64,000 nucleotides of DNA from assembly GCA_027036135.1 (NCBI GenBank), contig JALVSY010000016.1, positions 352,001 through 416,000 of the forward strand, read 5' to 3'. Positions 1-64,000 of the stretch are shown piece after piece (position 1 is the first letter of the stretch; each line of letters starts with the position of its first letter). The notes beneath the pieces were generated by a model. That model was not told the DNA's origin. It ran no database searches and worked only from the letters and a program-made list of their open reading frames with translations. The stretch is from Pyrodictiaceae archaeon (lineage in GTDB: Archaea; Thermoproteota; Thermoprotei_A; Sulfolobales; Pyrodictiaceae). Position numbers and translations under genes: made by a program.

Positions 1-1248
1 AGCCTCAGAGCTAATAGGATTAGCAGTCTCGAGGTAGTGGACGACGCGGGTATTGGGATAAGAGTAGCTGTTGGTAAGAAGCTTGGCTTCAGCTACGTTA
101 CTGGCCTTGACCGCGACTCTGTGAGAGAAGCTGTTCGCAATGCTGTCAAGCAGGCAAGAGCCGCTCCCGAGGACAGAGAGTGGAGGGGACTACCAGAGCC
201 CAGCCCTAGTTACCCAGAGCCCAGGAACATGTATAGCCCTGCTCTGGCATACATGGAGTCCTCAACGGTTCTCGAGAACGCCAAGTACATGCTCGACAAA
301 GCGCTAGAGACAAAGGGCGTGCAGGTAGTAGGAGGAGGAACTGGTGTATATATCGTTGAGAGAGCTGTAACAAACAGTAACGGGGTCTACAGAGTAGACT
401 CAGGAACAATGGCTTTCGCAGCAATAGATGTCCTCGTGCAGAGCAATGGAATAACCACGCCCGCTATCTACGAGCTTAGCTCAAGCCGTGTATCATTCCC
501 AAGCCTCGACCATGTAGTTGAGAAGGCTATAGAGAAGGCGAAGCAGTGCACAAAGCGGGCAGAGGGAGTCACGACAGGCAAGTATACAGTCGTGCTTAGC
601 CCCGGCGTGCTCTATGAACTCCTAGCGCCTACGGTTCTTTACTCACTTAGAGGAGACATAGCGGTTCAGGGAAGGAGCTTTTACGCTGACAAGATTGGTC
701 AGCAACATCTCTCCGAGAAGATAACAATAGTGGACGACGGTGTCCTCAAAGGAGGTGATAACACGTGGAGATTCGACGGCGAAGGTGTGGCTACCTCCCG
801 TAAGGTTCTCGTAGAGAAGGGTGTAGTCAAGGGCTTCATCTACGACACATACTGGGGGCGAAGAGCAGGGAAAGAGAGCACTGGTAACGCTGTTAGGGCT
901 GGCTATGCCTCAAAACCATCACCAGGATTCACTAACATAATAGTGGAGCAAGGCGATGCATCACCCGACGAGCTGTTAGAGGGAAGAGTACTCGTAATTT
1001 ACCAGGTGCAGGGAGCCCATACAGCTAACTCCGATACGGGCGAGTACAGCGTATTGGCGAACCCTGCTATCCTCTATGAGAACGGCGAGCCTAAGGGATG
1101 GGTCCAAGGGGCTGTTATATCAGGCAACATGTACAAGGAGATAATGAATAACGTGGAGCTGGTAGGGAAGCTAGTAGAGAAGCCTTATCCAGGCGTCTAT
1201 ATGCCCTGGATAAGGCTGAGCGAGATAACTGTTGCGACGAAGAGCTAG
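1..1248 (+). CDS. TldD/PmbA family protein (5' end outside the window)
   Basis: Frame is open from base 1. GIRV..G..GFSY N-terminal motif, FDGEG and STGNA.R motifs of TldD/PmbA. Confidence 0.9.
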   Translation, partial: SLRANRISSLEVVDDAGIGIRVAVGKKLGFSYVTGLDRDSVREAVRNAVKQARAAPEDREWRGLPEPSPSYPEPRNMYSPALAYMESSTVLENAKYMLDKALETKGVQVVGGGTGVYIVERAVTNSNGVYRVDSGTMAFAAIDVLVQSNGITTPAIYELSSSRVSFPSLDHVVEKAIEKAKQCTKRAEGVTTGKYTVVLSPGVLYELLAPTVLYSLRGDIAVQGRSFYADKIGQQHLSEKITIVDDGVLKGGDNTWRFDGEGVATSRKVLVEKGVVKGFIYDTYWGRRAGKESTGNAVRAGYASKPSPGFTNIIVEQGDASPDELLEGRVLVIYQVQGAHTANSDTGEYSVLANPAILYENGEPKGWVQGAVISGNMYKEIMNNVELVGKLVEKPYPGVYMPWIRLSEITVATKS

Positions 1249-2003
1249 CAAAGGTACTCAGCACTATACATTGATGGAGAGTAGAACATGTATTTTATCA
1301 CGAGTACTCCCTGGGTCTTACATGCTTTTTCAATATCGCTCCTGAGCTGTGCGGCTAGCCTCGCATACTTGAATACAGCCTCCATCACTGTCTCCTTGAA
1401 GTAGGCTAGAGGAGCGTGGCTGTCAAGTATCGTTTTCCTTACATAGGCGGGATCCGGTACAACAACAATGCGTTCGCCGCCTGGGTAAATGCTCTCTGAG
1501 CTGAGCCCAGAAACTGCTAGTAAGAAGAGACTCCTGGGTACAAGGATCTTTGCCTTTTTAGCCGGGTTAATCACTACATGTTGCCCGGGGATTCTGAGAA
1601 GGCCCGACTTGTACCACCTAGTCATCTCGCCCTGTTGGGACGACATAGCGAGGACTGCACCAGCTAGGATAGGCTCGGCTATGAAGACTTGGTCGCCGCT
1701 GGAGAGGGATTCCTCAAATGCTGCTAGGGCTTCTACCTCGTCTTGCAACTCGTAGAAGGTTTTCCTCCAACGAGGTGTAGCTAAGGGCTCGGCCTCCTCT
1801 ACTAGGTCTACTAGGTCATAGTATGCTGCGACAACGTAGTCGTAGACGGGGTCGTAACCTGATATGTGGGCAGCGGCTATAGCAGCGAATAAGTAATTGA
1901 ATGGCTTGTCTTGAAGCTTGTACCCTGCACGGCTTAGCTTCTCCATCACCGTATCTAGGTAGGGTCGCAACCACTCCTCGGGCTCGCCAACGCCTATCTC
2001 CAA
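1245..2003 (-). CDS. Hypothetical protein
   Basis: 252-aa ORF with GGAGG upstream of a TTG start; no motif recognised. Confidence 0.7.
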   Translation of the reverse strand: MEIGVGEPEEWLRPYLDTVMEKLSRAGYKLQDKPFNYLFAAIAAAHISGYDPVYDYVVAAYYDLVDLVEEAEPLATPRWRKTFYELQDEVEALAAFEESLSSGDQVFIAEPILAGAVLAMSSQQGEMTRWYKSGLLRIPGQHVVINPAKKAKILVPRSLFLLAVSGLSSESIYPGGERIVVVPDPAYVRKTILDSHAPLAYFKETVMEAVFKYARLAAQLRSDIEKACKTQGVLVIKYMFYSPSMYSAEYLC

Positions 2004-2253
2004 GCCTCCTTAATCCCTCCTTCCTTGCCGTCCACGCTAGTAGCCCCCGCTAGGCTAAAGTAGTATAGCCAGTTCTGCGAGCAATAAAGAGCTAGTATAA
2101 CTGGAGACAGATATTGCAGAATTGATTAACCTACGGCATACTGGTTTTAAACCCTTCTCTAATCCGGTGTGTTGAATGGTAAAAGAGAGTGTTCATTCAA
2201 CGCTCTTTAGCCCGTGAAGAGCTATAGGTGTGGGGTGTCGCTAATTGCGCGCA

Positions 2254-3618
2254 ATGGATGGGCGTAGGATTGCTGCGCTAGTAGCGATAATAGTTATAGT
2301 AGTCGCTATAGGTGTTGGATTAGCTCTCTTTAAGCCTTGGGGCGGCAAGAAAGGGATAGTACTTAAGATAGTTACGAGGCTCTCGCCAGAAGAGCAGAAA
2401 GAAATCAGACAAGCATTCTTATCGAGCAAGATAGCTAAGGAATACCACATAAAGGATGTAGAGTTCACTAAGGTTGACTATAGCCTCTGGAAACAATTAG
2501 CGCTCAGTGGGAAAGTAGACCTATTCTTCATAGGAGAAAAGGTTGTCTATGATCGTCTCTGTAAGGAGGGCGCTTTCGTCCCCATAACAATGGATAAGCT
2601 CGTCAGCATAATTAATGGGCTTAAGCCCCAGTTTGTTGGGAGAGGTGCTAAGGGCAATATCTGCTGGGTAGCTGTGGGCCAAGCAGTCTATGGCTACATA
2701 GTAAACAATAACTTCTTGAAACAATATGGTTTACCAAAGCCGGTGAAGTGGGGCAGTCTCGAGAACCCTGTTTATCTCAAGCCCTTGCTCAGCCACGCCT
2801 ACACGGTATCCTTTCCGAGGCCCACGAAGAGCGGCACAGCTAGAACAACGATGCACGGTATACTACAGATATATGGCTGGGATGATGGATGGCGCCTACT
2901 AACAGTCATAGGAATGGAGGCTGGTATTGTCGATAGCTCTGAGAAGGCCAGAGACCAGGCAGCAGAGGGCATAGTGGGTGTGGCGCCAGCCTACATAGGC
3001 TATGGAATTGAGGCCGAAAAGGAGGGCAAGGGAGCAGTATTCGAGATACCAAGAGGCGAGGGAATAGCATATATCTCGCCAGTAGCGCTTGCAAAGAAGG
3101 CCCCTCACCCAAGAGAGGCTCAAGCCTTCATACTATGGTTACTGAGCCCTGACGGCCAGAGAACAATTGCCAAGCTCTTCTACTATTTGCCGGTGAGGAA
3201 CATTACCGGGATAAGTTGGGTCAGGGAAGTATATCAGAAAATGAAAGGAAACATATTCCAATACAACCGCACACTCGCGGAGAAAGTTGACCTAGCAGCA
3301 ACAACTTACTTCGAGGCAGCAATAGCTGATAGCGATGCCAACGCCCTGCTCAAGGAGATAGGACAGCTAGCCGCACAGCTAATGGAGAAGGGGAAGCTGA
3401 GCAAGAACCAGTGGCTCAGAATAGTTGAGCAACTAGCGCCCTTAACAATAAAGGATCCATGGACAGGTAAGCAAGTCAAGTTTACACTTGAGTACGCAGA
3501 GAAGATAAACAACAAGCTTCAGAACAATGCGGACCGGGACAAGTTCTACAACGCTGTCAAATCCGCTGCTATCAACACATATAAGAAGGTTCTAGAGGAG
3601 CTCAAGAGCATGAGCTAA
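2254..3618 (+). CDS. ABC transporter substrate-binding protein (Fe3+/thiamine-type, AfuA-like)
   Basis: N-terminal hydrophobic anchor, P..SGT motif, A..FI.WLLSPDGQ C-terminal motif; followed by a permease. Confidence 0.85.
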   Translation: MDGRRIAALVAIIVIVVAIGVGLALFKPWGGKKGIVLKIVTRLSPEEQKEIRQAFLSSKIAKEYHIKDVEFTKVDYSLWKQLALSGKVDLFFIGEKVVYDRLCKEGAFVPITMDKLVSIINGLKPQFVGRGAKGNICWVAVGQAVYGYIVNNNFLKQYGLPKPVKWGSLENPVYLKPLLSHAYTVSFPRPTKSGTARTTMHGILQIYGWDDGWRLLTVIGMEAGIVDSSEKARDQAAEGIVGVAPAYIGYGIEAEKEGKGAVFEIPRGEGIAYISPVALAKKAPHPREAQAFILWLLSPDGQRTIAKLFYYLPVRNITGISWVREVYQKMKGNIFQYNRTLAEKVDLAATTYFEAAIADSDANALLKEIGQLAAQLMEKGKLSKNQWLRIVEQLAPLTIKDPWTGKQVKFTLEYAEKINNKLQNNADRDKFYNAVKSAAINTYKKVLEELKSMS

Positions 3619-3628
3619 GGAAGTAGCG

Positions 3629-5380
3629 ATGAAGTCTAGTTCAGTGCTCAAACTAGTAGTCCCAGTATTAGCGGTCTACGCAATCGGTGTTTTTGCCCCG
3701 CTTCTAGCACTTCTGACCCCCAGTACACTGGCTAGGAGCATTCTCTCTGTCCTACACGAGCCTGGTTTCGCTAAACCAATTCTCCTCTACTCACCAGTAA
3801 CAATTATCCATGAAAGCCATACTAGGATGATCGTGCTTGATTTCCCCCTCATAGGCTCGCTTTGGCTTACACTACTAGTCGCACTCCTTGCGTCAATATC
3901 CTCGTTTCTGTTAGCGTATATAGTCCTAGTACCAGCTATACTATATAGACCTATTACACGCCTATCATTGCTTCTAGCCCTCATAGGGCTCCTACCATAC
4001 CCCTTCATAGAGGCCTACGTGGTACAACGAGTATTTGATCCGAGAATAGGCCTCGTCAATACATTATTGAGGAAACTCGGAGTAATCATTGTGGTCAAGG
4101 GGGCTATGGGTGTACTGATATACCAGGTACTAGTGTTTACTCCCGTGGCTTTTGTGATACTTCTTAGCTATGTATACTCGTTGCCTAGAGAGCAGCTAGA
4201 GGCCGCTCTACAACTAGGGGCTCGTGGAGCAAGCCTCGCTAGATTAATCTATAGGGCCGCTAAGCCAGCTATAGTAGCGAGCCTGTCACTAGTCTTCGTC
4301 CTAAGCATAGATGACGTAGCTGGTCCACTGGTATTCGAACAAGATCCGAGCGCCCGTAGCCTACTAGCCTATAAGGCTTACACGTACTTTCTCAACTCCG
4401 TCTATGGAGGCTTCTCCTATACAGCGCTTGGGCATGCAATAGTATTGCTCTTATTATCAGTGCTCGTATTCGCAATTAGCTATAGGAGTATAGCCGAGAC
4501 ATATCGCGGAATAACATCGGGGCGTGAGAGAGCCGGGCTCCTTCCCCGCCTAGACCGGGCCGGCGCGCTTAGCCTTGTAATAGTCATAGCTTTCCTAGGA
4601 CCATCGGCTTTCCTAAAAATCCTTTGCATAGCCTACGGATTCTCGTCAAAATGGGTTGCATCCCCCTTGCCGAGCCCTGGGCTCAACCAGCTTCGTCTTC
4701 TATCCTCGTCGCCAGATATACTCAGGGCTGTGCTGAACAGCTTCCTCTACACAATAGCATCTATTATCCTCGTACTTGCCCTCTTGTCGCCAGCAGCCTA
4801 CACTGTTGCACGGCGCCTAATTAGGGCAAGTGGCTTACTAGACGCCGCCATAATGTCAACAATAGCTATCCCCGGAATAGTGCTTGCCTATGCCTACTAC
4901 CAGTTCTTTACAAGTATCCTTGGCCCGGGCTCTCCTCTATCCCCTATAGGCGCGCCCTGGCTCTACTTAGTACTAGGCTACTCGGTTAGGAGGGCGCCAC
5001 TATACTACAAACCGTTATCAGCTCTAGTCTCCTCCCTGCCCGTGGAGTTAGAGGAGGCGGCAAAGAACCTGGGGGCCGGCATAGCAAGGATATATAGATC
5101 CATAGTGGCACCGATCATAATTAGGAGGGGGGTAGGAATAGCGGCATTTACCTCCCTTAGCATAGCATCAGAGGTAAGCCTATCAATAACAATAGGAGGG
5201 CTGGGAGGCTCTAGCGGGGCAAATCACCCAGCACCGCTGACGAACCTCGTAGCAAGCTACATAAGCTTTAGTGGCCTAGCCTATGCGGGTGCCTTGGCGC
5301 TTGCTCTGACACTGCTCTATGCTCTAGTCATCCCGGTCACTCTTATTATAGTCAAGCTAGTCTCCGCGCTCCATAGGTAA
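3629..5380 (+). CDS. ABC permease with duplicated TM domain (FbpB/ThiP-like)
   Basis: Two EAA loops (EAALQLGA, EEAAKNLGA) and many TM segments. Confidence 0.88.
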   Translation: MKSSSVLKLVVPVLAVYAIGVFAPLLALLTPSTLARSILSVLHEPGFAKPILLYSPVTIIHESHTRMIVLDFPLIGSLWLTLLVALLASISSFLLAYIVLVPAILYRPITRLSLLLALIGLLPYPFIEAYVVQRVFDPRIGLVNTLLRKLGVIIVVKGAMGVLIYQVLVFTPVAFVILLSYVYSLPREQLEAALQLGARGASLARLIYRAAKPAIVASLSLVFVLSIDDVAGPLVFEQDPSARSLLAYKAYTYFLNSVYGGFSYTALGHAIVLLLLSVLVFAISYRSIAETYRGITSGRERAGLLPRLDRAGALSLVIVIAFLGPSAFLKILCIAYGFSSKWVASPLPSPGLNQLRLLSSSPDILRAVLNSFLYTIASIILVLALLSPAAYTVARRLIRASGLLDAAIMSTIAIPGIVLAYAYYQFFTSILGPGSPLSPIGAPWLYLVLGYSVRRAPLYYKPLSALVSSLPVELEEAAKNLGAGIARIYRSIVAPIIIRRGVGIAAFTSLSIASEVSLSITIGGLGGSSGANHPAPLTNLVASYISFSGLAYAGALALALTLLYALVIPVTLIIVKLVSALHR

Positions 5381-6568
5381 TGCTATTAGCTCGCGCTGCC
5401 TCCACGCTCGCAGAGCCGTCTCAGCTACAGTCCATGGCTCAGATACACGTGGTGCTCTTGGCAGCTCGCCGCTCCACAAGCGCCTCATATAGTCCACAAC
5501 TGTGTTTCTCTCCAGCTCTTTCTCACTCCTCTCTGCTACTAGCTCCTTTGCGTAGAGGAGGGGCTTCGCCATCTTTGCGGGGAATCTCCAGAGATGCTGC
5601 TCCCTGAACGTCTTGTAGCTTGTCCAGCTATACCATTTTCTCCAAGTCTTCTCGAATACCTTCTCTATGAGCTCTGGGTCTTCTAGCTCGGGTACGTAGT
5701 GGAACTCGTAGAGTACGCGGTAAGGGCATAGGTCGCAAGCAACTCTCGGCGAGCCCTCCAAGTAGGCTGGGTGAATGAGTCCACTTTTCCTAACAATGCT
5801 TATTATGTCTAAGAGGCTGAGCACATAGGTTGGCCTAAACCTTCTACCAACAAGTATCACCCTCGCGGCGGCAGCCTTTGATAGCCTCTCAAAGCGTTTA
5901 GGGGACTCGGTAAGCCGGTCACCTACTACCTCAACAGCCCTTGGATCCTCCTTGAGGACTTTCCTCATAGGCTTCGCCTTATACATTGTGCAGTAGCGAT
6001 AGCCTCTTCGCGGCATACCCTTCCATTTAAGGAGAGCCTTCATATCCCTCCTAGGAGCCTCAACGAACTCTATCTCGACTCCAAGCTTCTCCGAGACTCT
6101 CTCAACGAACCTTACGCTACGCGGCGACTCGAGGAACGGGATATGAATATACATCACGTGCAAACGGAAATCAACGTATTCTTGAAGCTTAAGCAAGACA
6201 AGCAGGGCTGCAAGAGAATCCTTGCCACCACTAAAACCCAGGAGAACACGCCTACCACGAATCCCCCTACCAACAAGCCGCGCAAGCCACTCAGAATACT
6301 CATCCAAGCGCTCCACGACACGGGCATGGACATAGGGAGGAGCCATAACCCATGAACGAACCGGGGCAAACCCCTCGCCACCATCGCCGCGAACGATGAG
6401 CGAGCCACGCTTATCAAGCCATTCAGTAACGTCAACAGCACGGTCAACGCTAACCCATAGATAGTAGCGGCACCCCTCCCCACGCTTACAAATAAGCGTA
6501 GCATCACCACCACTACCAATAACGCCGACAAGCTCGCCTCTCTCAACCAATGGATACAGCTCAGTCAT
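5357..6568 (-). CDS. PAPS-reductase-family (PP-loop) protein
   Basis: SGGKDS PP-loop, RYCT..K and R.ACDLCP motifs; ATG at 6568 is the probable start. Confidence 0.85.
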   Translation of the reverse strand: MTELYPLVERGELVGVIGSGGDATLICKRGEGCRYYLWVSVDRAVDVTEWLDKRGSLIVRGDGGEGFAPVRSWVMAPPYVHARVVERLDEYSEWLARLVGRGIRGRRVLLGFSGGKDSLAALLVLLKLQEYVDFRLHVMYIHIPFLESPRSVRFVERVSEKLGVEIEFVEAPRRDMKALLKWKGMPRRGYRYCTMYKAKPMRKVLKEDPRAVEVVGDRLTESPKRFERLSKAAAARVILVGRRFRPTYVLSLLDIISIVRKSGLIHPAYLEGSPRVACDLCPYRVLYEFHYVPELEDPELIEKVFEKTWRKWYSWTSYKTFREQHLWRFPAKMAKPLLYAKELVAERSEKELERNTVVDYMRRLWSGELPRAPRVSEPWTVAETALRAWRQRELIALPMERGD

Positions 6569-6899
6569 AACCCCTATGCCCCGAAGAGTAAGCCGCTGGT
6601 CACCCTTATCCCATGCTGGCCTCCGACCTTTATGCTTCCTAATGGCCCCGCTGATCATAATCCAGGAACCAATGTACTAGAAAACAAGCTCTACATGCCT
6701 AGGTATGGCTCTTATTCCTCTACTAGGGAAGGGCTCAGATATGCAGGGGGCGGTCTCCTCACAACCCTGGCGCTCCACGGCGACTCAACCCCTCATCACA
6801 GCTTTAGCCAGATAACAAGGGATTAGAGAGAATAGGATATTATTTTTTAACTAAGGATTTACTATATTAAGTATTTTCTATAAAAAAAAATATGAGATT

Positions 6900-8111
6900 T
6901 TATTTAAATATATAGAGATGTCTTGGTTTTTCATCGGCTCCCAGCGGTAATGCAAGTATGCCGGCTAGTAGTAGCATAGGCCACTCGATGAACGCGCCAG
7001 CCAATATTAATACTTCCGAGGTGGCAGGGTGGTAATGCATTACATTGTGGGCTGCTAGGAATCCTGAGCCTATCAGTGTCATAAATCCCTCGGAATGCAG
7101 CCTAGCCAACTGGCCCAGTATTAGCAAATCGTATTTACTAGTGAAGCCAGCTATCAGTAATGCTATGCTCGCAACGATTGCAGCTGTAATGCTTCTTTTC
7201 TCTAAGGCTACTATTGAAGCGATAACAGGTACTATAAGGCCTATTACTACCTCTATACCCCAGAATATTGGTGCATGTGCTCCCCATAATAATTCTTTGT
7301 AATAATTCCATGTAGGTTTGTGATACCATGCTGCAACTATGTCCCAGAACATGAATAGCCAGAAGATTGGTAGAATTGTTAAGTACATTTTGCCTGCTAG
7401 GGAGGAATAGTAATCTTTGCGTTCTCTTAGCGTTCCTTTAAACCCCCTCACGATTGTTATGAATAGCCATTGGCCAGCCGCCCCTAATAGTACAGCGCTT
7501 GCCAAGAAGAATGCAACTAGGTGGGAACCGTACCATGCAGGCACTGAGACTAGTGAACCAAAGGCTTGGCTAAGATTACTGTCCAAGGCAATAGCTGATA
7601 CGAGGACTGCTATTGCTATTGCTAACTCTGCTTTCTTAATATTCTTAATAGTATCGATATCTGTCCTCCTAATAAGGTAGACAAGTTCTACTAGCAGCGT
7701 TATTGCCAAGAGCGTGTATAATACTAAATTCCACGCTATTCTTGATACGTCGTGGAATCCCCGTATGAGCCAGATTCCATGCTCCGGGTTAATTAAGTCA
7801 AGGAGTATTAATGTCCATGCAGGTACCAGGGATATTAAGGAAAAGTAGGTACTATACTTAATATCCTCTCTAAGCGTATTCGAGGAGCCCTTGTACCCAT
7901 ATATGGTAAAAATGCTATCGATAATGCTTGCCCCTACAGCTATTGAGGCGAAGAATACATAGCCGGGTACCAGTATCCCCCAAGGCATTGCTGATATATC
8001 TAGGCTCTCCTTAGCTGGAAGCCCTAATTTGATGCCATAGCCTAATAGCGCTAATGAGACTACTAAGAGAACTATAAATGCGATGAAGGCTCTAATACTC
8101 ATAGCACACAC
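6900..8111 (-). CDS. NrfD/PsrC-type membrane anchor subunit
   Basis: PWGILVPGYVFF, DL..P and S.IAWN motifs, multiple TM helices; lies after the Fe-S subunit. Confidence 0.88.
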   Translation of the reverse strand: MCAMSIRAFIAFIVLLVVSLALLGYGIKLGLPAKESLDISAMPWGILVPGYVFFASIAVGASIIDSIFTIYGYKGSSNTLREDIKYSTYFSLISLVPAWTLILLDLINPEHGIWLIRGFHDVSRIAWNLVLYTLLAITLLVELVYLIRRTDIDTIKNIKKAELAIAIAVLVSAIALDSNLSQAFGSLVSVPAWYGSHLVAFFLASAVLLGAAGQWLFITIVRGFKGTLRERKDYYSSLAGKMYLTILPIFWLFMFWDIVAAWYHKPTWNYYKELLWGAHAPIFWGIEVVIGLIVPVIASIVALEKRSITAAIVASIALLIAGFTSKYDLLILGQLARLHSEGFMTLIGSGFLAAHNVMHYHPATSEVLILAGAFIEWPMLLLAGILALPLGADEKPRHLYIFK

Positions 8112-8128
8112 CCCATGAACGAGGCTTG

Positions 8129-8770
8129 TTACTTGTTAGGAAGTATGTAGAAAAACTTAGGCTTTGTACCAAGATCTTCACGTAATCGGACAGCATTACC
8201 GTTCCTGATTATCCTTGAGACCTCGCTATTCGGGTCATCTAAGTCACCGAAAATTCTAGCGCCAAAGGCGCATGCCTCGACACATGCTGGAACCCATCCC
8301 TCCGGGCTATTCTTGCGGTGGTAACAGAACGTACACTTATCGGGATATCTTGGAACAAGCCCATAGGGATTAGGTGGCGGAGAGCTAAGTCTGCCGAGAT
8401 ACATTGTCCTAACTCCATAAGGGCATGCGATCATGCATGCACGACAACCAATACATTTATTCCTATCGACTAGAACTACGCCATCCTTTGTTTTGAAGCT
8501 TGCACCAGTAGGACAAGCGGCGACGCATGGAGGGTTCTCGCATTGCTGGCACTGTATAAAGAATGGGGTATTACTTGGAAAGCCTAAGACTCTTACACTA
8601 CCCTCGAGGGGGAAATCAATTGGCCTTGTCCTAGCATATTGGAATATATGGTCGGGCATTTCTACGCCGTTCTTTTTCTGTCTAGCAATATTCTCACGTA
8701 TACATGCGATGGTGCATGCGTAGCATCCAACACACTTATTTAGATCTATAACCATAGCCATCCGAGCCAT
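8129..8770 (-). CDS. 4Fe-4S electron-transfer subunit (PsrB/NrfC-like)
   Basis: CVGCYACTIAC, CQQCENPPCVAACP, CIGCRACMIACP and KCTFC..PACVEAC motifs. Confidence 0.93.
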   Translation of the reverse strand: MARMAMVIDLNKCVGCYACTIACIRENIARQKKNGVEMPDHIFQYARTRPIDFPLEGSVRVLGFPSNTPFFIQCQQCENPPCVAACPTGASFKTKDGVVLVDRNKCIGCRACMIACPYGVRTMYLGRLSSPPPNPYGLVPRYPDKCTFCYHRKNSPEGWVPACVEACAFGARIFGDLDDPNSEVSRIIRNGNAVRLREDLGTKPKFFYILPNK

Positions 8771-8788
8771 TTATCTCACCTCCCTTGA

Positions 8789-11329
8789 TCAAGTCTTTAG
8801 TTTCTCAACACTAACCACTACATCGCATTGATTCGCTCTTCCTCCTTCCTCCAAAGAAACGGTATCGAAGGATGCAAGCATGTTGGTGTTGGTTCCGTAG
8901 CCTCCTCCCCAAGAGAACAGCTTTACTTCATAAGTCCCTCCATTAATGGACTCTATCGTGAGCTTGATTCGGCGTCCTGGATTAGTTGCGTGCGCGCCTA
9001 GGATTACTAGAGGATGTACTGTACTCGTCAGTCTTGCTTTGGCTATGATTTCTCCTCCAGGCCCTTGTATACGAACAAGGTCCCCATCCTTGATGCCGAG
9101 TTTACGTGCTCTATCTTTGTGTATGAGTACGCCGTCGAACTTCCTCCAGTTCAGTGATGAAACAACTAGTCTAGAGAATCTTATCCACATATTTGCAGCG
9201 GTCATCTGATCCATTGTATCAACAGCAATGAACTCGTTTGCTGAGAGCTTTTGTTTTGTCATCATCCAGCGCGGTGGTATCCAAACTGGAAGCGGGTTCA
9301 TTAAGGAACTCTTACCTATATAATCTTTAAATTCTTGTAGTGCCTTAACGCTGATAAGCTCTATTTCCCCTGTTACTGATGGCAGGTATTTGCCTTTCAG
9401 CGGATGGTATATCGGCTTGCTGCGAAGAATAACAATACCCTTATCTAGCAACTCCTTGGGATTTATGCCAAGTAGCTGTGCCTGCTTAATCCAGATACTT
9501 CTTGGGTCCTCTAATGCCTCGTACTTAGAGGCATTGGCGGGATCGATTCTCTTCCCTATCTCTGCTATTATCCACCAGCCTGGCTTTGCATCAATACCTG
9601 GCGGTGGATCAATTACTTTCTCTAGAATACCTATTTCGCCTATATCCACCTTGCTTGGTGTATACAAGGTTATTGAGTCTTGCTCAAAGGGCATGGTTAT
9701 CGGCAATACTAGGTCTGCCCACGGCGTTGTCTCGTTATGTGCAACATCTATTACAACCACGAATTCAGCGTTCTTTAGAGCCTCTATTGCCTTACTAGAT
9801 CCTTGTGAATGCGCAACAACGTTCTCATTAAATATTATGACCATTTTATACTTCTTCGGCTTGCCCTCTAGGAGAGACTTTAGCGCTAGGTGGCTAAAGC
9901 ATTTGGGCTGTACTAGCTTAACAACTCCTTGATCAAGCCAATACTTATATAACGGTTCTCCCTGCGGCCCGTGTCCCTTTATTCCCAGTATCTTGAAAGG
10001 CGATGGAATCTTGGGCTTATATGGCCAAGCTATTCCGCCTTTAGCTCCTATCGCCCCTATAAGCGCGTTAATTATGTGTTTTACTCTGAAGAACATTGCC
10101 TCATTATAGTATCTAGCAGCTTTGTAACCAGTATCTATAAAGGCCCTTGGTGCCTGGTTAGCTAGTCTTTTCGCAACATACTCTATCTCACTTGCAGGTA
10201 CCCCTGTTATGCCTTCAGCCCATTGAGGAGTATATTGTTTTACTTGGTCCCAGAGAAGGGAAAGAACAGTCTTAACTGGCCTGCCATTATACTCGCCCTC
10301 CCACATAAGGGCTGGCTCTGTAGCTGTGGTCTTCCATGTGATCTTTCCGGTTCCTTCATCGTATACTAGGTAGTCTTTTTTACCCTTCCAGGATGGGTGG
10401 TCTCTAAGACCAACAGGCTCTATGGTATCAGTATATATTAGCATAGGTGCATTAGTGTACTTTACAAGGTACTCGCTATTGTAGAGCTTATCCCTAAGGA
10501 TTACATGTATGATTGCTAGTCCTATCGCCAGGTCAGTTCCAGGAGGAATTATGTAGTATCTATGAGCTAGTGATGTTAGTCTTGTCTCTCTAACATCAAA
10601 TACTATTATTTCGAGACCATCTTCCTTTCCTACGCTGAATGATTTCGTCCATGGGGTTGCAACTATGCCCTCAACAGGGTTTCTACCCATAAATACTACT
10701 AGCTTGGCGTGCTCGTAATCTGGCCTAAACGCGCCGGGGCCCATTAGTTTCCCGAATACAAACCAAGAAGATATATCGAGCCCGGTATGACATGTATCAC
10801 AGTGCTCGGTTACATTAGGTGTTCCAACGATACTCTTCATAAACTCCTTGAATAATCCAGCCTCTGTACCCTTGTGCGCAAAAACTATTATCTCGTCGGG
10901 GCGGTACTCTTTGAGCTTCTTAACTAATAGAGCTAGAGCTTCCTCCCAAGTGATCTCACGGAATTTTCCCTCGCCGCGTTTCCCTACTCTTATTAGGGGT
11001 TTACGTATTCTCTCCGGTACAAATCGCATCTCAAAGAGCGTTTGTGGCCTACCACAAGTAGCAAAATAATCGTCGTAGCCAGGTATAGTATTATGGACTA
11101 TTTTTACTATCCTATAGCCATCTACGTATACCTTTAGGGGGCATTTTTGCCCACATATATAGCACATAGTTTTCTTGACAGTGATGTTGCTCGAAGTCTT
11201 TCTGAGTTGTTCGAGCCTTAGTATTTTCTTAGGTTTTTTCTTGTAAAGCGGCACGAGTTCTGCAAGCGCTGCAGCGCTTGCAGCAGCCGCACTAAGCTTG
11301 AGGAATTCTCGGCGTGAGTATTTCGTCAA
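8789..11329 (-). CDS. Tat-exported Mo/W-bis-PGD oxidoreductase catalytic subunit (polysulfide/thiosulfate reductase-like)
   Basis: SRREFLK twin-arginine signal, CYICGQKC Fe-S motif, ITWEEAL, Cys-containing HCDTCH segment, ADLVLP. Confidence 0.9.
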   Translation of the reverse strand: MTKYSRREFLKLSAAAASAAALAELVPLYKKKPKKILRLEQLRKTSSNITVKKTMCYICGQKCPLKVYVDGYRIVKIVHNTIPGYDDYFATCGRPQTLFEMRFVPERIRKPLIRVGKRGEGKFREITWEEALALLVKKLKEYRPDEIIVFAHKGTEAGLFKEFMKSIVGTPNVTEHCDTCHTGLDISSWFVFGKLMGPGAFRPDYEHAKLVVFMGRNPVEGIVATPWTKSFSVGKEDGLEIIVFDVRETRLTSLAHRYYIIPPGTDLAIGLAIIHVILRDKLYNSEYLVKYTNAPMLIYTDTIEPVGLRDHPSWKGKKDYLVYDEGTGKITWKTTATEPALMWEGEYNGRPVKTVLSLLWDQVKQYTPQWAEGITGVPASEIEYVAKRLANQAPRAFIDTGYKAARYYNEAMFFRVKHIINALIGAIGAKGGIAWPYKPKIPSPFKILGIKGHGPQGEPLYKYWLDQGVVKLVQPKCFSHLALKSLLEGKPKKYKMVIIFNENVVAHSQGSSKAIEALKNAEFVVVIDVAHNETTPWADLVLPITMPFEQDSITLYTPSKVDIGEIGILEKVIDPPPGIDAKPGWWIIAEIGKRIDPANASKYEALEDPRSIWIKQAQLLGINPKELLDKGIVILRSKPIYHPLKGKYLPSVTGEIELISVKALQEFKDYIGKSSLMNPLPVWIPPRWMMTKQKLSANEFIAVDTMDQMTAANMWIRFSRLVVSSLNWRKFDGVLIHKDRARKLGIKDGDLVRIQGPGGEIIAKARLTSTVHPLVILGAHATNPGRRIKLTIESINGGTYEVKLFSWGGGYGTNTNMLASFDTVSLEEGGRANQCDVVVSVEKLKT

Positions 11330-11339
11330 GTCTTTATCT

Positions 11340-11460
11340 CCATATCTTATGTCTAATTATTGGAGTATTTAAAGACTAATTTGGATATATTCGAATATTT
11401 TGTGAGTAATTTATTATGTGGTGATTTTTATATGATATATCATAAATAGTATTAAGAGTT
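11340..11460. promoter_or_regulatory. AT-rich divergent promoter region with two palindromes
   Basis: Perfect palindromes ATATTCGAATAT (11387-11398) and TATGATATATCATA (11431-11444) between divergent genes. Confidence 0.4.
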
Positions 11461-11480
11461 CTCGTCCCTTCTATCACTTA

Positions 11481-12903
11481 TTGGGGCTTGGTGCAAGAAG
11501 AGCTATGTTTAGGATAATTGTTCGTGCAGGTAAGGATGCAGCTGCTGTGCATGCGGCCCTAGAGAGGTTTTACCAGGGCTGGGGCATAGATGTAGATACT
11601 CTGCGTGGTGCTCGCAGCGTAGATGATATGCTTACCCGTATCTGGGAGTTCTTCGACAAAGACCCCCATAGGTTAATGATTCTTCTCCTAGGACGCGAGG
11701 ATGCAAGCAAACTCCACGGGATCGAGGAGAAGGCTCCTCCAACGCTCTTTGCGCATGTTGTTCCACGTAGCAAGGTTAGGAATGCGCGACTAGAGCTAAT
11801 CGCGGCAGAGATAGCAAGGGCTCGGGCCAAGATAAGGCTGCGCACAGCATGGGATGGGGGGGCGGAGGGTCTTTGTCTTTACTGGGCGCGGCGAGCCCTT
11901 AGAGAGACTTAGCTATGAGCCTAGCTTCGAAGCCTTCATAGGCATTGGTGCTTTCCCGCGCCTAGTCGAATTGCTTAGCGGTGGGCGTATCGGTGAGAAC
12001 CCCCTAGTACTCCGTACTCATGGAGGCCTCCACCTCGTCTATAACGGACCCAGTGTGCGCGCCGAGCTCGAGATAAGCGACACTGGGCTCGCGCCAAGGG
12101 CCCGGATACTAGGCGGAGAAGCCGTAGACGTGAGCCTTAACTCACTTATCGAGGCTAACCGCGGCTATATCGATATCCTCGAAGAGGCCTCGGCCCAGTT
12201 CCTTAGAAGCCTTGGCGAATTCGACACGGTCATAGTGCCGTGGAGTGGTGGAAAGGATAGCACAGCCGCGCTATTATTAGCTATCAAGATCTATGGAGCG
12301 GAGAAGGTTACTGCGCTCTATGTGGACACGGGCACAGAGTTCCCGGTCACGAGGCACTATGTGCGCCAAGTCGCGGACAAGCTAGGCATAAGGCTCGTAG
12401 AAGCCTATGCTGGCCTAGACAAGGCGCTGAGAAACGGGATGCCCCTACCAAGCCACAATAACCGATGGTGTACAGGTCTCAAAATAGAGACCATTGAGCG
12501 CAAAGTGCGCGAACTAGCACGGGGACGAGCACTCCTAGTAATAGGCGATAGAGACGCAGAGTCGCCTAGGCGGAGCAATAGGCCACCAATACGCCAAGGC
12601 CCAGCAAGCAATGTCCTAGCCGTGGCCCCCCTCAAGCTATGGAGCGCGGCCCATATACAGCTATACATCCTATCAAAAGGCCTACCTCTTAACCCCATGT
12701 ATCTAGCAGGCTTCTATCGCATAGGTTGCTACATGTGCCCAGCTCTACGTAGCTGGGAGATACTATCTCTCAGCACTGATAAGAAGACGTACATAAGGCT
12801 ACTCAAGAGCCCCATTTTCCGCTCATTCATATCCCATAGGCTAAGGAGGCACTACAAGACACCCCTAGAAGAGGAATGCCCACTGGAAGGTATGTGCTCG
12901 TAG
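11481..12903 (+). pseudogene. PAPS-reductase-family protein split by a +1 frameshift (real or sequencing error)
   Basis: ORFs 11481-11912 and 11854-12903 join as ..AWDGGRRVFVF.. if one G is removed from the G7 run at 11856-11862. SGGKDS, VDTG.EFP, RWCT and GFYRIGCYMCP motifs. Confidence 0.8.
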
Positions 12904-12957
12904 ATCCAGGAAAGAAAATAGCCCAGGGAAGCAGGCTAAGAAACCTAGGTAATGGTG

Positions 12958-13030
12958 GTGCTGATAATCCCTGTTACTCGGAGCCCCTGAGGGGCGGGGG
13001 GCTGTGAAGACTTCAGCGGCGACTGAGAAT
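12958..13030 (+). ncRNA. Candidate box C/D sRNA
   Basis: C-like CTGATAA at 12961, D' CTGA at 12987, C' GTGAAGA at 13004, D CTGA at 13023; intergenic. Confidence 0.4.
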
Positions 13031-13166
13031 CATTCTATACCATGATAGCAGGGCTATAGTTTCGGGCCACCCAGCGGCCAAGGCCTTATGAGAGGCTCTG
13101 CACCAGAGTACGCTTAGAGGAGGAAGCTCCTGCACCTCTCTTAGTCCGTTTGGAGTGGGTAACGAG

Positions 13167-15371
13167 ATGAGCACAGAGTACGCTGACATGCCTAGAGGAG
13201 TTGTGGATGTCCTTAGGCTGCTTGGTATAAGGGAGCTTTTCCCTGTCCAAGAGAAGGCTATCAAGGCTGGTCTCCTTGATGGTACTAGTGTCGTGGTTTC
13301 GTCTCCTACGGGTTCTGGTAAGAGCCTCGTAGCCCTCATGGCTGCTGCTAATACCTTGTCTCGCCTACCTGGTTGCCGTGTTGTATACGCGGCTCCTCTG
13401 CGCAGCCTCGTCTACGAGAGGGCTTCTGAGTGGCGCCGGGTCCTTGGTTCCCTGGGGTACCGTGTCGCGGTCTCAACGGGGGACTATGACAGGGTTGAGC
13501 CCTGGCTGGGCGAAGCCGACGCTGTCATGGTTACTTACGAGAAGCTTGACTCATTGATAAGGCATGGGGCTCCATGGCTTCGGCGCGTATGCTTACTTGT
13601 TGTTGACGAGATTCACTACGTCGGGGATGCTAAGCGCGGCCCTGTCCTCGAGACAGTTATAGCTAGGATGATGAGGCTTAACAAAGAGATGCAAGTAGTT
13701 GCTCTCAGCGCTACCATAGTCAATGCAGAGGAGATAGCGGAGTGGCTTGGAGCACGCCTCGTTAGGAGCGAGTGGAGGCCGGTCCCGCTGAGAGAAGGCG
13801 TGCTCCACGGCGCGACCATTTACTGGGGGGATGGCGAGGAGCAGCGTGTGGAGAAGCTATCCCGGAACCCGAGCATAGATGCCGCCTTGGATGCTGTTTC
13901 TCGGGGAGGCCAGGCGATAGTATTTACGCAGTCTAGGCGGAAGACGCTAGAACTCGCGGAGAAGCTACTAGCCTACCTAAGGCGCGATAGTCGCGCCAAG
14001 AGGCTCATGGTTCCTGGCAACGTGGAGGAGTATGTGGAGGAGCTGCGTTCACGTAGCGAGCACTTAGAGCTAAACACGAAACTAGCGGAACTGTTGCAAA
14101 ACGGGCTGGGGATACACCACGCGGGGCTAGCTAGTTATCAGAGAGACGTGGTGGAGAGAGCGTTCCGGTCACGCGTGATAAAGGTGATATTCGCTACTCC
14201 GACGCTGGCTGCGGGCGTTAACCTACCTGCTCGCAGAGTCGTTGTTGATAGTCTTTACCGCTATGGCGGGGGAGGCTCTAAGCCAATAACAGTCATGGAG
14301 TACAAGCAGCTAGCTGGTAGAGCGGGTAGACCAGGCCTGGACGAGCACGGAGAAGCAGTCATTGTTGCTCGTAGCTCGGAGCAGGCATGGAGCTTCCTAT
14401 TCAAGTATGTTCGTGGCACACCGGAGCCCATAGAGTCGAAGCTGGCATCAGAGGCTTCTCTACGCTCCCAGCTCCTAGCAGTAATCGCGGGTCTAGGGGA
14501 GGCTAGTGAGGAGGAGATAATAGGTGTCTTCGAGGAAACCCTCTACGCTAAACAGTTCGGCAATCCGCGTCATGCTGTTGAGCGTGTATTGTTGCAGCTA
14601 GAGGACTACGGGTTCGTAGAGGAGCCAAGCACCAGTATCTACCGAGCAACGCGTATTGGTAGAAGAGTCACGGAGCTATACATAGACCCGCTAACAGCTT
14701 ACCGAATGATAAGAGGTTTGAGGAGAATAACTAGCCCCGAGACAATGCTCCCAGAGCTACTAACGCTTATCCTATGGAGCCCTGACGCAGTCCACCTACG
14801 CCCGCCTAGGAGCCTACACCTAGAGCTAGAAGCAGAGGCCGAGGATATACTAAACATGCTCGGCTTCGAGTACCCCCAAGACTACACAGAGATGGATGTA
14901 GCGATAGCCGCTAAGGCTCTCTACACTGCGCAGGCCCTCATAGACTGGGTCAACGAGGTACCCGAGGACACAATACTAGCAAAGTACGGCGTCGACCCGG
15001 GAGACCTCAGAGCAGTCGTTGAGACAAGTGCCTGGCTAGCCTACTCAGCATCGCAACTAGCACTACTAGACAACAACCCGTCAGCAAGCTTCCTGCAAGA
15101 CTTATCAGAGATGATAAAGCATGGTGTGAAGAGAGAGCTACTAGAGCTCGTAAAGCTACCAGGCATAGGCAGGGTAAGAGCACGCCTCCTCTATGAGCAC
15201 GGCTATACGAGCCCAGAGCAGCTGGCAGGGCTCACGCCCGAGCAACTAGCAGCAATGCTCAAGGGGCTCGGTGAGAAAAGAGCGAGAGAGGTAATAGAGA
15301 AGGCTAGGGCAGAGCCTCGTAAGCCTAGGAGGAGAGGCGACATCTTTAGCTACCTAGGGGGCAGTGGGTAA
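13167..15371 (+). CDS. hel308: Ski2-like DNA helicase Hel308/Hjm
   Basis: PTGSGKS, DEIH, LSAT, HHAGL, TPTLAAGVNLPA, QLAGRAGRP motifs; C-terminal HhH (LPGIGRVRAR). Confidence 0.95.
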   Translation: MSTEYADMPRGVVDVLRLLGIRELFPVQEKAIKAGLLDGTSVVVSSPTGSGKSLVALMAAANTLSRLPGCRVVYAAPLRSLVYERASEWRRVLGSLGYRVAVSTGDYDRVEPWLGEADAVMVTYEKLDSLIRHGAPWLRRVCLLVVDEIHYVGDAKRGPVLETVIARMMRLNKEMQVVALSATIVNAEEIAEWLGARLVRSEWRPVPLREGVLHGATIYWGDGEEQRVEKLSRNPSIDAALDAVSRGGQAIVFTQSRRKTLELAEKLLAYLRRDSRAKRLMVPGNVEEYVEELRSRSEHLELNTKLAELLQNGLGIHHAGLASYQRDVVERAFRSRVIKVIFATPTLAAGVNLPARRVVVDSLYRYGGGGSKPITVMEYKQLAGRAGRPGLDEHGEAVIVARSSEQAWSFLFKYVRGTPEPIESKLASEASLRSQLLAVIAGLGEASEEEIIGVFEETLYAKQFGNPRHAVERVLLQLEDYGFVEEPSTSIYRATRIGRRVTELYIDPLTAYRMIRGLRRITSPETMLPELLTLILWSPDAVHLRPPRSLHLELEAEAEDILNMLGFEYPQDYTEMDVAIAAKALYTAQALIDWVNEVPEDTILAKYGVDPGDLRAVVETSAWLAYSASQLALLDNNPSASFLQDLSEMIKHGVKRELLELVKLPGIGRVRARLLYEHGYTSPEQLAGLTPEQLAAMLKGLGEKRAREVIEKARAEPRKPRRRGDIFSYLGGSG

Positions 15372-15437
15372 GCAGGAGACACGGAGGCTTCTCGTAACAC
15401 AGGTTTATGAAGGGCCTTGTTTCACCTTATTTATTTA

Positions 15438-15506
15438 GGGCTATGAAGTGACCGCCAGTGACCGAGGCCCAGGAATCGATGACGATAGCTTCGCCGACCC
15501 GAGCCC
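15438..15506 (+). ncRNA. Candidate box C/D sRNA
   Basis: Terminal stem GGGC/GCCC, C-like ATGAAGT, D' CCGA (15462), C' ATGACGA (15479), D CCGA (15499); guides of 12-13 nt. Confidence 0.5.
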
Positions 15507-15537
15507 TCCCTATGCTTTGAGCGAGGAGGAGCAATAG

Positions 15538-16500
15538 TTGGTTAGGGAGGATCTTGTCTTCGGCCCAGTTTACTCTAGGCGCCTTGGCTTATCGCTCGGC
15601 GTCAACAATATACCGTACAAGTACTGTAGCTACACTTGTATCTACTGCCAGCTCGGCAGAACGATCAAGCTAACCATTGACAGAAAACCCTTTAGCAATC
15701 CAGGAGAAATAGTAGCTGCCGTTGAGGCCAAACTGGCTGAAATAGATAGGTTTGATTATGTTAGTTTCGTGCCTGATGGAGAACCGACCCTTGACGCAAT
15801 GCTTGGCAAGGACATAGAGTTGCTGAAGAGCAGGCTAGGTGTACGCGTAGCCGTATTAAGCAACGCTTCTCTTCTATGGATTAGGGATGTCCGCGAGGAT
15901 CTTAGTGGAGCTGACGTGGTCTCTGTAAAAATAGATGCCGGTGACCCGGAGACGTGGAGGAGAATAGATAGGCCTCACCCCGCGCTCCGCTTCGACAAGG
16001 TAGTTGAGGGAATTCTTCTCTTCCGGGATGAGTATGGGGGCCGGTTGATAACCGAGACGATGCTCGTTAAGGGAGTGAATGACAGCCTTGATGTCCTCGA
16101 GGAAACGGCTAGGCTAATTGCCGAGGTGAGGCCGGCTAAGGCATACATAATGGTGCCTGTTAGGCCGCCGGCAGAGCCCTGGGTTAAGCCAGCGAGTGCA
16201 GAGGCCCTGGTAGCGTTATACAACATGCTTCGGAGCAGGGGCGTTGATGCCGAGATACTGGGTAAGCCAGAGCCGCCTCCCCCGCCGCCTAGCGAGGACC
16301 CGATTCGTTTCGTGGTTGCTACTGTGGCTGTTCATCCTCTCCGAAAGAGCTACGTAGCTAGGCTCTTCGAGGACAAGGGTCTAGACGTTGAGGAGGCTTT
16401 CAGAGTGCTACGTGAGAGATATGGTGTTGAGGAGGCTGTGTTCCAGGGAGAGGTTTTCCTGGTTAGGAGACCCGTTAAGAGCAGAACCAACAAGCAATAG
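15538..16500 (+). CDS. Radical SAM protein (COG0731, TYW1-related family)
   Basis: FGPVYSRRLGLSLGVN, CSYTCIYC and GEPTL motifs. Confidence 0.9.
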   Translation: MVREDLVFGPVYSRRLGLSLGVNNIPYKYCSYTCIYCQLGRTIKLTIDRKPFSNPGEIVAAVEAKLAEIDRFDYVSFVPDGEPTLDAMLGKDIELLKSRLGVRVAVLSNASLLWIRDVREDLSGADVVSVKIDAGDPETWRRIDRPHPALRFDKVVEGILLFRDEYGGRLITETMLVKGVNDSLDVLEETARLIAEVRPAKAYIMVPVRPPAEPWVKPASAEALVALYNMLRSRGVDAEILGKPEPPPPPPSEDPIRFVVATVAVHPLRKSYVARLFEDKGLDVEEAFRVLRERYGVEEAVFQGEVFLVRRPVKSRTNKQ

Positions 16501-16525
16501 ATTCTAATGAAAAGTTTTTGTAGAA

Positions 16526-17908
16526 GTGGCTCCTCCATGTCTCTTGGTGAAGAAGGTGGCGGCCATCAAGGAGGTCAAACCAGTTAGAGAACTACGCCGC
16601 GTAGGCGCTCACAGCCATATACGTGGACTAGGCCTAGACGAGAAAGGCAGAGCCAAGTTCATAGCAGACGGTATGGTTGGGCAGACGGAGGCACGAGAAG
16701 CAGCAGGAATAGTAGTCCAGATGATTAGAGAGGGCAAGATGGCTGGCCGTGGCGTACTCCTAGTAGGTCCCTCTGGGACAGGTAAGACAGCGATAGCGGT
16801 CGGTATAGCCAAGGAGCTAGGAGAGGACACCCCGTTCGTGGCAATGAGCGGCGCGGAGATCTATAGCAGCGAGATGAAGAAGACAGAGATACTCATGCAA
16901 GCAATAAGGAAATCAATAGGTGTGCGTATTAAGGAGAAACGCCTCGTATACGAGGGCGTTGTATCGAAGATAAGAATAGCTTATGTGAAGCACCCTTACA
17001 ATCCCTACGTGAGGGTCCCAAGGGAAGCAGAGATAGCGCTCGAGACAAGGGACGATAGCTTAACCCTACGCGTAGGCGAGGAGGTAGCGGCCCAGCTCCT
17101 ACAGCTCCGTGTCCGCAAAGGAGACGTGATATGGATTGACGCGGAGACTGGTGAGGTTCACAAGACCGGGAGAGTGTGCAAGGAGAAGCAATACGATGTA
17201 ACAGCTTACCGGTGCGTAGAGGAGCCAAGCGGCCCTGTCAAGAAGGAGAAAGAAATAGTCTACACGCTAACCCTCCACGACCTCGATCTCAGCCTTGCAG
17301 CCCAGAGAGCAGCTTTCGCAACACTACTAGGCGTGCCCATGACTAGGGAGATTCCGAGCGAGGTAAGGCAGCGAGTAGACGAGGAGGTAAAGAAGCTAAT
17401 CGAGAGCGGCAAGGCAGAGCTAATGCCTGGAGTATTATTCATAGATGACGCGCACATGCTCGACATAGAGGCCTTTAGCTTCCTAACCAGGGCAATGGAG
17501 AGCGAGATGAGCCCCATACTAATCCTGGCAACGAATAGAGGAGTAACAAAGATACGTGGAACAGACATAGAGTCGCCTCACGGTATACCCCTAGACCTCC
17601 TAGACCGCCTACTAATAATAAGGACGAGGCCATACAATGCCGACGAGATCAAGGAGATACTGCGCATAAGAGCAGACGAGGAAGACATCCCACTAAGCGA
17701 GGAGGCACTAGAGGAGCTAACAAAGATCGGTGTCGAGAGGAGCCTAAGATACGCAGTCCAGCTCATGGAGCCAGCCAGGATACTAGCAGAGAGAGAAGGA
17801 AGAACAAAAGTAACAGCAGAGGACGTAAAGAAAGCAGCAACATACTTCGTAGACATAAAGGAGAGCATAAAGTACGTACAAGAATACGAGGAGAAGTTCC
17901 TAAAGTAA
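16526..17908 (+). CDS. TIP49/RuvB-like AAA+ ATPase
   Basis: [42 protein letters not shown]. True start is probably a few codons downstream. Confidence 0.95.
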
Positions 17909-17914
17909 CTAAGC

Positions 17915-19189
17915 CTAAGGGCTTTTAATAACCCATACAACAACGAGGCCACAGTAGTTACTGGGTTTCCAACTACATATGTGCCCGAGCAGTTTGCAAT
18001 CCCGCTTAGCCCACTCAGCTAGATATTTTGCTACAAGAACACGCTCTCCGCTCCTAGGATACCTTACCAGTGCACCCGGCTCTAGTTGAAGAGGCTTTAG
18101 GCCAGCTAGGTGCACGTTTACTATGTTCCTCCACTTAGCTACTCCAGTGCCGTAATCGGATTCATCGATTATAGTTACGCCTTGCTTCATATAGCTCCAA
18201 TTATATCCCGGGCTAGTACTACTAGCTGGTGACATTAATACTACCTTTGCGATACCTGTACTCTTATCGAGCAGTGTAGAGGGTGCATAGTATGATAGAA
18301 AGCCGCTCAAGTCGTAGCGCTTAACCTCTAGCTCCTGTATGAATACTTTATTGAGCCAGCCACTTTGCCACTGCTTTTCACCCGGTACAACCATGTCTAT
18401 GAAGCGGTAAATGAGCCAGAGATACCTCTTATCATTACTACTTATCTCGTATAGGACATCCTCGATATTTAGTGATCCATAAGGGATGCAATTATAGCCG
18501 ATATCTATTTGTACTAAAATATTAGTGCCGGGTAGGTGTAAACGATTCCATAGCTTGGCCTGATTAATGCCCCTTCTCAAGTATTGCAGAGTCTTATTCA
18601 CGACACTACTCAGTACATGTAATAGCTCATCCTCGCTACTCGCAATGCCTAGTATGAACACATTCCATGTTCTCTGGTTATTCGGAGGCACGTAGGAAAG
18701 GACAACTAGCTTCACTTCATTATAACTTGGCCTGGAAGTGCCTCTCGTCACAATATATAGTGGTAGCGGGTAAGCTCTAGCATGGTTATCGATTATTTCT
18801 TTAATATTGGCAAGTGTACCCACTAATACTATCGGTATCCTCTTACTAGCCACGGTGATGAAAACGTGTCTGGCCGAATTAACGGCGCTAGTAATGTTCT
18901 GAGCATCAATTAGTACAATGACGTTGTTGCCCAGCCTACCTAGCGCCCTAAGTATGTGCTCCTCTGCGCCCGGTCGTAGCTTTATAGAGGCCTTGATACC
19001 AGGTAACTTGGCCAGCTCATCGTTTGGACTTAATGTCACATAGATAATATTTACATGCTTCAATGTAATGTTTTGGTTAACTGTTTTTGGCGCCAAGCTA
19101 TTATGGTGCGCATTAATTGTCGCAATTAGGATTATTGTAGCGAGTGCGACTATAATTGTTGACGACAAGATTTTCCTAGTTTTATTCAT
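17915..19189 (-). CDS. Hypothetical secreted protein
   Basis: 424-aa ORF with signal-peptide-like N-terminus; more AT-rich than its neighbours. Confidence 0.7.
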   Translation of the reverse strand: MNKTRKILSSTIIVALATIILIATINAHHNSLAPKTVNQNITLKHVNIIYVTLSPNDELAKLPGIKASIKLRPGAEEHILRALGRLGNNVIVLIDAQNITSAVNSARHVFITVASKRIPIVLVGTLANIKEIIDNHARAYPLPLYIVTRGTSRPSYNEVKLVVLSYVPPNNQRTWNVFILGIASSEDELLHVLSSVVNKTLQYLRRGINQAKLWNRLHLPGTNILVQIDIGYNCIPYGSLNIEDVLYEISSNDKRYLWLIYRFIDMVVPGEKQWQSGWLNKVFIQELEVKRYDLSGFLSYYAPSTLLDKSTGIAKVVLMSPASSTSPGYNWSYMKQGVTIIDESDYGTGVAKWRNIVNVHLAGLKPLQLEPGALVRYPRSGERVLVAKYLAEWAKRDCKLLGHICSWKPSNYCGLVVVWVIKSP

Positions 19190-19360
19190 TTCTAGTGTCC
19201 TCGGCTAAGACTGCTTACCCAGATTTCACGATGTTTCGTCGCGTAAGCGGCTAAATATTGTGGTAAACATGGATTGTTCAGCAAGTAATAAAAATCGGAG
19301 AAGCATCATAAACCCCTCCTTCTTGTCCTCTTGGTAAGCAGAGTATTGGTTGGGGCGTTG

Positions 19361-20776
19361 TGGATGAAGTTTAGGGAGAAGCTTGCTAATGCGGAGCAAC
19401 TCTACACCTTTGATACGGTGTACCTTGTCCCTGGTAGAGCTGAGGTTGAGCCGAGCCAGGTTGATCTAAGAACTAGGCTGAGCACGAACGTTGAGCTATT
19501 GGTGCCGATAGTGTCGTCGCCGATGGATACTGTTACTGAGTATGAGATGGCTGTTGCACTAGCGCTTCACGGGGGTATAGGTGTTATTCATCGGAACATG
19601 GGTATCGAGGAACAGGTTGAGCAGGTTAAGCGCGTGAAGGAGCACCCGGCTATTAGGCTTCGCGAAGCCTTTCTTCGACTAAGCGATAACTGTGCTTACG
19701 GCCTTGAGGTTCTCCGGGACCTCGGTGTACGTCGGCTCCCCGTGGTTGAGCAGGGTATTGTCAAGGGCTATGTGGATTATAGTAGGCTTGTAGAGATTTG
19801 TAAGACAGGTTTTGAACTCGTCGCTAAGGCCCTGGTTGGTGGCAGGGTTTATGGGGTTAGCGGTATCGAGGAGGCTAGGAGGGCAATAATCCGGGGCGAG
19901 ACCGACTCTGTGGCGATAACTAGTAGGGATGGGCGCTTCCTAGGCTCCCTCCTCCTCGGCGATGCTCTTGCTGAGACGGTTCCCCTGCTGGATGAGGAGG
20001 GTAGACTGAGAGTAGCTGCAGCTATTTCTCCGTTTGACCAGGAGCGTGCCGAGAAACTAGACAAATATGTAGACGTATTGGTGAGTGATGTCGCGCACTT
20101 CCACAACGTGAATGTGCTTCATGCTGCAAAGGAGCTAGTTAAGCGGGCCAGCAGCGACTTCGTAGCAGGCAACATAGGTACGTACCAGGCAGCTGTGGAT
20201 GCCCTAGCAATGATTGAGCGAGTGAATGGGTTCCGGGTAGGAATAGCAGGCGGCTCTATATGCACAACAGCTGAGGTCGGAGGAGCCTATGCTCCCACGC
20301 TCTGGGCGGTAGCCTCGGTTAGAGACGCTCTAGAAGCCCAAGGTGCGGGCAATATACCAATAATAGCTGATGGAGGTATACGTAGCAGTGGTGACGCGGT
20401 AAAGGCTCTAGCAGCTGGAGCTAGTAGCGTGATGCTTGGCTACGTCCTAGCAGGCACAGAGGAAGCAGCAGCACCACTAATAGCTCTGGGAGAAGCCCTC
20501 TACAAGCCCTACCGCGGCATGGCGAGCCGGGGGGCCATGGCCAAGAGGTTCGCCGCGGATAGATACACTAGGCTCGTGAAACGAGTAGCCGAGGGCGTCG
20601 AGGGGCTCATACCCTACAAGGGCCCAGTAAGTAAGGTACTGTCAGAGTTCATTGAGGGGCTCAAAGCAGGGCTAGGATACGCAGGTGCCCGTAACATAAA
20701 GGAGCTATGGGAAAAAGCAGTATTCGGGCTAGCACCTAGAAAAACCGTGCCAAGCGAGCTCGGCGCGCAGAGATAA
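19361..20776 (+). CDS. guaB: IMP dehydrogenase
   Basis: SSPMDTVTE, GGIGVIHRN, GGSICTT catalytic Cys, IIADGGI, YRGMAS, EGVEG. Confidence 0.93.
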   Translation, partial: WMKFREKLANAEQLYTFDTVYLVPGRAEVEPSQVDLRTRLSTNVELLVPIVSSPMDTVTEYEMAVALALHGGIGVIHRNMGIEEQVEQVKRVKEHPAIRLREAFLRLSDNCAYGLEVLRDLGVRRLPVVEQGIVKGYVDYSRLVEICKTGFELVAKALVGGRVYGVSGIEEARRAIIRGETDSVAITSRDGRFLGSLLLGDALAETVPLLDEEGRLRVAAAISPFDQERAEKLDKYVDVLVSDVAHFHNVNVLHAAKELVKRASSDFVAGNIGTYQAAVDALAMIERVNGFRVGIAGGSICTTAEVGGAYAPTLWAVASVRDALEAQGAGNIPIIADGGIRSSGDAVKALAAGASSVMLGYVLAGTEEAAAPLIALGEALYKPYRGMASRGAMAKRFAADRYTRLVKRVAEGVEGLIPYKGPVSKVLSEFIEGLKAGLGYAGARNIKELWEKAVFGLAPRKTVPSELGAQR

Positions 20777-20958
20777 AACAGCTCAGCACTCCGTCGAAAA
20801 CATCGCTAGCTGTCCTCGTCGTTTTCCTCTCCATCCCTGGTCCAGGGCATCCATAGAGAATAGTTGATGTACTAGCAAGGGCTTTCTAGATAAGGGGGTC
20901 TGCCTCCTCCCTATGCAAGGGAGAATAACAGGGCTCATTCCCCCCTCATAGCCACTAC

Positions 20959-21816
20959 TTGTACTGTACCTGGCTATCCACGGTGATGCCTGGCTTGATA
21001 GAAGACCAGGAGACCGACCCAGTATACCAGCGCTACCGCGCAAGGGTGAGGAGCTTCTTTACAGAACTAGTGTCTCTACCCATGCGCGAATTCGAGAACG
21101 TAACCAATGGGCTTGATGAGCCCCCCGAGACAGACCTAGCATCCATATACTTATCGGGTATAACGAGGACATCGATGCTTTGGCTAATATGGGAGGATTA
21201 TTGTCGCAGCAACGCAGCCCAGTACATGGAGACTTGTAGGAGCATCGAGGATGAGTTAGTAGGTGGTACCGAGACAAGGATAGGCGGTGTATCAAGCTTC
21301 TTCAATACGACGATAAAGTCGCTCATAGCCAAGATGTACGCGGATCTCTCCCCCGGCATAGTTATACCATCATGGATAGTGACTTACTCAGCGTTTGTGG
21401 GTGATAAGCTCGTATTACGCCTCGCCAGTCTCCCCCTAGGTGAGCAGCTTCGTCGCTTCCCGCTCTTCGCCTCGGTACTAGGGGTAATAGATCCTGTTTT
21501 CCGCGCATTGCTAGACTATTACTCCACCAAGGGCTCTGATTTCGCCTATGTAGCGGCAGAGTATATGTACTGGGAGGTAATCCGGCCCTGTACACTGCTC
21601 TACACAGTAGTAGTTGATGAGCTGGGCTGCGCCAGGTGCGAAGACATAGCCAGGAACATTTACCTAGTAGTGCTCTCGTCCCTCGAGGAAGACGACACCG
21701 AGCCCCCTAGAATAGGTACCAAGATCTTCCTGGATAAGCTTCTCCACGAGTTACGCAACCATACTCTCCGTAGACTACGGGAGGAGAGACTCCGGGCTCT
21801 GAAAATAGGACCGTAG
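20959..21816 (+). CDS. Hypothetical protein
   Basis: 285-aa ORF; probable start is ATG 20986 after GGTG. Confidence 0.7.
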   Translation: MYCTWLSTVMPGLIEDQETDPVYQRYRARVRSFFTELVSLPMREFENVTNGLDEPPETDLASIYLSGITRTSMLWLIWEDYCRSNAAQYMETCRSIEDELVGGTETRIGGVSSFFNTTIKSLIAKMYADLSPGIVIPSWIVTYSAFVGDKLVLRLASLPLGEQLRRFPLFASVLGVIDPVFRALLDYYSTKGSDFAYVAAEYMYWEVIRPCTLLYTVVVDELGCARCEDIARNIYLVVLSSLEEDDTEPPRIGTKIFLDKLLHELRNHTLRRLREERLRALKIGP

Positions 21817-21900
21817 GTACAACGGGAAGGAATTAAGGAAGAGAACCAGGATAGAATACGAGCCGTGTCCCTTGTTTTAGGAAAAATAGTCCCGGACGTT

Positions 21901-21914
21901 CCCCGTGCACGGGG
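21901..21914. terminator. GC-rich palindrome between convergent genes (possible terminator or 3' stem)
   Basis: Perfect palindrome CCCCGTGCACGGGG just past the rpl12 stop codon. Confidence 0.35.
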
Positions 21915-21930
21915 TTCCTCTTAGCGAGGC

Positions 21931-22263
21931 TTAGAACCCGAAGAGGCTTTCTAGTCCAGCGGCTAGTTGCTCCTCGCTGACCTCCTTCTTTTCCTCCTCT
22001 TTCTTCTCCTCTTCCTCTTCTTCCTTCTTCTCCTCAGCGGCGGCTGGTGCAGCAGCTGCTGGCGCCGCTGCAGGTGCTACTGGCATCGCGGTAGCGGACT
22101 TAATCACCTCGTCTATGTTTATGTTCTTAAGGGCTGCTACGACTGCTTTGACCCTAGCCTCGTCCACCTCTATGCCAGCTGCCTCGAGTACTTTCTTGAG
22201 GTTCTCCTCGTTTATCTCCTTTCCAGCTGCGTGGAGCATAAGGCTTGCATAGATGTACTCCAT
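21931..22263 (-). CDS. rpl12: 50S ribosomal protein P1 (L12p)
   Basis: [11 protein letters not shown] start, Ala-rich hinge, acidic tail ending GLESLFGF. Confidence 0.97.
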
Positions 22264-22330
22264 TCCAGACTCCCCTCTCCTAACCCGTAGCTGTCTTCCC
22301 GTTCCACCCGGGGATGCAGGCCGGGCTTCT

Positions 22331-23296
22331 TTATCTTTCCGCTTCCCCAGTTTCTCGGCGCAGCATTATAGGTGTTGGGGTGGGGTTCTCGGCTCCAGCG
22401 AAAGCTATGGGCATTCCCTCGGTGTTTATTGCTGCCGCAGCGTAGCCCTGGATATCAAGAAGTATTATGCCTAGATTGTTGTCGCCGAAGAGCCTCGTAT
22501 GGCGGGCAACAGCTGCTCTCGCGGCCTCTTCTACTGGTATCCCCTGCATAACTAGCTGGACTGCGTAGAGACATGGGCGCCCCATGATGATTGTCTCGCC
22601 TATACCGGTGGCAGAGCAGCCAGCAACACCTGGCTCAACATAGAACCCTGCACCAGGTATCGGCGAATCCCCTATACGCCCGGGGTGCTTGAGTGAGACG
22701 CCGCCAGTACTAGCGCCTGCAGCAAGCCTCCCATTGACGAGCGTTACTGCTCCAACTGTGTCGCCGTAGAGCTCTCGTATCTTCTTAGCCCACTCAGGGC
22801 CGCCATCCTTCCTAAGCTGCTCCCTGAGCCTTCTCCATCGCTGAATAGCCCTCGGCGAGGGCCCTGGGTGCTTCTCAAGCCCAAGCTTCTCTGCCAAGCG
22901 GTCAGCAGCGCTACCAGCTATAATTACGTGGCCAAGGTTAAGCGCAATGAACTCAGCAAGCCTTATTGGGTTACGCGGATAAGTAACTACAGCAACCGCG
23001 CCAGCTCTCATCTCGTCATCCATAAGCCCAGCATCCATCTCTACGCGCCCATCATAGGTCAGAGTGCTGCCAACACCAGCGTTGAGAACACCGCTATCCT
23101 CAAGCGCAACAATAGCCTCGACAAGTGCACGAAGCGCTCCACTACTCTTAGCAGTGAAACCAGCCTCGGCCCCCTTCTTCACTGCTTCGAGGACTTCGCC
23201 TAGGTTCTCAACGAGTCTCCAGCTACCAGCCCCGCCATGAACAATTACAGCGGGGTCACCTAGTTTCACAGGGCCCCACGTGGTCACCGTAGCCAA
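22331..23296 (-). CDS. Isoaspartyl peptidase/plant-type L-asparaginase
   Basis: VHGGAG, EMDAG, DTVGAV autocleavage site, STGG, GRIGDSP. Confidence 0.93.
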
Positions 23297-24027
23297 GGCC
23301 TGTCCCGCCGCTGCTTAGCCTTCATCTCCTCTGCGGCTTTTCTCGCCTCCTCTACCAAAGACCTGTACTCATCATCGCTGAGAAACCTATACCACGGCTC
23401 CATGTCTTCTTCGCCGTGAAGCACCTTGACTAGACGAACAACGTTCAGCCCGACGTTATAGGAGTCGCTCACAGCCTGCTTATCATTAAGCACGTCTCCT
23501 CTCCCATGGTAGTAGGCGGTGCCCCAAGCAGGTACATGGAACCCCATATTGATCAAGGTAAAGACGCTCCACGATAACGCTGTGGAGGCACCAGCCTCCT
23601 CTCCAGCAGCGAGGACGCCAGCAACCTTGCCATCAACAAGACTACGTCCGGTATGATAAATCATGTTCTCAAGGCTAGTCATGCGATCGAATAAGTTTTT
23701 CAAGACACCGCTAACCATGAACCAATAGATAGGTGTTGAGAAGACAACAGCATCGCTACGAAGAACAGCCTCAGCGACTAAGAAGTAATCGTCGCGGCCC
23801 CGGAGAGGGCACTCACTGGGATCCTTTGGGTAACGACAGTTGAGAAAATGATCTGAGTAACAAGCAAAGCAGGGACCAATATTGAGATCATAGAGGTTAA
23901 TGTATGTTGTCTCTGCTCCAGCCCTCCTAGCAGCCTCAAGAGCGATCCAGAGCATCTTGAAGCTATTTCCGTATTTTCTCGGAGATGAGTGAATACCGAG
24001 AACCCTTACCGCCACTATACCACCCAC
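23284..24027 (-). CDS. Flavodoxin-like iron-sulfur flavoprotein family
   Basis: SPRKYGNS, CFAC...C...C, STPIYW, LKNLFDR motifs. Confidence 0.88.
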   Translation of the reverse strand: MGGIVAVRVLGIHSSPRKYGNSFKMLWIALEAARRAGAETTYINLYDLNIGPCFACYSDHFLNCRYPKDPSECPLRGRDDYFLVAEAVLRSDAVVFSTPIYWFMVSGVLKNLFDRMTSLENMIYHTGRSLVDGKVAGVLAAGEEAGASTALSWSVFTLINMGFHVPAWGTAYYHGRGDVLNDKQAVSDSYNVGLNVVRLVKVLHGEEDMEPWYRFLSDDEYRSLVEEARKAAEEMKAKQRRDRPWLR

Positions 24028-24148
24028 GCCTCCTTATAGGCCTCTACTCTATTAAATGGCCAATGCCTCTTACACGGCACAAAGGAGCCTTCCCTGTGCT
24101 AAGGGCTCGCTACTTCACTGTGGCAGGGGTTGAGGCGCCTCGCATCAC

Positions 24149-24805
24149 GTGAAGAGTAAGGGAGCATACATAGTCCTTGAGGGAATAGACGGGGCGGGCA
24201 CAACTACTCATGCAAAGATACTATCTAATAACCTTAGCAGACTAGGCTACTGTACAAGGGTCTTCGAGGAACCAAGCAAGGGGAGAATAGGACATACTAT
24301 ACGCGAGTATTTATCCAAGGGGCCTTTCGACCAAAGGGTTCTCGCTCTCCTTTTTGCCGCTGATAGGCTCGAGCTAGCCCGGAGCATAGAGTCGGCAATA
24401 GATGAGGGCTGCATAGCTGTAGGTGATAGGAGCTGGGTATCAAGCATAGTTTATCAGAGCTACGAAGGGTTCCCCTCAAGCGCTCCTCTTGAGTGGCTCT
24501 ACATGATTAATAAATATGCGCCACGACCGGACGCTGTAATATACATAGATGTTGACCCCGTCATAGCTTTTCGTAGAATAAGTCTGCGTAGCAAGCATAG
24601 AGACCTTCCGGAGACTCTGTCTGCGCTCCGCGGCCTAGCAGCCCAGTATAGGAGGATTCTCCCACTGCTAGCTAGGATAATACCGCTGGTCGTGACCGTA
24701 AAGGGAAGCGAGGGGCTCATAGAGAGAAGCATAGAGGCGGTATCACGCGAAATACTTGTAGCTGTATTAGTGCTCTTAAGGCTACGAGAAGCCCAAGGCA
24801 CCTAG
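24149..24805 (+). CDS. tmk: Thymidylate kinase
   Basis: EGIDGAGTTT, LLFAADR, DR...SS..YQ, PD..IYID motifs. Confidence 0.92.
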   Translation: MKSKGAYIVLEGIDGAGTTTHAKILSNNLSRLGYCTRVFEEPSKGRIGHTIREYLSKGPFDQRVLALLFAADRLELARSIESAIDEGCIAVGDRSWVSSIVYQSYEGFPSSAPLEWLYMINKYAPRPDAVIYIDVDPVIAFRRISLRSKHRDLPETLSALRGLAAQYRRILPLLARIIPLVVTVKGSEGLIERSIEAVSREILVAVLVLLRLREAQGT

Positions 24806-24916
24806 GCCCTACGGCGGCAAAAGGTCTAGAAACCAGTACACAGCCTCTCTAAGCCGTGGAGCACTAGTAACTCGTGTTTACGTGCCGGTAGCCAAAAGAG
24901 GATAGGTGACATATGG

Positions 24917-25174
24917 ATGAGTAAAGTGTATATGAGGCATGGCGGCCTCTTAACCCTTGACATGTTGCCACCTGGTGCCCGTGCCAGGGTTGTCCGGATC
25001 GATGCTGGTATCCGTGCTATGAGAAGGATTGTTGAGATGGGTATTACCCCTGGCGCGGTTGTAGAGGTCGTTATGAGCTATGGCGGCCCTATTCTCGTAA
25101 GGGTTCGTGGAACAGTTATCGCTATTGGGAGGGGTATTGCTAGGCGCATCCTTGTCGAGCCACTTACTCCTTAA
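24917..25174 (+). CDS. feoA: FeoA family protein
   Basis: RRIVEMGITPG, GPILVRVRG..IAIGR pattern. Confidence 0.9.
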   Translation: MSKVYMRHGGLLTLDMLPPGARARVVRIDAGIRAMRRIVEMGITPGAVVEVVMSYGGPILVRVRGTVIAIGRGIARRILVEPLTP

Positions 25175-26429
25175 GCAGTAGTGCCACGAAACCCCCCGTG
25201 CACCTCGAGATGTGTGGATACATTCTCTGTGTTCCCTTCACTAAGCCCTCTACTCCTATGAATGGCTCTGCGCGGAGAATCGTGAGCCCCTCTTTCTCCG
25301 CAACCTTCTTCACCACGTCCTCGTTCTCGTCAATGGTCAGTGTACAGGTGGAGTAAATTATCCTCGTGCCTCTCCTTGCTAGCCTAGCAGCGGCTCGTAG
25401 GCCTCGCTGCTGCAAAGACATGAGGCGGTGCAGTATGCCTGGCCCAGTTTTCTCGAGGAAGAGACGCGTCTCGGGGCTATGGCCTAACCTCCCCATACTA
25501 GTGCAATCAGGGTCAACAACTATTAGATCGGCACTTTCTAGGCGGAGGGGCGGCCGAAGAGCATTACCAAGGACAACGTCTATTATCCAAGCACCTTGCC
25601 TAGTCACTAAGTGTTTCTCGTCCCTAGCCCTACGAGGAGAAACCTCAACACCAACTATGCTCAGCGGCTTAGCTCGCCACGCTATGTGGGCAGCCTTGTT
25701 CCCAGGAGCGCTGAATAGGTCGTAGACCTGTCTAGCACTGCCAGCCACATGTGCTATGAGTGCGGCTGCTCGGTCCTGTACGTAGAAGAGACCCGTCTCC
25801 AGCTTTGCCAACGCCCCTTCCCCCACCTCTAGTACCTCTAGGACATCGTCTAGTACCGGGTCTGGGCGGGTAGCTATGCCGTATTCGTCTCTCAGCTTCT
25901 TCATGGCTTCTTCTCTGCTTAGCTTGTTCTTGTTGAACCGTATCCAGAGAGGCGTCGGCTCCTGGAAAGACTTTAGCAACGCCTCTAGCCCACTGGGAGG
26001 ATTCGTCTCGGCTAGTTTCTCCACAACCCAGCCAGGTAAACTATAGAGCACTGCAAGTCTCCCTGCACCGCTTAGGTCGCTTACTAGCTCCTCGGGGCTG
26101 CTCTCGCGGAGACACCTCGCTATTCCCGGGTCTAGCTTTGTAGCGTCAGTTACTCGGCCCAGGTCTACTTGTCTACGGAAGAGCGCCTCATAAGCCCCTA
26201 CTAGGGCTAGCCACCCCCTAGGATCCTTCCTAACTGGTCCTCGGTAACCACAGCGCCGAAGCCCGTGGCCTAGTAGGCGATAGTTGCGGAGAACTCCTAG
26301 GCAGAGAGCGTTTAAGAGGCCACGGGGAACCCTGGGCCTCGTCTTCTCTATGACTAGGCGTATGGAGTAGAGCTTCCTCTCAACAAGTGATAATACCTTG
26401 GCGCACACACGCTCAACTAGCTCAGCCAT
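25164..26429 (-). CDS. RsmB/NOP2-type RNA m5C methyltransferase
   Basis: VQD, DLFSAPGNKA, DPDCT, YSTCT..ENE motifs. Confidence 0.9.
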   Translation of the reverse strand: MAELVERVCAKVLSLVERKLYSIRLVIEKTRPRVPRGLLNALCLGVLRNYRLLGHGLRRCGYRGPVRKDPRGWLALVGAYEALFRRQVDLGRVTDATKLDPGIARCLRESSPEELVSDLSGAGRLAVLYSLPGWVVEKLAETNPPSGLEALLKSFQEPTPLWIRFNKNKLSREEAMKKLRDEYGIATRPDPVLDDVLEVLEVGEGALAKLETGLFYVQDRAAALIAHVAGSARQVYDLFSAPGNKAAHIAWRAKPLSIVGVEVSPRRARDEKHLVTRQGAWIIDVVLGNALRPPLRLESADLIVVDPDCTSMGRLGHSPETRLFLEKTGPGILHRLMSLQQRGLRAAARLARRGTRIIYSTCTLTIDENEDVVKKVAEKEGLTILRAEPFIGVEGLVKGTQRMYPHISRCTGGFVALLLKE

Positions 26430-26624
26430 GGCTTCTTACACCGCGTCTGCCCCTTTCTTGATGATTACTTGGTGTTCATTGCTAGCACTCCTCTGTAGTG
26501 GGAGGTGTTAAACAAGTCATCTAGGTAAATAAACCCCTTCCTGCTAGGCGCCGCTTCCACGGGCCCACTGCCCCGAGCAGGCAGAGGCGCTGCAATAGAG
26601 AACTAATATAGGCTGACACAAGCT

Positions 26625-27638
26625 ATGCCGAGAAACGTGCTCATAGTAGGCGGTATAGGTTATCTAGGCTACAACCTTGCTCTAGAGCATTCGCAACGCG
26701 GCGACTCAGTATACATAGCTGCTAGGCGAAGCAGTGCTGAGCGTCGCGAAAAACTATTCGACGAGCTAAGATCCTTTGTAAAGAAGAGCGTTCTCCTAGG
26801 CAGCCTGGGCGACAAGGTATCTATAAGGAGTAGTATTGATAGCATGAGTTGCCCCGACATAGCTTATCTCGTTACGGGGAAGCTGACTGGAACGCGTAGA
26901 GAGATGGAGGAAGCCCATGTAGAGATCCCGGCTCAGTGGACAAGGATACTATCACAGAGATGCAGGGATACCCTCATAGTCTATGTTAGTAGCGTCTTTA
27001 GCGTAGGCGACCCGAGTAGCTGTGCTAGAGACCTAGTAGTTCGAGAGGAAGAGAGACACCTTGACGGATGTAGGCAGTTCTCTAGCTACGCAGAGACAAA
27101 GGCAGTGGGGGAGAGGTGCGTCCTAGAGCTGTGCCGTGGGAACAGGGCACGCGTAGCAGTGCTAAGACCAGGCCTGCTAATCGGTCGCTGGAGCTATCAC
27201 CGGGAATGGCGCCTAATGTACCGGCTTGCTAAGCTCCATCTCCGAGTAACGGGTGGCCCTTACCTTCACGTAACCCCTGCAAGAGATATAGCGAGGGCAG
27301 CTATACTGCTCAGCGAGAAGCACAGCGGGTGCCAATGGTACTACGCTACCCCGTGGCGGCTACGCCTCGGAGAGCTACACTCTATGCTCCTCCAGGGCCT
27401 CGGGGTAAGACACGTATTACCCCTCTACGCGCCCTCAGCGATACCGCTTGGCCCCTTATCTAAGGAGCTGAGGGCCCAGCAACGATATCGCATAGAGCCG
27501 TGGCTGCTCAACGAGCTAGGAATGAAGTGGACAAGCCTCAGGGAAGCAGTAAGTGAGGCAGCGGGGTGGATGAAGAGCACGTGGGGAGGAGAACATACAG
27601 AGAGCAGTGCTAGGAGATACTCAGTTGTAATAGTGTAG
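26625..27638 (+). CDS. NAD-dependent epimerase/dehydratase family
   Basis: GGIGYLG Rossmann motif, YVSS, YAETK, LRPG. Confidence 0.85.
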   Translation: MPRNVLIVGGIGYLGYNLALEHSQRGDSVYIAARRSSAERREKLFDELRSFVKKSVLLGSLGDKVSIRSSIDSMSCPDIAYLVTGKLTGTRREMEEAHVEIPAQWTRILSQRCRDTLIVYVSSVFSVGDPSSCARDLVVREEERHLDGCRQFSSYAETKAVGERCVLELCRGNRARVAVLRPGLLIGRWSYHREWRLMYRLAKLHLRVTGGPYLHVTPARDIARAAILLSEKHSGCQWYYATPWRLRLGELHSMLLQGLGVRHVLPLYAPSAIPLGPLSKELRAQQRYRIEPWLLNELGMKWTSLREAVSEAAGWMKSTWGGEHTESSARRYSVVIV

Positions 27639-27705
27639 CACCTACACCATGAGGGGACTAGACAATAGCCCCACTAGTAACTATTCCACTAGGAGGGAGA
27701 GCACA

Positions 27706-28380
27706 GTGGTTGAACAGGTTAAGCCCGAGGAACTAAGCCCAGAGGAGGGCGAGTTCCTCGTAAGACTGGCTAGGCGTAGCGTTGAGACTTATCTCACCAG
27801 GGGGGAGAGGATAAAGCCTCCAAGCGATACCCCCGAGAAGCTTCGCAGACTAGGAGCAGCCTTCGTGACCATAACAACCTACTATGGCCCCGAATCCAGG
27901 GAGCTAAGAGGATGCATAGGCTACATATTCCCGGTGAAGAGCCTCGTTGAGACAGTGATAGATGTCGCAATAGAGGCAGCGGTAAACGATCCCCGCTTCC
28001 CACCAATGAACCCCAGTGAGCTCGACAAGGTAACTTTCGAGGTGACAGTGCTAGGCCCCCTCGAACCCCTGCCCAGGGAGCCGGAGAAGAGGCCGAAATC
28101 ATTCACTATTGGGCGGCACGGCCTCTTCGCGAAAAAGGGTATCCTGCAAGGCGTTCTCCTACCCGAGGTCCCCGTGGAGTACCTCTGGGACGAGGAGACC
28201 TTTCTCGCCGAGACATGCGTGAAGGCCGGGATGCCTCCTAGCTGCTGGCTAGACCCCGAGGTAGAGTTCTACCGCTTCTCTGGCCGTGATTGGAGGGAGA
28301 GGGAGCCCCACGGCCCCATAGAGGAGAGGGACCTAGCCAAGGAGTACCGAGAGTTGCTCGAGAAGTATGCTAAGCAGTAA
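27706..28380 (+). CDS. AMMECR1 domain protein
   Basis: LRGCIG, AA..DPRF, GVLLPEVP motifs. Confidence 0.93.
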   Translation: MVEQVKPEELSPEEGEFLVRLARRSVETYLTRGERIKPPSDTPEKLRRLGAAFVTITTYYGPESRELRGCIGYIFPVKSLVETVIDVAIEAAVNDPRFPPMNPSELDKVTFEVTVLGPLEPLPREPEKRPKSFTIGRHGLFAKKGILQGVLLPEVPVEYLWDEETFLAETCVKAGMPPSCWLDPEVEFYRFSGRDWREREPHGPIEERDLAKEYRELLEKYAKQ

Positions 28381-28402
28381 ACCAAGTACAGCAAATTAGC
28401 AT

Positions 28403-28924
28403 GTGAGGTGCTGCGCCGTGAGGCGTGGTAGGAGGCTTCAGCAAGCCCCTCAGGCAGTGACTGAGGCCGGGGCTGAGATGTACCTTATCTCGATACGCCC
28501 GGTCTACGCTTACCAGATATTCAGGGCGACGAAGAGATTCGAGCTGAGAAGGAACGTTATAGGCAGGATACCCGAGGGCTCAGTAATGATTGTCTATGCC
28601 TCCGGCAACGTGCGGGCAATAATAGGCGAGTTCACCGTAGGCAAGGTAATAGAGGGTACAGCGGAGCAGGTATGGAGACAAGTGCTTAGCGAGAAAAACC
28701 ACGGAATAAGAGGAGATGCATGGCGCTACATAAGGGGCGCCGAGAAAGCAATGGCTCTTGAAGTGGTGAACCCGGTTCTATACCCGAGAAAGGTTACTCT
28801 CGAGGAGATTAGAAGGATTATACCCGGGTGGAACCCACCACTAAGCTACAAAGCTCTGAGAGAAGGCGAGCCACTCTACGAGCTCATTGTAAAGAAGCTT
28901 AGGCGGCTAGCAGGGCTCCCATAG
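28403..28924 (+). CDS. ASCH/PUA-like domain protein
   Basis: LISIRP.YA.QIF..TKRFELRR, IIGEF, PP.SY. Start could be as far downstream as ATG 28478. Confidence 0.8.
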   Translation: MRCCAVRRGRRLQQAPQAVTEAGAEMYLISIRPVYAYQIFRATKRFELRRNVIGRIPEGSVMIVYASGNVRAIIGEFTVGKVIEGTAEQVWRQVLSEKNHGIRGDAWRYIRGAEKAMALEVVNPVLYPRKVTLEEIRRIIPGWNPPLSYKALREGEPLYELIVKKLRRLAGLP

Positions 28925-28979
28925 ACGCGGTAGAGAAAACAATTGTTGTCTTAGTGCTTCGCTCTCCAGGAACATGCTC

Positions 28980-30155
28980 CTATTTCCTCGACTTTATCTC
29001 CACGATGTCCCCGTCACTTAGTACATGGTCTAGCCCTACTCTCTCGCCTGGATACTTAGCGGACGGCCCCCATACCTTGGCGTATTCGAAGTACTCTATG
29101 AGGTCGCTGTGAATATGCTCTGCTAGGTCTCGTACAGTGGCTCCTCGTCTAAGCACTACGGGGGTTTTGCTGACTTCGCCGTTAGGCCGCTTAGTGTAGA
29201 CTCTTATTAGGTCTAGTCTCTTGAACAATATCTCTCCTATCTTGTCAAGGTTGTAGCCTGTCTTAGCTGAGACTGGTAGGAGCCATATACTCTTATCTCT
29301 GTTCCTCTTCACGTACTCGTAGAGCGGTCTATAGTTACTCGCAGCTTGTGGTAGGTCGGCTTTGTTAGCGAGTATTATTGCTGGTTTGTAGACACTGCTA
29401 CGTAGCACAGCCATCTCTATATCGTCCAGGCTAACCTCTCCCTCTATGTAGACTTTTGCTCGGTATATCCGGTATCCTGCTAGGAGCTTCTCTACATCCT
29501 TAACAGTGCCATCAATGATCTTACCCGTGCCGAGTACTTGTACCCCGTGCTCCCCGCCCTTCTCTATCCTCACAGTCCCCCGGGGCTTTTCAATGAATAT
29601 CCCGTGCTCCGAGAGGATTTGCTTAATCTCGAGGTACTGGCTAAGCGCGTCATCCTCGAGGCTAACAACTATTATTACCGCGTCAGCGTTCCTAACAATG
29701 CCAGTAACCCTTGGGATATACAGGCCCGCGTCCCTCGATAACGGGGGAGCATCCACCAGCTGGAAGTATATGTCCTTGAATGGCAGCATACCGGGGACCG
29801 GGAGCGTCGTGGAGAACGGATAATCAGCTACACGAGTACGAGCACCCGTGAGACGCTGTACGAGCAGGCTCTTACCAGTATTAGGGGGCCCGATCACAGC
29901 TACCTGGGCAGCCCCCTCCTTCTCAACAAAGATTCTCGGCCCGCCGCCACCAGTCTTCTTCCGCCGCCTCTCCTCCAGCTCCTCGCGTAGCTCTGCAAGC
30001 CTCTTCTTAGCCCATAACAATAGGTTCTCGGCGCCCTTGTGCTTAGGAGCAACGCTCAGAAACTCTTCTAGCGCCCTAATCTTCTCCTCAAGGGTCTTAG
30101 CCTCGCTATACTTGGCCAGCTTCGCCTGGGCCTCCGGAGTCAGATTAGCAGGCAC
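28980..30155 (-). CDS. OBG/DRG family GTPase with TGS domain
   Basis: MPANL, PKHKG, GPPNTGKS, YPFST, NKAD, VGLDHVLSDGDIVEI. Confidence 0.93.
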   Translation of the reverse strand: MPANLTPEAQAKLAKYSEAKTLEEKIRALEEFLSVAPKHKGAENLLLWAKKRLAELREELEERRRKKTGGGGPRIFVEKEGAAQVAVIGPPNTGKSLLVQRLTGARTRVADYPFSTTLPVPGMLPFKDIYFQLVDAPPLSRDAGLYIPRVTGIVRNADAVIIVVSLEDDALSQYLEIKQILSEHGIFIEKPRGTVRIEKGGEHGVQVLGTGKIIDGTVKDVEKLLAGYRIYRAKVYIEGEVSLDDIEMAVLRSSVYKPAIILANKADLPQAASNYRPLYEYVKRNRDKSIWLLPVSAKTGYNLDKIGEILFKRLDLIRVYTKRPNGEVSKTPVVLRRGATVRDLAEHIHSDLIEYFEYAKVWGPSAKYPGERVGLDHVLSDGDIVEIKSRK

Positions 30156-30386
30156 TGTAGCTCAGCCCTCCACGCCCCTTGGTACTAGAATCGCCGAGGA
30201 GGCTAAGATACAGGGGAGTATTAGCACGGCTTCCCTATATCCCCGAGTAGGAATGAGGGGAAAACCGCTTAGTAGTCTATAGAGTCTTCTGTTGTTTCTC
30301 GAAGCAGAGGCTCAGTATAGGATTGAGGACGGTGTGTCTACGATATAATATAAAACATAATTTATCAATAGAATGTGAGAAGCTAG

Positions 30387-30944
30387 TTAGGCGCTTCTTT
30401 TATGTCTAAGTTTCTCTGCGAGCTTGTCAACTGTTTTTCCACGAGCTTTGTCTCCGAGATCTAGGCCGCGTAGCACTATGCGGCCCTCCAATGTTAGCGG
30501 CCTATCTATGGCCTGGTACCGTTTGTGGAAGAACACGTAGCTGGCTGTGATGAGTACTAGGGTCGCGGTGACCGCTTCTAGGACGGGGATTAAGCCGCCT
30601 TCTAGGGGAGCGAGAACTATCTTCATGCTGAGGTTTGCCATCCTCATAAACACTAGTGCAGCTATGTTTAACATAAGGCCGAATAACATATAGAGATACG
30701 CTGCATGCCCGAGCCCCGGTAGTCTGCGTCCATACCTCTTTGCCAACTCGGCGTCATGCTTCCTACGGGCAATACTTCTCCCACTATTAATTGATAAAGC
30801 TACACCAATCAAGAGGATGACCAAGCTTAAATGCGGTATCAATTCTATATTGCTCCTCCGATATTCTCTATAATATTGTGCCTTAAGTAGGCTAGAGCTG
30901 GGTCTCCCTTTTAATAAGTAGCTATAATGACTAGTGCTACCCAC
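30387..30944 (-). CDS. Hypothetical membrane protein
   Basis: About three hydrophobic segments; start uncertain. Confidence 0.55.
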   Translation of the reverse strand: MGSTSHYSYLLKGRPSSSLLKAQYYREYRRSNIELIPHLSLVILLIGVALSINSGRSIARRKHDAELAKRYGRRLPGLGHAAYLYMLFGLMLNIAALVFMRMANLSMKIVLAPLEGGLIPVLEAVTATLVLITASYVFFHKRYQAIDRPLTLEGRIVLRGLDLGDKARGKTVDKLAEKLRHKRSA

Positions 30945-31043
30945 GCCTATGCGGGACTAAGGACAACTTATATTATGAATAGCGGAACGTATCGTTCCTC
31001 GGAACAGAAGAGGGACTCTAGCGTTATCGGAGGAGTAAGACAA

Positions 31044-31607
31044 ATGGCCCGTAGGAGACGGCTACGTATTAATCGAAAAACCCTGGTGGCAGTGGGTGGT
31101 ATACTCCTCATCGTTATATTCATAGTGGAGTATGTAGCGATGCTGGTCTCGGGCCACAGCTACGAAGTCGTAGTGTTCGCGCCAATGAATTACGAGTATG
31201 ATGCACAAGCGATAGCAAAAGAGGTATCGAAGACCCTTGGTATAAAGAAGTACCGGGTTAAGACGCTTAACGTAAACTTGTCGAACCCCTTGTTCGCTAT
31301 AGCCTTGTATGATAGGGGCGACCCTGTACTGGCCCTTCTCTACCCATTATCGCCTGATTTGCCGCGGATAGTGAGCTATGTGTTTAACCGCTTAGCATAT
31401 AGTGTCCCGCATAATGAGAGCTGGATACTGATAGTTAGTGGTAACTCGCTTCAACCAATACGTGTAAAGAGAAACCCAACAAGCTTCATTAATGACTTGG
31501 AGCAATTCTTTCAGCAGCTAAGCAGCCTAGAGAAAGCAACGCAAAACATGAACGTGACGGTGACCACGACGCATACAGCAACAAACGCGACGAATACGAC
31601 CAGGTAG
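31044..31607 (+). CDS. Hypothetical membrane-anchored protein
   Basis: GGAGG upstream of MARRRR, one TM helix, Thr-rich tail. Confidence 0.7.
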   Translation: MARRRRLRINRKTLVAVGGILLIVIFIVEYVAMLVSGHSYEVVVFAPMNYEYDAQAIAKEVSKTLGIKKYRVKTLNVNLSNPLFAIALYDRGDPVLALLYPLSPDLPRIVSYVFNRLAYSVPHNESWILIVSGNSLQPIRVKRNPTSFINDLEQFFQQLSSLEKATQNMNVTVTTTHTATNATNTTR

Positions 31608-31630
31608 TTTTCCTTCCTCGTTTTATCCCT

Positions 31631-32308
31631 CTAAAGAGCCTTAGCATGCTCTATTATGTAATCCGCAGCATCTACGAGGTTCTCGGCAATATAGTCGGCT
31701 TCTTCGACAACTCTGTCGTCGCTGGGGTTAACAGCTATTGCTAAACAAGCCTCCCTCATACCGCGTAGATCCCAGTAACTATCGCCCACGAAGGCCACGT
31801 TCCTCATACTGAGCCCTAGCTTCTTCGCGAGTTCTCTCACGGCTCGGTCCTTCCTGTCAGCCTCTAATCGTGGTTCTCCTCCGGGCACGAGGCGGCCCCA
31901 TGGATCATAGCTCAGCGCGGGGCAGACCCAGTGTCTTATGCCTAGGCGCTGAGCTATCATCTCAACGAGAACCTCTACGCCACCACTCACGAGTGCTAGT
32001 TCCAGGCCCTTGGAGCGCAGCTTCTCGATAGCTACTGGTGCCTCTGGGGAAGGATCAATGCTGCTAAAGAGGGCTTCTAGGTCCCACCTTGTTATGCCTG
32101 GCCTGGCCTCTATCCAGGCCAGTGTGTCTAGGTACATCCACTCCCAGTACCTTATAGCCCCTCTCATGAAGGCGTTGTAGTTCAGTTTGCTCTCCTCAGT
32201 AGTGCCTAGTTTCTCGTGTATATAGCCCCAGCTACTACGTATGGGTACTAGGACTCCGTCAACATCAAATACTACTAAGCGTATGCTGCAAGTCTTACGT
32301 GGGTTCAT
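31631..32308 (-). CDS. HAD-IB phosphatase (phosphoserine phosphatase-like)
   Basis: FDVDGVL, VSGG, K, VGDS..D motifs. Confidence 0.9.
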   Translation of the reverse strand: MNPRKTCSIRLVVFDVDGVLVPIRSSWGYIHEKLGTTEESKLNYNAFMRGAIRYWEWMYLDTLAWIEARPGITRWDLEALFSSIDPSPEAPVAIEKLRSKGLELALVSGGVEVLVEMIAQRLGIRHWVCPALSYDPWGRLVPGGEPRLEADRKDRAVRELAKKLGLSMRNVAFVGDSYWDLRGMREACLAIAVNPSDDRVVEEADYIAENLVDAADYIIEHAKAL

Positions 32309-32362
32309 GTAGTGTTCCTCCCACGGGCTCTGACGAGGGATGATTGAGCCAAGGCTTCTTAG

Positions 32363-33271
32363 TTACTCTGGCTTGTGGAACGATATGGCGGCATAGCCTA
32401 CGGCTATGTCTTCTTCCCCGGTTAGCTGGGCCGAGTTGTAGTACTTCAGCAGCCTTGGCTTGGCTCCAACGCTCTTAGCATACTCCATTAGTGCCGCTAT
32501 GGCTCCATAGCCGCATACTGTTGCCCCGGTATCAGTTAGGCGTTTGTAGAACCCCTCGGTGTCTAGCTCGAGGATGCGCTCTATTATTGAGAGGTCGAGC
32601 TTCGCTACATTCTCTGCAATGTTCTCGCTGAACACTATGTAGCCGTACATGTAGCCGTGGTGAGTGAAGTCAGAGGATGCTAGGAATACTATCCTTCTAC
32701 CAAGCGCCTTAGCTGCCTCAAGAATAGCGCTTGCCATGTCGCGGGCCATGCTGGGCGTGGCGTCCCGGACAGTTATTGGGACTATGGAGAACCCGTCGCC
32801 ATAGATGTATTGGAGGAAGGGTAGCTCCACCTCGATGCTGTGCTCCTCTAGGTGGGCTAGGTAGTCGTCAACCACGCGGCTAGTCCTCTTCATAATCTCG
32901 TCTATCAGCTCAAGGTCAACAGGAATCTCGCCCAGCGGCGTAAGCCACTTGGCAAACCGCTTAGTAGTCGTGAAGAATCCTCCGTAACCAGTGTGGTTAG
33001 TACCCAGTATAACAAAGGTATCCGGCGCAAGTGTGGTCTCAGCTAGCTCTAGGTAGAAGTGAGCAGCACATGGCCCGGAGTAACTATAGCCAGCGTGGGG
33101 CACGACGCCCCCTACTACGCAGCACTGGTCTCTCCGTGATAGAGGCTTGGGCAGCCTACCTGGACCGAAGCCTTCGCGGAGAAAGCTACTCTCAATAGCT
33201 CTTATCAATTCTCCACGGTCACTGGGATAAAACCCTATCATCGCAGCGTAGGGCTTCCTTACCTCAGTCAA
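32363..33271 (-). CDS. MEMO1 family protein
   Basis: PHAGYSYSG, GTNHTG, EHSIEVELPFLQ, SSDFTH, CGYG motifs. Confidence 0.93.
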   Translation of the reverse strand: MTEVRKPYAAMIGFYPSDRGELIRAIESSFLREGFGPGRLPKPLSRRDQCCVVGGVVPHAGYSYSGPCAAHFYLELAETTLAPDTFVILGTNHTGYGGFFTTTKRFAKWLTPLGEIPVDLELIDEIMKRTSRVVDDYLAHLEEHSIEVELPFLQYIYGDGFSIVPITVRDATPSMARDMASAILEAAKALGRRIVFLASSDFTHHGYMYGYIVFSENIAENVAKLDLSIIERILELDTEGFYKRLTDTGATVCGYGAIAALMEYAKSVGAKPRLLKYYNSAQLTGEEDIAVGYAAISFHKPE

Positions 33272-33366
33272 TGCAGAGTCACCTAGCTCCTAGTCCCCGA
33301 GGATAGTATTGTTCAGTGACTTGTTGAAAATAGTTACTGGGAAGAGGATTACTCCTAGAGGAATAG

Positions 33367-34503
33367 CTACTCGTAGATCCTGCCCTTGTCTAGCTCGCCT
33401 AGTAGCTCGTCTAGGTTCAGCAGCCCTATGCCCACGAAGGTGTCGCTAGCCCCATAGGATATCACGTAGTTCCGGCCCTCCAGCGGCCATATGCCGCACG
33501 GGAACACCACGTATGGACGGTCGCCGAATATCTCCCAGAGCCTCTGGGGAGCCATTATGTAGTGAGGCGTAACGGCCTTTACGACTACTTCATCGGGTTT
33601 TAGCTCTAGCTCGGCGGCGAATACGCGGTAAGCCTGTAGCTCCTCGTCAACCCCGTGGATCAGTACGACGACGCTATCCCGCCCAGTCCTTATGGGCGGA
33701 GTAGCCCAGCCAATCTTTGTCTCGAACCCAGCGGGGCGGAGGACCTCGAACCCATCGCTCACCTCTACCCGCTCCGGGCAGTCATCATCCCTCCTCTTTT
33801 CCACGATGTTGCTTGGCAGCTTGCTCACTACTGTGAAGAACTCCTCGCTGTCCATGTGGAGGCGCTGGAATAGGTACAGCTCATCGCCCTGCCTGTATAG
33901 GAAGGCGTCCTTGTTGCTCACGAGGTGCTTTTGCAAACCCCCGGCAAGCGTGTAAGCGTGTATCTTGACCCACCTGGGCTGCCCATCGTCTCCCTCTTCC
34001 CGTACAGCTGTTACTGGTAATGTGCGCTCGTTCCCGGGCCGGAAATAGTTAACAGTGCGCCCCGTGTACGTCATGTAGAGCCGCTTGTCTCCCTCTAGCT
34101 GGTAGACCCTGGGATCCTCAGCCCCCCATAGGTCGTAGCGGGTTGATGGGTAAATAACAATCCTCCCAGTATAGATGTTAAGGTTTATGTCACCGTTATG
34201 TATATCCTCGAGGGGAATAGGTATCTCTATCACACTGGAGACGTACATGTAGTACCCGGCCACTATCCTGGCATAGAGTACGAGGAATTCTCCCTCCTCT
34301 GTTCTCTCAACGGTGACAGCTGAGTTAAACACTGTGACAGGATGATGCACGGGATAACCATTAATGACTACGTGCTCCCGGTTAAGAACGCCCAGTCGCC
34401 TAACAATGTCGCGCGTCTCGAACCGCCTAAGCCTAGAGGCATCCCACATACCAGTTGCTCTCCTGAAGAGCGAGGAGTAGCCAGGAGAAGCAGGCCTAGT
34501 CAT
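33367..34503 (-). CDS. GH130-like glycosidase/phosphorylase
   Basis: VFNS, EDPRV, NKD, KIGW..PP, VVFPCG, YGASD motifs. Confidence 0.88.
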   Translation of the reverse strand: MTRPASPGYSSLFRRATGMWDASRLRRFETRDIVRRLGVLNREHVVINGYPVHHPVTVFNSAVTVERTEEGEFLVLYARIVAGYYMYVSSVIEIPIPLEDIHNGDINLNIYTGRIVIYPSTRYDLWGAEDPRVYQLEGDKRLYMTYTGRTVNYFRPGNERTLPVTAVREEGDDGQPRWVKIHAYTLAGGLQKHLVSNKDAFLYRQGDELYLFQRLHMDSEEFFTVVSKLPSNIVEKRRDDDCPERVEVSDGFEVLRPAGFETKIGWATPPIRTGRDSVVVLIHGVDEELQAYRVFAAELELKPDEVVVKAVTPHYIMAPQRLWEIFGDRPYVVFPCGIWPLEGRNYVISYGASDTFVGIGLLNLDELLGELDKGRIYE

Positions 34504-34646
34504 GGTGAATTACTCCTCCCAATTACCAAGCCATTCTTCATGATTACTGGGGGTTAATAGATAGAAGGGTCTTGGTAAACAAAACACGGCTAAGGAGCCA
34601 CGAAAAGGCCTCAGCGAGGAGAGCCGGGTTGCGCGCCCAGTGGAGA

Positions 34647-35468
34647 ATGGTAGAGTTCGCTGACTACCGAGAACCAAGTGGGAGAGCCTTATCAAGGATA
34701 GCTATAGTCTATGGGCCCCTGCACTCAAGACGCAGAGGCTTCTCACTCGGAATAAACCTGTTCCCGGGACCAAGTATCTGTAGCTTTAACTGCATATACT
34801 GTTTCCGCGGCGGAGCTCAGCGCCACTTGGCCAGCGTTGAGAGGGACGAGGCAGGCCTAGACCCGGACAAGGTGATTAGAGCCATTAGCTACGCGCTCCG
34901 AAGACTGGGCAGCGATGCTGAGAAGCTACGAGCAATAGATTTCTCTGGCAACGGCGAGCCAACTCTTCATCCACGTTTCGCTGAGATAGTGAGAGCAGTA
35001 CGAGAATACATAGATAGTAAAGGGATGGGGATAAGCCTTGGTCTCTTCACTAACTCTTCGAGGCTCTGTGGCCCGGCGGTGCGCGAGGCTCTCCCATACC
35101 TTGACCACGTAGAGGCCAAGCCGGACACAGTGGTGACCTGGAAGTTCCGCGTAATAAATCAGCCAGCACCCGGCGTAGAGCTACACGATATGCTGGAGTG
35201 CCTAGCTATGCTCCGTGGCCTCTTCCACGGCACCGTAGCTCTACAAGTAATACTGCTCGAGACGGACGGCTTCGCTAACTACTGGCCCTGGGACGCGGAA
35301 CAATTAGCAAGCCTAGCTGAGAAGATTAGCCCGGACAGAGTCAATCTCTACACCGTATACGCGCCACCCCGACAAAAAGCTGTGAGAAAAGCACCCAAGC
35401 CGCAAATGGAGAGATACGCCGCCATACTAAGGGGGCACGGGCTATGAGTACACATCTACTCTGAATAG
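34647..35468 (+). CDS. Radical SAM protein (COG0731 family), paralog of 15538-16500
   Basis: YGPLHSRRRGFSLGIN, CSFNCIYC, SGNGEPTLHP. TGA at 35445-35447 may cut off a short VHIYSE tail that ends at 35468. Confidence 0.85.
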
Positions 35469-35865
35469 CAGTAGGACAAATCATATTGTGGTTAAGGACT
35501 GTTTAATCTTACTCGTTCAAATCGCGGTAATTAGGATTTCTCGTTCTTGGCGTCGTTCCTAGGATCACTGTGCTCTAGATCTTTTAAGACAGCCTCGGAC
35601 TAAGCCGCAGTAACTTCACGATATTAGTTACTTGTTGCAGCCTCATAAAATGTTAGAAATTGAAAAGCGGCTTCTCGAGAATCTTTCTGTGTGAGTTCTC
35701 TAGTCACACTCTTCATGATATTATGTGATACATGCTCGTCGCAGTCACTTAGTGTTACTAAGCTACCAAGAGCTTATGAATATTTGTCGTGGCACAATAT
35801 TATATTCGACGCTAACATTTTACTACTACACTACCCTAGTAAACTCGACAAGAGGGGCCCCTAGC

Positions 35866-36225
35866 TTGGCTGAAGAGGCTGTATTGTCTACTGTACTCAG
35901 CCAGGTCTCTAAGAAGATATTGGAGAAGCTAGAGAAGGGAAAGCGGCTTAGCACGGAGGATCTACTATTGTTATATCTCGACCTCATGCACAAGGAGATG
36001 CGAGAAATAAGAGAGGAAATAAGGGAGACCAATAGGAGAATAGATGAGACCAATAAACGAATAGACAAAGTGCAGGAAGTATTATCTGCGAGAATAGACA
36101 AGGTACGGGAGTCTCTATCGGTAAGGATAGACCACGTACAGGAGACGCTCCTAGCAAAGATAGAAGAGGTTAATAAAAGGATAGACGAGCTATACAAGTT
36201 ATATGCAGAGCTAAAAAGACCATAG
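35866..36225 (+). CDS. Small coiled-coil protein (paREP-like repeats)
   Basis: Repeats of ETNRRID/ETNKRID/LSARID; TTG start after GAGGGG. Confidence 0.75.
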   Translation: MAEEAVLSTVLSQVSKKILEKLEKGKRLSTEDLLLLYLDLMHKEMREIREEIRETNRRIDETNKRIDKVQEVLSARIDKVRESLSVRIDHVQETLLAKIEEVNKRIDELYKLYAELKRP

Positions 36226-36672
36226 TACTGGCTAGCAATGGTTCACGGCTCGTCACAAATTACTTAGCAAGACCCCAGCATAAGGGGACACGGTTAGCTC
36301 TAGGTAGTTCCGAGCAGGATTGGTACGGAAAAGTGGTTCTGCAACCTCTTCATCGTCCATCTCAGCATTAGCTCTTTCTATGGTCTCTGTGCTCTAAGGT
36401 TCCCTTGCGAAGTTCCTGGTATCCGGCTTCACGCCGCGCTTTCCCCGGCTATGCTGTTGCTTATTAGAACGCAACCTATGTTATGCCTGGTTGCTTACTA
36501 AGCCATGGCTAAGAGAGAACTATGTATGTTAGTAATGGGGCTCTAAATCATACAGTTAAGGCCATGCGGTGTCCTTCTTGGAGCACATAGCTATTATTAA
36601 GCAAAATACGTATGGACGCTACAAGCAATAGTACCTTTGCACCCCTATTCTGAGTACACGGGTTCCCTAGGG

Positions 36673-37383
36673 ATGCCCGAAATATACATCGGTACATCTG
36701 GCTGGCTATACGACTGGAACCTAGGCGGCAACCTAGACTGGTATGTACAGCATAGTGGGCTTAACGCGGTTGAGCTTAATGCTTCCTTCTATCGCTTCCC
36801 ATACCCGAGCCAGGTCAGATCGTGGGCTAGGAAGGGCAGGAAGCTAAGGTGGAGCATAAAGATCCACCGCTCCATAAGCCATACGAGGCGCTTGAACGAG
36901 AAAGCCCTGCCGATATGGAACCGTTTCTACGAACTCTTCGCGCCAATGGAGAAGGAGAGGATAATTGATTTCTACTTACTGCAGCTCCCCCCGAGCTTCG
37001 ATACCAGAAAAGAATACGTGGAGAGATTGAGGAGGTTTGCTAACTATACGGGGCTCGGCGAGAGACTAGCGATCGAGTTCCGCCACTCATCGTGGCTCGA
37101 TACCGGGAAGGGCGTGGAGCTGTGCAGGGAGCTAGGCGCCACCTTTGTCTCCATAGACGCTCCTATAGGAACGTACATAGAGCATAGCAACGGCACAGTG
37201 TATCTCAGGATACATGGGAGGCTGTACTGGTACGCCCATGACTACAGTATAGAGGAGCTCGCCGAGCTAGCGGAGAAAATCCTGGGCCTGCATTCCCGCC
37301 GCATCTACGTCTTCTTCAACAACGATCACTGGATGCTCGAGAACGCGAGAACAATGAAACAGATATTGCTAAAAATGAGCTAG
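36673..37383 (+). CDS. DUF72 family protein
   Basis: IGTSGW, VELNASFY, QLPPSF, IEFRH.SW, YLRIHG, YVFFNND. Confidence 0.92.
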   Translation: MPEIYIGTSGWLYDWNLGGNLDWYVQHSGLNAVELNASFYRFPYPSQVRSWARKGRKLRWSIKIHRSISHTRRLNEKALPIWNRFYELFAPMEKERIIDFYLLQLPPSFDTRKEYVERLRRFANYTGLGERLAIEFRHSSWLDTGKGVELCRELGATFVSIDAPIGTYIEHSNGTVYLRIHGRLYWYAHDYSIEELAELAEKILGLHSRRIYVFFNNDHWMLENARTMKQILLKMS

Positions 37384-38747
37384 TGCGTCTCCATCCACTT
37401 AATAGCTTTTATGAACCAGCCTATGTCGTGGTAACCCATGGATATCAACATGTATTTACTGCCTTGCCTCCATATTACAATACCTGGTGTACCACGTATA
37501 CCTACGTCTTGCGCGTGTTGAATTGATAGCTCAACGTATTTTGCAGCTGGGCAGGATGGTGTAATGTTGAATTCTTTTTCCAATTTCTTTATTATTGTTG
37601 CTAGTTTTTGCTCGGCTTTCCCGCTTAATATATAACTATATATCTCCTTATATGTTGAATATAATATATTGTAGTAACTCCAAGCATTGTGTGTCTTATT
37701 ATAGTAGCATAGCATAAGTTTATGGAATTCAAATTCTACTTGAGAGTTGTGTACAGGTAGATCAAGTATGTGAATTGTTATTGTGTTGTTTTTAGCGTAT
37801 TGAATTAGCTTAGGCATGACACTAATGTAGAGCTTTGCACAGAAGGGGCACATTATGTCGTCGAAGATGGCTATATGTATCTTGCCGTGTCCTAGCGCAG
37901 GGTGCTTGTCTAAGTAAGGTATCGGCTTGTACTTTATTAGTGCGGCCGGTACGAGGCCTAGCCCAGCTAGTAGCTCTGCAAGGCTATCCTTGTAGTCATA
38001 GTATATGCCTGGCGCTACTTCCCGGAGGTCGGGATTATACTTTGCTAGGTCGGCGTCGCTTTCTGCATAGACAGCAGGATACTCGTCTGGTACTATGTTT
38101 GCGGGCGGCTTGTTGACTACTCGTATATCTTTTATATCGGCGACGAAGATGGCTGATAGCGCTACGGCAAGCCTACCTTTAGCGACTTCAAGGTATTTCT
38201 CGTTAACTTGCGTTCCTGGGGCATTGCCGTTAACTATTATTATCTTTGCCTCGTGGGTGTATCTTGGCGCTCCCTTGCCTAGGTACATTCCTAGCTGTGT
38301 AGCAAAGGAGGCAAAGTAGTCATATCTGAACGGTATGTAGCCGCCGGGCAACGTCTCGTTGAGGACGAAGTCCCGGAGCTTGCCTTTTATCTCACTCATG
38401 TTTATCTTGAACACTAGTGCCGGGTACATTGGTAGACTTGTTAACCCGGTCTCCTTGGCGCTGAGAGCACAGAACTTTGTACCTGGTGGTAGATTACTCG
38501 CTAATTGTTTCTCAACGTACTGGAGAAGTGTGTCCGCGAAATCTTTTTCCCCCTTCTCATATACTATTATAGCTGATGGGCCCTTTAAGCACGCCTCTAG
38601 GCTGGGTTGCTGCGTCGTTGTTGTGGTCACTTTTTCTCCCTTCGTGGCAGAGGAGCTCTTGCTCATTAATAAGTAGGCTGCTATACCACCTACAACTATG
38701 ACTGCGACTAGGACACTGATAACTAGTGTCTTGGACAGGGCTCTCAA
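37380..38747 (-). CDS. Membrane-anchored DsbA/thioredoxin-domain protein
   Basis: N-terminal TM helix, D..CPFC active site, GIRGTP cis-Pro loop. Confidence 0.8.
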   Translation of the reverse strand: MRALSKTLVISVLVAVIVVGGIAAYLLMSKSSSATKGEKVTTTTTQQPSLEACLKGPSAIIVYEKGEKDFADTLLQYVEKQLASNLPPGTKFCALSAKETGLTSLPMYPALVFKINMSEIKGKLRDFVLNETLPGGYIPFRYDYFASFATQLGMYLGKGAPRYTHEAKIIIVNGNAPGTQVNEKYLEVAKGRLAVALSAIFVADIKDIRVVNKPPANIVPDEYPAVYAESDADLAKYNPDLREVAPGIYYDYKDSLAELLAGLGLVPAALIKYKPIPYLDKHPALGHGKIHIAIFDDIMCPFCAKLYISVMPKLIQYAKNNTITIHILDLPVHNSQVEFEFHKLMLCYYNKTHNAWSYYNILYSTYKEIYSYILSGKAEQKLATIIKKLEKEFNITPSCPAAKYVELSIQHAQDVGIRGTPGIVIWRQGSKYMLISMGYHDIGWFIKAIKWMETH

Positions 38748-38975
38748 GGCGTGTTATCCCCTTTCCCGGGATTATTCCTCGGTGAGAAACGTGCAAGTGC
38801 CCCCTCTTGTATGTTCCTCTCCTTTATTGTAATTATTTTTAGTTATTTTTGAAAATTTTTGTTTTACGGTTGTATCAGTGGGATTCGTGGCAGTATTTTT
38901 TACCTACAAAGGCTATTCAGTCTCTTTTGTCTCGGGGTACAAAGATATAATAGGTTTAAAAGGTGTGTTTATCTC

Positions 38976-40505
38976 TTGCCTATTGGGGAAATATTTAGAC
39001 ATGATACAATCAAGAAGATAATATTAAAGTATAAGACTATTTGGGCGCTTGGACATGCAATGGCGCTAATGGGCTGGGATTTAGAGACTTATATGCCCCA
39101 AGATGGTATAAAAGACAGATCAGAAGCATTTGCGGAACTTGAGGCGCTACGGCAGAGATTGGTGAAGGACCCAGAGTTAGAAAAATTGGTAAACGAGGCA
39201 GAGAAGGATAGTGGCTCCCTTAACGATTATGAACGCGGCGTAGTTAGAGTTATGAAGAGAACTATAAGGATAGCTAAGGCTATACCAGAGGAACTCATAA
39301 GGCGCGAGGCAAAGGTGACTAGTGAGGCTACGGTTGTTTGGAAAAGAGCTAAAAGTAAGGCTAACTTTGACCTATTTAAGCCGTACCTAGAACAGATAGT
39401 TGAGATACAGAGAGAAAAGGCGGAGAAATTAGGCTACGAGGAGCATCCCTACGATGCATTACTGGATTTGTATGAGGAGGGTCTCCGTACTAGAGATGTT
39501 GAGAAAATTTTCAACGAACTAGTCCCTGCAACAAAGAAAATACTAGAAGCTATACGTTCTATGGGTTTCTATCCAAGTCACCATCCATTAGAAGATAGAG
39601 AGTATGATATTGACGCAGCGCAGCAGCTTATAAGAGACATACTTGTCGGATTCGAGTGGCCGTGGAACCGAGGCAGGGTAGACGAATCAGCACACCCATT
39701 CACTATAGAGATGGGGGTAAACGACATCAGGATAACAGTTAGATACGAAGGCCGCGACATCAAGCGAGCAGTCTATAGCCTAGTACACGAGTACGGCCAC
39801 GCACTCTACGAGCTACAGGTAGACCCAAGGCTAGCACACACCCCGATAGGCGGCGGCGTGAGCATGGGGATACACGAGGGCCAGTCAAGGTTCTGGGAAA
39901 ACATAGTAGGCCGCGGACCATGGTTCATCAAGTGGCTCAAGGAGAGACTAGACAAGCACATAGGCTACACAAAGAGCTACGACCCAGTAGAGATCTACCG
40001 CTACGTAAACACTGTTAGGCCAGATCTCATAAGGGTAGATGCAGACGAGGTCACCTACAACCTCCACATATACCTACGCTTCGACATAGAGAAGAAACTA
40101 ATAGAGGGAACACTACACCCATCAGAAGTACCAATGTACTGGGACAACAAGATAGAAGAACTACTAGGGGTAAGACCAAGAAACGTCGCAGAGGGAGCAC
40201 TACAGGATATACACTGGAGCCACGGAAGCATAGGATACTTCCCAACCTACACCCTAGGCAACGTAGTGGCAGCAGCAATGTGGACCCGCATGGGAGGTCC
40301 CGATTCAGAGCTTTTGCGAAAACTAAAACTACGAAGCATACGCAACTGGTTAAAAGAGAGAATACACCAATGGGGAGCAACCTATGCCCCTAAGGAACTA
40401 CTGCGGAGAAGCCTAGGAGTAGAACTAACAGCAAAATACCTAGTAGAATACCTCGAATGGAAATACCTAGAGTTGCCAAACAAGCTCAATGAATATATAG
40501 CATAG
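38976..40505 (+). CDS. Thermostable carboxypeptidase, family M32
   Basis: HPF, HEYGH, HEGQS, IRVDADE, DIHW, GYFPTYTLG motifs. Confidence 0.95.
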   Translation: MPIGEIFRHDTIKKIILKYKTIWALGHAMALMGWDLETYMPQDGIKDRSEAFAELEALRQRLVKDPELEKLVNEAEKDSGSLNDYERGVVRVMKRTIRIAKAIPEELIRREAKVTSEATVVWKRAKSKANFDLFKPYLEQIVEIQREKAEKLGYEEHPYDALLDLYEEGLRTRDVEKIFNELVPATKKILEAIRSMGFYPSHHPLEDREYDIDAAQQLIRDILVGFEWPWNRGRVDESAHPFTIEMGVNDIRITVRYEGRDIKRAVYSLVHEYGHALYELQVDPRLAHTPIGGGVSMGIHEGQSRFWENIVGRGPWFIKWLKERLDKHIGYTKSYDPVEIYRYVNTVRPDLIRVDADEVTYNLHIYLRFDIEKKLIEGTLHPSEVPMYWDNKIEELLGVRPRNVAEGALQDIHWSHGSIGYFPTYTLGNVVAAAMWTRMGGPDSELLRKLKLRSIRNWLKERIHQWGATYAPKELLRRSLGVELTAKYLVEYLEWKYLELPNKLNEYIA

Positions 40506-40615
40506 AAGTTAGGAAACTCAACGCCTAGAGCACCACGGCCTCTCAACGATATGTCTACCGGTGTATTGTTTTTATAACACATCTTCCACAATATACTCAA
40601 TATATGCGTGTAATC

Positions 40616-41082
40616 ATGAGCGCGAAAGAGGAGATTAGAAAGCTAGGTGGAAGATTAGATATGTCCCTCACGAAATTATCCAGGACTTCAACGCCTGCTA
40701 CAGAGTCAAGTACAAGGAGGAAATAATCTATCCTCCAGCAGCAGATAGACTCGACATACCATTAAACGAGATATGGCTATCCGAGCGGCTAAGAGACTAC
40801 GAGGAATATGTACTGTTTCACGAGCTTCGAGAAATAATGCATAGGTATCAAGGCTATGATACTAAGGAGGCACATCTTAGAGCCAGAATAGATGAGGCAA
40901 AAAGGTTCCGCAACGAACCTAAATGGATAAAGATACTTTGAAGGATTCCCGGATTATAGCGTCCCTCTTCGCTGCCTAAAGAACTATGCGAAGCTATAAG
41001 AAGCGGCATAAAGACCTCAAACGTGCTCTTCAAAATACTAGTGAAATGTATTAAGAGACCAAAGGAGGTCGCTGAGCCATAA
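40616..41082 (+). pseudogene. Frameshifted gene remnant with HExxE motif
   Basis: MSAKEEIRKLG, frameshift, WKIRYVPHE...YVLFHELRE...AH, then further frameshifts to ..KRPKEVAEP*. Confidence 0.6.
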
Positions 41083-41228
41083 ATAACCCGGGGGTTCTTA
41101 GCAAGTTCTTTGCAACAAAAATGCAACTCATTATACTTTGCTATTTAGTGTTCCACGGGAAGGGCGTCAAACCATCGCCTCTAGGGCGGCAATGCAATCT
41201 ATATGTAGCGTCTAAGAGGATATTAGTT

Positions 41229-41486
41229 ATGGAGTTTACAGCTAAGTACCTGGGTACTAGAGCCTTGTCGGCCTCAACTAGTAGAAGTATAAAGCTGGTC
41301 AAGCCTGGTGAGCTGGACCGGGTTCCACCCGGTTATTGGGCTGCTATTATTGATGGCAAGGTGGTTGCTTGGGCTAAGAGTCTTCAAGAGCTATTAATGA
41401 TCATGGAGAGCAAGGGGTACAAGAAAGGCGAGTATGCAGTAGTAAAGGTTCCACCAGACGAGCTATTAGTGGCCGTAGCAGGTTAA
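41229..41486 (+). CDS. Small DUF5678-like protein
   Basis: GYWAAIIDGKVVA...LQEL pattern; typically found upstream of aspartyl-protease-like genes. Confidence 0.6.
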   Translation: MEFTAKYLGTRALSASTSRSIKLVKPGELDRVPPGYWAAIIDGKVVAWAKSLQELLMIMESKGYKKGEYAVVKVPPDELLVAVAG

Positions 41487-41502
41487 GTAGGAGATAACAG
41501 CT

Positions 41503-41905
41503 ATGGCTGTGCAACTAGTATTCGACTATGTTGAAAGGCATGGCAGGCTGTATCCATTAATACTTGTGACTCTAAAAGCCCGGGAAGAGCTAACCTTATA
41601 TGCTCTCGTCGATAGTGGTGCCGTTATAAGTCTCTTCCCAGAAGATGTTGCGCATGCTATAGGACTAGACCTTAGCAGAGGAGAGACACTATACTTAACC
41701 GGGGTAGGAGGATATATAAAGGGGAAACTCATCCCGAACGTAAAGGCCATAATAGGGGAATTTAAGCTGGAAATCCCGGTAGTATTTGTGCCATATACCC
41801 CTATAGAACTGGCAGTTCTTGGGAGAAAAAGGCTTCTTTGAAGCCTTTGAGATAACGTTCAGGGAGTGGGAGAAAAAGCTAATAATAAAACTAAGAAGTG
41901 CATAA
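41503..41905 (+). pseudogene. Retropepsin-like aspartyl protease, frameshifted near the C-terminus
   Basis: ALVDSGA motif. Removing one A from the A5 run at 41826-41830 restores LGRKGFFEAFEITF..*. Confidence 0.75.
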
Positions 41906-42009
41906 GCCATATATTTCTTTAATAGAAGACTTGATACGGACTAGCCGTAGGGGCTAGTTTTAGAGACTCCCATTATGCCTCTGTACGTAGGGTGATCCTA
42001 GTAGGAGAG

Positions 42010-42243
42010 GTTGTTACGGAGAAGTTGCTGAAGAGAATTGTTAGCGATCCATGAGTGATGGCTGGTAAACCACTTATCCGTGGTACAAGGATAACCGTTG
42101 ATATGATACTTGAGCTTCTTGCTTCGGGTATGAAGCCCGAAGAAATAGCTGAGGATTATGGTTTAAGTCTCGAGGACATTAAGGCGGCGCTGCTCTATGC
42201 TGCCAAGGTTCTCGGGAGAGAGGAGATAATAGTTGAAGCTTGA
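42010..42243 (+). pseudogene. DUF433 antitoxin with in-frame stop
   Basis: RIVSDP*VMAGKPLIRGTRI; TGA at 42052. Confidence 0.75.
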
Positions 42244-42609
42244 ACTTAGGTTGCTCCTTGACGAGAACATCGGGCTGAGAGTGTACCAAGAGCTTAGGAA
42301 ACAAGGGTACCACGTACAGTCAGTTCTTGCAGAACGTAGAGGAGCCTCTGACGAGGAGGTCGTTGAGATGGCTATTAGCCGTGGCAAAATAATAGTGACT
42401 ATGGCTAAGGATTTTTGGATATCTTGCTCAAGCATATAGGCCGCTCGGAGTAGTTATCCTAAGATTAAGAGACCCGAGGATACCTAATAGGCTTAAGGCC
42501 ATTCTAAGGGCACTCCGGCTCAAAGAACAACTATAGGGGCATATAACTATAGTAACTAACTATAGTAACCGACACGAAGATATGGAAACGACCAATCATG
42601 CCACAGTAG
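42233..42609 (+). pseudogene. DUF5615/Mut7-C PIN-like toxin, disrupted
   Basis: LLLDENI...DEEV...KDF(G); T5 frameshift at 42412, internal TAG and a 13-bp tandem duplication at 42544-42569. Confidence 0.8.
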
Positions 42610-42793
42610 TAAGAGAGCATGAGCTCTTGTCATAGCACTTTAAGAGTGCAGCAAGGCTCGCGTCTTGATAATTTCCATAATAAGGCTGGATTCATCTAAC
42701 TAGGGAGGCTATATAAGTAAAGGAAGCGTTAGTCTATCGATGAGTTTCCTTTAGTTATATGAAGCACTAGGTTACAGATTTTTCATTATTTCA

Positions 42794-43042
42794 TTATGCA
42801 TTGTCTAGCATCTCTGCTACTATCTTTTTCGCGTCAATAACGACTCTAACTCGTTTGCCCTCTAGGTCTTCGAGGATTTCCAAGAGGCTTAGCCCTGCAG
42901 TACCATTCCAGGCCTCGCTATGGATTCTCGTTAGCTCTCTCCAATTCCTCGTATCGATTTTCTCGGGATAAATGAACACGTCGTCACCAGCATATGGATA
43001 TATGTACAGATAACCCTCCACGACCTCAGCTCTGCGCCTCAT
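42794..43042 (-). CDS. Hypothetical protein
   Basis: 82-aa ATG ORF with plausible composition. Confidence 0.5.
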   Translation of the reverse strand: MRRRAEVVEGYLYIYPYAGDDVFIYPEKIDTRNWRELTRIHSEAWNGTAGLSLLEILEDLEGKRVRVVIDAKKIVAEMLDNA

Positions 43043-43049
43043 ACGTCTA

Positions 43050-43463
43050 TAGCCCCAAGAGGATTTGGAATAATAAAGGTAGTACTTATCGTTAGCCTTT
43101 TTGTACAGTACTGCATCCTTACAGTTCTTTTCTGGAGCTTATCTTCTACTCTTTTACATGCCTCCTTTACAAGGATTATAATACGCGAAGAAAAACCCCG
43201 GTATCAACGAGAACAGTCACCTTAGCCCTCACCGTAGAGTAGCCTGTCCACCTCTTCAGCGTTTGTCTCTTCTATGTCCCGTGCATAGCGTAGAGAGCCT
43301 AGAACAGTCTCCATGTCGCCTTGATGCTTTTCCAGGAACTCCTTCTCGGAACCTCTATAGCCCGTCTAAGGGTCTCGCTAAGACTCCACCCCATGAGCTT
43401 AGCTAGTCTCTCTAACCTCTTCTTATCCTCGATAGAGACCCTGATAGTCGTATACCTAGGCAT
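43050..43463 (-). pseudogene. Decayed VapBC pair
   Basis: MPRYTTIRVS..KKRL (RHH-like), frameshifted, ending VDRLLYGEG* at 43222; followed by PIN start MTVLVDTG with multiple lesions. Confidence 0.7.
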
Positions 43464-43674
43464 CGTGACCTCCTCGAGAAGTAGATATGTTCTCCTTTAA
43501 GAATAAACACTACTATCTATATACATGTCAGGGTAGTAGTACGACACGACCACAAAACGGTGAAAGCCACCTCCTTTCCCAGATACAACGACGTATCAAG
43601 CCAAGAGTAGCTATAGGTACCATATAGGCTTTACTATTAGATAATGCCGCTCCTTTGTTTTCTCAACTCTCGTT

Positions 43675-43932
43675 CTACGAGGTGTTATGCTGTAGTACTT
43701 TCTCCAGGTCGTTTCTGTGGAAGTAGTAATAGGTCTTGCCAGCGACTAGTACAAGCTCCCTGAACCCCGCTCGGAGAACCTCCTCTATGAACTCACGGGG
43801 CAAGTCCACCAAGACAACATCATTCCTATCTGTCTCAACATAGATGCTCTCCTCCCGGATATCGACGCGGAACCCTCTGGCCTCGAGCGACCTGGCTAGC
43901 TCGGCTAGCCTTTCTCGAGGAGTACTACTCAA
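43675..43932 (-). CDS. Hypothetical protein
   Basis: 85-aa ORF, GGAGG before TTG; divergent from the RiPP cluster. Confidence 0.65.
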   Translation of the reverse strand: MSSTPRERLAELARSLEARGFRVDIREESIYVETDRNDVVLVDLPREFIEEVLRAGFRELVLVAGKTYYYFHRNDLEKVLQHNTS

Positions 43933-44017
43933 TGTTTCCGAGCCTCCAGTTGCTTACTGTTTACTATTTATAAAAATATGAAGCGAAGTATAATTTATTA
44001 TTCCTTATCCTTGTAAT

Positions 44018-44260
44018 TATATAATATATTAAATGGTGTGATATTTCGATTCTATAGAAACATATTATTTTATTAACAAATATATTGTATTTCTTATGAT
44101 TGCGTTTTAGCCTTATAGTGAAGTAGTAAACACACCTCTAACATTGTTTGCTGAATTCTCTTATACAACTCTTTTTATTGGTACTCTTTTCTATACTAGA
44201 GTGGTCTCTTATATATGTTTCTATAGAATCGAAATATCACACCATTTAATATATTATATA
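44018..44260. repeat. Perfect 48-bp inverted repeat with 147-bp spacer
   Basis: 44018-44065 (TATATAATATATTAAATGGTGTGATATTTCGATTCTATAGAAACATAT) is the exact reverse complement of 44213-44260. Confidence 0.97.
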
Positions 44261-44272
44261 CATATCTACTAT

Positions 44273-44297
44273 CGCTCTTCTTCTAACGAAGAAAGCG
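44273..44297 (+). promoter_or_regulatory. Hairpin/dyad just upstream of the precursor ribosome-binding site
   Basis: CGCT-c-TTCTTC-taac-GAAGAA-AGCG. Confidence 0.45.
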
Positions 44298-44312
44298 GCT
44301 GAGGGATGTGTA

Positions 44313-44417
44313 ATGAAGGTCTTAAAAACCGAATATAAAAATCCCCAAATTCTAAAAGGAATGGAATTGTGTAGTGGAAAAGGAATTATATGTGGTGGTA
44401 ACGCAAGCGTCTACTAA
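44313..44417 (+). CDS. Putative RiPP precursor peptide (34 aa)
   Basis: MKVLKTEYKNPQILKGMELCSGKGIICGGNASVY*; GAGGGA ribosome-binding site; ends 23 bp before the radical SAM gene; too short for the ORF track. Confidence 0.8.
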   Translation: MKVLKTEYKNPQILKGMELCSGKGIICGGNASVY

Positions 44418-44440
44418 GAAGGTTAGAGAGGTGTGGCAGA

Positions 44441-45928
44441 ATGGCAAACCAATCCATTCTTTTTTCTTCAATAAAATATGTGGTTCATGTACCTTCTCTA
44501 CAGATACAGAAAATGCTTGATCCACAAGTTTTTAAGAAAGAGGTCTCTTTTATTTTCCATCCGTATTCTATGTCGTTTATAGAGGCTTCGTTACAAGAAG
44601 CTGAGATAATTAAACTTCTCGAGGAAGGTGTACCTCTTAATAAAATTAAAGAATTATATGGTGCCGATTCTTTAAGAGTAATTAATGAAGTTGAAGAAAT
44701 AATTAAGGATCTTTATCCCAAAGAAATCATTAAATTTAACAAGCCAACAGTACTATGGTTACTTACATCGCCGTTTTGTAATTTAAGATGCCGCTATTGT
44801 TATACTGCTTCTGGCTCTGCCTTTTGGTCGTCTTCAAGAATATTAAATATTGATGAACTCGTTAAAGCGGTTGAGAAAATACTTGATGCTTTTCCAACAA
44901 TAAAACATATCGCTTTCTTTGGAGGAGGAGAGCCATTATTAAGGCTAGATATTATTAAAGTAATAACTGAAAAATTTGAAAATAATATAGAGATATTCTC
45001 TATTACTACTAATGGTACATTAATTAATAATGATATTATTGAGTTTATAGAAAACTATAAAAATAAGTTTATATTAACTTTGAGTATTGATGGTCCAAGG
45101 ATAGTTAACGACATTAATAGAATATATCCTGACGGTAGAGGCACTTTTAACGATATAGTAAAGGGCATAGAATTGCTAAAAGAGCATGGGCTCATGTTTG
45201 ATATACAGGCGACGTATACAAGAGAAGCTTTCATGTTAGGGTATTCAATGAGCGATATAGCATATTTCCTGAGTAGATTTTCTCCGTATATAATGCTTAG
45301 ACCTTCTGATTACGTTGCAACTCTAGGTGCTGGTGAAAGATTTGAGGATGCTATGTTAGGTTTCATGCTTGCTGATTATGTAGATAAATCAATAATGGAA
45401 ATGCTCAAAAGGGATCCCACATATTATGACCTTGTCATAGCCATGAATATCGCGCAAATTGGTAGACGAGTAATTAAACTCCAGGCTTGTCCGTATACAA
45501 GCTTTATAACCCTTAACGCTGATGGCAGAATTTATACTTGTCATATGTTGACAGATTTTGTTATAGGAAATATTTTAAAAACGTCTAAAAAGGATATTAA
45601 AGAAAAATATGAAAAAGCATTAAAGATTCTAGACATATATACTCAGAAGCTTGACCCTCGCCTTTTCTGGATGCTTACGATGCAAGATATATGTCCAGCA
45701 GAGCTTTATGGCGGGCTAAGCTATGTAAGTAAGGGTGGAAATAAGAAACTCGGCCTTAGACCGTATATAAGGTCCGTCTTAGAGAACTATTGGGACGCCT
45801 TACTTGTTAAAATTTTCAGCTCTGCACGCAATGGAGACCTAGATAGGCTATATGAAAACGTCGGCAAGATGCTTATGGCACGGCGGCAAGGAAGAGAGGG
45901 ATTAAGCCGACTGGTGAATGCATATTGA
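44441..45928 (+). CDS. Radical SAM peptide maturase candidate (anSME/SPASM-Twitch type)
   Basis: CNLRCRYC, FFGGGEPLL, TTNGTL, LSIDG..N...R; CPY...ADGRIYTCH..IGNI auxiliary domain; ~100-aa N-terminal extension. Confidence 0.88.
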   Translation: MANQSILFSSIKYVVHVPSLQIQKMLDPQVFKKEVSFIFHPYSMSFIEASLQEAEIIKLLEEGVPLNKIKELYGADSLRVINEVEEIIKDLYPKEIIKFNKPTVLWLLTSPFCNLRCRYCYTASGSAFWSSSRILNIDELVKAVEKILDAFPTIKHIAFFGGGEPLLRLDIIKVITEKFENNIEIFSITTNGTLINNDIIEFIENYKNKFILTLSIDGPRIVNDINRIYPDGRGTFNDIVKGIELLKEHGLMFDIQATYTREAFMLGYSMSDIAYFLSRFSPYIMLRPSDYVATLGAGERFEDAMLGFMLADYVDKSIMEMLKRDPTYYDLVIAMNIAQIGRRVIKLQACPYTSFITLNADGRIYTCHMLTDFVIGNILKTSKKDIKEKYEKALKILDIYTQKLDPRLFWMLTMQDICPAELYGGLSYVSKGGNKKLGLRPYIRSVLENYWDALLVKIFSSARNGDLDRLYENVGKMLMARRQGREGLSRLVNAY

Positions 45929-47640
45929 GGAATATGGGAAGACGTTATGTTAAATACGTACTGGGCTTTGCGTACCGGGTTACGCGGAGATACTCGTTAC
46001 TCGTTAGCCTAGTGGCGCTTGTTGTTTGGATTGTTTTGCTCCTTGTCTTCTTCTACTACACACTTGTTATGAAGGGCTTCATAGACTACCTCGTGTCCCT
46101 CCTCCAGGCTACTAGGACTAGCTGGTTCTATGGAATCCTTCGCTACGCTGCTATCTTGCTCGGGTTATGGGGCCTGAAGTATGGCTTGAATATTCTTGGA
46201 GAGTACTCGTTGAGGCTTACTGGCTTAGCGGCTCTAGAGGGCTTGGCTACCGAGTTTATTAGGAGCCTTGCCTGGGCTAGGCCGAGCAAGCTCCCCGAGA
46301 GAGGTGATATTGTTGGCCGCTTCATGTCTGATCTTAGCCGTGTATCGGAGCTGGGAGGTTTTCTTGCCTCCCTTGGAGTCCAGGTAGCTAGGATAGTTAT
46401 TGGCTCGGTGCTCCTCTATGTTCTCAGCCCAGTTCTCTTCGCGGTCACCTTGGTAATTGTGCCGATCTATTATGTTGTGTTCAGGGTTAGTAGTGGGAAG
46501 CTAGCAGCTGTCTCCGAGAAGGAGAGACGAGCCTTCTCGAAATTATCGATGGTTTTCCGGGAGTTTGTTGAGGGTATTCTCCACGTGAAGACTCTGTCTC
46601 GTATGCGTAGTTATCTTGGCTCGGTTTCGGAGAGGAATGTTCGCTCGTGGGGGTCTAGGCTCCGTAGCGTGTTCTTCTACGATGTGTTCTTTAACCAGAG
46701 CTTTAATAGCCTATACGACATAGTGAGGCTAGTTGTGCTGATAATCGGCGGCTTCCTGGTAGCGAGGGGCGAGACAACTATTGGCAGCGTAATAGCGTTC
46801 ACGAATGCTGTCTACAACGTATTCGAGCCAATAGCGAACATATCGTACTCCTTCGCAGCCCTCGGCGAGCTCTATCCCTATGTGAAGAGAGTTGAGGAGA
46901 TACTAAGACTAGAACCTGAGCGCGATACTGGTGAGAAACTAGGCCGTGTAGACAGCATTGAGGCACGCGATGTCGTGGTAGAGGTGGATGATCACGTACT
47001 ACTCAATGGGGCATCGCTGACCGTGAAGAGAGGCCGCATATACGCGGTTATGGGGTCCACGGGGGCCGGGAAGACGACGCTTCTCCTAACTCTTATCAGG
47101 CTCTATGAACCCGGCAAGGGAGTGATAAGGATAAATGGTCGCGATTATCGTGTCTATAGTGTTTCCTCTCTCCGCGAGAAAATAATCTACTTGCCTCAGC
47201 AGCCCCTCGTGCTCCGAGCAAGTATTAGAGACAACATAGCTCTCGGCGAGCCCTTGCCAGACGATGCAATTTGGCGTGCACTAAGACTAGCAGCCGTGGA
47301 CTTCGTCACGAGCCTAGACGAGGTCGTGGACCCATCGAAGCTGAGTGACGGGCAGAAGCAGAGACTGGCACTAGCCCGGGCCCTAGCCCATAGCCCGGAG
47401 GTGTTGCTCCTGGATGAGGCGTTGAACGCTGTGGATGAGCAGACAGAGGCGCGTATACTAGCGAGCCTGCGCAACGAGGTGGCAAGTGATAGGCTGGGGG
47501 CAGTAGTGATTGTAACGCATCGCTCAGCAACACTGAGTAGCGTTGACCATGTATACGTGTTGGAGAATGGAAGGGTGATGTGTGAGGGGGAGCCGCGAGG
47601 AGTGCTCGGAAAATGCAATAGGGCAGCGCTGCATGTGTAG
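45925..47640 (+). CDS. ABC exporter (fused TMD + NBD)
   Basis: TM domain, GSTGAGKTT, LSDGQKQR, LLLDE, VTHR; start overlaps the radical SAM stop (TTGA). Confidence 0.92.
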   Translation: MRNMGRRYVKYVLGFAYRVTRRYSLLVSLVALVVWIVLLLVFFYYTLVMKGFIDYLVSLLQATRTSWFYGILRYAAILLGLWGLKYGLNILGEYSLRLTGLAALEGLATEFIRSLAWARPSKLPERGDIVGRFMSDLSRVSELGGFLASLGVQVARIVIGSVLLYVLSPVLFAVTLVIVPIYYVVFRVSSGKLAAVSEKERRAFSKLSMVFREFVEGILHVKTLSRMRSYLGSVSERNVRSWGSRLRSVFFYDVFFNQSFNSLYDIVRLVVLIIGGFLVARGETTIGSVIAFTNAVYNVFEPIANISYSFAALGELYPYVKRVEEILRLEPERDTGEKLGRVDSIEARDVVVEVDDHVLLNGASLTVKRGRIYAVMGSTGAGKTTLLLTLIRLYEPGKGVIRINGRDYRVYSVSSLREKIIYLPQQPLVLRASIRDNIALGEPLPDDAIWRALRLAAVDFVTSLDEVVDPSKLSDGQKQRLALARALAHSPEVLLLDEALNAVDEQTEARILASLRNEVASDRLGAVVIVTHRSATLSSVDHVYVLENGRVMCEGEPRGVLGKCNRAALHV

Positions 47641-47667
47641 TACTGTGCTGAGCGGAAGCAGTAATGC

Positions 47668-48486
47668 TTATCTCGTCTTCGGCTTTATGACTAGCTTGTC
47701 GCTTATCCCTACTCCTAGCTTCTCGGCTGCGCTGCCAAGGTTTATTGCTAGCTCGGGGAACCCTAGGCTATTAGTGTAGAATACTAGCTCGCCTGGCGAA
47801 GCGGCACTGAACACTGGCAGGCACTTGGCCTCGAACCTGCCAGTACTTGTGATTACTTCTACCCTGCTGCCTCCCTTGCTGCATAGTTTCTCTATGCACT
47901 CTTCCTCTAGGCCTAGTGCAACGTTGCCGAAATGATCTATGTAGACAGCCTCTGCCTCAACCTCCTCGCCTCTACAAGGCTTTCTAAGGCTCAGCTTGAC
48001 TAGCTCGTCCCTGGGCAGCTCGTGGCCCAGCGAGGTTATTGGTGTGCCTAGTGCTAGGAGGGTCGCTGCGGGCGCGAACACGTCTCTTCCATGGAAGCTC
48101 CTTGAAACGGGTTTGAGGAATACCGCCTCATTATCAATCACGTGTGCTCTTTCTATCCCGTCGCTGCTAGCTGCTGGGTAAAGCACACCGTTATCCGGCC
48201 CGACGAAGTAATAGTTCCTAGTAGCAATGGCTACTGCTTTACGCTCAGTACCTACCCCGGGATCCACGACGACAAGGAAAACAGTGCCTCGTGGAAAGTA
48301 CTTGTAGCTCGTATAGAGCACATAGGCCCCAGCTACAATGCTGAAGGCTGGCACATCGTGAGTAATATCAACTACGCGTACTCTCCCCCTACCAATGCGC
48401 TCAATAACAGCCCTTACTATCCCCACGTAGGGGTCACGCCACCCAAAATCAGTCATGAAGCCGATTAGCGGCTGTGGATTAATCAC
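47668..48486 (-). CDS. SAM hydroxide adenosyltransferase (DUF62, chlorinase/fluorinase family)
   Basis: TDFG..DPYVG, DITH, VVDPGVG, GPDNG, SFHGRDVFAP, IDHFGN. Confidence 0.93.
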   Translation of the reverse strand: MINPQPLIGFMTDFGWRDPYVGIVRAVIERIGRGRVRVVDITHDVPAFSIVAGAYVLYTSYKYFPRGTVFLVVVDPGVGTERKAVAIATRNYYFVGPDNGVLYPAASSDGIERAHVIDNEAVFLKPVSRSFHGRDVFAPAATLLALGTPITSLGHELPRDELVKLSLRKPCRGEEVEAEAVYIDHFGNVALGLEEECIEKLCSKGGSRVEVITSTGRFEAKCLPVFSAASPGELVFYTNSLGFPELAINLGSAAEKLGVGISDKLVIKPKTR

Positions 48487-48531
48487 CTCGGGGTCACCAC
48501 TTAGTATCCTGGGGCAGTGCCCCTCCTTGTA

Positions 48532-49002
48532 CTATGCCCTGGCCGAGGCGAGGAGTTTAGCGAATCCCGCTATCTTCACCGTATTCCCTGCCAGGGGCAG
48601 AACAGCGAGCCTATGATCAACCAGCACCAGTGCGAGGGTTAAGACGAAGAACGACACACCTACCAGGAACATTGCTGCCCCGGCCCCGTCTACCTCGGCG
48701 AAGTCCCTTGAGAGCGGTATACCAACTACTAGCTCAACATAGTAGGCAGCCACTATGAATAAGCCTGCTTCCCTTACACCGAGTAACCCTAGATAGGCTG
48801 CTGCAATACCTATACCCGCTAATAGGAGTGCCAGCGGCGACACAGTCTCCATAACTCTCTTGGCGCGCTTCGTACCCCTGCTATAACCTATGTACGCCAC
48901 CAATCCAATAGGAAACAATGATGCTAGGAGAGCTATGGTGCTGGATCCAAACAAATACCGTATATCGTTAAGGTATATGCCCAGCAACAACGCCTCTATC
49001 AC
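48532..49002 (-). CDS. Hypothetical membrane protein
   Basis: Multiple hydrophobic segments; true start may be further upstream. Confidence 0.65.
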   Translation of the reverse strand: MIEALLLGIYLNDIRYLFGSSTIALLASLFPIGLVAYIGYSRGTKRAKRVMETVSPLALLLAGIGIAAAYLGLLGVREAGLFIVAAYYVELVVGIPLSRDFAEVDGAGAAMFLVGVSFFVLTLALVLVDHRLAVLPLAGNTVKIAGFAKLLASARA

Positions 49003-49164
49003 AAAGCCAGCAACCAGGCTCGCTACATTACCTAGGAAGAGGTAGAACTCAGTGCTTCTTAGAACCCGTACCAGGTTCGGTACCCGCGAACAAGAGAGGA
49101 CACAACCACATATTTAACACTTGTTTAAATCAGCGAGTGCAAGGGCTCCACATAGACGAAAAAC

Positions 49165-49228
49165 ACCTTCGGAAGGCTCAGGCGCTCATCACCTAGCCAC
49201 CCGAGGACTATAGCCTAGTCTTCAGCGG
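49165..49228 (-). ncRNA. Candidate box C/D sRNA
   Basis: Minus strand: C-like CTGAAGA, perfect C' GTGATGA, 13-nt guide, D CCGA; D' is weak. Confidence 0.35.
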
Positions 49229-49422
49229 ATTTCAGTATAACGGGTCGCCGGAAGACAATACTTCTCCCGGGTTCATGAAGCATCAGACGCGTGTCTCCTC
49301 TATTAATGCTAGTAGGAAACATGGGTGAAGTGAGAGCGCTCAGAAAAGGGCCTCTTAGTCTCTAAGAACATAGTAAGTACTAAGAGGTTCTGCTTTAATC
49401 CATATAACGCGGGTACGAAGAT

Positions 49423-49587
49423 ATGCCTAGCAGTGCTGTAAGACTGCGACTATCTAAAAACGCCATGGAAAAACTCTTTGGTTCCAGAAAAGCCGGCATA
49501 TCAAAAGGTATCGAGAGAGTTCTTGAAAAGTACTCAGAGAAAGTCGAAGATGATATGTTAAAGGAGTTTCTCAAGGAGAGGAGGTAG
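49423..49587 (+). CDS. Putative VapB antitoxin (54 aa)
   Basis: MPSSAVRLRLSK...MLKEFLKERR*, 9 bp upstream of the PIN gene. Confidence 0.6.
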   Translation: MPSSAVRLRLSKNAMEKLFGSRKAGISKGIERVLEKYSEKVEDDMLKEFLKERR

Positions 49588-49596
49588 CCTAGATCA

Positions 49597-50052
49597 ATGA
49601 ACTTGGTGATCGATGTATCGGTTTTTATTGATAGGCTATTCATCTATGACGAAGAACGTAGCCTTAGAGCACGTACCTTATTCAGACTAGTTGATGATAG
49701 AGGTTTAAACATCTTTGAACCTCCGGTATTTGGCATAGAGCTTGCTTCACAGCTTGTCCGAAGAAAACCTCGAAGCCTGGCAGAAGAATTGTATAACGAG
49801 ATAATAGACAGAGTCGTCATCATAGACGACATAGATTATGACCTTCTCCTAGATATTGCTTTGTCTACTGCTTGCAGAGCTATAGATACATACTATATAG
49901 CTGTTGCCCACATGTTCTCCGGCATACTAGTCAGCGCCGATAAAATAATGATTAATAACGCGAGAAAATATGGAGTAGAAGCATACTACATACACGACAT
50001 AAATGATTATAGCTCATTAATATCAAGAATTAGCCAGGATACAAGATGGTAA
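49597..50052 (+). CDS. vapC: VapC PIN-domain toxin
   Basis: VIDVSV, E, DTYYIA, LVSAD motifs. Confidence 0.88.
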   Translation: MNLVIDVSVFIDRLFIYDEERSLRARTLFRLVDDRGLNIFEPPVFGIELASQLVRRKPRSLAEELYNEIIDRVVIIDDIDYDLLLDIALSTACRAIDTYYIAVAHMFSGILVSADKIMINNARKYGVEAYYIHDINDYSSLISRISQDTRW

Positions 50053-50123
50053 TAGGCACCAACCTAGGCTCACTTAGTAATAAGATACGGTATAGAAGCC
50101 AATCTATGCATGCTAGCATGGCT

Positions 50124-50652
50124 TTATCTTCCTGGGTGCTCTACTACGTCTATGGCTAGGGCTATTCCTATTGCCACAAATGGGTGTAGCCTTTCCTTGT
50201 CTAGCATCATTATGGTGTATGAGTCTCTTATGCTGAGCCATTTTCTCCCCGACCTCTGCCAGCACCTCGTCGCTCACATAGTCTAGTATCTCGTAGTTGT
50301 GGCACGTGAAGTCGCCTTTAACTCTGTACTTTTTCTTGTCGCTCGTGTCTTTGAACCAGTACTCGGAGCCGATGAACTTCAATACTTTCTTCTTTAGCGT
50401 GCCTCTGATAGCCCCCTGCAAGTCAATGAACGCTATGTCTCAGCGAAGGCTTAATGCTTTGCCCTCGAGTCTCTCTACGATGTTTTCCTCAGAGCCAGTA
50501 ATGGTTACCTTTGGGCCGAAGCTTAGTAGCTTCCTAGTAGCCCTGCCGAGCTCGGTTCCATCAAAGTCCTTTATGATATAGGTATCGCGGAGAGCTAATA
50601 GCTTCTGATCAATTATGTACTTATCGAGAGTGAAAATATAGGGAGTTAACAT
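50124..50652 (-). pseudogene. LURP-one/scramblase-like protein, disrupted
   Basis: QKLLALRDTYIIKD repeat pattern; in-frame TGA at 50440 and a frameshift near 50248 before KWLSIRDSY. Confidence 0.75.
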
Positions 50653-50944
50653 AGTATGTTACCCGGTGCCATTATACTACTTGTATAAGGAGCAAAATAT
50701 ATTACGTAGCATAGCTAGCCTAAGGGATTCCATTATTACCATGTGCTGTTTACGGAGCTTATCATGTAGTGCTACTCTTGTTCCTTATCCCTGGGAGGCT
50801 AAAATAATCACGTGCATCGAACCCAGCCCGTTGCTCGACATGTACATAGTATCCTAGCCCAAATGTTCTAGTAACTCTTTTAGTACTAAGGTGTCCTATT
50901 AAAGGAGGAAAAGTGAAGTACTGTATCTTGGTGGGTGTAGGAGC

Positions 50945-51127
50945 GTGAGTGTTAGCGTTGAGGAGCTTAGAAAAATAGTGAGAGAGGAGGTCAGGAGAGC
51001 CCTTCTTGAAGCCTTAATCGAGTTGCTCCCCTATGTGGACGAGGAGGAGCAAAAGGAAGTGGAGAAGCTTGCTGGCAAGCCTAGCGATTATAAGGAGGAG
51101 GATTTTGTGGAATGGAGTGGTCGGTAA
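50945..51127 (+). CDS. Putative antitoxin
   Basis: 60-aa acidic ORF overlapping the start of a RelE-like gene. Confidence 0.7.
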   Translation: MSVSVEELRKIVREEVRRALLEALIELLPYVDEEEQKEVEKLAGKPSDYKEEDFVEWSGR

Positions 51128-51393
51128 AGATACACCGTAAGGCTAATCGTTTCTTAGAAGAATTATCTATGAATGAGAGGAAAGAGTTGAGGAGAAGATA
51201 AGGGGAGCTCGTGGAGGCGCTTAGGGAAGGCGTCCTACCCTATCGCAGGCTTGATATTCGCAGACTTAGGGGTGAATGGAGGGGATTTCTCCGATTACGT
51301 GTAGGCGATATAAGAATAATATTCAAGCTTGATTTCGAGACCAAGACAGTATACATTTACCATATTCATCGCAGAGAAAGCGCCTATAAATAA
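51112..51393 (+). pseudogene. RelE/ParE toxin with in-frame stop
   Basis: MEWSVKIHRKA.. then TAA at 51199, then ..RLRVGDIRIIF..IHRRESAYK in the same frame. Confidence 0.8.
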
Positions 51394-51436
51394 CAATCCT
51401 CTACCTATTCGATAACATGAGATGAGGCTATCTGTG

Positions 51437-51892
51437 CTATTCTCCTTCTTTTAGTAGTGAGTGTATGGCTTTGTACGAGTCTATTGCTTCGTGTAGGGAT
51501 ATGAGTGTTGCGAGCAGGAGTACGGTTACTGCGACTGGGTCGTGGCCTGGGAGGATCGAGTAAGTGATGGTCGCGGCTCCCAGGAATGCTGTTAGTGCGA
51601 GGCTCCGGGGAACTAAGCGCCCATGTAGTATTAGGTAGGCCTTTAGGAAGCCTCTTCTAGGTGGTACTGCTACGTAGCCGCCCTGCTCCCTTTTCACGAG
51701 GCCTAGTTGCTCTAGTCTCTCGAGGTGGTGTCTAGCGGTGCTGGGGCTTCTGAGCCTGAGTGCTCTCTGTAGCTCCCTTACCCCCATGGGTTTACGGGAG
51801 CGTAGGAGGACGAGGTAGGCTCTAAGCGCTGTACCGCTAAGCTCTAGTAGTGGGTCGAGGCTCCTAGTCTCTAGCCTATCTTTATCCTCCAT
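51437..51892 (-). CDS. Winged-HTH regulator with C-terminal TM helices
   Basis: GVRELQRAL.L.SPSTARHHLERLEQLGLV followed by two hydrophobic segments. Confidence 0.85.
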   Translation of the reverse strand: MEDKDRLETRSLDPLLELSGTALRAYLVLLRSRKPMGVRELQRALRLRSPSTARHHLERLEQLGLVKREQGGYVAVPPRRGFLKAYLILHGRLVPRSLALTAFLGAATITYSILPGHDPVAVTVLLLATLISLHEAIDSYKAIHSLLKEGE

Positions 51893-52569
51893 GCCATGTA
51901 CACCAGCACGGCGGCAGCAATAGCGGAGCCAAGGACTACACCGAGGCGCTCGCTAGGGCTAAGCCCTGCTCCCCGCCCAGTATGCTCTGCACCAGGCATA
52001 GATACTGGTGTCGCTGTTGATGCCGAGGCACTACTATACCGTGTTTCTCGTGCCGTTGTAGCACTCTTCGTCGCTTCCGCGGTCGTCATGGTCGGGGTAA
52101 TAGTTGTCCTAGTTACCTTCGCTACCAGTCTCGTGGTCGTCGTGGCTACTTGGCTAGAGAGCCTCTGAGTAACATTATTGATACTAGTGATGATGCTCTC
52201 CTTCTCAATGGTTTTCCTCGGCGAGGCCTTGGCCTGCGCAACTATGGTAAAGCCTAGTGGCAGGTACATGGTGCCAGGGCTCTCCCCGATTATTTTTCCG
52301 AGGCACTGCGCGATACTAGCCCTGCTATACTCGGCGCCACGGGGTGCATAGATTATTACGAGGCTGGGCCCCTTAGTATGGTTAGAGGCGTAGATAGCGG
52401 CTTTAAGGGAGCCATTGCACTCAATGGTCTCTACGAGGTCTAGGTGCTTAGCAGACAAGTTCCCCGCCATATAGATAGCAACGGCTCGGTATCCTTTCTC
52501 GGCATGGGCTATTGCGTAGAGCGTGCCCAGGACTAGTAAAACAGCGACAATGACTAAGCCTCTCTGCAA
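51871..52569 (-). CDS. Secreted protein with Thr-rich linker and C-terminal anchor
   Basis: Signal peptide, Thr/Ser-rich stretch, C-terminal TM helix plus basic tail. Confidence 0.75.
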   Translation of the reverse strand: MQRGLVIVAVLLVLGTLYAIAHAEKGYRAVAIYMAGNLSAKHLDLVETIECNGSLKAAIYASNHTKGPSLVIIYAPRGAEYSRASIAQCLGKIIGESPGTMYLPLGFTIVAQAKASPRKTIEKESIITSINNVTQRLSSQVATTTTRLVAKVTRTTITPTMTTAEATKSATTARETRYSSASASTATPVSMPGAEHTGRGAGLSPSERLGVVLGSAIAAAVLVYMAWRIKIG

Positions 52570-52706
52570 AATAGTGTCGCCTCCCCAAGTACTACTAGCC
52601 AGGGACTAGGAGGCCCTATTAGTCTAGGGTATCGAACACCTCGTTCTACTCCCTTAGCTTTAGAGGAACAAGTCCCCCAGTATAGCCTGGAGAAGGTGAA
52701 ATCGTT

Positions 52707-55028
52707 ATGAGTAGTCCACAACCCCAGCTAATGGTTGCACTCGTTACCATAGTAGCGCTTGTAGCAGGGATAGTCATTGGAGGCCTCTACTTCGGGGCAC
52801 TAAGCAAACCCAGTACAATAACTGTGCAGGGAAGCAGTACCTATACTAGCACAGCTACCGCTACAGGCCAAGCACGGACCAACGCCTCCGTATCTGGTAT
52901 CACGGAGGCATCGTTGCCGGGGTTATCATTGTCCTGGAATCAGGTAGAGAAGCTAGCAAGCATACTAGGCGCAGGGAGAGAGACGCAGACACCAGTATAC
53001 GTGCCAGCTGTAACAGTTGCTACGCCTACGTTTACATTTATCCCGGCTTATGCCTCGGGGATCGCCCCCTTAAAGGGTGCCGAAACGTCGACGTCTCAGA
53101 TAGCTGAGGTACAGCAACAGCTATCCGAGCTAGTAATGCAGCCAGCAGAGGTAACGTTACCGAGCGGCGCTCGTCTCTACTATAGTGGTACTAATGTTCA
53201 GGTTAGTGGCGTGGATGAACCAGACATAGTCAAGACTAATGGAATACACATATTCATTGCTCGGGGCCAGCTGGTTGAGATATACCGTGCTTATCCCGCT
53301 AAGGAGCTAGCATTACTAAACACTATTAATATCAAGAAGATAGTTGAGGGGCTTGCTGGCAAGGAGTACTTAGCACTAGTAACTAATAACAAGACGCAAA
53401 TAATAGCGCCTATAAAGAGAAGCGTCTACATACCAGGACTCTTCACGAAAGGCGACAAAGTCATAGTAGTGGCGACTGAGACTCGTTGGCCCGGCCCACT
53501 ACAGCCAAGAACCTGGATCCTAGTCCTAGATGGTAGCGGTAAGGTGGTCCACTACGCTGTTATGGATGGCTACTTCTACGACGCGAGGCTAAGCAATGAG
53601 ACACTCGTGCTGGTAATGAGCCTGGGTAACATAGTCCGCCCAATACTCTTCCTAGGCCCCTCTAGAGCCATAGCGCCGGCACCGGTGCTCGTCGGTGCAC
53701 CCACGGTTCAGACAGTGGTCGCGAGCATAGACCTAGAGACATGGAATGCCTCAACAATCTCGCTGGTAGGTGCTACGCCCTCCTCGCTATACATGACTCC
53801 TAGCGGCGATATCTACGTAGTACTACCTGGCTCGATAGAGGAGCTACAGAAGCTGGCCTCGATGAGCCCCGAGGAGGCGGCGAAGAAGCTTAAGGAGCTA
53901 GTCATGCGCAGATACTATGAGAACTCAACAATACTGCACCTAAGAGTAAGCAAGGGCGCCGGGCTAGAACTAGTAGCAACAGGCAGTGTTCCCGGGCGTA
54001 TATGGAAGCAGTGGATGCTAGACGTGTACAACAACACCTTACGGATAGTCACGGAGAGCTGGGAGGGAGGCCTAAGAGTAAGCCTCTACATACTAGACGC
54101 CGAGACACTAAAGCCCATAGGTATGCTGAGAAACATAGCCCTCAACGAGAGAGTGTATGCAATAAGATTCATCGGTGACACCTTGTACCTCGTGACCTAT
54201 CGCAGCATCGACCCCTTGTTCGCGATAGATCTAAGCAACCCAGCCAAGCCGCGAGTAATAGGCTACGTGAAGTCACCCGGCTTTGACGAATACCTACACC
54301 CCGTTACGAAGAACTTGCTGATAGGCGTGGGGCGAGAAAAGGGATGGGTAAGACTAACACTCTACCAAATAATGAGTAACCGCAGCGTAGCGATAACAGA
54401 GAGGCTCTACCTAAAGGGCTACACGTGGAGCCCAGTACTAGATACTAGGAGAGGACACAGAGCCTTCACTCTAGACCCGCTACACGGCTACATACTGATA
54501 CCAGTGAGGATATGGAGATGCTACTCGGCACAGGAAGGCATAGCAGTGGTAAAACTATACACAAAGAAGCCCGACATAAGACTAGTAAGAGTTCTCCCGC
54601 ACAGGTACCCTGACCGCGCACTATTCATAAACGATACAATATACAGTGTCTCTTCTACAAACCCCGTTGAGAGAGTAAAAGCCTTCAACGCGAAGACGCT
54701 GAAGGAGATAGCCTCAGCGCCAAAGCCCCTAGCAGCGACAATAGCACAGATAACAAGTAACCCAGAGAACTTCCAAGACAAGGCAGTAATTATCAGGGGC
54801 AAGTCGCTGCTCTGGAAAGGCCTAGACTACGCACCACCCGTCTCGAAGAGCGACTGGGTACTCGACGACAGCACGGGCAGAATATACGTGGCAGCTTACT
54901 CGCCATACCAGTGCAAAGGCACAGCACCCCCCGAGGGAGCAGAGGTAGAGGTAGTAGGGATAGTGAAGATGAGCTGGACAAAGCACCCCTACATAGTACC
55001 AGTCGAGGTAAAAATAGTCAGGAAGTAA
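52707..55028 (+). CDS. Secreted beta-propeller domain protein with C-terminal OB-like domain
   Basis: TNVQVSGVDEPDIVKT, ERVYAIRF, YLVTY..IDPLF.IDL, PGFDEYLHP; tail with DDSTGRI.V. Confidence 0.88.
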   Translation: MSSPQPQLMVALVTIVALVAGIVIGGLYFGALSKPSTITVQGSSTYTSTATATGQARTNASVSGITEASLPGLSLSWNQVEKLASILGAGRETQTPVYVPAVTVATPTFTFIPAYASGIAPLKGAETSTSQIAEVQQQLSELVMQPAEVTLPSGARLYYSGTNVQVSGVDEPDIVKTNGIHIFIARGQLVEIYRAYPAKELALLNTINIKKIVEGLAGKEYLALVTNNKTQIIAPIKRSVYIPGLFTKGDKVIVVATETRWPGPLQPRTWILVLDGSGKVVHYAVMDGYFYDARLSNETLVLVMSLGNIVRPILFLGPSRAIAPAPVLVGAPTVQTVVASIDLETWNASTISLVGATPSSLYMTPSGDIYVVLPGSIEELQKLASMSPEEAAKKLKELVMRRYYENSTILHLRVSKGAGLELVATGSVPGRIWKQWMLDVYNNTLRIVTESWEGGLRVSLYILDAETLKPIGMLRNIALNERVYAIRFIGDTLYLVTYRSIDPLFAIDLSNPAKPRVIGYVKSPGFDEYLHPVTKNLLIGVGREKGWVRLTLYQIMSNRSVAITERLYLKGYTWSPVLDTRRGHRAFTLDPLHGYILIPVRIWRCYSAQEGIAVVKLYTKKPDIRLVRVLPHRYPDRALFINDTIYSVSSTNPVERVKAFNAKTLKEIASAPKPLAATIAQITSNPENFQDKAVIIRGKSLLWKGLDYAPPVSKSDWVLDDSTGRIYVAAYSPYQCKGTAPPEGAEVEVVGIVKMSWTKHPYIVPVEVKIVRK

Positions 55029-55099
55029 GCCCGGTAAGAAACGCTCCCTTAGTTATTTTCACGGATAAGCCCTTTTTCAGCGGAGATGGTGATACGTTC

Positions 55100-55507
55100 T
55101 TACTCCTTTTTCTGGCCAAGCTCCTCCCTTAGTCTGGCAAGGAACTCTTCCCGGTCAACAATAGCCCTCTCGTGCACACCGTGCCCTATCTTCTTGCCAT
55201 TCCACCACGCTTCTACCCAGAACAAGAGCCTCCTGCCATCAACGCTTAGGAGCTCTGCACGCACCTCCACCTCGGCCCCAATTGGAGCAGCCCTCAGATG
55301 CCTCACATCAACACCTATCCCAACCGTGGTCTTTCCCTCTGGCAGGTACTTCTGCGCGAGCTCCAGCGCAGTAGACTCCATGAAGAGTATCATGGAGGGA
55401 GTAGAGAGGACAGCGACATCTCCAGAACCTAGGTGGCTAGCAGCATGCTCCTCCCTAACCACAAACCTCTTTGTGTGAGCCAGTCCCTTCACGAGCCCAG
55501 AAGCCAT
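55100..55507 (-). CDS. FlK-like hotdog thioesterase
   Basis: VLSTPSMI..ME, TVG..V.VRHL...P, G.HER motifs. Confidence 0.9.
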   Translation of the reverse strand: MASGLVKGLAHTKRFVVREEHAASHLGSGDVAVLSTPSMILFMESTALELAQKYLPEGKTTVGIGVDVRHLRAAPIGAEVEVRAELLSVDGRRLLFWVEAWWNGKKIGHGVHERAIVDREEFLARLREELGQKKE

Positions 55508-55577
55508 GGCTCTGCAACCCCCGTCTTATCCGGGGAAACCATGTACTAGTATTGCCGGTAGGGCTATACAAGGCCAA

Positions 55578-55640
55578 TGTCGCTGATAATCAGCCTCGTT
55601 TTCTCCTCATCTAGGGGGAGAAATAAGGCTCTTCAGCGAG
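55578..55640 (-). ncRNA. Candidate structured RNA (C/D-like boxes in a long hairpin)
   Basis: Stems TCGCTGA/TCAGCGA, AGCCT/AGGCT, TTCTCC/GGAGAA; minus strand carries CTGAAGA, ATGAGGA and CTGA. Confidence 0.4.
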
Positions 55641-55761
55641 GAGATAATAGGGTTAGCATGGGAGGCCCCGCTGACAGGGCCGAGGAGGGCCCATTTTCCG
55701 GGGAGGAGGCGGGGCCGGGATCTTCTCGCCCCATCATTGTCTTCGAGGAGATGGTGGAGCG

Positions 55762-56160
55762 GTGGAGGGCTTGGATGGCTACGAGGCTGGTTTGCGTGCC
55801 TATGCAGTGTTGCTTATACTGGGGGGGAGTGCCGAGGAGGCGTTGAGGCGGTTATCCGAGTACTATGGTGTTCCTGCTCCGCGCCTAAGGGTTGGGCTGC
55901 CTAAGAGGCATGCCCGTGCACTTGGGTGCTACGAGCCGGGGCGTAGGCTGATATGTTTGCGTAGCTCCCGTGAGTACCGTGACCCCTTCGTGGTTCTTCA
56001 CGAGTTTTATCATCACTTGCGTAGCGCTAGGGCAGAGTTCGCTGGGAGCGAGAAAAGCGCCGACAACTATGCTCTTAGCTCGATAAGGCTTTGTCTCCAC
56101 ATATATGGCGAGGAGTGTAGAAAAGCCCTTCGTGAGGCTAGGGAGCTAGGCCTTGTATAG
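55762..56160 (+). CDS. Small zinc-metalloprotease-like (HExxH) protein
   Basis: LGCY..I.L...VVLHEFYHH...E..AD pattern. Confidence 0.7.
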   Translation: MEGLDGYEAGLRAYAVLLILGGSAEEALRRLSEYYGVPAPRLRVGLPKRHARALGCYEPGRRLICLRSSREYRDPFVVLHEFYHHLRSARAEFAGSEKSADNYALSSIRLCLHIYGEECRKALREARELGLV

Positions 56161-57186
56161 CCAGCACGCTACCCAGTGATTAGTCTCCACCTCTACTAGT
56201 GGCGGCTCTTCTCTCCGGCAGCGATCAAAGGCCTTGGGGCATCTTGGGTGGAATCTGCATCCGGGCGGCGGGTTTATCGGGCTCGGTGGCTCGCCTATAA
56301 CCTTTATCGCTGGCTTCCTCTTGGCCAGCTCTGGGTCTGGTATCGGTATCGAGGCTAGCAGCATCTGTGCATATGGGTGGAGTGGTTTCTCGAATACCTC
56401 CTCGGCTGGGCCTAGCTCAACTATCTTGCCGACGTACATCACGGCTATGTAGTCGCTCATATACCTTACAACGCCTAGGTCGTGGCTTATGAATAGGTAT
56501 GTGAGGTTCCTTGAGCGCTGTAGCTCCTTGAGCAGGTTCAGTATTTGCGCCTGCACTGATACATCGAGAGCAGAGGTTGGCTCATCTAGTACGAGGAACT
56601 CTGGGTTAACAGCTAGTGCCCTAGCGATTGCTATTCTCTGTCTCTGCCCGCCACTAAACTCGTGAGGATACCTATAAACATGTGTCTCGTTGAGCCCTAC
56701 CTCCTCGAGCAGCTTCACTATGTAGGAGTAGGGGTCGTCGGGGACCATGTGGTGTACCTTTAGGGCCTCCATTATTATGTCGTAGACTGTTTGTCTCGGG
56801 TCAAGGCTGCCATAGGGGTCCTGAAACACCATCTGAGCCTTCTTGCGGAACTCCTTGAGCCTCTTGCCACGGAGCTTTGTTATATCCCGGCCCTCGAAGT
56901 ATATCTTGCCCCCAGTTGGCTCAATGAGCTTTAACAATAATCGTCCAACAGTTGTCTTACCGCTACCACTCTCCCCGACCAAGCCCAGCGTCTTACCCTT
57001 CGGAATCATAAACGATACGTCATCAACAGCCCTCACGTAGCCAACTACACGGAATATACCTCTCACCGGGAAGTACTTCTTAAGATGATAAGCGATTACT
57101 AGGGGCTCCTCGCCCGGGAAGAGCCTGCTAAGCGCATTAGCGGCCTCCATGTATTCCCCACTATACTGTTCCGAGACGAGAGCCAA
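56146..57186 (-). CDS. oppF: Oligopeptide ABC ATPase
   Basis: GESGSGKTT, FSGGQRQR, DEPTSALD, PPGCRFHPRC. Confidence 0.93.
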   Translation of the reverse strand: MALVSEQYSGEYMEAANALSRLFPGEEPLVIAYHLKKYFPVRGIFRVVGYVRAVDDVSFMIPKGKTLGLVGESGSGKTTVGRLLLKLIEPTGGKIYFEGRDITKLRGKRLKEFRKKAQMVFQDPYGSLDPRQTVYDIIMEALKVHHMVPDDPYSYIVKLLEEVGLNETHVYRYPHEFSGGQRQRIAIARALAVNPEFLVLDEPTSALDVSVQAQILNLLKELQRSRNLTYLFISHDLGVVRYMSDYIAVMYVGKIVELGPAEEVFEKPLHPYAQMLLASIPIPDPELAKRKPAIKVIGEPPSPINPPPGCRFHPRCPKAFDRCRREEPPLVEVETNHWVACWLYKA

Positions 57187-57205
57187 GGGCCTAGTTCACC
57201 CCCTA

Positions 57206-58225
57206 TTACCCAGGTAAGCTCGCTTTCCCGGTATACAGGTGGCATGCTACGCGGTGGCTCTCGTTGACCCATATCTCGGGTGGTCTCTCTTCCCTACAGA
57301 TATCCATGGCGTGTGGACATCTTGGGTGGAATCTGCATCCGGGCGGCGGGTATATCAGATTAGGCACCGTTCCCGGTATCGACTCGAGCTTATCCATTCT
57401 CCTCAACGGATTAGGCACTGCTCTCAACAATAGCCTCGTGTACGGGTGTAATGGGTTCTTGAATAGCTCCTCTGTCGGTGCCTCCTCAACAATTGTTCCC
57501 GCGTACATTACTGCTACTCTGTCACACATCTCAGCGACGAGGCCCATGTTATGGGTTATCAATAGTATGGTGAGTCCTTCCTCCTTCTTGAGCTTGCGCA
57601 GTAGCTCCATTATCTGTGCCTGCACAGTAGCGTCAAGGGCGGTTGTGGGCTCATCGGCTATTACTAGCTTCGGGTTATTCGCAAGAGCAGTAGCTATCAC
57701 CGCTCTCTGCTTCATACCGCCACTGAGCTCGTGCGGGTAGGCCTTTACGCGTCTCTCTGGGTCTGGGATGAGGGTTTTCCGGAGCAACTCCACAGCATGT
57801 GGTATGCCTTCCTTGATCCTCCTAATCCTGCCGTGTACCAGCATTGTCTCGGCTATCTGGTAGCCAATAGTGTAGAGTGGGTCAAGAGCTGTGCCGGGGT
57901 CCTGGAAGATATATGTTATCTCGTTGCCGCGTATCTTCTTAACCTCTTCCTCGCTAAGCGCTAGGATATCGATACGCCTACTCGGCTCAGGGTAATAGTA
58001 GACCTTGCCCTTCTCGATCCTACCTGGTGGAAGTATTAGCTTAGTAAGGGCGCGTGATGTGACGGACTTGCCGCATCCCGTCTCGCCCACGAGGCAATAG
58101 GTTTCGCCGCGCTCGATGCAGAAGCTAACACCCTCAATAGCACGTACCACGCCAGCATATGTGTAGAAATATACATAGAGATCGTGCACCTCTATTATTG
58201 GGTCATTACAGCGTAGCTCAGTCAT
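57206..58225 (-). CDS. oppD: Oligopeptide ABC ATPase
   Basis: GETGCGKS, LSGGMKQR, ADEPTTALD. Confidence 0.93.
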   Translation of the reverse strand: MTELRCNDPIIEVHDLYVYFYTYAGVVRAIEGVSFCIERGETYCLVGETGCGKSVTSRALTKLILPPGRIEKGKVYYYPEPSRRIDILALSEEEVKKIRGNEITYIFQDPGTALDPLYTIGYQIAETMLVHGRIRRIKEGIPHAVELLRKTLIPDPERRVKAYPHELSGGMKQRAVIATALANNPKLVIADEPTTALDATVQAQIMELLRKLKKEEGLTILLITHNMGLVAEMCDRVAVMYAGTIVEEAPTEELFKNPLHPYTRLLLRAVPNPLRRMDKLESIPGTVPNLIYPPPGCRFHPRCPHAMDICREERPPEIWVNESHRVACHLYTGKASLPG

Positions 58226-58237
58226 GGCCCCGTCCCC

Positions 58238-59416
58238 CTAGGCCTCTTGCGCCTCCTCCTTGGCCACGATTTTCTTCACCTTGAACTCTATGCTCCTCCT
58301 AGTCCTCGGATCAAATGCGTCTCTCAATGCATCGCCGAGAAGGTTGAACCCGAAGACTGTCAAGAATATGAAGAGAGTTGGAAATGCTACTAGCCACCAT
58401 GCATATGGGAAATACTGGGAGCCATCGTAGATTATGCGGCCCCAATCAGCTAGTGGCGGTACAGCTCCAAGACCGAGAAAGCTTAAAGCAGCCTCTGTCA
58501 GTATGGCACCGCCCAAATCCATTGTTATATATGCCAGTATCGGCCCGATCATATTTGGTAGTATGTGCTTAAGCATTATGCTTAAATCTGATACTCCAAG
58601 GGCCTTAGCAGCCTCTACGTATGTATTCTCCCTCACGCTTAGCGCTGAGCCTCTGACAAGCCTAGTATACCCAGGCCACCATACAGCCCATAGCGCAATT
58701 ATGACTGATAAGAGGCTCGCCAGAGCAGGATAATCTATTCGCTTTACCGCAAATAAATAGCCTAATATCTCGGCTATTTCCATGTGGCGCTTAAACCATC
58801 CCTGGATAGCATAGGGTAATGTAGCTGATAACGCCATTGCGAGGATTAGGCCAGGAAATGCTAGGAACATGTCGGTTATCCTCATTATTACTTCGTCAAC
58901 AATGCCGCCATAGTAACCAGATATTAATCCAAGTATTATGCCTATACCAGAGCCTATGCTAACAACAAGTATTGAAACAAGAAGACTAGTCCGTGCACCA
59001 TAAAGTATTCTGCTCCATAAATCTCGTCCATAGTTATCGCTACCAAGCAAGAACTTAAACTTGCCTGGATGGACACCCATACGTATGCAATAGTCTTTAT
59101 GAGGTATGGTTATTACTGTGCCTGGAGGTGCTAGACGTGCCTTAAGATCGCATAGTACTAGCCCGGTCCTATAGCTTAGCGGAGCTAAATATGGTCCGAA
59201 AATAGCTAGAAATATAAAGAATGCAACGAGAACAGCCCCTGCTATACCGAGCGGCGACCTGTTCAGCGTATAGAACATTAGTTTCCATTCTTCTATACGT
59301 CCTCGGTTTTTGCTTTTCCATCCAGGTTTTACTTTATCCATAAATGATGCATAGGCGTCGATAATAGCATCACTTAGCTTGTCTAGGGGATTCTTTACGT
59401 AAACGTACTCCGGCAT
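58238..59416 (-). CDS. oppC: Oligopeptide ABC permease
   Basis: LGSDNYGRD, YVEAAKALG, LSFLGLG, NLLGDALRDAFDP. Confidence 0.93.
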   Translation of the reverse strand: MPEYVYVKNPLDKLSDAIIDAYASFMDKVKPGWKSKNRGRIEEWKLMFYTLNRSPLGIAGAVLVAFFIFLAIFGPYLAPLSYRTGLVLCDLKARLAPPGTVITIPHKDYCIRMGVHPGKFKFLLGSDNYGRDLWSRILYGARTSLLVSILVVSIGSGIGIILGLISGYYGGIVDEVIMRITDMFLAFPGLILAMALSATLPYAIQGWFKRHMEIAEILGYLFAVKRIDYPALASLLSVIIALWAVWWPGYTRLVRGSALSVRENTYVEAAKALGVSDLSIMLKHILPNMIGPILAYITMDLGGAILTEAALSFLGLGAVPPLADWGRIIYDGSQYFPYAWWLVAFPTLFIFLTVFGFNLLGDALRDAFDPRTRRSIEFKVKKIVAKEEAQEA

Positions 59417-59439
59417 GACAAGTCACCTGTTCAAGAACT

Positions 59440-60438
59440 TTAATACCTTACACGTGGATCTATTACACCGTAAAGTATATCTACTAGGAGATTCACCGTG
59501 ATGTATATTATTGCTACGAAGAACACGCCTGCTACCAATGTTAAATAATCAAAGTTGTAGATGGCTTGGAGTAGATAGCGTCCAAGACCCGGTAACCCGA
59601 ATATGGTCTCAATTATCGGGGCCCCTGCAAGAAGTCCACCAAACATTAAGCCAAGTATTGTTATTACTGGTGTTAATGAGTTCTTGAGAATGTGCATGTA
59701 TATTCTACGCTTAGGGAATCCTCTCGCTTCCATAAAGACAACGTACTCGCTGCTCATTGCGTCAAGGAAACTATTTCTCGTGACCCTTGTTATGACGCCT
59801 ATGCCTGCAAGGGCTAGGAGGAATGCGGGTAGCCACATCCTTTTTACGAAGATTAGGAGATAGTGGCAGTCGCATTTGAGGAGGGCATCTATTGGAGGAA
59901 TACCAGTTATCTTATATTTTGGTAAAGGCATTCCAGCGAGGGCGACTAAGCCGTGTGGCTGAAGCCAGAAAATCAAAATATAGGCTATCCCGAATATGGG
60001 CGTCGATATACCTATTAATGCAAATGCTCTTGCTACGTTATCTATCCATGTGTTCCTCTTTATGGCGGACAGTACGCCTAAGGGTATGCCTATTGCAACT
60101 ATTAATATGAACGAGAATAATGTTAATGGGAGTGTTACTTGGAGAAGTCTTGTGGTTATGGATTTCCATATGTTCGTATTTGTTACTGGGCTTATTGCTT
60201 TCCCGGACAATATGTTCTTCATAAAATAGTAGTATTGCACATACCATGGGGAATTTAAGTGGTATTCTTTTATAAGTAACTCTACGGTTTGCTTAGATGC
60301 TTTTATACCACCAGCCCATAGCTGTGCAGGATTACCGGGAATCATTACTGCTATTATAAACACTATGAATGTTGCGCCAATTAGCGTCGGAACGAAGGTC
60401 AGTAATCTTCTTATTAGGAACTTCTTCAGCTCAGCCAC
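59440..60438 (-). CDS. oppB: Oligopeptide ABC permease
   Basis: IPGNP, IETIFGLPGLG, VDILYGVIDPRVR. Confidence 0.93.
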   Translation of the reverse strand: MAELKKFLIRRLLTFVPTLIGATFIVFIIAVMIPGNPAQLWAGGIKASKQTVELLIKEYHLNSPWYVQYYYFMKNILSGKAISPVTNTNIWKSITTRLLQVTLPLTLFSFILIVAIGIPLGVLSAIKRNTWIDNVARAFALIGISTPIFGIAYILIFWLQPHGLVALAGMPLPKYKITGIPPIDALLKCDCHYLLIFVKRMWLPAFLLALAGIGVITRVTRNSFLDAMSSEYVVFMEARGFPKRRIYMHILKNSLTPVITILGLMFGGLLAGAPIIETIFGLPGLGRYLLQAIYNFDYLTLVAGVFFVAIIYITVNLLVDILYGVIDPRVRY

Positions 60439-60629
60439 ACTATCACCGCTGCCCAGGGAGTTTCTTTATATGGTTCTCCTTGCCTCTCCTCTCCTACTGG
60501 CCCCCTATTAGTACTTCCTCGGCTCAGTGCCCTAGCGATACAGATTGTTTATATTCTGCCAAGCGGCGCCGAATATTTAAGGGGGTTCTATTAGTGGTTG
60601 CAATAGTGAGGCTGTAAAGAGAGTGAAAG

Positions 60630-62915
60630 GTGGGTTATATGGCTTCTCGTGCGGCATGGATCTCGGCAATAGTGATTATTATAATAATTATAGGCGCAGC
60701 TGCCTATTACTACTCTAGTAAGAGCGGTAAGAAAACGACAACCACAGCCATGACAAGTACAACTCCTTCAACAACCGCTCCGATGACAACAACAACGTCT
60801 AAGCCATCTACAACAAGTACGTCTCCGACAACAACTTATACGACAACTAAGACTAGCACAACACCCCCACCAACGACTACCACGAAGACAACGACGACAA
60901 CTACACCGCCAAAACTGCCCAAAGGCGTACACGTAATAGAGGTTAGCAAAGCAGTGATCGTTGTAGCGCCCAAGGGCGTGCAGATACCAAAGATACCCAC
61001 GCATGGCAAGAAACTAATCATAGTAACATACCAAGTGGATACGAAGAAAACGAAGCCCGTATCACAGTGTACAGCGTTTACGTCAATAGATCCAGCATTC
61101 TATAGGAATGTAACCATTGATGCACTTATAATAGCTGGTAGGGAGGTAACTAATCCACAAGTAAGAGAAGCCATCTATGAGGCTGTGTACAAGCTCAGCA
61201 ACGAGGAGGTACCAATACTATGGCTAGGCCAGTACATATTCGTTAGAACAGAGTGGAGCTGGGTACACGGCCGCTACTACAACCCAGTACTTGCAGAGAG
61301 ATTCGACCTACTATGGGAAGACAAAGACGCCCCATCAGTAAGCCTCGGTTTCGGAGGCTACAAGAACAATGCAACAACCTTCGTGGATGCAACCTTTGGC
61401 TGGCCGCAGTCCTTCGATCCAGCGGCAGATTACGAGACATTTGGCTGGGCGATATTCCATAACATAGGTGACACACTAGTAACCTATTGGAAGTCTGATA
61501 CAACACACGTGATACCCGATCTAGCAGTGGCATGGGTGCACGACAAGACTGGTACTACATGGTACTTCGTCATAAGGGGCGGCGTCAAGGCATATGATCC
61601 ATGGCACCACAAGGTCTACCCAATAAATGCTACCGACGTACTATTCAGTATATGGCGTATAGCGAGACTAGGCCTAGACCCAAGCTGGATGATAACAACA
61701 TTCATCAATGTAAACGCAAGCAAAGTATACACCGAGAAGGAGTTTAACCAAATACTAGCCAAGGGCGGGCTATACGCAACATATCACGGTAAGACTATTG
61801 AGGTTAAGAGCCTAAGCCAACTACTACAGTTCTTCGGCTACAATGGCCCAACAGCTGGAGTTGTCATGCTCAAGCTATACAAGCCTTACGCAGCCATCCT
61901 AGCCATCCTAGCGGATCCATTCACGATGGTAATTCCGATGAAGTACCTATTTGATAACGTGCCTCAGCTAAAAGGCAAATACGCAGAAGCTCTCAAGGAG
62001 GCACAATACGGTAAGAACCCAGCAGCTTGGGCAAAGTACATACAGCCTGGCTCGCATGACCCAACACATCTATACCTTAACCAGTACCCTGTAGGCACAG
62101 GACCCTATTATGTCGCAAGCTACAAGAGAGGTAGCTACATAGTCCTCAAGTATAACCCGTACTACTGGAATAAGACACTATGGAATACACCGCCATATGG
62201 TAGCAATGGCGTGCCCAGCCACAAGATAGCAATCTACTTGATTGTAAGCGACCCAGTAACGCGTATACAGATCTACAAGGCTGGACAAGCAGACATAGCC
62301 GCTGTGCCGACCGATAGGCTAAAGGAGGTAGAAAACTACCAGAACCCGCAGCTAGGCAATAAGTGGAAGATAATAGTTGAGAAGGGTGGCCTAACACTAG
62401 ACATAGTATACATAGTGCTAAACACTATGAAGCCGCCATTCAACAACAAGCTAGTAAGACAAGCACTCATGTACGCCGTGCCCTTCAAGCAGATAGCACA
62501 AGTGGTCTACAGCGGCTACCTAGCACCGCTATACGGTGTCATCCCAGCAGGCCTAATAGGCCACAACGACAACATCGTTATACACTATCACTTCGACCTA
62601 GACAAGGCGATGCAGCTAATCAAGAAGAGCGGTATTAATCCATCACAGTACAGTATAGAGATATGGTACAACCAGGGCAACTCGCAGCGCGAGCAAATAG
62701 CAACACTACTACAGCAGACTTGGAGCCAGCTAGGCTTCCAGGTAAGCGTGAAAGCACTGAGCTGGCCAACACTCTTGCAGAAGACAGACAAGGGCGACTT
62801 CCAAGTATACATAATTGGATGGGCGCCAGATTACCCAGATCCAGACGACTACGCTGGCCCACTACTATGGGGTGGAACATACTTCAGCTACCTACATGTA
62901 ACAGTTCAGAGCTAA
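60630..62915 (+). CDS. oppA: Family-5 peptide-binding protein with Thr-rich tether, circularly permuted
   Basis: N-terminal anchor, Thr-rich linker, PQSFDPA, PVGTGPY, PFNNKLVRQAL, GWAPDYPDP. Confidence 0.9.
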   Translation: MGYMASRAAWISAIVIIIIIIGAAAYYYSSKSGKKTTTTAMTSTTPSTTAPMTTTTSKPSTTSTSPTTTYTTTKTSTTPPPTTTTKTTTTTTPPKLPKGVHVIEVSKAVIVVAPKGVQIPKIPTHGKKLIIVTYQVDTKKTKPVSQCTAFTSIDPAFYRNVTIDALIIAGREVTNPQVREAIYEAVYKLSNEEVPILWLGQYIFVRTEWSWVHGRYYNPVLAERFDLLWEDKDAPSVSLGFGGYKNNATTFVDATFGWPQSFDPAADYETFGWAIFHNIGDTLVTYWKSDTTHVIPDLAVAWVHDKTGTTWYFVIRGGVKAYDPWHHKVYPINATDVLFSIWRIARLGLDPSWMITTFINVNASKVYTEKEFNQILAKGGLYATYHGKTIEVKSLSQLLQFFGYNGPTAGVVMLKLYKPYAAILAILADPFTMVIPMKYLFDNVPQLKGKYAEALKEAQYGKNPAAWAKYIQPGSHDPTHLYLNQYPVGTGPYYVASYKRGSYIVLKYNPYYWNKTLWNTPPYGSNGVPSHKIAIYLIVSDPVTRIQIYKAGQADIAAVPTDRLKEVENYQNPQLGNKWKIIVEKGGLTLDIVYIVLNTMKPPFNNKLVRQALMYAVPFKQIAQVVYSGYLAPLYGVIPAGLIGHNDNIVIHYHFDLDKAMQLIKKSGINPSQYSIEIWYNQGNSQREQIATLLQQTWSQLGFQVSVKALSWPTLLQKTDKGDFQVYIIGWAPDYPDPDDYAGPLLWGGTYFSYLHVTVQS

Positions 62916-63277
62916 TACCGAAACTAGATAGATAAACTATCCTACAATGTTTTTTATTGTAACAATAGCTGTCCTCGTCACGCCTCCACGTATTCTTGAT
63001 CTAGTCTCTCGACTTGTCCTAATTGCTACGAGACTATGTGTCTTATCCCTTGTCCGGAGAAGCCGTAGCTCCTTGTTGATGATTTCTTTGTTTTTGCGCA
63101 ATAAAGGATACTTAGCAGAGAGCCCCATTGCTCAATAGATATTCTTTTCCAGGTGCTGGCATTGGAGAGGTTATGTGTTATCTGGGGTAAAAGTTATCTC
63201 TATCCCCTACACTTTATTTAAACAAGAGTGGAAGACATAACAAGGTATCCCAGTAAAATAGAGGTGATGGAGTCCAA

Positions 63278-64000
63278 TTGAGTATTCACAAGAAGAAAGT
63301 GCCTAAGAAGCCTCTCAGAGTCGATTTCGTCATCAGTGTTGATAGGTGCATGATGAGTAATCATCACGGCAAGGAGTTCATAGGGTTTATGGCGACGGGT
63401 CCAGCTATTGGTGTACCAGAGAAGGTGTGGCGCTGGATAGCTTGCCCTGATATGCGCGTCGATGAGCATGGTAGGCCTTGGCAGGCTCCATACGGGTTGC
63501 GCAAGATCGAGGCCGCGCTGCAAGACGCTGGATTTAATGCCCATGTTATCGACCCGGACTACGTTGCTTACTACGTGACCCATGGCGCTAAGGCTCTTAT
63601 GATAGGTCATCATGATTACTTCGCCTTTGGGCCACCTAGTAACGAGTGGTGGATGGTTAGCGGTAAAGAGCCTATTAATAGGAAGAGCTTCATAGAGTTC
63701 ATAAGCATACCGGAGATATGGAAGGCTAAGCGGGAACATGGTCTCCGGATAGTTGCTGGAGGCCCAGCGGTGTGGCAGTGGGAGGTCTGGAAGGAGGCTC
63801 TAGAGCGCTGGCCAATAGACACGTTGATCGATGGTGAGGCTGAGAAGGTCGTCGTAAAGGTTGCTGAGAAGATCCTCAACGGGGAGGAGCTTCCAAAGAA
63901 AATAGTTGTGCCTCCCAAGGAGAGCCCAAGGATAGAGGAGATACCTCTCATAAAGGCTCCCAGCGTTAATGGCCTCGTGGAGATAATGAGAGGGTGTCCA
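63278..64000 (+). CDS. B12-binding radical SAM protein (3' end outside the window)
   Basis: TTG after GAGGTG; APYGLRKIEAAL, GGP, GEAE and EIMRGCP at the window edge; absent from the ORF track because it has no stop codon. Confidence 0.85.
   Translation, partial: MSIHKKKVPKKPLRVDFVISVDRCMMSNHHGKEFIGFMATGPAIGVPEKVWRWIACPDMRVDEHGRPWQAPYGLRKIEAALQDAGFNAHVIDPDYVAYYVTHGAKALMIGHHDYFAFGPPSNEWWMVSGKEPINRKSFIEFISIPEIWKAKREHGLRIVAGGPAVWQWEVWKEALERWPIDTLIDGEAEKVVVKVAEKILNGEELPKKIVVPPKESPRIEEIPLIKAPSVNGLVEIMRGCP

Follow-up and report, generated by a model that had tools for sequence, protein, structure and literature searches.

The window, i.e. the whole 64,000-nucleotide stretch analysed here (Pyrodictiaceae archaeon, GenBank assembly GCA_027036135.1, contig JALVSY010000016.1, positions 352,001 to 416,000), carries three adjacent genes on its forward strand (Table 1): a 34-aa ORF (MKVLKTEYKNPQILKGMELCSGKGIICGGNASVY), a 495-aa radical SAM (rSAM) ORF that begins after a gap of 23 bp, and a 571-aa TMD-NBD ABC exporter ORF. 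The rSAM gene's TGA stop overlaps the TTG with which the ABC gene starts (the junction reads ..ATATTGAGG..), with a further ATG 9 nt past the TTG. The first-pass annotation of this DNA had described the same three genes with this gap and overlap, and it had given the short ORF its own ribosome-binding site, in agreement with the purine-rich GAGGGA that ends 7 nt ahead of the peptide ATG; a similar element, GAGGTG, ends 8 nt ahead of the rSAM ATG (both are Shine-Dalgarno-like by sequence). Its statement that most of the neighbouring accessory genes are pseudogenes was not supported: only one of the eight window neighbours scanned looks truncated (a DUF5615 ORF, 42233-42439, covering profile positions 2-58 of 110). 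In the Pfam scan of the neighbours no cofactor-pathway genes were found near the cassette; neither a sulfatase gene nor a C/S-x-P-x-R target motif was found nearby, and the cassette itself holds no protease gene. An assembly artefact was ruled out, as contigs from the runs of three studies span both the rSAM-ABC junction (runs X1, X3, X4 and X6) and the left junction (runs X1, X4 and X6).

Table 1. Features of the three-gene locus and its surroundings (positions in the window)
Feature	Position	Strand	Basis
Low-GC segment, ~2.0 kb (upstream region, peptide gene, rSAM gene, first ~10 ABC codons)	43936..45954	.	blastn break points
Perfect 48-nt inverted repeat, arms 44018-44065 and 44213-44260	44018..44260	.	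100% complementary
Putative precursor-peptide gene, 34 aa	44313..44417	+	ORF; homologous ORFs beside the rSAM orthologues of G175 and G367
Putative radical SAM peptide maturase, 495 aa	44441..45928	+	Pfam PF04055, 78.7 bits (cut-off 29.5)
RRE-like domain, residues about 35-95, two strands then three helices	44543..44725	+	model, CteB/TigE alignment
C113-x3-C117-x2-C120, predicted SAM-binding [4Fe-4S] cluster motif	44777..44800	+	invariant in 6/6 family members
Twitch-like auxiliary motif, C350-x11-G362-x4-C367 and C418 in W410-x7-C418	45488..45694	+	family alignment
Half-size ABC exporter, TMD-NBD, 571 aa, without N-terminal peptidase domain	45925..47640	+	Pfam ABC_membrane (53.4 bits, cut-off 28), ABC_tran (101.8 bits, cut-off 25)
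ABC Walker A	47053-47079	+	
ABC signature motif	47341-47364	+	
ABC Walker B	47404-47421	+	

The 495-aa protein is a member of the Radical_SAM superfamily, and its structure model (pLDDT 75.8, pTM 0.80) comprises an RRE-like N-terminal domain, the rSAM core, a Twitch-like domain and a helical C-terminal domain. The RRE-like domain is modelled as strands 35-40 and 45-50 followed by helices 51-61, 66-73 and 76-89; the maturase has no Pfam match to PqqD or any other RRE family, and residues 1-100 match no Pfam family at E <= 0.1 save for a chance-level DUF3969. The GGEP-type SAM-binding motif (G162-G163-E164-P165) is invariant in the six family members aligned, as are C350, G362 and C367, while C418 is present in four of the six as aligned (in G367 the Cys comes a few residues later, and P0003 has an Arg). 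In total there are six Cys, three in the CxxxCxxC motif and three of Twitch type, all of them in predicted cluster motifs.

An assignment as an anSME/SPASM-type enzyme, as first proposed, is not borne out. Specifically, SPASM (PF13186) scores 18.2 bits, below its cut-off of 21.5, the CxxCx5CxxxC half of SPASM is absent with only three Cys past the core, and the CxxCx4-6Cx2-3C motif occurs in none of the best-ranked 28 family representatives; the domain is Twitch-like. The anSME model TIGR03942 gives 90.3 bits against a cut-off of 349.45, and the peptide lacks a C/S-x-P-x-R motif. None of the curated NCBIfam equivalog cut-offs is reached: the best match is the PapB family NF047865 (120.3 bits vs 340; E 1e-34, residues 105-392), with CcpM (TIGR04068) at 100.3 bits vs 500 and the SCIFF maturase (TIGR03974) at 87.3 bits vs 425. 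The best solved relatives by profile, Foldseek and VIA are CteB, TigE, ChlB, anSME, SkfB and SuiB; of these, just CteB and TigE also align over the N-terminal domain. The protein belongs to the peptide-maturase class and is a CteB-like enzyme with a Twitch-like domain only.

Two orthologous loci were retrieved, one from the same taxonomic order as the window (G175) and one from another class (G367). All three loci, which represent two classes, have an rSAM gene whose stop overlaps the start of the ABC gene, the exporters being homologous. Both G175 and G367 also have an upstream ORF of 33-35 aa within 117-142 bp, so that the check set by the first-pass annotation, an upstream peptide kept at homologous loci, came out in its favour. 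In the window the peptide and rSAM genes point the same way; in G175 and G367 they diverge. Because it is conserved beside the rSAM orthologue at both of the other retrieved loci, the small ORF is more than a chance ORF, and the presence of the trio in two distant archaea as well makes it probable that the three genes form a genuine system for producing a modified peptide. At all three loci a short precursor-type gene, with a predicted leader and a conserved C-terminal core, lies beside a putative modifying enzyme, the arrangement by which a RiPP biosynthetic gene cluster is recognised. Orthologues of the rSAM gene are very rare: there are four close relatives of the rSAM protein among 5.8 billion proteins, and orthologues occur in 2 of 351 genomes of the window's class (its own included), in 1 of 120 genomes of the class of G367, and in 2 of 401 genomes of the phylum sample.

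The 34-aa peptide has no Pfam match and appears to consist of a leader (about residues 1-19) and a core (residues 20-34) that reads C20-S-G-K-G-I-I-C27-G-G-N-A-S-V-Y (15 residues). Seven residues, G16, C20, G22, I25, C27, G28 and G29, are invariant in the peptides of the window, G175 and G367; the common core is C-x-G-x(1-2)-I-x-C-G-G, in which both invariant Cys sit in C-x-G units and Ile25 is the sole invariant residue outside Cys and Gly. No thioether acceptor residues are evident in the core. With the window peptide as query the only match in G175 was the G175 peptide (E 1.7e-5, 60% identity), whereas in G367 a single-sequence search missed the peptide, the only match lying elsewhere (E 0.94), and the homology of the G367 peptide therefore rests on core motif and position. 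The DNA pattern for CxGx(1-2)IxCGG, drawn up after the G367 peptide was known, occurs once each in G000 (the window's genome), G175 and G367, always inside the peptide ORF, and is absent from G004 and G009; the reversed pattern, used as a control, gave 0, 0, 0, 2 and 0 occurrences in G000, G175, G367, G004 and G009, respectively. The YxxPx(L/I) leader motif that had been put forward is found in the window peptide (YKNPQI) and is not general, as G175 has YKNPEA and the motif is absent in G367.

A model of the peptide-enzyme complex scored 0.75 against 0.30 for the best control; 58 of 80 solved complexes attain the mark used, as do 2 of 110 mismatched pairs. In three runs at least 48% of the contacts agree, with a partner pLDDT of 56. 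The model places the leader on the RRE-like domain, with residues 1-9 lying on strand 44-49; the peptide residues that touch the enzyme are 1-9, 11 and 13-19, and the enzyme residues that touch the leader are 37-38, 44-49 and 80-94. The modelled contact is made by the leader, chiefly residues 1-9 as a beta-strand, with the conserved core C-terminal to it. Complexes of CteB type have already been solved, so the score may partly reflect likeness to those.

The transmembrane domain of the ABC exporter begins near residue 46. A peptidase-containing ABC transporter (PCAT) was rejected, as there is no N-terminal C39 peptidase domain; the bacteriocin/NHLM export models align only from about model position 150-250 onward (TIGR03796 with 170 bits vs a cut-off of 853, from position 152; TIGR01193 with 164 bits vs 524, from position 252). 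Close orthologues (74-94% identity) lie without peptide and rSAM genes in the three congeners that have the ABC gene (G001, G002 and G004), and the ABC gene is likewise kept alone in G566 and G656; it is thus not strictly tied to these genes and may not be dedicated to the peptide.

GC content is 34-35% in the segment with the peptide and rSAM genes, 52% in the ABC gene and 49% over the whole window. The blastn break points of the segment are at 43935/43953 (left) and 45955 (right). In the congeners G001 and G002 unrelated DNA of about 230 bp takes the place of this segment, and run X4 also has contigs that join 43934/5 to 45955. Moreover, in G566, a congener of G367, the ABC gene is intact (95% identical) and peptide and enzyme have decayed together, with an internal deletion of 1,111 bp in the rSAM gene and with the ATG, the reading frame and the Cys codons of the peptide gene lost. 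The inverted repeat (147-nt spacer), 53 nt upstream of the peptide start, is unique in the genome and has a fold z-score of -12, and its right arm holds a TATA-like TTTAATATA.

We think it quite likely that the enzyme modifies the 34-aa peptide, and we consider the explanation as a whole, a three-gene RiPP-type cassette, to be probable. Once expressed, the peptide would act as the precursor, its leader being added as a beta-strand to the RRE-like domain, and this docking would feed the C-terminal core into the rSAM barrel. SAM would be bound on the C113/C117/C120 cluster, and one auxiliary cluster is probably held by C350/C367/C418 with one iron site left open as in CteB. The modification may be a Cys thioether, an assignment that we make tentatively, and the most likely chemistry would then be one or two Cys-derived thioether rings (sactionine or ranthionine), one per C-x-G unit. 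The leader would presumably be removed, and the translationally coupled ABC half-transporter might secrete the modified peptide or protect the cell from it. In this form, without the anSME/SPASM type, the general YxxP motif and the dedicated exporter, the first-pass proposal of a candidate RiPP system with precursor, maturase and exporter has come through every available computational test.

The same cassette and substrate could instead serve carbon-centre chemistry, e.g. cyclopropanation or another change of Ile25, epimerisation or a C-C crosslink, with the two Cys as cluster ligands during catalysis or as a disulfide. This alternative draws on TigE, which matches the structure model over its full length (Z 20.5, model residues 5-463, on par with CteB at Z 20.8) and has the first four of the active-site positions given below in common (F, F, V/T, S), on Ile25, and on the curated thioether-maturase models, none of which is matched at its cut-off. 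Nevertheless we regard it as unlikely: the two invariant Cys in their C-x-G units are the most conserved feature of the core, the sequence profile favours CteB (E 5.6e-34) over TigE (E 9.3e-22) with the TigE alignment ending ahead of the Twitch region, H368, directly after a Twitch Cys, matches H363 of CteB, and the peptide lacks repeats such as the TVGG or TIGSVS that make up the substrates of TigE and TvgB.

Two further readings were weighed. That the peptide is modified and then stays inside the cell, e.g. as a cofactor precursor or metal-binding peptide, with the ABC gene a resident downstream gene, would fit the sharp GC contrast between rSAM (35%) and ABC gene and the orthologous ABC genes that stand alone in five genomes. 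We hold it to be improbable, as the overlapping rSAM-ABC pair recurs at all three loci, the ABC subtype (E <= 1e-70) is found in only 4 of 41 relatives (the window's own genome included, all of one genus) and in G175 beside the rSAM gene, and cofactor-pathway genes were not found nearby. Most improbable is that the small ORF is no substrate at all and that the rSAM enzyme has another target; the ORF would then be a conserved leader or regulatory ORF, or would encode a small subunit that partners the enzyme. Conservation concentrated in the C-terminal Cys/Gly core and not in a structural fold argues against this, as do the modelled docking of the leader on the RRE-like domain, which resembles solved complexes of maturase and leader, and the joint decay in G566. 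In favour of this reading, the peptide gene does not keep one orientation toward the rSAM gene across the loci.

Going beyond the RiPP-type cassette itself, we can picture a bacteriocin-like locus whose products would form an archaeal RiPP class of their own, with the maturase as a pared-down CteB relative that has six Cys and only a Twitch domain, a speculative view to which we give a low probability. Here genomes would rapidly acquire and shed the low-GC producer module (peptide and enzyme), and non-producers among hyperthermophilic vent archaea would keep the exporter as a resistance or immunity pump. This would explain the ABC gene alone in five related genomes, G566 caught in mid-decay, and the presence of both producer and non-producer forms in one metagenome run (X4). 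In the same picture, the perfect inverted repeat ahead of the peptide gene might act as a switch or be a trace left when that gene was re-oriented. If real, the retention of the exporter with loss of the producer would give a rare view of peptide competition or signalling among vent archaea.

Among known systems, the best match by profile and by Foldseek (E 8e-13) is CteB, the SCIFF-type ranthipeptide maturase of Clostridium thermocellum acting on CteA (PDB 5WGG/5WHY), whose fold match includes the N-terminal leader-binding domain (VIA, model residues 12-462). In CteB, three Cys coordinate auxiliary cluster I and leave a site open for a substrate Cys; these three positions are the only auxiliary Cys of the window maturase. 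The two differ in that the SPASM domain of CteB is complete and carries two auxiliary clusters, whereas helices stand in place of the CxxCx5C part here; its substrate has six Cys in about 45 aa against two in 34 aa; and the host of the window system is an archaeon. For the CteB active site PMC10288494 gives six positions, F112, F152, T186, S210, H363 and Q364. Their equivalents in our HMMER alignment are Y121, F160, T189, S215, H368 and M369, four of them identical and one conservative.

SkfB, the Twitch-domain sactisynthase of Bacillus subtilis acting on SkfA (PDB 6EFN), is an rSAM enzyme with a fused RRE and a Twitch domain that binds a single cluster, the architecture proposed for the window maturase; its structural match is Z 14.9, and its profile match (E 3e-10, core only) is much weaker than that of CteB. 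SkfB makes one Cys-to-C-alpha thioether in a small peptide, and its skf operon includes further maturation genes, none of which is seen at the window locus. PapB, which acts on PapA (freyrasin), and related ranthisynthases provide the best NCBIfam match, well below the cut-off; PapA uses Cx3D motifs, whereas the window core has neither Asp nor Glu. The cyclopropylglycine synthases TigE and TvgB (PDB 8VPO) are matched in fold including the N-terminal domain, with a sequence alignment of TigE that covers only profile positions 9-267, and Cys is not known to have a role in their repeat-peptide substrates. For anSME (PDB 4K36-4K39) the core and Twitch/SPASM fold match at Z 21-22, but there is no N-terminal RRE-like domain and the alignment starts only at about model residue 101.

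An archaeal parallel is CrpC of Methanococcus voltae, which according to PMC13692751 is an rSAM enzyme, has a predicted RRE and forms ranthionine crosslinks in CrpA, a large Cys-rich protein from a neighbouring gene. An archaeal rSAM enzyme with a predicted RRE and a neighbouring-gene substrate is what we propose here, too; CrpC differs in having three clusters, a full SPASM domain, a large protein substrate and a methanogen host, the window system being from Thermoproteota. PMC12144867 names only two haloarchaeal lanthipeptides as archaeal RiPPs validated in earlier work and treats archaeal rSAM-type RiPP clusters as predicted. The literature searched yielded no radical SAM RiPP from Thermoproteota that had been characterised by experiment. 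With only three genes and a core delimited to 15 residues, the locus is a small, directly testable candidate from a Thermoprotei-type vent archaeon living at very high temperature. Finally, with six Cys altogether and probably a single auxiliary cluster, the maturase would be a CteB reduced by nature to a minimum, which would make it useful for asking what the second SPASM cluster does.

We report that the candidate RiPP cassette comprises a peptide gene, a radical SAM (rSAM) gene and an ABC exporter gene (see the table), a three-ORF layout proposed in a first-pass annotation and borne out by the ORF listing together with the Pfam assignments. The TTG start of the ABC gene overlaps the TGA stop of the rSAM gene, and purine-rich boxes (GAGGGA and GAGGTG) are located 7-8 nt 5' of the start codons of the peptide and rSAM genes, respectively. 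The window peptide matches no Pfam family, and the ABC protein has Walker A, signature and Walker B motifs and lacks an N-terminal peptidase domain. An Rfam search of positions 43600-48000 gave no match. The rSAM-ABC junction is bridged by contigs of four metagenome runs from three studies and the left junction by contigs of three runs, and hence the low-GC composition of the segment is not an assembly chimera. These runs are labelled hydrothermal vent metagenomes and one relative's protein is source-named "Thermoprotei archaeon", which fits the annotation's "hyperthermophilic crenarchaeote".

Features of the cassette, its flanks and the compared loci (window positions unless a locus is named)
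Feature	Position	Strand	Description
DUF433 and truncated DUF5615/PIN-like ORF	42055-42439		toxin-antitoxin type
Ribbon-helix-helix ORF	43299-43463		toxin-antitoxin type
85-aa gene	43675-43932	-	
Inverted repeat	44018-44065 and 44213-44260		perfect, 48-nt arms, 147-nt spacer; just upstream of peptide gene
Peptide ORF, 34 aa	44313-44417		MKVLKTEYKNPQILKGMELCSGKGIICGGNASVY; co-directional with rSAM and ABC genes
rSAM ORF, 495 aa	44441-45928		23 bp past peptide ORF; Pfam Radical_SAM, 78.7 bits
ABC exporter ORF, 571 aa	45925-47640		Pfam ABC_membrane and ABC_tran
SAM hydroxide adenosyltransferase	47668-48486	-	SAM_HAT_N and SAM_HAT_C; convergent to ABC gene
PIN-domain gene after 54-aa ORF	49423-50052		toxin-antitoxin type
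Peptide ORF of G175, 35 aa	L096 4275-4379		MNIKYVETTYKNPEALVGIMLCSGFIGCGGKASPL; divergent from rSAM gene
Peptide ORF of G367, 33 aa	L095 7242-7343		MKTLRIVASPINTGEIPLGCCGVIICGGFRLKT; divergent from rSAM gene
GC drop in G367	L095 (G367:C1) 5300-7400		about 65% to 22%, inside ABC ORF
Segment missing in G566	L095 5894-7004		most of rSAM gene
102-110-aa ORF (MALY... start)	L095 7355-7663; L113 3246-3578	-	conserved peptide-side neighbour in G367's genus
Decaying cassette copy in G566	L112 (G566:C1:828089-832639) 3050-3500		1.1-kb deletion leaves the two ends of rSAM gene
ABC exporter paralogue	L110 (G000:C30:203500-211500) 4398-6044		36% identity; no adjoining rSAM gene
273-aa ORF	L101 (G004:C1) 638-1459		no Pfam match; directly upstream of orthologous ABC gene, in the place of rSAM gene
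Tandem Twitch-type rSAM genes	L040 (Woesearchaeota, 2.5 kb) 2-739 and 743-2068		

Two other genomes, G175 (same order) and G367 (another class), carry the cassette. In both, an ABC gene comes after the rSAM gene (36% identical to that of the window in G175 and 31-35% in G367), with a stop/start overlap. A conserved upstream peptide, named beforehand as a feature on which the proposal hinges, is present in both homologous loci read (2/2): the 35-aa ORF of G175 begins 142 bp upstream of the rSAM gene on the opposite strand, and the 33-aa ORF of G367 lies 117 bp upstream. Since the orientation differs among the loci, the peptide gene must have been re-oriented in one lineage. All three peptides share G16, C20, G22, I25, C27, G28 and G29. 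With the window peptide alone as query, the sole match in the six-frame translation of G175 was the 35-aa ORF (E 1.7e-5); in G367 the 33-aa ORF was not found and the sole match (E 0.94) was elsewhere. A DNA pattern for C-x-G-x(1-2)-I-x-C-G-G, drawn up after the sequences had been seen, occurs once per genome in the window's own genome (G000), G175 and G367, always in the peptide ORF, with no occurrence in two cassette-free genomes and two matches in total for the reversed-pattern control. It is very unlikely that a lone genome-wide match within 120 bp of the G367 rSAM start arose by chance. The annotated YxxPx(L/I) leader motif stands for the window peptide (YKNPQI), but it reads YKNPEA in G175 and is absent in G367, and is thus no conserved hallmark of the family. 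The window peptide ends in Val-Tyr, as might suggest mycofactocin-like chemistry; this we rejected, since the peptides of G175 and G367 end differently (in PL and KT, respectively).

In an alignment of six family members the CxxxCxxC motif (C113/117/120), GGEP and C350-x11-G-x4-C367 are invariant, and four of the six, as aligned, also have a third Cys, C418 (in QDICPA). The window protein contains these six Cys and no others. As a lead only, we equate its three retained Cys (C350, C367 and C418) with those that ligate auxiliary cluster I in the structures of anSME and CteB. In CteB this cluster has an open iron site that takes the substrate's Cys. The window protein stays under the Pfam SPASM cut-off and under every NCBIfam equivalog cut-off. 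When 1.84 billion representatives were searched with a profile, a wider clade emerged; the CxxCx4-6Cx2-3C motif is missing from all 28 best-ranked representatives, appears first at P0147 and is usual among proteins ranked lower, and on these sequence grounds the window enzyme is assigned to a Twitch-only branch beside canonical SPASM (SCIFF-like) maturases. In the AlphaFold model (pLDDT 75.8, pTM 0.80), two strands followed by three helices (residues 35-89) make up the N-terminal domain, ahead of the rSAM barrel, a Twitch hairpin and a helical C-terminal domain.

The predicted peptide-enzyme complex scored 0.75 versus 0.30 for the best control, a level that 58 of 80 solved complexes and 2 of 110 mismatched pairs attained; at least 48% of the contacts agree between runs and the peptide partner has a pLDDT of 56. 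Peptide residues 1-9 are modelled as pairing with enzyme strand 44-49 and helix 80-94, and residues 13-19 as heading to barrel residues 156, 185 and 285, with no confident placement of the core (20-34). This resembles the leader-RRE (RiPP recognition element) mode of solved complexes, and the model's pass may in part be memory of these; as a prediction it supports binding of the peptide by the enzyme.

A congener of G367, G566, has kept the ABC gene intact (95% identity) and has lost most of the rSAM gene. Its peptide gene has lost the ATG, the reading frame and the Cys codons and contains indels, between flanks that are 87-94% identical. Judged from the sequences, no other genomic evidence argues as strongly for a shared function of peptide and enzyme as this joint decay with the pump kept. 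In G656, the ABC gene stands beside the same neighbours with nothing between. Likewise, congeners G001, G002 and G004 of the window's organism have the ABC gene at 94, 91 and 74% identity and lack an rSAM orthologue. Among 41 relatives, the window's own genome counted, four, all of one genus, have this ABC subtype (E ≤ 1e-70). The ABC gene adjoining rSAM in G175 is of the same subtype as the window's (40% identity), and the pump of the window shares 26% identity with that of G367, a divergence about that of the enzymes. In our reading the three genes form an old unit that has often lost its producer half, a loss still under way in G566. ABC paralogues at G000:C30 and G002:C281 have neither an rSAM gene nor a peptide alongside; the region upstream of the former presumably contains tRNA-like sequence, since its translations look like those that tRNA genes give.

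At 34-35% GC, the peptide and rSAM genes fall below the ABC gene (52%) and the window as a whole (49%), and this contrast suggests that the producer half was perhaps re-acquired. It is stronger in G367 (rSAM 29.5%, flanks 60-63%), where low GC reaches the 5' third of the ABC gene; the G566 profile (L112) is alike, and the drop inside the G367 ORF suggests that recombination has left a joint inside the pump gene. The window aligns with G001 and G002 as far as 43935/43953 and again from 45955; in between, these two genomes have approximately 230 bp of unrelated DNA where the window has 2.0 kb, and run X4 contains both forms, with and without the 2.0-kb segment. The right arm of the inverted repeat has a TATA-like box toward the peptide gene and the left arm the same box toward the 85-aa gene. 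A MITE origin of this repeat was rejected because the genome contains no second copy. The spacer is flipped in one contig of run X3 (an "opposite strands" joint, 44066/44213), which may be the assembler's arbitrary path through the repeat and was not counted as evidence for inversion. Toxin-antitoxin-type small genes flank the cassette. The SAM hydroxide adenosyltransferase gene also adjoins the ABC gene in G002; it is 18 kb off in G004, and the adjacency is therefore probably coincidental. The MALY... ORF could be a regulator.

The rSAM orthologues are very rare in the databases searched. Only four close relatives were found among 5.8 billion proteins (60, 42, 39 and 35% identity; next match E 1e-23), and no orthologue turned up in 40 relatives (best E 3.5e-19). 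The numbers are 2 of 351 genomes of the window's class, its own counted, 2 of 401 in a phylum sample and 1 of 120 in G367's class; a search of a Halobacteriota sample gave 0 of 351 at E ≤ 1e-50, which says little as it had no positive control. A scan of JGI metagenome contigs with the C-terminal alignment gave one locus, the same 5,090-bp contig as G175:C87, and a genome-contig scan with the full-length alignment, which keyed on generic rSAM motifs, gave 80 loci, all unrelated SPASM enzymes and none an orthologue. ESM Atlas returned only generic rSAM and SCIFF-like clusters, with no usable taxonomic lead. Viral contigs gave no relative. A tblastn search of plasmids gave 117 records, none of which reached 60% identity or 80% query coverage; a plasmid or virus carrier is thus not indicated. 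The L040 genes are distant family relatives (profile E 1.7e-39) outside the close clade.

We infer a mechanism in which the leader would bind the RRE-like domain of the enzyme and the core would enter the barrel, where one core residue would lose a hydrogen to the 5'-deoxyadenosyl radical; the resulting radical would be captured by a Cys thiolate, probably bound to the open iron of a single auxiliary cluster, forming a thioether. With its two C-x-G units (C20-S-G and C27-G-G), the core may carry two small rings, and the pump would export the product or protect the cell. As the main rival, the enzyme could carry out a reaction other than thioether formation on this peptide, e.g. at Ile25, which is shared by all three peptides, as are the two Cys. 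It is less likely that the small ORF is not the substrate, a reading to which the differing orientations are relevant on one side and the joint decay and the complex model on the other. A peptide staying inside the cell is likewise less likely; the pump gene accompanies the rSAM gene at all three loci.

CteB is the top match to the window enzyme both by sequence profile (E 5.6e-34) and by Foldseek. In VIA-align, ChlB, anSME, CteB and TigE are tied (Z 20-22), and among these matches only CteB and TigE align the N-terminal domain. Section 7 of PMC10288494 sorts thioether synthases by six active-site positions, which in CteB are F112, F152, T186, S210, H363 and Q364; in an uncalibrated comparison by HMMER alignment these correspond to Y121, F160, T189, S215, H368 and M369 in the window enzyme, and anSME differs at positions 2, 3, 5 and 6. 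According to PMC12144867 and PMC13635244, rSAM-type RiPP clusters across archaea, TACK lineages included, have already been predicted by genome mining. The literature searched yielded no rSAM RiPP from Thermoproteota that had been characterised by experiment. The nearest archaeal case that it yielded was CrpC, described in PMC13692751 as a full-SPASM enzyme that acts on a protein. The existence of the cassette is unsurprising, and it is a good experimental target. As far as the sequences indicate, its distinct features are a precursor family without a model match, an enzyme under all curated cut-offs, and a Twitch-only architecture with a helical tail.
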